A stretch of 63,992 nucleotides of DNA, counting the filler, from Octopus bimaculoides (lineage: Eukaryota): NCBI RefSeq assembly GCF_001194135.2. It is 6 parts of 6 records of this genome, joined end to end, with 100 filler letters (N's around TTAATTAATTAA, not from the genome) between each part and the next. Parts side by side here need not be neighbours in the genome. Positions count along the whole stretch, not along the records: positions 37,192 to 57,308 come from NC_068982.1; 5 more parts are not named here. One strand, 5' to 3'. Below the pieces are notes generated by a model. That model saw nothing but the letters and a program-made list of their open reading frames with translations. It did no database searches and was not told where the DNA came from. The position numbers and the translations under genes are program-made. This document shows, piece after piece, positions 1 through 63,992 of this stretch; the stretch's first letter is position 1, and each line of letters begins with the position of its first letter.

Positions 1-184
1 ATATATATATATATATATATATATATAGATAGATAGATAGATAGATAGATTATGAGTGATTATTGGAATCTTATATGTATACCATTCTGCCTAAACATTG
101 GATTTACAAATACAATATCTCTACATTCACACTCTATTTCCTATCTTAACTAAACTAACTATTGCTTAATCATCCTCTCACACC

Positions 185-232
185 GCCTCCGATGAAGGGA
201 TATAATAAATATCCTGGAAACAGCTGTAAGAC
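185..232 (+). ncRNA. Degenerate minimal hammerhead ribozyme motif (Penelope/retrozyme type), probably inactive
   Basis: Sequence gcct-CCGATGA-agggatat aataa atatcctg-GAAAC-agct-GTA-agac shows hammerhead topology with a palindromic stem III. The core reads CCGAUGA instead of CUGAUGA, and stems I and II have mismatches. Confidence 0.55.
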
Positions 233-533
233 ATTCTATTTATAAATATTCTATATTATACAGAGCCTCGGTCTTTTATCTCATACATATATATACATAC
301 ATATATACACACACATGTATACATATACACAAACATATATAAATGCATATATACATATGTATATGTACACATACATATATACACACACATATGTACATAT
401 ATATACATATGTATATGTATACATACATATATATAAACACACACACATATATATGAGAATTTTTAAGTGATCTTCTTCTAGCACATTAGCAGTCCACTTA
501 GTGGTCTCTTTTATATACACATATATTCATATA

Positions 534-612
<79 letters not shown>

Positions 613-624
613 GCACATATACAT

Positions 625-920
625 ATATGAGGAGACTCCCTTCGGTCATGAATGACCATGTGATTGCACCTAGAAAGTTACCCTCCGAGGCACAAGTCAG
701 GGCAAAGTTGTTCGTGGAAGGCCAGCAGTTGCCCATGCAAACCAGCCTCCCCTCTCCACACTATTGATGTTATCCAAGGGAAAGACAAAGGCCGATGCAG
801 CTTGGCACCAATGATGTCGCAATTCATTTCTACAGTTGAGTTAACTGGAACAACACAAAATAAAGTGTCTTGCTCAAGAACACAACACGCAGCCCAGTCC
901 AGGAATTGAACTCACAACCT
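625..920 (-). mobile_element. SINE copy (octopus-type)
   Basis: The gtgtcttgctcaagaacacaac...gaactcacaacc end recurs in other SINE copies in the window (for example 41390-41460), and the copy sits next to a microsatellite. Confidence 0.6.
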
Positions 921-2660
921 TATTGGGAAATGTATAACTCACAACCTCATCTGGGAAATGTATAACTGCTGTCATTCACAGAAAAGCTATTGTTTTACCA
1001 CAAGAAAAGTGCTGAAGTGTTAAGTGAAATTTGGCAATCAAGGATCGAATCCATGCTATGCCTGCATGAAGCCACTACAAATACGTTGTGGAATAAAAAA
1101 TTTATCTAGTGTCATGGAAAAAGGGTAACTGTAAAAGTGCAGAATTATCGGAGTAATGGGCATTAAAAAAAGTATGTATGCATAAAAATGTGTGAATGTA
1201 GTCTTTAAGGTTTAAGATTCAAATCAAATAAGTGCAGTAATAATGTTTAGCAGTTCAAAACTCTGAGTAGTGAAATGCAGAATTAGGTCAGCTGATCGTG
1301 AGAATCAAATATTGATTGCTTCGCTTAAAAATGCAGGTGGTATGAGTTATTTCCCTTGGGTTGTTTAAATAAAATATCAGTAATATGTAGTAGATAGAAG
1401 GATCTATTGGAGGGGCCCTATTATTGTTTTTTTTTAACAATCTAAGTATGTCATGAGGTTTCCAGACATGAGTTCTACTCTTGTGTAAAATAAAGTATAA
1501 AGGTAATATAGTCTGCAAAAATTAGAAATTGGACACATGAAAAATCAATATTCAAAGTAATCGAACATAAACAATGAAACCTGTAAAATATTTCTAAATT
1601 CGATGGTTCAATTAGTTTCATGAAAATGTCATATGAACTGTTAATAAGCAATAATTATTACGATTTGTAAAATAAGTATAAGTGATACAGGGTGTCCCAA
1701 CTGAATGTGGTGTTGAAGTTTGGTTTCATTTTTCAAGAATTTTAAGCATTCAAAGTAGGAATTCATTGTATTGGGACACACTTATCAAATACATTCTGGA
1801 ATGAAAAATTTAAATAGTGTCATCATAAAATTTTAACTGGAAAAATGCAGAATTATCAGAGTTATTGGCATTGAAAGTGTGCATGCATCAAGAAAGTGCA
1901 ATAATAAGGTTTATCAGTTCAAAACTGTGAGTAGTGAAATGCAGAATTAGGTCTGCTGATCATGAGAATCAAACATTGATCACTTCGCTGAAAACTACCA
2001 ACTGTAAGTGTAGGTGCTATGGGTTATTTCCCTTGAGTGTTTAAAAAAAATTTAGTTATATGAGGTAGATATAAAGATCCCTTTCCAGGGGCCGTATTAT
2101 TGATTTTTTCAACAATCTAAGTATGTCACAAGGTTTCCAGACAGCATGAGTTCTACTCACATGTTAAGTTTTACCAAAATTAATAAAATGATGTAGGAGT
2201 TAGCTAACAATGCCACAAACAAATTCACACCAATTTTCCACATATGTAGTAGATATACATATATACAAACACACACATATATATACACACACACACATAC
2301 ACTTATATATATATAAACATAAATATATGGATGAAATGCCACATTTTACTGAACATTTTTCTGGCTTGCAGCCTTTGTAGTAATAATAATGATGATGATG
2401 ATGATGATTTCAAATTTTGACACAAGGCTAGCAATTTCGGGGAGGGGGCAAGTTGATTACATCAACCCCAGTACTTAACTGGTACTTATTTTATTGACCC
2501 CAAAAAGATGAAAGGCAAAATCGACTTCGGCAGAATTTGAGCTCAAAACACGAAGACAGACAAAATGCCGCTAAGCATTTCACCTAGCATGCTAACAATT
2601 CTACCAACTCACCGCTTTAATTATACTAATACTAATAATAAAAATAATGATAAAGCTTAC

Positions 2661-2777
2661 CAAATTGGCTGAAAAGCAATGCAACTGATGAATTTGTGAC
2701 AGGAATAGTATTACTTAGTGGAGGTTGCAAAGCTTGTCGATCACCACCACCAATTGAGAAACGGACCTGAGGACCAC
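2661..2777 (-). CDS. Sbf: Sbf (SBF1/SBF2-like, MTMR5/13) coding exon in the DENN domain: (G)GPQVRFSIGGGDRQALQPPLSNTIPVTNSSVALLFSQF(G)
   Basis: Minus strand shows acceptor ttttcttttgcag| and donor TTTG|gtaagc. The exon is 117 nt, phase 1 to 1, matching the upstream exon. The peptide aligns by eye with human SBF1 ...RTISLGAGDRQVIQTP...VALLFRQLG. Confidence 0.93.
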
Positions 2778-2823
2778 CTGCAAAAGAAAATAATCAGAAA
2801 AAAATCACATTTCAAAAAAACTT

Positions 2824-3182
2824 AGGAGTGGCTGTGTGGTAAGTAACTTCAGTCCTACTGCGTGGCACCTTGGGCAAGTGTCTTCTACTATAGCCTCGGG
2901 CCAACCAAAGCCTTGTGAGTGGATTTAGTAGACGGAAACTGAAAGAAGCCCATTGTATATATGTATATATATATGTTTGTGTGTGTGTGTGTGTGTCTGT
3001 CCCCCCAACATTGCTTGACAACCAATGCTGGTGTGTTTACATCCCCGTAACTTAGCAGTTCAGCAAAATAGACCGATAGAATAAATACTAGGCTTACAAA
3101 GAATAAGTCCTGGGGTCGATTTGCTCGACTAAAGGTGGTGCTCCAGCATGGCCACAGTCAAATGACTGAAATAAGTAAAAGA
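2824..3182 (+). mobile_element. tRNA-derived SINE (OK/OR-like octopus family)
   Basis: Starts aggagtggctgtgtggtaag and ends atgactgaaataagtaaaaga. It is colinear with copies at about 10835, 15270 (-), 38080, 52290 and 58960 (-). Confidence 0.85.
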
Positions 3183-4942
3183 GTATGTGTTGTACAATAA
3201 CCTCACAATCATTTTAGTTATCTAGCTTAGCTGAAAGTTGATGTTACAGAATGATTGCAATATCATTGTATTGTAGGTGGATGTAGAAAACTAATTCAAT
3301 AATCACATTTATAACAGGTTTTTGTGTGGTTTACCTTTCCCCTAGTTTAACATCTACCTTTTACATGTTAAAAGGAGTGGGAGATTTTGCAAATTTGCAT
3401 ATTTTTAGAATGAGTTCTGTTTTTCCTATGCTTCATGCTTTTAGTTACTAAGTGAAAATGGAATATGTCTCTCTGCAGACAGACTTAAGTACACAGAAGT
3501 AATACAATTATCAGAAGTCCCACACAACATGTAGTAGCAACTTGTAAACCCATTACCATATTGGTCAATCATCCAACACCAACATTAAATATGCAAATAT
3601 ATAAAAATAAATGTAAAAAATAGTGAAAACATTAAATTAGTCCCATCTATAGACTGTCTATAACAATGTAGTCATCTATATACTACATAAATAAAATAGT
3701 AATCAGTAATTAGTGTGTCTACTAATCAATACAATACTCTTTGACTATATCAAATCATCAAAATAACAAAAATTTTAATTTAAAGTTAAAATCAACTCTG
3801 GTGCTTAAGACTAATTAAAATTAATTCATTCACTCATTTACTTGTGTTAGTAACATTACTGGAAATTCAACTAACAAACACTAGAAAGTTTACAAAGACA
3901 GAAAAGTATAAAATTCAATAACAAAATTATTCACTGTCAAAGCGTGTAGTACTTGCTTGTGGACTGACAATATTATATGACTACCCAATGAGTTTATAAA
4001 GACAGTCTCAAGCTGTATGTAGCATAGCTGATTAAATGATTTCTGGATACATAATTATATTTGCAAAGTAAAATACGTCATGAGTTTATGGTAAAAGATA
4101 CTTAGTTTAGAAGCTATATTAAAATCTTAAAATAATTAGGACAGGTGTAATAGTAACCATTCTGACATCAATCCAACTGAGAGCATCACTGGTTTTATGA
4201 TACAAAACTGCCCAGTATTCATATTGAAATTTGCACCTGTTATTGTCAGAAATTTTTATATTCCTATCACAGGCCTAGTGAGGGCAAATTTACTAACTCA
4301 ATCTAATTAATTATTTTCAGAATTAATTGAAACACATGGACTGTTATTTCATTAAAAATATTACAATGAAATAATTTGTACAGAATAATTTGGACAAGTT
4401 TAACAAAAAGGATTTATCATTCAAGCACTATAAATATTCACATTAAATTAGGCAAACATAAATAAGCTTGTGTTTAGCTGACATTAAGAAAAGAAAAAGT
4501 GAACTTGAGAACAAATGCCATTGCTTATGATAGAGCAACTAACAATGATAATATATAATATTGATTATTTCACTATTCTATAAGATCTGATTAATAAAAA
4601 TGTACTTATCAGGAAAGAGGAGATTCCATGAGGAAGAAATATGGAATATTGTCTTCGTGTATTTATTGAGATAATAGTGTAAAGCTCCACTTACTGAACA
4701 ACTAGAACAATGCGAGATATATTTGATTGCAGAAAATATCTACTTCTGGAAGGTGTAAAAAATCAAGTATCGGAGAATATATAATAGTAAAAAGGAACCA
4801 AAAACATAAATTGAAAACATTATTTTAAAATATATATGTAACTTAAGAAATCAGTGGCTATCAAAAATCAATGGTAAAATAGATTTATAGAGAATCTTAT
4901 ACCTTAGCAGGTGATTTGTATTTAAAAAAAATAAATACTTAC

Positions 4943-5045
4943 CAGAAGGCGGAACATGCACACAGCCCAAAATATTGCCAATTATAGTTTCCAAACTATA
5001 TTGTAAATTTTCAATAAACACAGTATATATGATGCCAAGACAGTT
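4943..5045 (-). CDS. Sbf: Sbf coding exon: NCLGIIYTVFIENLQYSLETIIGNILGCVHVPPS(G)
   Basis: Acceptor ttctttttcag| and donor TCTG|gtaagt. The exon is 103 nt, phase 0 to 1. It resembles human SBF1 [31 protein letters not shown]. It is not in the ORF track. Confidence 0.93.
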
Positions 5046-5191
5046 CTGAAAAAGAATTGAAAAATATCTTCTTTATCTTTTAAATAAAAGGAAGATGTGG
5101 AGTGGAATGGCACCAAAAACAAAAAATCTCTCATAAAAATTTGTTCAAGAAGAATGGATTTAATGGAATAATTTTTATACCAATCTGTTAC

Positions 5192-5449
5192 CTTTAAAGC
5201 CTCAAAGTTATTCATTCGAGAAACAAGCAGGATGGTTTTAGGAGCAAACATCAATGAATGATGCACCAAGCCTGAACCATCTTGTTCTTCCTCTTCATCA
5301 TCTGGTTTGGTGGGTGTCATGGCAACTGCTTCATTGAATGTCATGCATGCACAATAATGTCTGTCAGCATCAATGTCTGTCAACACAGCTGCAAAAAATG
5401 TGGGCTGCAATCTTTGTGTTGATAACTGCCATCCTGCTGGCTGACAAAA
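5192..5449 (-). CDS. Sbf: Sbf coding exon (uDENN/DENN): FCQPAGWQLSTQRLQPTFFAAVLTDIDADRHYCACMTFNE...FAPKTILLVSRMNNFEALK
   Basis: Acceptor ctgttttacag| and donor AAG|gtaaca. The exon is 258 nt, phase 0 to 0. It contains the family motifs FCQP.GW, PTFF.AVLTD and RHYCAC.TF, and overlaps track ORF 4982-5410. Confidence 0.96.
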
Positions 5450-8400
5450 CTGTAAAACAGTGATGAAACAAATTTAGATTAAATTAAAAATTATACAAAA
5501 GTTAATATTTATAAATGACAAATTATTACTTTTAGTAGCAAGCCACATTGGGCTGGACAGTGTTGTCTATCAAGATTTTGTCCAAAAGAACACACAGCTT
5601 GAACAATGTCTTACAGAAAACATTCCAACATGTAGACACTTTCTTAATTTACTAACTTCCCTTTCTATTTAATAAGTATCATAATTGTTTTAACATTCAC
5701 TTTTCCATGCATCCATAGATCAGGTGAAGCGCTTTGAGACAGATATTCTATGGCTGGCTATCTCTTCCTATTGCCAGTCCTTACCTGTTTCCAAGCAAAG
5801 TATTAGCATCTCAAGTCCTTCAGATATGGACAGCTCAATGTGTGGACATATTTTCATGAAAACTTGCAGCATATGATGCCAATTTTGCATGAACTATGTC
5901 TTTGTTTACAAACAGCACATAAATGTCAAGACAAGGACACATGAGTACATGCACACACAACGGGCTTCCTATTCATCCACCAAATTCTCTCAGAAGATTT
6001 TAGTCAATCAGATATCATAGTAGAAGAGACTTCCTCAAAATGCTATGCAATGGAATTGAACCTGAAACCACAGGGTTGTGAAGCAAACTTTTTAATGACA
6101 CAACCATGCCTCACCAATCACAATGAACACAATCCTCACACAGTATCTTTCACTGCTTCCTCATTTTCTAACAGTGTTAGTGTGTTTTGCATCATTAGAT
6201 ATTCAACATAAGTTTTTGTGGTGCTTCTATTCTGCTCTGTGGCACTTCTATTCAACCTAGTTTAAAATCAGGCTGAACAATAGTCTTTCAGTAAATCACC
6301 ATCATTAACACCTCGCTTGCTACTGCCCTCAACACCCTCACACATCTACCATAACTCCTACCCTTGAGCCTCTTCTATATTTCTCTCCATCATTTACTAC
6401 AATCACCTCAATCTTTCCCACTCGCCTGGTCCAAACCATTGTATCATTTCACCTATTCTCTCCACTCCTAATGTCACTCAAAGGCATGTCCCAACACACC
6501 TTTGCCATCATCTTTCCCACTATCATTGTCTTTATCTTACTCTCTAACTCACCCTCCTTTTTTTTCCAACTGGGGTATCCATGTATCTACCCTACACCAA
6601 GACACTTATCAATGAATTTCTATACCTTTAATCTAGTGGAAGCATGTAGCTTGGTGGTTAGGGTGTTGGACTCATGGTCGTAAGATTGTGGTTTCAATTC
6701 CTGGACCTGGTGACGTTTTGTGTTCTTGAACAAAACACTTTAATTCACGTTGCTCCAGTCCAATCAGTGGGCAAAAATGAGTAATCCTGTGACGCACCAG
6801 TGTCCCATCCAATATATACGCCATGGAAACCAGGAAACTGGCCCTTAGGAGTCAGTATGACTCGAGAAGGAAACTTCACCTTGTTTTTATACCTTTAATC
6901 TGACCGTCTGTCACAAATCCACACCCCATCAATATTAATTCCCTACTGCCAGTTGAGGGGTTTATGTCTTGCAACATACTTGGTAACCATGTTATTCATA
7001 CATATAAATGTTTGAAACCTTTCACAACTGTTATTTTCTGATTCCAGAGAGAAAAGTATTAGTTTTGTAGTTTGGTAATAAGACAGGTGTGGAGGAATAT
7101 AAGAGTAGTTCATGCCATGTGAAAAGGTGCCAAAGTAGGGTCAATAGTACCATTGATGACATAATCAGTATCCAGTAGCTAGCCACCAAAATTCTTTTGG
7201 TTTATTCCTCTTTTCCTCACCTATCCACCACAATTACTTCCTGATACTTCCTCCAGTGTTATATAATAGATTTTTATCAATATTTTTCTTTATTTTTACA
7301 GTTTATTGGTCTGTTATCTGAAGATGTAGAAGTTAGTTCCATTTTCCAATGAACAATTTCTGTTCTTAACATTAGAAAACATCCATCAACAAATATAGAT
7401 GGCAAACAAGAATTTAGTTTTCTACATTAACACAGAGAGCACTGTTAGCAATAGGTAGTGGTCAGTAAAACTTAAAGAACAGCATTGAGATGATGTCTTC
7501 TCTATTTCCAGAGGTAATCATTAAGGAATCCACAGTTGGATATCTACCATCAGTCATGTATCTACATATGCATACACACAGAATCACTTCTGTATCCCTC
7601 TCTTTCACACACACACACACACACACACTTTCTTACACAGTCATTACAACACATACAGGGGCAAGCATGGCTGATTGGTTAAGAAATATGATTCCCAGCC
7701 ACATGGTTTTGGGTTCAGTTTCACTACATGGCATCTCAGACAAATGTCTTCTACTATAAAGCCTTGTGAATGCATTTGGTAGACAGAAACTGAAAGAAGC
7801 CCATCATATGTGAGTGTATGTTTGTGTCAACTTGACATTAGCTGATAGTTGTAAATGACTGTCACTTTCATATAAGCTGTGTATTTCATATCCACCATTC
7901 TACAAAAACATGTCTGGCTATGGAAATAGGTGAGGGCTGGCAACTGGAAGGGCATCCATAAGTAGAAAATCTGCCTCAACAAATTCCATGGAGTATGGAA
8001 AAGTGGACATTAAAATGATGATGATGACACTGTCATTTCTATACAACACACATGCGCACGCGTACACACACACCAAATAGAGGAAGAATGAACATGGATA
8101 CAAATTAAAAACAGAGGACTCCCAAGGCCTGCTGTCATTTGAGTAAGACTTTGCACAGTGAGTAGGAAGAGAACAGACAAAGAGCAAATACTGGGTCTGT
8201 AAAAGGTAAATGATGTCTGGATGAACTGATGTAGAATGAAGGGTTTAACTACACCAGAAATACTGCCTGTGGTTGCTAGTTGTATAAAAAGGTAAGAACA
8301 TGAAGCCATTATCACTCTTGGTGTTACACTCAAAGAGAACAATCAAAATTTGTGTTACTGAAGTAAATTTATCTACTTTGGTACCATAAATAGCACTGAA

Positions 8401-9584
8401 AATGGAACCAAGCAGCTGGAAAAAGTGAAGATACCGTTCTTTAAGTTGGAAATGTTTTTTTTTTTTCATTTTTGTTGGGTATTTTTTTCTAGTTTATATT
8501 CCAACACAAATATATTGGAATATAAGCTATAAATAAAATGGTATGGAACTGCATAACAGTGAAATACAGACAATGATAAAATTGTGCTGCAACTGAAAAT
8601 AAATAGGTTAAATATAAGTTATTTAACCTATTGAGACTTTCTTGAAGAGATCTGAATCAGTGGTCGTTGCACACATAGAAAACTTTAAAGAGAATACCTT
8701 TTATCTCTTATCTTGTTTCAGAAGCTAGCATCTAACTACACAGCCATGCTTGCGCTTACGAATAGTGATTTTTAAAAAACATTTTATCATTCAGATAACT
8801 AGTCTACCAAGGAGTAAAGAAGAATAAGATGTGGCTGGAAAGACAGTAGGTAGTGTCCATTTTTATATCCTGATTTGTCAATGAAATATTGATTAAATAA
8901 ATACACACAATAATACATTTACTGTTTGTTGTCAGTAGACTTTTCCCAAAAGGCAAATACACATTCTATTTGTCTTTAGATGAGATAAATCTCTTCCTCT
9001 AACCAATTACTGTCACTTGATCTCTGTAGTTGTATTTCAGACATTTTTTTTTAATAGGCTAACGATCAAAAGAGGAAGGATGATGGCCACTGAAGAATGA
9101 TAGTGGTTAGTTTGAACAATGTTTAGACTAGTGTCTGTGGTGAAATAGTCACTAGGAGTGGATTTGCAGAACCTTGCAATTCAAAGAAAGGATGGATCAA
9201 AGAGTTTAGTGTTTTAGATTGTGAGGCTCACTAGTGGGGTTGTAGAGACAAAGGTAACTATTTGAGAGAATCAGGAGTCAGTTGTAAAAATGAGAGAAGA
9301 AACAGAAGACATCTTGTGTTGCTGAGTTTATCATTGAAATTTGTTGAGATTTGTTGCTCATAATTCAATATTCTTCATTCATCAATTCATCACCCACTGT
9401 CTTTAGCCATCTTTCTTCACAAACTCATATGATACTGACTCTCAATATGAATAGTTTCCAAATATGGAGAAGGGTTTTTATTATAATACTCTTTTAAACT
9501 AATGACCCTCCCCGACATTTAATTAATGATTCAAACTATCTTCTAATAGAAAAGAGACTGCAATAAGGAAAACTATTTAAAATA

Positions 9585-10380
9585 CAAATATTGATATTTC
9601 TAAATCTCTCTACAGGAGACTATGGCAGCGGTACTGGATATTAATAGTTATCGCCAAGCTAACATGGCAGTCTAGGAAAATAGGATGAATGCTGCTGTTG
9701 ATTAGCTCCAAGAGGCCATCGCCACTAGCTAGCTATGTGACGCATGAACTTGTGTCCATTATAACTTTCGAACAGAGGAGGTTAGCAGCTTCCCCTTGCT
9801 GGTCTGGCATCTACAGTCTAGTTTCGGGGTAATTGCCCCTTATCAATGTAGAGTAGCCGAACCCAGCAGGCATCGCTGCTGACCATCTGAAGGATTATTT
9901 ACCTAAATTCAGTGGAATACATCCACTGGTTTTCAAAAATAGAAATATTAATATTTCTAAATCTCTTTACAGGAGACTATGGCAGCGGTACTGGATATTA
10001 AAAGTTATCGCCAAGCTAACATGGCAGTCCAGGAAAATAGGACAAATGCTGCCGTTGATTAGCTCCAAGAGGCCATCGCCTCTAGCTAGCTATGTGGCAC
10101 ACGAACCTGTGTCCATTATAACCTTCAAACAGGGGAGGTCAGCAGCGATGCCTGCTGGGTTCGGCTACTTTACATTGATAAGGGACAATTACCCCAAAAC
10201 TAGTCTGTAGATGCCAGACCAGCAAGGGGAAGCTGCTGACCTCCCCTGTTCGAAGGTTATAATGGACACAGGTTTGTGTGTCATATAGCTAGCTGAGGCA
10301 ATGGCCTCTTGGAGCTAATCAATGGCAGCATTCATCCTATTTTCCTGGACTGACATGTTAGCTTGGCGATAACTATTAAT
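9585..10380. mobile_element. Tandem pair of fold-back MITE copies (about 147-bp inverted arms, 85-bp core)
   Basis: Arm 10000-10146 is the reverse complement of 10232-10378. A truncated direct duplicate, including the flank, lies at 9585-9884. Confidence 0.85.
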
Positions 10381-11183
10381 ATATTTAAAATACTTCATGT
10401 GAAATCTACAGGAATAAATAAATATATCTAAATTCCTGGTACAATATCAAAGTAACTTCCTGTATATGGCAAGTTATACAGCTTTTATATCATTATATCA
10501 AATATATTCAAGGTGCTTCACATTTTAGCCAGCATCTTTTAATTCTCCTCCAATTCTCTAAATTATGACCAGGCCTCAAGGTGTCACTATAACCGAAATG
10601 ACTATTCCATTTCTACCATATAAACTACCAAACTATTGAGAAAGTTATTCAATTAGAATTTACAACATGTTCGAAGTTAAAAGTAAATTATAGCAATATT
10701 CTTAATTCTTAATGTGGAAAAATAATAAAAATAATAACCATGTCATTTAACAAATATATAACAAAGAGACAAAATATATATCAGTTAAGGAAAATCATGC
10801 TTAAGTGTTTAATTGGCACAAGTGTGGCTTATAGGTACAGGCGTGGCTGCATGGTTAGAAGTTTGCTTCTCAGCTACACGATTCTAGGTTCAGTCCCAGT
10901 ATGTGGTACCTTGGGCAAATGCCTTCTATTATAGCCTCTGGCTGACCCAAAGCCTTGTGAGTGGATTTGATAGACAGAAACTGAAAGAGCCCATTGTATA
11001 ATATATGTATATGTGTGTATATTTTTGTGTCTGTCCTCTACCACCACTTGACAATTAGTGTTGGTGCCTTTACATCCATGTAACTTAGTGGTTCAGCAAA
11101 AGAAACCAAGAGCAAGCTGAAACAAGTAAATGATAAAAGATAATGATTCCTTATAGCTTTTTAAGATAAATTCAAGATAAGTT

Positions 11184-11750
11184 AAAGTAGTTGTATGCTG
11201 TCAACTTAACGTGACAGTCCCATTAAGGGAATCATACTACTGCTAGTTAGCCCTAGGAAGCTGCACTGCTTCCTGTCAGCTTTGACACATTTCTTGTGTC
11301 CTTATGTTTACAAGGGGGAGACAAGTACCTCCACCCAGCCAAGTCTGCATCCAGGGACATGTTTCTGAGTTTTTGCTCATCATCAGCCTGGAGTAGCATG
11401 ACTTGCAGGCTGAAGATGCCTGTCAAGCTCTCAGATTTAGAAATGTATCATTTCTAATTTTGTAATCAGTGAATGTGTTTCACTAGAATTATTATGTTTA
11501 TGAGAGCTTGACAGGCATCTTCAGTCAGCAAGTCATGCTACTCCAGGCTGATGACAAGCAAAAACTCAGAAATATGTCCCTGGACGCAGGCTTAGCTGAG
11601 TGGAGGTGCTTGTCTCCCCCTCGTAAACATAAGGACACAGGAAATGTGTCAAGGCTGACAGGAAGCAGTGCAGCTTCCTAAGGCTAAATAGCAGTAGTAT
11701 GATTCCCTTACTGGGACTGTCATGTTAAGTTGACAGCATGCAACTACTTT
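11184..11750. mobile_element. Long fold-back element: 250-bp inverted arms with a 67-bp spacer
   Basis: 11184-11433 (aaagtagttgtatgctgtcaac...caagctctca) is a close reverse complement of 11501-11750 (tgagagcttg...gcatgcaactacttt). Confidence 0.9.
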
Positions 11751-26405: not shown

Positions 26406-26940
26406 NNNNNNNNNNNNNNNNNNNNNNNNNNNNNNNNNNNNNNNNNNNNTTAATTAATTAANNNNNNNNNNNNNNNNNNNNNNNNNNNNNNNNNNNNNNN
26501 NNNNNGTAACCACATTATTGATACAAAGATTCCCCACTCCAATGATAACTTTTGTCAGCTCCACAACATACCTAACCAAAGGACATAACTCCGAGCAAAT
26601 CCCCTGGTCCATTTTTCATTCCACTTCTTTTACAGCAGACGCCAAACTGGTTGTGCTAATCCACTCCGGAAGTGGAGAACAATTGCCATATTCCCTTCCA
26701 TGTCGGCTACTTCTGATGAGTGTACTTATAGAAATGTTTGTTGCCTAACGTTCAATTGTATTTTTTGCACGAAACTGATTGGTAAGACCAACTGTGATGG
26801 ATACTTAATACTATAAAATTCGGATAATATATATATATATATATATATATAGTGTACTGTTCTGTGATGGTATGATCAACAAAAAAGTACTCCATCTAGT
26901 GAGAGATAAATACTATTTAATAAACACAGTATATATTTTT

Positions 26941-27243
26941 ATGAGCTACTAATAGTTTTATGCGATGAAAACAACTTAAACAACATTTTATAATGCATCT
27001 GGTGCCTTCACACAATCCTCAGCCTCTGCCTATATGGCATAAAAAGAAACAGGACAATAGAAGAAAAGGAAAAATGAGAAAAAGTGAGAAAGAAGATGTA
27101 AAAGGTGGAAGGCTGAAAACACTGGAAAATGATGTCCTGTTTTTGCTTGTTATGCCATGTGGCCAGACCCTGGGGATTGCGTGAGGGCACCAGACATATA
27201 AAGTGGTGAGTTGTTTTCATCACATGAAACTATTAGTAACTCA
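26941..27243. mobile_element. Fold-back MITE (about 115-bp arms, purine-rich loop)
   Basis: atgagctactaatagttttatgcgatgaaaacaact...aaacaggaca pairs with tgtcctgtttt...agttgttttcatcacatgaaactattagtaactcat. Confidence 0.8.
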
Positions 27244-27289
27244 TAAACTTATTTTTCCCCATTCATCTACACAAATTAAAATAATTCTA

Positions 27290-28517
27290 GTAAGTTATGT
27301 GGGTTTCTCTTTTGAACTCTGAGTTTCAATTCTTTCCACAAATTTTTGATTGGATTAAGGTCTGGAGATTGACTTGGCCATTCCAGAACATTAATCCCAT
27401 TTGTTTTCAGTTAATTCTTGTTCAGCTTTGCTGTGTGTTTTGAATCATTATCCTGTTGAAAGGCCTATCCTTGTTCCAAGTTTATGGAGTGAGTGCTAAG
27501 TATTAAACATCTCTCTAAAATCCCCCTATACTTTTTACCACCCTTGTTCCTTCGATTACTTTCATTCTTCCAACACCTGATGAGCAAAAACAAGCCCATA
27601 CCATTACTAATCCACCACCAATTTTGACTGTAGGGATAGTATTCCTTGGCACGTATTCCATGCCATTAATTCTCCAAATCTTGCTGATTGAATTTCTGCC
27701 ATAAAGCTCAACATTAGTTTCATCAGATCAAACTACATTTTCCCAATATGTTGCTGGTTCATTTAGATGTTTTTTTTGCAAAGGCCAAATGAGCTTTAAC
27801 ATGACATTTCTTCTGGAAATGGTCTTTCTTGAAGAACAAGAAAAGCGATCATAATAATAAAGTGATCTACTAATTCTATACTTGCTCACATGTACTTCAC
27901 ATGCTTCCAGGTCTTCCTGCAGCTCCTAGAGTGTAGTTTGTGATCTATTACTAGTTGTTCTTGCAAGTTTTCTTGCTGTGTACTCTGCTAACTTATATGG
28001 GTGACCAGAGCAGACTAGATGGAGAATGGAATTGCAAAATTTCCAGTTATGTATTATTGTACCAACTCAACTCAGGGGTACATTAAGCTGTGCAGAGATC
28101 TTTATGTATCCATCACTACTTTTAAGAAGGTCAACAATACACTCACAGAGGTCTTGACTAATTTGTTTATTTTTACCCATGATGATGATGTTCACTCTAT
28201 GGTGATAGAATGGCTATAAATGCTCACAAACAAAACTTCCCAAATCTTCTAGAACACTGTAGATATTCTGGAAAAAAAATTTATTCAAAATATCTGGAAG
28301 ATAATCCAATTGAGTTAAATGTGTTGTAAACTTTTGTGTTTTGAATTTCAACTTTTTTCCATATAAATTTTTTTCTGTTCATTACTGTGTAATTCTGACT
28401 GGTGCATTGAATTTATTACAAAAAACTTCATAAATGGTGGAAATTTCATTAACCTGTATTAACTCAATATATGTAAACATGGATTTTTGACTGTGTGTTG
28501 TAAACTTTTGTGGTTCA

Positions 28518-28521
<4 letters not shown>
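27290..28521 (-). mobile_element. Decayed Tc1-type (DD34E lineage) transposon
   Basis: Minus-strand QQDNDSKHTA and [13 protein letters not shown] motifs (27330-27470). A CAGTG-type terminus lies next to a TA repeat near 28521. Confidence 0.8.
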
Positions 28522-28569
<48 letters not shown>

Positions 28570-28589
28570 GATGATTGCTTCATCTTGAG

Positions 28590-29340
28590 AGATGGTAGCC
28601 GTCCCATCAACACACACAGTACAATCACTCCGTCGATGACCACTTAGATGACTTTTAAGACCAGCTGCTGACTGACAGGGTTTAAAACACAAGTAACAGA
28701 TATTATTCAAGTTTCTTCTGTATATATAGATATATACATATATAGATATATATGGAATCTGATTCTGAAGTAATGTTTTTGTGAACTAGCATATGTCTTT
28801 TAAGTCCAGATATTGTCTTACAAGTTTTTTGACATATGACACGNNNNNNNNNNNNNNNNNNNNNNNNNNNNNNNNNNNNNNNNNNNNNNNNNNNNNNNNN
28901 NNNNNNNNNNNNNNNNNNNNNNNNNNNNNNNNNNNNNNNNNNNNNNNNNNNNNNNNNNNNNNNNNNNNNNNNNNNNNNNNNNNNNNNNNNNNNNNNNNNN
29001 NNNNNNNNNNNNNNNNNNNNNNNNNNNNNNNNNNNNNNNNNNNNNNNNNNNNNNNNNNNNNNNNNNNNNNNNNNNNNNNNNNNNNNNNNNNNNNNNNNNN
29101 NNNNNNNNNNNNNNNNNNNNNNNNNNNNNNNNNNNNNNNNNNNNNNNNNNNNNNNNNNNNNNNNNNNNNNNNNNNNNNNNNNNNNNNNNNNTAATGTTTT
29201 TGTGAACTAGCATATGTCTTTTAAGTCCAGATATTGTCTTACAAGTTTTTTGACATATGACACGAGTCGTAAGAGGTGGTTGGTGTCCAAGATCATAACC
29301 TATCAGGGCATTACAGTTTTCATGTGACTTCATATGGTTC
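28590..29340 (-). mobile_element. 3' end of an RTE-like LINE encoding tandem C2H2 zinc fingers (interrupted by an N gap)
   Basis: Peptides ...ICQKTCKTISGLKRHMLVH and CYLCFKPCQSAAGLKSHLSGH, followed by a short 3' tail that runs into a microsatellite. Confidence 0.6.
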
Positions 29341-30845
29341 ACATATATATACACATACACATATATACAGACATACATACAGCAATGTAACTACACGTGT
29401 GCCTTGGTGGTTTCTTCTTTTTCACATTCTTCAGACTTCCTTTTCTCCTTCCCGATGAAGAGCTATTGAATTGATTATATGTATATATATGTAACGGTAT
29501 CGACTGTGTTAAAGTCAGAGATTACCAATTGTAATGATAATTGTTAGTTTGTAGCGATGTGCTGCAGGATGCGCAAGATGAACGATTCATGAAGTTTTTA
29601 AGAAAATATTTATTTACCGTTACTTTATTAGTTGCCATACCATGACGGGTAGGTTAGTGTAATAGTATAACAGTTTGTACGTAAAGCATACAAGGTTAAG
29701 AATTTCGGCCTGTATCTGTATGTACACTTTTTCATAGTAGTATTTATATGGAGAGAGAGATGGTAGTGTTAAAGAGAAAAGGATGCGAGCTCGTAATAGT
29801 TATAAGGTGTGTGACGTTGTCTCACAGTGGCTGACAGTAAACTNNNNNNNNNNNNNNNNNNNNNNNNNNNNNNNNNNNNNNNNNNNNNNNNNNNNNNNNN
29901 NNNNNNNNNNNNNNNNNNNNNNNNNNNNNNNNNNNNNNNNNNNNNNNNNNNNNNNNNNNNNNNNNNNNNNNNNNNNNNNNNNNNNNNNNNNNNNNNNNNN
30001 NNNNNNNNNNNNNNNNNNNNNNNNNNNNNNNNNNNNNNNNNNNNNNNNNNNNNNNNNNNNNNNNNNNNNNNNNNNNNNNNNNNNNNNNNNNNNNNNNNNN
30101 NNNNNNNNNNNNNNNNNNNNNNNNNNNNNNNNNNNNNNNNNNNNNNNNNNNNNNNNNNNNNNNNNNNNNNNNNNNNNNNNNNNNNNNNNNNNNNNNNNNN
30201 NNNNNNNNNNNNNNNNNNNNNNNNNNNNNNNNNNNNNNNNNNNNNNNNNNNNNNNNNNNNNNNNNNNNNNNNNNNNNNNNNNNNNNNNNNNNNNNNNNNN
30301 NNNNNNNNNNNNNNNNNNNNNNNNNNNNNNNNNNNNNNNNNNNNNNNNNNNNNNNNNNNNNNNNNNNNNNNNNNNNNNNNNNNNNNNNNNNNNNNNNNNN
30401 NNNNNNNNNNNNNNNNNNNNNNNNNNNNNNNNNNNNNNNNNNNNNNNNNNNNNNNNNNNNNNNNNNNNNNNNNNNNNNNNNNNNNNNNNNNNNNNNNNNN
30501 NNNNNNNNNNNNNNNNNNNNNNNNNNNNNNNNNNNNNNNNNNNNNNNNNNNNNNNNNNNNNNNNNNNNNNNNNNNNNNNNNNNNNNNNNNNNNNNNNNNN
30601 NNNNNNNNNNNNNNNNNNNNNNNNNNNNNNNNNNNNNNNNNNNNNNNNNNNNNNNNNNNNNNNNNNNNNNNNNNNNNNNNNNNNNNNNNNNNNNNNNNNN
30701 NNNNNNNNNNNNNNNNNNNNNNNNNNNNNNNNNNNNNNNNNNNNNNNNNNNNNNNNNNNNNNNNNNNNNNNNNNNNNNNNNNNNNNNNNNNNNNNNNNNN
30801 NNNNNNNNNNNNNTATATATACATATATACACGTACACATTTATA

Positions 30846-32117
30846 TAGGGTGTTCCATAAAGAGTGCTGAATTTGAATTGGGTGATACTTTTGTGGTTTG
30901 AAGTTTGAAGGCATGCTTGTATCATGTTTGCTATCTTTCTTCACTCTGACTAATAGTTATTTGTTTGTTTTTCAGAATAGTGTGCAGTGTGTCATGGAGC
31001 AGTTTACAACTGAGCAACGCATTCTCATTGTGAAGACATTTTACCAAAATGGAGCAAGTGCGATACAAACAGCTCGAACACTTCGTACCATTTTGGGGAG
31101 AAATGAAGCACCCAATGAGTCTACAGTTCACAGACTAATGACGAAGTTTAAAACAACTGGTTCAGGTGCAATGGCCAAATCACCTGGGCAGAATCGTTTT
31201 TGTCGGACAGAACAGCAAATTGCTGTTGTGTGAGACGGTGTCACTCTGAGTCTGGGAAAATTGATTCACTGACATTCACAACAGTTAGGCATCCCGACCA
31301 TTTCATTGCATCAAATTTTGCATAAAGATCTCCATATGCATGTGAGCAAAATTTAACTTATGCAGCATCTTCAGCCACCCGACCACAGGTGGCGGAGGAA
31401 ATTTGCTGATTGGGTTGTGGAGAGACTTGCAGCTGATGAAAATTTTACAAAGAAAATCATCTTCAGTGATGAGGCCCACTTCCACTTGAGTGAATTTGTC
31501 AATAAACAGAACTGCCAGATTTGGAGAAATGAAAATCCTCAAATAATGAGAGAGCATGAAATGCATCCACTGAAAGCGGCTGTATGGTGTGGTTTTTGGG
31601 CAAGTGGAGTGCTTGGACCATTCTTCTTTGAAAATGATGAGGAGAATGCAGTTACTATTAATGAAGAACATTACCGAGGCATGATATTCCCTCAGTTATG
31701 GCCAAACTTGGAAGATAGAGAGATTGACAACCTCTGGTTTCAGGAGGATGGAGCGACTTGTCACACTTCGTGCCAAACACTTGCATCACTCCACAAAAAA
31801 TTTCCACAACAAGTGATATCCTTGCATGGTGACCAGCAATGGCCACCAAGGCCCTGTGATCTTACCCCTTGTGATTTCTTCTTATGGGGGTATATGAAAT
31901 CACAAGTATATGTCAAGAAACCACGCACAATTCCTGGTGATTGGAGGCATTGGGCCACACATCTGTAAGAGTTATTGGAAATTTCAAGGAGCACATAGAT
32001 GTATGACCAACATTGTGTTCCATACCCAAACAGAAGAAATAACTCATTAGAAATATGCAGAATATAACCATGTTCATAAGAATTCATTTTAATTATTCAT
32101 CTTTATGGAACACCCTA
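30846..32117 (+). mobile_element. Near full-length DD41D (rosa-group) mariner element with transposase pseudogene
   Basis: TIRs tagggtgttccataaag / ctttatggaacacccta are flanked by TA. ATG at 30994, with in-frame stops including 31231. Motifs IIFSDEAHFHL, EDGATCHT and WPPRPCDLTPCDFFLWG are present, and I count 41 residues between the second and third catalytic Asp. Confidence 0.92.
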
Positions 32118-32229
32118 TACATGTATACACACATATACATGCACATATACATATAGATACACATACATATATATACAAACACACATTTGTCCACTCACGC
32201 ATATACATCTACATATGTTCACATATATA

Positions 32230-33530
32230 CAGGGTGCGATGGGTTAATTGTCGCCATTTTATATTTTTAATTTCATGCATGCATCTTGCTTGTTTTTGAT
32301 TTTGTCGACTACACAGTACAGTAGGGTCAGTTGGGCACTGTCTGGGGGAAAACCAGCACCATGACACAATTCACTGTGCCAGAAATTTGGAAACAACCTG
32401 CTGTACAGCTTGGCATTCACACTGGAATCTCCAATATGAACATTTCAGAATGTTTGGATATCAATCTGAGGATAGTGCAGAAGATTTGGAAAGAGTTGGA
32501 TGAGTCTAATGGTGATTATGAAGCTAAGGCAGCTCAGAAAACTCACCCTGGTCATTCTGATAAGAAAAGAAACTCTTGAATATTTGTTGGTGAGATCCAG
32601 GCCATGATTGACAACAATCCCTACAAGTCAATCAGGTCCATCGCGAGGGACATGGGAGTGTCTGAGTTTTTTATCAGGCAGATAGTGCATGAAGAAATCT
32701 GTTATTCCACATACAAGATGAGAAAGGGCCAATTTTTAACCAAAGCCATCAAGGACAAGAGAGGAAAGACCATACTATGAAGATTTTGAACAAGCTCAAG
32801 CATCCCTTCCAACCGAACATGCTTTGGTTTTTCTCGAATGAGAAAAATTTCTGCCAGGATCAGATGGTGAACATACAGAACAACCATTGGCTTGCTGTGT
32901 CCCCTAAACATGCACCAAGTGTGATAAAAATCAAACATCCAGTCAACATCATGGTATTTGGAGTGATCACTAGTGATGGTAACGTTTTGCCTCCATTCAT
33001 CTTCCCACATGGCTTCAGACTCAACATGGAGGCCATGGAGGACTACATCAAGGGCTTGGAGGAGGTAGTGCTGCCTTAGGTCAAGAAGGTGGCTACTGGA
33101 AGACCCTATGTCTGGCAACAGTACTCTGCACCATGCCGCACAAACAGGAGAACCCAGTCATGGCTGTCAGACAATTTCACCACTAACATCTGGCCACCTA
33201 ACTTCCCAGACTGCAACCCCCTTCAGTATTATATGTGGGGTGCAGTTGAGTGAGAGACCAACAAAACTCCTTGTAACACCAAAGATGAATTGAGTGTTTA
33301 TGGCAGCACTCACTAACTTAAACAAGGAGACCGTCCAAAACAGTTGCAGGAGATTCCGAAGTTGTCTGGAGGGCGTGGTTGAGGCCGATGGCGATTTTAT
33401 TGAATAAAGTTACTCTTTACTATTTCAAGATATTTTTAGGTAATTTTGATAAATATATCTGTTAAAATGAAATGTCAGTATTATTTTCATTTTTGAGTAA
33501 TTTAAATGACAATATATTCACCGCAGCCTG
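32230..33530 (+). mobile_element. Near full-length maT/DD37D-like mariner element, frameshifted
   Basis: Starts TA|cagggtgcgatgggttaattgtc with a degenerate right TIR ending cagcctg. Peptides WFFS(D/N)EKNF.QD, KHPVNIMVFGVITSDG, YVWQQ.SAPC and IWPPN.PDCNP are typical of the DD37D group. Confidence 0.82.
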
Positions 33531-33899
33531 CATCTATATATATAAAAATGAGAATGTGTGTGTGTCTGTCTGTCTGTGTGNNNNNNNNNNNNNNNNNNNN
33601 NNNNNNNNNNNNNNNNNNNNNNNNNNNNNNNNNNNNNNNNNNNNNNNNNNNNNNNNNNNNNNNNNNNNNNNNNNNNNNNNAATAATAATAATATGTCAGA
33701 GATCATGAAGAATAAAAATGCTTTCTAATTACATTTTAAGATGTACATTATCACAACTTCATATCTAGAAAATAAAAATTTTATAATAAAAAATATTATT
33801 TTACATGTAAAATATGGGNNNNNNNNNNGGTCACAATTTCACGAGGGTAAAAATTTAATGCAATATGGCATACTCTGAAAACCAAGGTGATGGGTCAGA

Positions 33900-34110
33900 G
33901 CCAACACACATTTCAATTTGCGTACACCTTTCAATCCAATACTTCCTTGTAGACTATGTTCTTTGTGTAAGTTCTCCTTCTTTTTTCCCTTGTTTGTCAG
34001 TGTTGATAACTTTAACTCCCACATCAGATAATTTGTGAGCCCTTGGGATTGCAACATATAGCTGATCATGGCCGAATACAGATTCAGGCAAGAACAGTCC
34101 CACTTTATCA
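33900..34110 (-). mobile_element. Helitron PIF1-like helicase C-terminal fragment
   Basis: Minus-strand frame FDKVGLFLPESVFGHDQLYVAIPRAHKLSDVGVKVINT resembles the Helitron helicase motif F.KVG..L...VF.HGQLYVA.SR. It is followed, in a shifted frame, by TKNIVYKEVL. Confidence 0.8.
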
Positions 34111-34456
34111 AATATCTACTCTTGTGATTTATTGATAGTCATTGCATATGACAAGTGAACAGGAAACTGGTTTCTTTCTAAAGTGAGTAGCAAGTTTGGG
34201 AAACACATCACCCCTCTGCTCCTCTATATCATTACTTTCAACTAACATTTTTAAACATGTAATAAATATTACGTTCCCCCACCACATCATGAATGCTTCT
34301 CTCTCTCCTTCTTTTTCTTTCTCTCGCTTTTTGCTTCACTCTTTGCCTTATCCTCTTTTTCTCTTTCCATCTCTTCTTCCTCTCTCTTTTTCTCTAATCA
34401 TGTGAAAGTGTTACTGACTGGCTAAGTAACATAATGACAATCAGAATTATTATAAG

Positions 34457-34498
<42 letters not shown>

Positions 34499-35037
34499 TT
34501 AATACGCTTGGTTTTTTTGGTTTTCATATGTACCTGTGGTATGTGTCACACTTCAAAGGAAGAGGTAAAAAGGTGGAAGGGACAAAGAAAAACAGAAATA
34601 AAAGGTGTTAAGCAGAGGAGGTATACTTGAAGTGAGTGGCAAAGTGGGAAAGAGGGGAGGGACAGAAGCAGAGGAACTATAGTTGAGGTGAGAGGCAAAG
34701 AGGAGAAAGTAAGAGGGAGTGAGAGAGAGAGGGGGGGGGGAAGATTGAGAGTGCTGAGGGGTAAGAGAAATATAATGCATTAAACGCAGGAGGACAGTTA
34801 GAGGCAAGGAGGCATAGAGAAGAGAGTGGGGAGGGAGGGGGAAAGAGAGAGATTTAGAGAGATAGATTGAGTGAAGGAAGGGAGTGGATAGAGAATAATA
34901 GCGATAGAGAATGGAACCATTCTCATATAGAAAATGCTGGAAAACTTTTTGTTTTTGGCGATATATGATAAAAGTGTTGAAAATATAGAAATTGCAAAAA
35001 GAAATGTTGCCTGTCTATCTGTCTGTCTGTCTGTCGG

Positions 35038-35068
<31 letters not shown>

Positions 35069-35107
35069 GTTTGTCGGTTATTCTGTCTGTTTGCCTCTCT
35101 ATCTAAC

Positions 35108-35279
35108 ACACTCTCTCTCCCTCTGTCTGTCTCTCTCTCCCTCTGTCTGTCTCTCTCTCCCTCTGTCTGTCTCTCTCTCCCTCTGTCTGTCTCTCTCTCC
35201 CTCTGTCTGTCTCTCTCTCCCTCTGTCTGTCTCTCTCTCCCTCTGTCTGTCTCTCTCTCCCTCTGTCTGTCTCTCTCTC
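35108..35279. repeat. 20-bp minisatellite (CTCTGTCTGTCTCTCTCTCC)n, about 8 copies
   Basis: Direct reading of the sequence. It explains the periodic track ORFs 34934-35359 and 35099-35284. Confidence 0.95.
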
Positions 35280-37460
35280 AGCAAATAGCTGTGGATGTTA
35301 CTGTTACTTTTCTACAGTTGAAGAGAGAGGTAGAATGTTTATCAGTATTTTCAGAGTAGACTGATGCATGCATAGAAAGAAAAGTAGATACATAGATCAA
35401 AAGGAAAGTAGCTACATAGATCGAAAGAAAAGTAGATACGTAGATCGAAAGAAAAGTAGATACATACATTGTTAAATTAAAAGCAGGATAGACGAGGGAC
35501 ACAGAGGAAGTGAGAGAGAAAGAGAGAAAATAAGAGAGACAGTAGATACATAGATAGAAAGAAAAATCGATACATAGACACATTATTAAATCAAAGACAA
35601 ATAACTACTGCAAATATTGATGTCACTTTCACTTTTCATTACCACGTGTGGATAAAATTAACTCACAAGTGGATGAGTACTCCACAGACATGCATACTAT
35701 TAGCATAGTTCTCAGGGAGATTCAACTTCACACAGATTATGACAAAGCTAGCCCCTTTCAATTACAGCTACAACTTATTTTGGCCAGCTGAGTGGACTGG
35801 AGCAAGATAAACTTTTAAGTGGTTGGAAGAAAAAGATCCTATATAGAGGCAGAAAAATCTTTTTAGTCATTAAGGTCACTATGGATGTTAATCCGGTCCT
35901 AACAGCAGCATTTGTGGATCTCACAGATCCGGAGGCTAAGCCCCCAGATAAACACTGATGTGCAGGCTGTTGTTATCAAACTGAGGGTGAGTCGAGGGTG
36001 AAGTCACTATACAACAGAATAGCAATTATTTCATCTTAGCTTTCACTGCTTATACTAAACACATGACATTTTTGCCTTATGATATGGAACATTTCCTTTT
36101 CTATCACTCATTTTAAAAAATGGCACTCCATTGCTTATGATGACAAGGTTTATCTGATCAATGGAACAGTCTGCTTGCAAAATTAACATGCAAGTGGCTG
36201 AGTACTCCACAGACATGCATACCATAATGTAGTTCTCAGGGAGATTCAGCTTCACACTGAATGTGACAAGGCTGGCACCTATGAATTACAGCTACAATTA
36301 ATTTTTGCCAGCAGAGTGGACTGCAACAAGGTGAAGTACAGTACCTTACACAGTGTGCCACTGGGAATCATACTCAAAATTTAATGATCATGGGCCAAAA
36401 ATTCCTAACCACTGAGTCATGCACCTTCACTCTCTTAACTGTAGAGAAAAGGAGTGAAGTGATAGAGACAGAGAAAGGAAAATCTCTGTCATTTAAAATG
36501 ACAATTAGACTGAAATACAATTGATCTTTTCTAGCTTTTTTACTTTTAACAATGAAGAATAGGGAAAGACATTTAGTAATGAATAGAAGAAAAATCTTTC
36601 AGGTGTTTACATTTTCATTCTAGGAGTTCTAGACTGATCAACTGTTAGTTCTCTCTTCTTTCACCTACCCCCAGTACTTATTTGCCTTCATGTCTTTTAG
36701 TTTGGGGGAAAGACCATGTTTTTTTTTCAGGTATGTTTAACATTTCTAACATTTTTCTTACATTTTTCTGACATAATTTAAATATATACTTTAACCATGT
36801 AACACAAGCCTTCTGTAGTTTTTTCACTCTTATTATCTTTTATACATCCAACCACGTGCTTTCACATACCAACTTTCTCACCCATATACCAAAACACGTG
36901 AGACCGAAAATGCCACAGAAGACCAATACTTCGGATAAAATTACAAACGAGGATATACTTAAAGAACTCAAAAATATTAACTCACACCTCATTACCTTAA
37001 ATAAAAAAATTGAGGACTCAAATCGTCTCGCCCGAGAAAGGATAAACAGTGAAGTCACTACTCACTACACTGATCAGGTTAGTAATGATTTNNNNNNNNN
37101 NNNNNNNNNNNNNNNNNNNNNNNNNNNNNNNNNNNTTAATTAATTAANNNNNNNNNNNNNNNNNNNNNNNNNNNNNNNNNNNNNNNNNNNNTTTTTTTAC
37201 TCTTCTCTACTGTTTTTTGTTCTGTGTGTATCAAAAATATCGCTATCAATCTGGAGTAATAATTTGTAGTTTTGAAATCAGTAGTTCTTTGACTGGTATT
37301 TCTGAATTCTCAGTATGTTGGAGAAGCAGGTTACTGTCAATCCCTATATATTTATGATTATAAATGATTTTTACCGAAAAGGTTTTTTCATACTGAGCTA
37401 CCAGGCAAAATTGTTAATTATTAATTTTATTACTAATTGACGATTCCCTGCCCTGCATAT

Positions 37461-37497
<37 letters not shown>

Positions 37498-37713
37498 CGC
37501 ACACACACACACACATTGTCACCCATGCCACAAATAAACACCACCTACACTTGGTCATATATAGCCAGTCACACCTGCTCATGTATATCACTGTCACACC
37601 TGCTCATGTATAGCCACTGTCACAGCTGTTCATATTACTTTGAAACTTTGTCTAAGCTTAAAACACAGTCAATTTGATAGGATTCAGTCACATTCCAATG
37701 TGGAAGAACTTAC

Positions 37714-37884
37714 CGGTAGAAACTAATCATACACCCAATGAGCAACATTCCACCAGGTACCTGAAAAGACATTCTGCCAATGAAGTTCTGTAACTCACCA
37801 GAGTCAGGATGGAAGGCAGATAAAACTAGACGATGGGCTTTCAAAACTTGTTCTCGTGTTGTATGTGGAGGTTCCTGTTGCAAC
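37714..37884 (-). CDS. SFXN2: Sideroflexin-2-like coding exon 2: (R)LQQEPPHTTREQVLKAHRLVLSAFHPDSGELQNFIGRMSFQVPGGMLLIGCMISFY(R)
   Basis: Acceptor ttcttttttgtag| and donor ACCG|gtaagt. The exon is 171 nt, phase 2 to 2. It contains the sideroflexin signature SAFHPD.GE.QN.IGRMSFQVPGG. Confidence 0.95.
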
Positions 37885-38079
37885 CTACAAAAAAGAATTA
37901 ATTAGGATATGGATGAGAAGAAAAAATGTGCAATGGTAAAGAAATATTAACTTCCAAGCCATATTGGTTTGGTAGAAAGAGCAAGGCATATGCAGCTGTG
38001 TGTGTATGTGTGTGATTGACTATGTGTGTGAGTGTGTCTGTGTCTGTGAAACTGCTGAAAAAAATAAATGAATATATTT

Positions 38080-38460
38080 AAACAGGCACAAGTGTGGTTG
38101 TTGGGTAAGAAGTTTGCTCTCCAATCACATGGTTCCAGGTTCAGTTCCAATGCATGGCACCTTGGGCAAATGTCTTCTACTATAGCCTTGGACTGACCAA
38201 AGTCTTGTGATTGAATTTGGTAGATGGAAACTGCAAGAAGCCCATCACGTGTGTGTATGTTTGTCCCCCACCACTGCTTAACAACTGGTGCTGATGTGTT
38301 TATGTCCCCGTAACTTAGCAATTCAGCAAAAGGGACCAACAGAAAAAGTACCAGGCTTTACAAAGAATAAGTACTGGGATCGATAAGTACAACTACAATT
38401 CTTTAAGGCAGTGATCCAGTATGGCCACAGTCTAATGACTGAAACAAGTAAAAGATAAAA
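38080..38460 (+). mobile_element. tRNA-derived SINE inside the SFXN2 intron
   Basis: Colinear with the 52290 copy but with most CpGs converted to TpG or CpA. Confidence 0.85.
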
Positions 38461-38519
38461 GATAAAATTCATATATGTACCCATGCACATAACAAAAAAA
38501 GAAAAGAAATCTTACTTGC

Positions 38520-38671
38520 CTGTATTTATTTACAAGATCTCTAGCTTCAAAGAGTTTACTTGTTGGTGTTAAACACGTGGATGGGTTTGTAACCCAAGCA
38601 AAATACTTTAGACGGCCATAAAATGTGTCTTGGTTCCATAGAGGTTTGTCGAGGTCTATTCGGTCAGACAT
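38520..38671 (-). CDS. SFXN2: Sideroflexin-2-like first coding exon: MSDRIDLDKPLWNQDTFYGRLKYFAWVTNPSTCLTPTSKLFEARDLVNKY(R)
   Basis: ATG at 38671. The sideroflexin N-terminal motif (P.W.Q.TF.GR..YF.W.T.P) is present, and the YFAW..P wording resembles invertebrate Sfxn2. Frame continuity with exon 2 at the conserved intron position needs the donor AG|gcaagt. A likely acceptor at 38694 (aattag|GTG) implies 22 nt of 5' UTR and an upstream non-coding exon. Confidence 0.92.
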
Positions 38672-38734
38672 TCTTCTCTTTTGTTCCTGGCACCTAATTT
38701 TTATAGAAACATTAAATGCAATTAATTAATTTTT

Positions 38735-38772
<38 letters not shown>

Positions 38773-38974
38773 GGTGGTGGTGGTAGTAGTAGTAGTAGTA
38801 ATATTTCTGAGTTCAAATTCTGCCAAGGTCAACTTTGCTAGCTTTTCAGGGTCAATAGAATAAGTACCAGGATTGATAAAGTACCAGGGTCAATGTAATT
38901 GACTTAACCCCTCCCCAAAGTTGCTGGCCTTGTGCCAAAATTTGAAATCATTATTATTATTATTATTGTTATTC

Positions 38975-39270
38975 AGTCTTATTTTTATCATGTGCACTAT
39001 CAAGTGCAGCCCTGTGTGCCTTGGGTATGTGTTGTGGCTTGTTGTGATGCTTTTATTTTCACTGTATTGAAAGTGTTTTATGTAGAATGTTTGCGGTACC
39101 TAGCAGTGCTATTTTCTGTATGTTAGTCCTGGTGTTTTTGCTATGTATTTGAATATTCTTTTATCATATCTAATGCACCTACTATGATAGGAATTGTTTC
39201 TGTTTTTAGACTCCACATTCGAGTTACCTCTATTTCCAGATCTTTGTATTTTGAAAGTTTCTCAGTTTCC
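38975..39270 (-). mobile_element. 3' fragment of an RLE-type (R4/Dong/NeSL-like) non-LTR retrotransposon
   Basis: Peptide KETEKLSKYKDLEIEVTRMWSLKTETIPIIVGAL is typical of the restriction-like endonuclease C-terminus, and the fragment ends at an ATT microsatellite. Confidence 0.7.
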
Positions 39271-40044
39271 TTTAACAACAACAACATCATCGTCGTCGCC
39301 GTCGCTGCCATCATCATTATCATCATCATAATTATTATTATTATTGACTCTGCTCGTGGATTTCAAAGAGGAAGGATGTGTGTTCATGATGAGTGCAGAG
39401 TGATGAAACCATTCTGCATACACTCATACAGTGCCCAAGCATATCTGATATATGGGTTTATGTTGAACACCTGCTGTCATGTATAGGACGTGTCTGCTTG
39501 TCGGCTGATTCCATAATGAGGATTGCCCCACCACCTTCCTTTGGCTGGCAAGGAGAGGCAGTTTTCATGTCTCATGGCTGTAGCGAAAGAGGCTGTGTGG
39601 TGATCTAGACTGAAAGGGCTGAAGACAGATATTTTCCTCTTTGGCCTACCCCTCATCAACGTTTTCAGATACCATCTGAAAAGGAAAGTGAGGGTTGAGA
39701 GAGAAGTGCTAACTTCCAGAAAATTTGTTGAAAGGTGGGTGAATGTGGCAAAGATGGTCTGTGTCAACAGGCCTACTTTGAGCGTGTGCTTTTGAGTTTC
39801 CAAGGCTGTGAGAGAAAGAAAGATGGGGAGAGGGCTCTTGCTCTAGTGGTCGGAGTGCTTGTGGATTTTTTGTGGGGTCTCCATGAGTAACCCTGAGTTG
39901 CTTGTCTCTTTTAGGCTTTTTCTTTCTTATATTTTTCATTGTTATCAACTTTTTACATGACACTTTATGCAACCCCACTTTGTCCTTCAGATTTTGTAAT
40001 GTCCAGTCTTATTTTTGTTGGACCTTGTGACTAATAAAGAAAGG

Positions 40045-40079
<35 letters not shown>

Positions 40080-40690
40080 GGTGGTGAGTTGGCAGAAATC
40101 ATTAGCATGCTGGACAAAATGCTTAGTGGCATTGTGTTCATCATTACATTCAAATTCTTCTGAGATCAACTTTGCCTTTTGTAACAAGTAACAGTTGGGC
40201 ACTAGAATTGATGTTATCAACTAGCCCCTTTACCCAAAATTTCAGGTTTTGCGTCTATAGTATAAAGGATTATTATTATTATTATTATTATTATTATCAT
40301 TATCATTCTTTCAACTCTGATTTTGTTGGAACACCTGGAATCTTCCATAAGTAGTGATTTTGCTACCTGCAGCTCATGATACCATGCTATTTGTTCTCTT
40401 TAACTATCTAATAATTTCCCAACACTATTCCTATTTCCTTTATGTCTCTCTCGCTATCTTTTGATATTATTATCATTATTATTATTAAGGTGGCAAAATT
40501 GTTAGCACGCTGGAGGAAATGCTTAGCAGTATTTTACCCATGATTATGTTCCAAGTTCAAATCCTGCTGAGGTTGACTTTGCCTTTCATCCTCTCAGGGT
40601 TGATAAATTAAGTATCAGTGAAACACTGGGGTTGATATAATCGACTATACCCTCCCTCAAATTTCAGGCTTTGTGCCTATAGTAGAAAGG

Positions 40691-40735
<45 letters not shown>

Positions 40736-40829
40736 TTAAGCATCAGTTTTTTTGTTTTTTTTTACATTGTTGGCACAGCTTAGGGAATTTTTGCTGTAAA
40801 TAATATTCTTACATTAGATAATGTAGTCT

Positions 40830-41170
40830 TACATGTGAGGGTTGGCTGAAAAGTGCATAGGCTGACCAAGATACTCTCATGGAATGTGACCGAATGAGGT
40901 TTATTTTGCAACATAGCACCCCTTGCGGTCAACACATTTCTTCCATTGGTAATGCAATGTTTGGATCCCATCGGTGAGGAAGCTTTCATCCTGTTGGGCA
41001 AAAATGTCATCAACAGCAGATATGACATCATCATCATCACTGCAATATTGGTTCCCAACGAAATGCTTTTTTTCATGTTGAGGAACAGATGATAGTCAGA
41101 TGAGGGTCAAATCAGGAAAATAGGGAGGGTGATCAACCAGTTCAAAGCCAGTCATAAACACAGCAGTCAT
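40830..41170 (-). mobile_element. Mariner transposase 3' remnant with terminal repeat
   Basis: Peptides FELVDHPPYFPDL...DDDVISAVDD...WKKCVDRKG (cf. HPPYSPDLAP). The terminus reads ...cagccaaccctcacatgta. Confidence 0.8.
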
Positions 41171-44100
41171 TGAAACCAAGGACTTGTGGCCGTTGCCAGT
41201 AAGACATTCGAGTGAGATCGTTGCCAGTGCCACTGAACTGGCTCTTGTGCAGGTGGCACACAAAATACACCATTTTGAGCATGGCCGTGCAGGTGGCACG
41301 TAAAAGCACCCACTACACTCTCGGAGTGGTTGGCATTAGAAAGGGCATCCAGCTGTAGAAACTCTGAGTGGACTGGAGAAACATGAAATGAAGTATTTTG
41401 CTCAAGAACACAATGCATTGCCCCGTCCAGGAACTGAAACCACAATCTTACGATCATGAGTCCAACACCCTAACCACTAAGCCACACGCCTCCACCATGG
41501 TCAAGAGTGGAATGTCTTTAAGTCAACTGGATCGTTGCAGACATGGGGCCAAACAATAACAACTACCACCACTACCACTACCATCATCCAACACCACAAC
41601 CACTGCCGTTGCTGCTCCCACCACCATCACTACCTGAAAATAGGAGAGAAAATATGAATTGAAATAAAAATACAAAGTAGTTTATTTCATTTTTCTGTTA
41701 CTTGTTATCTGCTTAACTAGAGTGTAAAATCAATGACAACTGAAGGTATTGTTTAGTGATAACAAGTCTGGGGTTACGGTGGTGCCAATTTTGTTGTTGT
41801 TGTTGTTGTCATTAATGCTGTTGTTGTTAATGATAAAATAATAACTATGAAGACAATAACAAAGATTCCAGTAGCTTTATTATCATCAGGGTTGCAATAA
41901 CTAATCAGAATGATGATAGTGATGATGATGGTGATAATGATAGTGGTGATGGTGGTAGTGGTGGTGATGATAATGATGGTAAAGACAATGATGATAATTA
42001 TGAGTGATAAAGATGATGATGATGATGATGAAGAGGACTGCTACGGAGTTAACACTGATGAAGGCGATGGGAAAATTTTCGTATAATTCACTGCAAAACT
42101 TCTTAAAAGAAATCCAGCTGTCCCCAATCAATACATTGATTTTTGTTCTTTCGTCTTTCACTCTTGGCATAGAGGCAGAAATGGAATTTATCCATCAAAT
42201 GAGAGGAGATGCTTTGGTAAGAATGAGGAAAATCAGAGCATTTCTGTAAATCAGTTTAATGGACAAAGCAGACTGATTCAGAAATATTGGTGAAAATAAC
42301 TAAAATAGTACAACACATACTTGGATGTTTCTGTTTTGTATGATAATGCAGTGCAGTGCAGCCATGATTATTATTATTGTTATTGTTATTATTGTTGTTG
42401 TTAATCTGCTGCTACTAACGATATGAGTAAAAACCAAATGTTGGTTAACTATGCTTTCTCTTCATGAAGATTATACTTACCTACCTACCTACCTATACAT
42501 GCACACACACACACACACACACACACAGAGGCATGGCTGTGTGGCAAGAAACTTGCTTACCAGCCACATGGTTTCAGGTTCAGTTATACTGCATGCCACC
42601 TAGAATAAGTCCTGGGGTCGATTTGTTCAACTAAAGGCGGTGCTCACCAGTTGAAGTGAGAAAGACCAGTGGAGTGTACCTTACACAAAAAAAATACACA
42701 AAAACAAGGAAGAGTTGGCATCAAGAAGGCCATACAACTGTAGGATACTGGCTCAAGGAGTCTTGTATAAACCAAATTCAGCATGGAAAAAAGCAGGTGG
42801 TAATGAAACAATGATGATGATGATATATATGTATTTTAGGCTTAGAATTTCACTTCATAACCATGTAATTCAGGTTCAGTCCTACTGCATGACACCATTG
42901 GCAAGTGTCTTCTACTATAGCCCTGGGCTGACTAAAGCTTTGTGAGTGGGTCTGAAAGATAGAAACATTATATATATCATCATCATCATCATTTAATATC
43001 TACTTTTCTATGCTTCCATGGTCAGACAGAATTTGCTGAGGCAGGATTTTTACAACCTGATGCCCTTCTTGTTGCCAGCTTTTATCTGTTTCAGTATGGT
43101 AGTATTTCGAGAATATATTTCTATGGAAATTAAAAGTTTCTAATCTCAAATTGTAGTGATGTGAATCAGGGCAATTTTGAAGAAGAGAGATTTAAAGATG
43201 TCAATACTACAAGTCACTATAAGTTTATAAATGAGCCAACACACCCCAGTAGTAACATATTACATTTAACCAGTTAGCATTTAAACAGGCCATAGCCAGC
43301 CCAAATATGCTACCTGTTTTATGTTCAAACCAGCCAGATCTGGCCTCCCACACTCACTCTACAATGTCATTCTAAAAATAAACAATCACATCATTAATAT
43401 CTTGAAGCTATGAAACAATGCATGATTAATGTAAAACAATGTGAACAAATAAGTAGGACATTTGATAGAGTAATCTGAATACTAAACTGCTAATCTTTAC
43501 AAATAACCCATTTCTTATCTCTAAAACTTGTAATGAGTGACACTAATAAAGTCTCTGATCGTTTTGGTATAATTTTTGAGATTATGAGAAAAAATAATTG
43601 TCATTAGTTCTACTTCCTAAAAATCATTATCTTCATTTTCTTAAAGCTTATTACCATTGTATTTCTTAAAAATTCACAAATATAAATTAGCCTCAATATT
43701 TTCCTTCTTGGAAATTTGTAAAAATTTTTGATAATATTATTTAATATTTGTTTTACTTTAAGGCAGTGAACTGGCAGAATCATAAGCATGTTGGGCGAAA
43801 TGTTTAGCAGCATTTTGTCTGCCTTCACATTCTGAGTCCAAATTCCACCGATGTTGACTTTGCCTTTCATCCTTTTAGAGCTGATAAACTAGGTACCAGA
43901 TGAGTACTGGAGTTGATGTAATCAAGTTACCCCTCCCCTGAAATTGTTAGCCTTGAGCCAAAATTTGAAATCCCTAAAACCATATTAAAAGGTTATCAGA
44001 TACTGTAAAAGTGCAAAGAAAAAAAAACAGTAGCAACTTACCATTCATGAAACTCTATGCCCTTGAATCAGTTTATAATTTTTATTGAATAAAAATAACC

Positions 44101-44872
44101 TACTCAACCACACCTCCCTCCCTCTCACTCTCATCCTTCTCTTGCCTAGTGTATCAATATTACTATTCTGTTGCTCTTCACGCATATGCATCATCAGACA
44201 CCATCCTCACCCCTTATCCACCATTCACTACATCCACCTCTCAACACTTGTTCTCCATTCACTGTATTCACACACCACTCATCTATTCCCATTTCTCACT
44301 CTCCAATACACATTTGCAACATCTACTCACCCTCACTCCTGGTTCATCTACCTTCACTTCTCTCACCTCCTACCTTGAAGGTTTCCTCAGAAACCTCATC
44401 ACCACTATTTGTATCTATTCTCAGTTCTACATCAATCACTCCCAAACTCTTTTCTGAAATATAAGTAACCATGTAACTCCTCTAGCAAGAAACCTGTTTC
44501 ACTCTAGCTCCTTCTCTCATATTTAAACTCTTCATCTTCTAAAATAAATTTGCTTCACCTAAAGTTTGTAGTCCTGAAAACTACACAGGTAACCTCACTA
44601 GTGCTGGTGGCAAGAAAAGCATCCAGTGTACATTGTTAGTGTTAGGAGGTGCATCCAACTGTAGAATCTAGTCCTGGCCCCATCATATCCTGTTGAACTG
44701 TCCAACTCATGCTAGCAAGGAACAGGAATGTTAAATGAAGATATACATACATATATATATGTATATATTTGGACAAAAAAGTTATCTTGAAATGGGGAAA
44801 GTGTGTATTATTTATGTGGTGTCCCTATGGGACACCATAAGGATGGGGTATGTGATATTGGGGGGGTGTATG

Positions 44873-44923
<51 letters not shown>

Positions 44924-44970
44924 ATGCATGCATATATACATACACATATATATATATAGATAGGTAGATA

Positions 44971-45626
44971 GATATAGGGTAAAAATTAATAATTAATTAA
45001 TAATTGGTAATTTTACCAAGTAGTTTGGTGTGTTAAAAAACCATTATCGGTAAACTTATATAAGCATAATTAAAATTAGGGTTCATCAAGAATTGCTTCA
45101 CCACACACCGAAAATTAGAAATAGCAGTCAAAACTATTATTTCTGTACCAAAATATAACTCCCAGACAGCAATACTTGCAATCACAAAGGCAAAAAAGGA
45201 AAAAATAACGAAATCACCCGACTTTGATTAACTGTATACGTGTTTCAGGATGACAAGAGGTGTAAATTATATTACCCGAACTAACCTTCCTTCATCAGTA
45301 CAGTATTTCAAAATTATAAATCCAAGAATGCTAATAAAAGAATAATTAATTCGATCCGGCGACCTCAAATGATTATCCAGGAACAGCATTTCCAAATTCA
45401 TATAGACGAGTAAGGAAATCGTATCATTCCTCAATTACCCACGTGCACTACGAGTAATCCCGCAGAAACTGCAGTTTACTAATTTTCGGTGTGTGGTGAA
45501 GTAATTCTTACTGAACTCTAATTTTAATTATGTTTATATAAGTTTACCGATAATGGTTTTTTAACACACTGAACTACTTGGTAAAATTACTAATTATTAA
45601 TTAATTATTAATTTTTACCCTATATC
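44971..45626. mobile_element. MITE with about 160-bp terminal inverted repeats
   Basis: gatatagggtaaaaattaataattaattaat...cacaccgaaaattag pairs with ctaattttcggtgtg...attaattaattattaatttttaccctatatc. Confidence 0.88.
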
Positions 45627-45763
45627 TGTAAGAATTTATTTACTCCCTGATAGTAAACTGCAGTTTCTGCGGGATTACTCGTGTAATTATTTGGTGTCCA
45701 ATGAAGTAAAGATACGAATAAGTGAGCTGGCTACACTTCTGGCAGAGGTCACAGATTATGCTC

Positions 45764-45998
45764 TCACTTGCCTTGCCGAGTCTTCTCACGTACAGCATAT
45801 TTCCAAATGTCCCGGTCACTGGTCATTGACTCGGTGAGGCCTAAAGTTCGAAGGTCGTGCTTCACCACCTCATCCCAGGTCTTCCTGGGTCTACCTCTTC
45901 CACAGGTTCCCTCAACTGCTAGGGTGTGGCACTTTTTCACACAGCTATCCTCATCCATTCTTGCCACATGTCCATACCAGCGCAATCGTCTCTCCTGC
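45764..45998 (-). mobile_element. RTE-clade LINE 3' end (runs into a gap)
   Basis: Uninterrupted frame QERRLRWYGHVARMDEDSCVKKC...RGRPRKTW, containing the RLRW.GHV.RM and GRPR..W motifs. Confidence 0.9.
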
Positions 45999-46753
45999 NN
46001 NNNNNNNNNNNNNNNNNNNNNNNNNNNNNNNNNNNNNNNNNNNNNNNNNNNNNNNNNNNNNNNNNNNNNNNNNNNNNNNNNNNNNNNNNNNNNNNNNNNN
46101 NNNNNNNNNNNNNNNNNNNNNNNNNNNNNNNNNNNNNNNNNNNNNNNNNNNNNNNNNNNNNNNNNNNNNNNNNNNNNNNNNNNNNNNNNNNNNNNNNNNN
46201 NNNNNNNNNNNNNNNNNNNNNNNNNNNNNNNNNNNNNNNNNNNNNNNNNNNNNNNNNNNNNNNNNNNNNNNNNNNNNNNNNNNNNNNNNNNNNNNNNNNN
46301 NNNNNNNNNNNNNNNNNNNNNNNNNNNNNNNNNNNNNNNNNNNNNNNNNNNNNNNNNNNNNNNNNNNNNNNGGAGTGTGGCAAAGGTTGTTTTCTGCACA
46401 TTTTCAGTGTTTATTGCTCCTGAGCATCTGCCACATACAAAAACTATCTTGCTAGTTAACCTTCCTTTGATATTGCTACACCTCTTATGTGTCCATAGCT
46501 TACACTGGGTACATCTTATGGAGTTTCTACCTACGTCTTTTCTACAGATCGAAAACTATTTTCATTTACATGTATTCTATGTAATCTCAACAACCAACTA
46601 TAGTTATTTGAAAGACACTACTCTACAATGACCAGGTTTCATTAGAAACTGAAAATAGTTTCACACTTTCAATTTCAACCAAAATTACAGTGTTGCATTA
46701 CAGGAGTGACGATGTTTCAATAATGAAAATAATGTTTTGCCAAATTAATCACA

Positions 46754-48419
46754 TCTGTACTATAATAAAGAGAGTTGCTTATCATCTATAATGTGATAAG
46801 GCTATAATATTGTTTCACTTTCATTCTTTCACTTTTAATTCTAATGTGATAACATTAAGATCATCTTATTTCTATTATACTTGAAATAAATGAATAATTT
46901 ACATCTTAATATGAACAACATTATACATCAGCAACTTTCCGGCCACCACAGCAGAATGGTGTGTCAGAGTATGTGTTCACTGACATAATGAATGGCTGGA
47001 GGTGAAACTCTTGACAAAAAATAATGAGGTGGCAGGTCCAAGGTATATAAAAATACACATTTACCATTTAATTACCAGTTAATAATTATTGCAGCAGTTG
47101 CAAGGTATTTACAGTTACATATTTATCCTTAAATTAACATTTAATACATGTGCTTAATATATATATATATTAAGAAATTTATCTATAATAATTATTGTGG
47201 TATTTACCGTTAAATTAGCAGTTCATACATGTGCTTGTATTTGGTTAATTTATACTGCATACAAAAATAAAAACATACTATATACAACTGCTTACAAAAA
47301 TAGGGATTAATGTATAATTTCTTTCTATGTTCATAATTTTTTGTTTACAATATTGAAAAAAATATGCCACCAAAGAAAAAAACGTGATTTCTCCAGAAAC
47401 AAGTATAAAGCAAGGAGGATTGTAGAAAACTGAAGGCAAGAGTCTGAAGAGAGAAGCAAGATGAGATTTTCTCAAGATCAACAAAGGCATGCTGCAGCAT
47501 GTCGGATGGAGTCTCAAGAGAGAAGGGAGATGAGACTCCCAAGATCAGCAAATGCATGCTGCAGTACTTAATGCTGGATCATTGAATCAATGTTTTAATG
47601 ATTAGATAAGAGGTCCAATAGAATAGCTCTCAGAAACTGACTATGTACAAATTTGTTCTTCACAACTCCTGAAGCTGTTTTTATATATGATCCATCCCAT
47701 TCTTATCAAAATGATAACTCTGTCCAAATTGGTAAGCTAAACACAAATTGTCATTTCTGTAGAGGTTTAAAATTTTCAAATGAAACAAATGGTATGTGCT
47801 GTTCAGGCGGTCAAGTAACATTGCCAGTACTACCAGCTCTTTCTCCACCTCTTATACATCTTCTAGAAGGCACTTCCATCCAGTCAAAGGATTTTCTGAA
47901 CAATATCAGACACTACAACTCTGCATTTCAAATGACATCGTTTACTGCATCTAAGAAGATAGTTAAACATGAATTCACACCAACGTCAAAGTTCAAGGGC
48001 AAGTCTATCACTTCATTGGTTCCCTGTTACCCACAAATAAACAACCACATTTCCTCCAAATTTACTTTATGAGTCTTGTAGAACAACAAACCCAAAGGAG
48101 GTGTCAAAATTTCAGATGATGGGTCGTGTTAGACACAGTGCCAACTGCTGCAAAAGAGAGTATATCCACTGACAGCTTTTTGGTATGTTCAAAAATCACA
48201 TAACTCGCCACCCCACAATTTTCCATGACAGGTTAGGGCCTGAAATACTCCAAACAGACACATAGCATATTGCTTAGTCAAATTAGCCCATCATTTACTT
48301 CACTAATGTTTTGCTGTCAATGCTGCACTTTCCCATATCACCTGTTTCAACATACCCGTAACATATTATATACAAACTATACCATTTTAATCCCAAGCAA
48401 TGCAGAGTATCTCTGCTAG
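46754..48419 (+). mobile_element. Internally deleted Helitron with a Rep N-terminal coding remnant
   Basis: Candidate 5' end A|TCTGTACTATAAT at 46754 (alternative A|TCTATAATA at 47182). MPPKKK start at 47364, and track ORF 47653-48072 (CHFCRGLKF..E..GMCCSGGQV.LP...FL.NIR.YNSAFQMTSF). The 3' end is CTAG|T at 48416-48420, preceded by a decayed hairpin. Confidence 0.8.
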
Positions 48420-48690
48420 TTATATATATATATATATAAATTATATGTATTTATTCTTACGTTTAAGATGATCCCCATACATTTCCCTGAGGAGAAGTTT
48501 ACATTTTTAACATCGACGATTCCTATGGATCGCATAAATTGTAATTCTTCGAAACATATGTTGGAATAAAGTATGCAGTTATAACATGCGGTCACTCCAT
48601 TCTATGTATGTATGTATGTATGTATGTATGCATGCATGCATGCATGCATGCATGCATGTATGTATGTATGTATGTATGTATGTATGTATG

Positions 48691-48723
<33 letters not shown>

Positions 48724-48968
48724 TCCTCTTAAAGGGATATAAGCATTCAAGTTCCCAAGTTATATCCAGTGTATCAGTGAAAAACCAAAAGATGTTAGTT
48801 TCGCATTGATGGATAGAGGTAAATTATCCTTTATGTATGAGAAAAAGAAAACGGAGAAATTGACATAGAGATATCAATTTATTAAAACAAATTCAATTCT
48901 GAACAATATCAAACTCATAGAACCTACAGTTGTTTGATATTGTTTTTCCGTAACCCTAAACACGCGGG

Positions 48969-49039
48969 TTAGGGATAGGGTTAGGGATAGGGTTAGGGTT
49001 AGGGACAGGGTTAGGGTTAGGGATAGGGATAGGGTTAGG
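48969..49039 (+). repeat. Interstitial telomere-like repeat (TTAGGG with ATAGGG/ACAGGG variants), about 12 units
   Basis: Direct reading: ttagggatagggttagggatagggttagggttagggacagggttagggttagggatagggatagggttagg. Confidence 0.9.
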
Positions 49040-52000
49040 ATCGACCACTCAAGACTAGCTAGCGCGGACGCGCGACTGCGCGTTCGGGTCCGCGCTGCTT
49101 TAGTAGTAACCTAAATTTAAAGTACAGTTAACCTCTGTATAACAGATTTCGGATTTAACACATCGGATAATAATAACAATACATTGACAAATAATGATTT
49201 TAATTATATGAATGGTGAGCTGTAGGTATAAATTTGAGAGACGGAGAAAGAGGTGGGAGAGAAATGTTGCATAGAGCAATATGGAAAGGTGGGGGTGACG
49301 AAGCACAAAAACAATAAAAAGCAACTAACAGAAAAGAAAGACGGTAAAGAACGGCCAAGATAAAATGTTATGTATGAGCGAGAGATCGTAAAAGTAAGAT
49401 CATGCAAACGTGTGTGTGAGTGAGAAATTGTAAAAGTAAGATTATGCAAACATATGTGTGTGAGTGAGAGAGAGAGAAGGGGGGGGGTCTCCTAGGTTAC
49501 GGTTTCCTTCAATTTAATGAACTTTCGATATTATTTGACACGCTTTCTCTCCCATTGGGGTTTTTATTGTATTTTCTGTTTTATTTCTTTTAACGACGTT
49601 GAAATAAGAAATAACTCTAAAATTTTAATATAATTAGTCTTAATTAGTGACGAAACAATAAGCAGGACTTTCTTTAGTATCTATACATGATTGTGGATAG
49701 TTTGCACAAAACATCGAGATATCGTTTCGTGGTTGTCTGTATACAATTAAGAAGAAATAGATCACATTTGTTGCGTGCTTTCTATATTGTTATCTTCAAG
49801 TAAATCTCCTGCAAATTTTGGCTGACAGAATCAGTAAAGTAAATGTCTTGTGATATTATTTAGTTATGCCAGTGTCCGTTCTAAATTCAAATAATCCTGG
49901 TGTCGACTTTGCATTTCATTATTACGGTAGAAGTACAGGGTCGATGTCATCGCTTTTTATCTTCCCACCAAATCTATAGACTTATACCAATGCCAGGAAT
50001 TATTAGTTTAGATGTTCTAAGTAGATTACAACCGTTATGTTTACACACACACCGCGCTTATGTCTATTGGATCCATGCGAATTGAACACCCCCCCCCCAC
50101 CAACCTATGACAGCGTGCGGGTACGTGTGGAAAATATGTGAATGCATGCTTAGCACTTTAAATAACTAGGTCTCTGAAACACGCATTATGACCATCTTAG
50201 AAAATAGACGAGATTATAACAGTGCATGTTGATCATTCACTTGTATTAGTATTTATAATTCCAATATACTAATAGTTAAAAACACACCGTTAGATTATTT
50301 AGAGCATACCGGTTATGTAAGGTTTCATCTCTGATAAATTACGATGTTCAAAAGTTGGTAAGCATTAATCAAAAGATAAAGTGTAACAGTGAAAGGGAAC
50401 ATAACTGAAATAAACATTATTCTACATAAAAGACATTAGGACACACGGACCAATTATGCTAATTGCATTACCGTGTCTTCAACATTGGACGTGATCATAA
50501 GTGTATCTATTTCAATTCAAACACGCAAAGTAGTTACCTTATATACACAGACACGTATGGGTACATTCGTGTGTGCGTGTGTGTGCGCGCGTGCATGCGT
50601 GGGTGGGTTGCGTCATACGAAATACTTTGCTGTATTTCTTCCGGCTCGTTACGTTCTGAGTTCAAAACCTGTTGACATTGCCTTTTATCTTTTTGGGGTC
50701 GATAAAATAAGTACTCCTCCGGTACTGGTTTCCTAAGTGACGATGTTATTCGCCTTCTTTTTTTTTTATCCTAGTGGTTGTGTTGGTGAATGACGTCGTC
50801 TAATACCAAAGGATTACCGACTTAGCCCTTCCGCTCAAAACTGCTAGCCTTGTGCCAAAATTTGAAATATTTCAATTTAATCACAAGATAATTTACATTA
50901 TACACACATACACACACACGTGTGTGTGTGAGTGCATGTGAGTGTGAGTGCATGTGAGTGTGAGTGCATGTGAGTGCGTGCACGGTTTCATACAAATTGC
51001 GTTGCTATTAAAGTGCCAGCCAAATATTGGAGGCTAACCCTGCCACCAAATTTGCTAGCCGTGTGCCAAAATTTGAAACTATTATCATTAATACGCAGCG
51101 GACAAAATGCTTAGCGGCATTTCTTCCGGGGTTTATGTTCTGTGTTCAAATCGTACGGAGCTCAACTCGTCTTTCATCCTTTAGAGATCAATAAAATAAG
51201 GTACCAGTCAAGTACTTGAGGTACCGGCAAATCTCTCAAATTTGCTGGCCTTGTGCCAACATTCCAAACATTATTATCAGTAATAAATGTTCACAATGAA
51301 ATTTTGCCGATTGCTGGTTTCTCAAGACACCACAATCATTGTATCGAGTTCTTTATCCAGTGACTGTACAAAGGTTTACGAACCTATACAATAAACAAAT
51401 GTACGTATGTGTGAATATATATGTTCAGGTACGCATGAACAGGTATGTACATATATGTAGGTATGTACATATATGTAGGTATGTGTACGTTTGTACGTAT
51501 GCGTGTTTCTGTGTGTAGAAGAAAGAAAGCCAGCAAAAGAGGGAACCTGAATGTGATTGCTTGACCAGCTATCCAAATCTCCCTCAAATCATACACCCTA
51601 CTGTCTTTTATAAAGTGAACGGACATTGAACTAATAATGTGGTCCTTACTCCAACTGCTGTTCGATCTGAGCTGGACAACGATTAGCCGAAGGTTCCTAT
51701 TGTCTTACAAAAAAAAAAAAAACCAATGACACGTTGGATTATGTCGTTTTAGATATATCGTATCTGAACACAAGTTGAATGGGCCAAAACAAGGTACAAG
51801 AAAGGAAAAGCCCACTTACCGTGCCTGAAGGTGACTGCTGACTGTTGAAAGTAACACTACAGTTATCTCCCTGCTACTATTGACTGATACATACGCACGC
51901 GTTTAGCATCATTTATCTAAAGTTGCTTCATGTCAATTAGACTGATTCACAACTTCATCCACTGCGCTGTGACAATTATGGAGAGAAATAGATAAATCGC

Positions 52001-52258
52001 GTTGTTATTTTCTTCTTGTAATAACCATCTTCTCCTTCTTCTACAATATTAGGAAATATTTAATTTATACTTACGCACATGAAGACAAACCTTTATGCAT
52101 GGACAGAAAAATGCGTGTGTGTGTGTTCACAAGCCATGATATCAAAATCACTGAGGTCAACTTTGTCTTACATAATTTATATTCCAGTAATGAATCCTTG
52201 ATGTGAATGGAATTAAAGTGGGTATCAAGACCAGGCATACATTGAAAACTACATTGCA

Positions 52259-52289
<31 letters not shown>

Positions 52290-52593
52290 GGCGTAGGAGT
52301 GGCTGTGTGGTAAGTAGCTTGCTTACCGACCACATGGTTCCGGGTTCAGTCCCACTGCGTGGCACCTTGGGCAAGTGTCTTCTACTATAGCCTCGGGCCG
52401 ACCAAAGCCTTGTGAGTGGATTTGGTAGACGGAAACTGAAAGAAGCCCGTCGTATATATGTATATATAGGTATATATATGTTTGTGTGTCTGTGTTTGAC
52501 AACCGATGCTGGTGTGTTTATGTCCCCGTAACTTAGCGGTTCGGCAAACGAGACCGAAAGAATAAGTACTAGGCTTACAAAGAATAAGTCCTG
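52290..52593 (+). mobile_element. CpG-intact tRNA-derived SINE (truncated by a gap)
   Basis: ggcgtaggagtggctgtgtggtaag...ggttcagtcc (A-box- and B-box-like head), colinear with the other family copies. Confidence 0.9.
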
Positions 52594-52699
52594 NNNNNNN
52601 NNNNNNNNNNNNNNNNNNNNNNNNNNNNNNNNNNNNNNNNNNNNNNNNNNNNNNNNNNNNNNNNNNNNNNNNNNNNNNNNNNNNNNNNNNNNNNNNNNN

Positions 52700-63992: not shown

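What the first reader, a model, noticed from the sequence alone, without database searches (positions are those of the whole stretch)
38511..38525. SFXN2 intron appears to use a GC donor with a competing GT donor 4 nt downstream
The minus strand reads TAC AG|GCAAGTAAG. The next exon (acceptor tttgtag|G TTG CAA CAG GAA CCT CCA) needs a phase-2 junction, and only the GC donor (AG|gcaagt, the usual strong GC-donor context) supplies it. That gives YR-LQQE-PP, the same spacing as human SFXN2 SR-MGVV-PP. Using the GT 4 nt later (CAA|gtaaga) with the same acceptor shifts the frame to a TGA inside exon 2. It could be rescued only by a second AG 10 nt downstream, giving YRQEPP (2 residues shorter). This could be a frame-switch or NMD-coupled splicing control in a mitochondrial carrier gene. 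It will also make GT-only gene predictors mis-annotate the locus.
Basis: partly seen in the sequence, partly recalled or inferred. Interest (0 to 1): 0.7.

Follow-up and report, generated by a model that had tools for sequence, protein, structure and literature searches.

The report
Ordinary GC-AG intron in sideroflexin gene
The first coding intron of a sideroflexin (SFXN2-like) gene most likely starts with GC instead of the usual GT, a known minority intron type found in about 1% of animal introns. The "competing" GT four bases later is simply part of the normal splice-site consensus, so this matters mainly for correct gene annotation.

Summary
The minus strand reads TAC AG|GCAAGTAAGA, with G38519 and C38518. 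A GT lies 4 nt downstream (38515-38514). There are two AGs, at 37886-37885 and 37876-37875.

Only GC38519 joined to AG37885 keeps the register seen across the sideroflexin family:
- Anchor distance is 61 residues in 41 of 58 homologues. None has 59, the distance the GT+4 product gives.
- It rebuilds the conserved Arg codon, AG|G.

The same intron position and phase occur in a bivalve, a bird and two other eukaryotes. All four use GT there, so the GC is a derived T>C change, or less likely an assembly error or polymorphism.

The donor CAG|GCAAGT matches the consensus fully except at +2. It pairs with U1 better than the GT+4 site (9/11 pairs and -9.0 kcal/mol, against a broken 8/11 and -1.2).

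A GT at +5/+6 belongs to the donor consensus. About half of constitutive human donors carry a GY there.

GT+4 use would give a known type of event, a delta-4 tandem donor that creates a premature stop. I found no evidence for or against actual use, and no transcript or cephalopod data were reachable.

Verdict: an ordinary GC-AG intron of low interest. The useful part is the warning for annotators.

The parts
38520..38671 (-). Coding exon 1 of a sideroflexin (SFXN2-like) gene. It runs from ATG 38671-38669 to ...AAA TAC AG and ends in phase 2 inside the conserved Arg codon.
   Evidence: The N-terminus MSDRIDLDKPLW aligns with METRIDLDKPIW of Tegillarca (P0001).
38514..38522 (-). GC donor site CAG|GCAAGT (-3..+6). 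Cleavage falls between G38520 and G38519, and C38518 is the non-canonical +2 base.
   Evidence: sequence. (9/11 Watson-Crick pairs with the U1 5' end, -9.0 kcal/mol). (the only junction that keeps the family register).
38510..38518 (-). Overlapping GT+4 site CAA|GTAAGA. Its GT (38515-38514) is also +5/+6 of the GC donor. It is a pseudo-donor or minor donor.
   Evidence: (8/11 pairs, interrupted, -1.2 kcal/mol in register). (frameshift with AG1).
37885..38519 (-). GC-AG intron of 635 nt. It is the first coding intron, at a position and phase shared with bivalve, bird and other homologues.
38074..38358 (-). Interspersed-repeat copy inside the intron, 81-83% identical to 52279-52576.
   Evidence: families D5, D6, D9.
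37887..37905 (-). Branch-point-like CTAAT (branch A at 37902, 17 nt from AG1), then TTAAT and a T-rich tract, upstream of acceptor 1.
   Evidence: This is a motif match only.
37885..37886 (-). Acceptor AG1 (tttttgtAG|G). The exon-2 first base G37884 completes the Arg codon AG|G.
   Evidence: Genomic exon-2 ORFs of many invertebrates read ...R-NHQ/LGQ/NLQ-EPPGTT in the same register.
37875..37876 (-). Second AG (caacAG|GAA), 10 nt inside exon 2. It is in frame only together with the GT+4 donor.
37714..37884 (-). Coding exon 2 (G TTG CAA CAG GAA CCT ... TAC CG). It is followed by a canonical donor CG|GTAAGT (GT at 37713-37712). The rest of the gene is cut off by the edge of the piece.
   Evidence: All family-invariant residues are present (SAFHPDSG, GRMSFQV).
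37804..37806 (-). TGA reached if GT+4 is joined to AG1. It lies 90 nt upstream of the exon-2/exon-3 junction, so it is a predicted NMD-type premature stop.

Best explanation
This is a normal U2-type GC-AG intron, the first coding intron of a sideroflexin-2-like gene. The ancestral GT donor at this ancient intron position changed T>C at +2 in this lineage. Splicing is kept up because every other donor position matches the U1-complementary consensus (CAG|GCAAGT). Cleavage after ...TAC AG and ligation to G37884 rebuilds the conserved Arg codon and yields ...NKYR LQQEPPHTT.... The GT 4 nt downstream is the consensus +5/+6 GT. At most it is a minor, unproductive delta-4 tandem donor.

Shown here: the sequence, the reading frames, the family register, the conserved intron position and the U1 complementarity.

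Inferred: that the spliceosome actually uses the GC site, and that GT+4 use is minor.
For: - Sequence and frames.
- Of 27 in-frame GY...AG combinations around the junction, only GC38519 + AG37885 gives the family register.
- The distance from the N-terminal anchor to SAFHPD is 61 in 41/58 homologues and 59 in 0/58. The GC product has 61 and the GT+4/AG2 product has 59.
- Arg is at -22 in 109/142 homologues and Pro at -17 in 118/142. The GC product matches both.
- Pfam SFXNs scores 124.7 bits for the GC product against 120.4 for GT+4/AG2.
- The same intron position and phase 2 occur in Tegillarca (TACAG|GTTTGT), a Logan invertebrate contig (TATAA|GTACTG), the bird Pterocles (TGCAG|GTGAGG) and a metagenomic eukaryote (GCCAA|GTAAAG).
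- U1 pairing is 9/11 and -9.0 kcal/mol for the GC site, against -1.2 in register for GT+4.
- Literature:
  - GC-AG makes up 0.98% of animal introns (PMC7072748). In human and mouse protein-coding genes it makes up 0.8% overall and 1.2% of first introns (PMC7242645).
  - GC donors sit closer to the consensus than GT donors, and GT>GC conversions are frequent (PMC2490688).
Against: - There is no transcript evidence and no sequence from a closely related species. Use of the GC site is therefore inferred from homology only.
- The junction-adjacent loop has diverged here. Gln replaces the usual Gly at -20 and His replaces Gly at -15, so a 2-residue length change is not strictly excluded.
- The Pfam score difference is only 4.3 bits.
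- The GT+4 site has an intact GTAAG core, which GT-based scoring schemes would rate well.
- The piece is a draft scaffold with N gaps.
Confidence: 0.75

Rival explanations
1. The C at 38518 is an assembly or sequencing error, or a rare allele. The true donor would then be the perfect consensus CAG|GTAAGT at the same position, with the same protein.
For: - All four homologues with this intron use GT.
- The piece comes from a gapped draft scaffold, with N runs at 45999-46371 and 52594-52700.
- One T>C change separates the two states.
Against: - The local sequence is not low-complexity.
- Inference from general knowledge: per-base substitution error in assemblies is usually well below the ~1% prior for real GC-AG introns (PMC7072748).
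- The full consensus at all other positions is just what real GC donors show (PMC2490688).
Confidence: 0.1
2. Both overlapping donors are used in meaningful amounts. GC gives the productive mRNA. GT+4, mostly joined to AG1, gives a frameshifted transcript with a premature stop that NMD degrades. This would be regulated unproductive splicing of the carrier gene.
For: - The GYNNGY architecture is present.
- The premature stop TGA 37806-37804 lies 90 nt upstream of the next exon junction.
- Delta-4 tandem donors are the commonest overlapping 5' splice sites, and most give premature stops of the NMD type. Human RAD9A uses CAG/GCAG/GT at both sites (PMC2423196).
- GC donors are enriched in alternatively spliced genes (PMC2490688, PMC7242645).
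Against: - GY at +5/+6 occurs in about half of constitutive donors without being used (PMC2423196).
- GT+4 has weak U1 pairing, with A at -1 and A at +6.
- There is no sign of conservation or regulation and no transcript data.
- Occasional use would be indistinguishable from splicing noise.
Confidence: 0.1
3. The main mRNA uses the canonical GT at 38515 together with the second AG at 37875. That would give a sideroflexin with YRQEPP, 2 residues shorter.
For: - The product is in frame and uses canonical GT-AG.
- It still scores 120.4 bits against PF03820.
- CAG is a good acceptor trinucleotide.
Against: - 0 of 58 homologues have this spacing.
- It moves the splice junction away from the position and phase conserved in four other lineages.
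- AG2 lies downstream of a well-formed AG1 that has its own T-tract and branch-like motif. AG2 itself is preceded by purine-rich GGTTGCAACAG.
- From general knowledge, the first AG after the branch point is normally chosen.
Confidence: 0.05

Closest known systems
U2-type GC-AG introns (major non-canonical class)
   Same: GC at +1/+2 and AG at the 3' end. All other donor positions match the consensus (CAG|GCAAGT). It is the first coding intron, where GC-AG is enriched in human and mouse (PMC7242645). It aligns with GT-AG introns in homologues, consistent with frequent GT>GC conversion (PMC2490688).
   Different: Nothing structural. Only the gene and lineage are particular, and transcript confirmation is missing here.
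Delta-4 tandem donors (GYNNGY, A5E-delta-4), for example human RAD9A exon 8 CAG/GCAG/GT (PMC2423196)
   Same: A GC donor overlaps a GT donor 4 nt downstream. Use of the other site shifts the frame and creates a premature stop more than 50 nt before the next junction.
   Different: In RAD9A both sites have transcript support. Here use of the second site is unproven, the GC site pairs with U1 much better, and the GC site is the only productive one.
Orthologous sideroflexin first coding intron in other animals (Tegillarca granosa L001, Pterocles gutturalis L004, contigs L003 and L005)
   Same: Same intron position and phase 2 in the Arg/Lys codon before x-G-x-[EV]-P. Exon 2 is homologous from that junction onward.
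   Different: Those introns start with GT (GTTTGT, GTGAGG, GTACTG, GTAAAG). The window has GC. One homologue (L002) has no intron there at all.

Membership tests
U2-type GC-AG intron | Intron begins with GC and ends with AG | tested here: met
   G38519 C38518 ... A37886 G37885
U2-type GC-AG intron | The remaining donor positions sit close to the consensus MAG|GYRAGT, compensating for the +2 mismatch | tested here: met
   CAG|GCAAGT matches 8 of 9 consensus positions. Over -3..+8 it makes 9/11 pairs with the U1 5' end, -9.0 kcal/mol.
U2-type GC-AG intron | The junction restores the reading frame and the homologous protein | tested here: met
   It is the only one of 27 in-frame GY..AG combinations that keeps the family register. 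It scores 124.7 bits against PF03820.
U2-type GC-AG intron | Pyrimidine tract and branch-point-like motif upstream of the AG | tested here: met
   CTAAT with its branch A 17 nt from AG1, followed by TTCTTTTTTGTAG. This is motif-level evidence only.
U2-type GC-AG intron | Spliced transcripts join the two exons at this junction | not testable with these tools
   No RNA-seq or cDNA of the source organism was reachable.
Alternatively used delta-4 tandem donor (NMD-coupled) | GYNNGY motif at the exon end | tested here: met
   GCAAGT. The motif is also present in about half of constitutive donors (PMC2423196), so it does not discriminate.
Alternatively used delta-4 tandem donor (NMD-coupled) | The second site gives a premature stop more than 50 nt upstream of a downstream exon junction | tested here: met
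   TGA 37806-37804 lies 90 nt before the end of exon 2.
Alternatively used delta-4 tandem donor (NMD-coupled) | Transcripts from both donors exist, and the unproductive one rises when NMD is blocked | not testable with these tools
   No transcript data.
Sideroflexin family (PF03820) | Significant match to the family profile with invariant motifs | tested here: met
   124.7 bits, E = 4.6e-36, profile positions 1-103. SAFHPDSG and GRMSFQVPGG are present.
SFXN2 orthologue specifically | Closer to SFXN2 than to the other paralogues | tested here: inconclusive
   All named vertebrate hits are sideroflexin-2. Only 108 N-terminal residues are in the piece and no tree was built.
U12-type (minor) intron | Donor /RTATCCTT and a branch site TCCTTAAC | tested here: not met
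   The donor is GCAAGTAAG.

The most novel reading that the evidence does not exclude
The T>C change created a deliberately weakened productive donor overlapping a canonical but unproductive GT donor. The ratio of GC to GT+4 use would then set the output of this mitochondrial carrier through NMD. A speculative extension for a cephalopod is that A-to-I editing of the A at 38516, the -1 base of the GT+4 site, shifts the balance. None of this is excluded, and none of it is indicated by the data.
Probability: 0.05. Interest if true: 0.4.

Novelty: new member of a known kind. Interest (0 to 1): 0.12.

Why it matters
The value is mainly practical. A gene predictor restricted to GT-AG would take one of three wrong paths at this sideroflexin gene:
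- shift the frame;
- delete two residues (YRQEPP);
- split the gene.

Annotators should allow GC donors here. The locus also gives a clean example of a GT>GC conversion at an intron position conserved between molluscs and vertebrates. It does not open a new mechanistic question unless transcript data show substantial use of the GT+4 site.

Tried and rejected
- Exact look-up of the exon-1 read-through ORF (38432-38671, minus strand) in public assemblies, to find the source or a second copy. Nothing is on record.
- A second protein search with the less conserved residues 1-72, to pull out close (cephalopod) relatives. No candidate shared three 5-residue words. The first search had found nothing above 63% identity over most of the query. 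Conservation of the GC donor within the clade could therefore not be tested.
- A metagenome scan with the exon-1 peptide. It returned one distant eukaryotic homologue (L005, 51% identity) with a GT donor, and no close relative.
- Other canonical GT donors near the exon end, such as CTT|GTAAAT at 38533. In frame only with AG2, it deletes 8 residues relative to the GC product and drops the Pfam score to 98.9 bits. Rejected.
- U12-type intron. Rejected on the donor sequence.
- Processed pseudogene. Rejected, because an intron sits at the conserved position and all invariant residues are intact.
- MaxEntScan-type scoring was not available offline. U1 duplex pairing was used instead.
- ORFs elsewhere in the piece were scanned against Pfam. 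Only transposon-like debris turned up.

Full report
**Observation**

On the minus strand the piece carries the start of a sideroflexin gene. The ATG is at 38671-38669. The reading frame runs to ...GTA AAT AAA TAC AG and is followed by GCAAGTAAGA.
- The G and C of the proposed donor are 38519 and 38518.
- The next GT is 38515-38514.
- Downstream, tttttgtAG (37886-37885) precedes G TTG CAA CAG GAA CCT CCA.
- A second AG lies at 37876-37875.
- Exon 2 ends at 37714 with a canonical CG|GTAAGT.

- GC + AG1 is in frame (YR LQQE PP).
- GT+4 + AG1 runs into a TGA at 37806-37804.
- GT+4 + AG2 is in frame but two residues shorter (YRQEPP).
- GC + AG2 is out of frame.

**What the gene is**

The 108-residue product of exons 1 and 2 matches Pfam PF03820 (Sideroflexins) at 124.7 bits over profile positions 1-103. 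The best named vertebrate relatives are sideroflexin-2. All family-invariant residues in this part (SAFHPDSG, GRMSFQV) are present. The gene therefore looks intact. It continues beyond the edge of the piece.

**Which junction is real: protein register**

I enumerated every GT or GC between 38600 and 38431 against every AG between 37960 and 37801. 27 combinations stay open and land in the exon-2 frame.

Among homologues that carry both a conserved N-terminal anchor (W-D-Q-x-T-F-x-G-R) and the SAFHPD motif, the distance between them is 61 residues in 41 of 58 and 59 in none. The GC + AG1 product has 61 and the GT+4 + AG2 product has 59.

I aligned 142 homologues on SAFHPD. Arg is at -22 in 109 and Pro at -17 in 118, and the GC product matches both. 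The Pfam score favours it by 4.3 bits (124.7 against 120.4). That margin is modest but points the expected way.

One caveat applies. The loop right after the junction has diverged here, with Gln for the usual Gly at -20 and His for Gly at -15. Tolerance of a small length change is therefore not strictly excluded.

**Which junction is real: intron position**

The same intron, in phase 2 within the Arg/Lys codon, is present in four homologues:

| Homologue | Locus | Donor |
|---|---|---|
| Bivalve Tegillarca granosa | L001 | TACAG\|GTTTGT |
| Invertebrate contig from a public sequencing run | L003 | TATAA\|GTACTG (63-nt intron) |
| Bird Pterocles gutturalis SFXN2 | L004 | TGCAG\|GTGAGG |
| Metagenomic eukaryote | L005 | GCCAA\|GTAAAG |

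Many genomic exon-2 ORFs of other invertebrates read straight through the acceptor as ...R-NHQ/LGQ/NLQ-EPPGTT. That is the same register as AG|G TTG CAA CAG GAA CCT here. The junction position is therefore ancient, and only the GC dinucleotide sits at it in the window. All four comparators use GT, so the C is a derived T>C change, or an error.

**Donor strength**

CAG|GCAAGT matches the consensus at every position except +2. In the canonical register it forms 9 of 11 Watson-Crick pairs with the 5' end of U1 (-9.0 kcal/mol). The GT+4 site CAA|GTAAGAUU forms 8 interrupted pairs (-1.2 kcal/mol in register, -4.5 for its best sub-duplex). The U1 sequence is taken from general knowledge. The 9-mer CAGGCAAGT occurs once on both strands of the piece. 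A branch-like CTAAT (A37902, 17 nt from AG1) and a T-tract precede AG1, whereas AG2 is preceded by GGTTGCAACAG.

**The "competing" GT**

The GT four bases after the cleavage site is positions +5/+6 of the donor consensus GTRAGT. In human constitutive exons a GY at that place occurs in about 47-52% of donors (PMC2423196, Table 4 and text). GC donors adhere even more closely to the consensus (PMC2490688). Its presence is therefore expected and is not a signal.

If the site were used, the event would belong to a well-described class. Delta-4 tandem donors are the commonest overlapping 5' splice sites. They nearly always create premature stops, and about three quarters of those are predicted NMD substrates. 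PMC2423196 even documents a GC/GT pair of this type (RAD9A, CAG/GCAG/GT).

Here the premature stop would lie 90 nt before the next junction. The NMD prediction is formally met, but nothing shows that the site is used or regulated.

**How common the class is**

- GC-AG introns make up 0.98% of annotated animal introns (PMC7072748, Table 1).
- They make up 0.8% of introns in human and mouse protein-coding genes, rising to 1.2% in first introns (PMC7242645).
- GT>GC conversions outnumber the reverse in mammals, and switching between the two states among species is frequent (PMC2490688).

A lineage-specific GC at a conserved first coding intron fits this picture exactly.

**Limits**

No transcript data and no close relative could be reached.
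- The exon-1 ORF is not on record.
- The best protein hit over most of the query is 63% identical.
- A search with the less conserved N-terminal part found nothing.
- A metagenome scan gave only one distant homologue.

The piece is a gapped draft scaffold (N runs at 45999-46371 and 52594-52700). A base error or polymorphism at 38518 therefore remains a live but minor alternative. It would not change the gene model.

**Verdict**

This is an ordinary member of a known intron class. It is useful as an annotation warning and of low scientific surprise.

Noticed in passing
window 38074-38358, 52279-52576, 42873-42966: An interspersed (SINE-like) repeat has one copy inside the GC-AG intron. Other copies are 80-83% identical. 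A second short repeat family lies at 38880-38949, 43903-43972 and 51011-51080.
   Followed up: partly
window 45999-46371 and 52594-52700: Runs of N (373 and 107 bases) show that the piece comes from a gapped draft scaffold. This bears on how far a single base can be trusted.
   Followed up: yes
window 48966-49039: About 12 copies of a GGGTTA hexamer at 85% match. This is the reverse complement of the TTAGGG-type telomere unit, so it may be an interstitial telomere-like repeat.
   Followed up: no
window 44970-45121 / 45476-45627: An inverted repeat with 152-nt arms, 94% complementary, 354 nt apart. It could be a foldback or MITE-like element.
   Followed up: no
window 55151-55471 (+), 45764-45998 (-), 52575-53003 (-): Transposon-like ORF debris.
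- 55151-55471 (+): a weak reverse-transcriptase match (RVT_1, E = 0.0023, below the curated cut-off).
- 45764-45998 (-): a retroelement-like C-terminal peptide with no Pfam hit.
- 52575-53003 (-): a C2H2 zinc-finger ORF that runs into an assembly gap.
All.
   Followed up: partly
window 38694-38695 (-): The sequence ttctataaaaattAG|GTGCC lies 22 nt upstream of the ATG and could be the acceptor of a 5'-UTR intron. An (AAT)n microsatellite lies just upstream of it.
   Followed up: no
L002 4001-4492: In one NCBI assembly (GCA_013332995.1) the sideroflexin homologue reads through ...VERYRTGAEPP... with no intron at the position discussed here. That suggests intron loss in that lineage.
   Followed up: partly
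L005 about 800-830: The metagenomic eukaryote's donor region reads CAGGCCAAGTAAAG, which resembles the window's CAGGCAAGTAAG. The frame there requires the canonical GCCAA|GTAAAG site, so the resemblance is probably a coincidence.
   Followed up: partly
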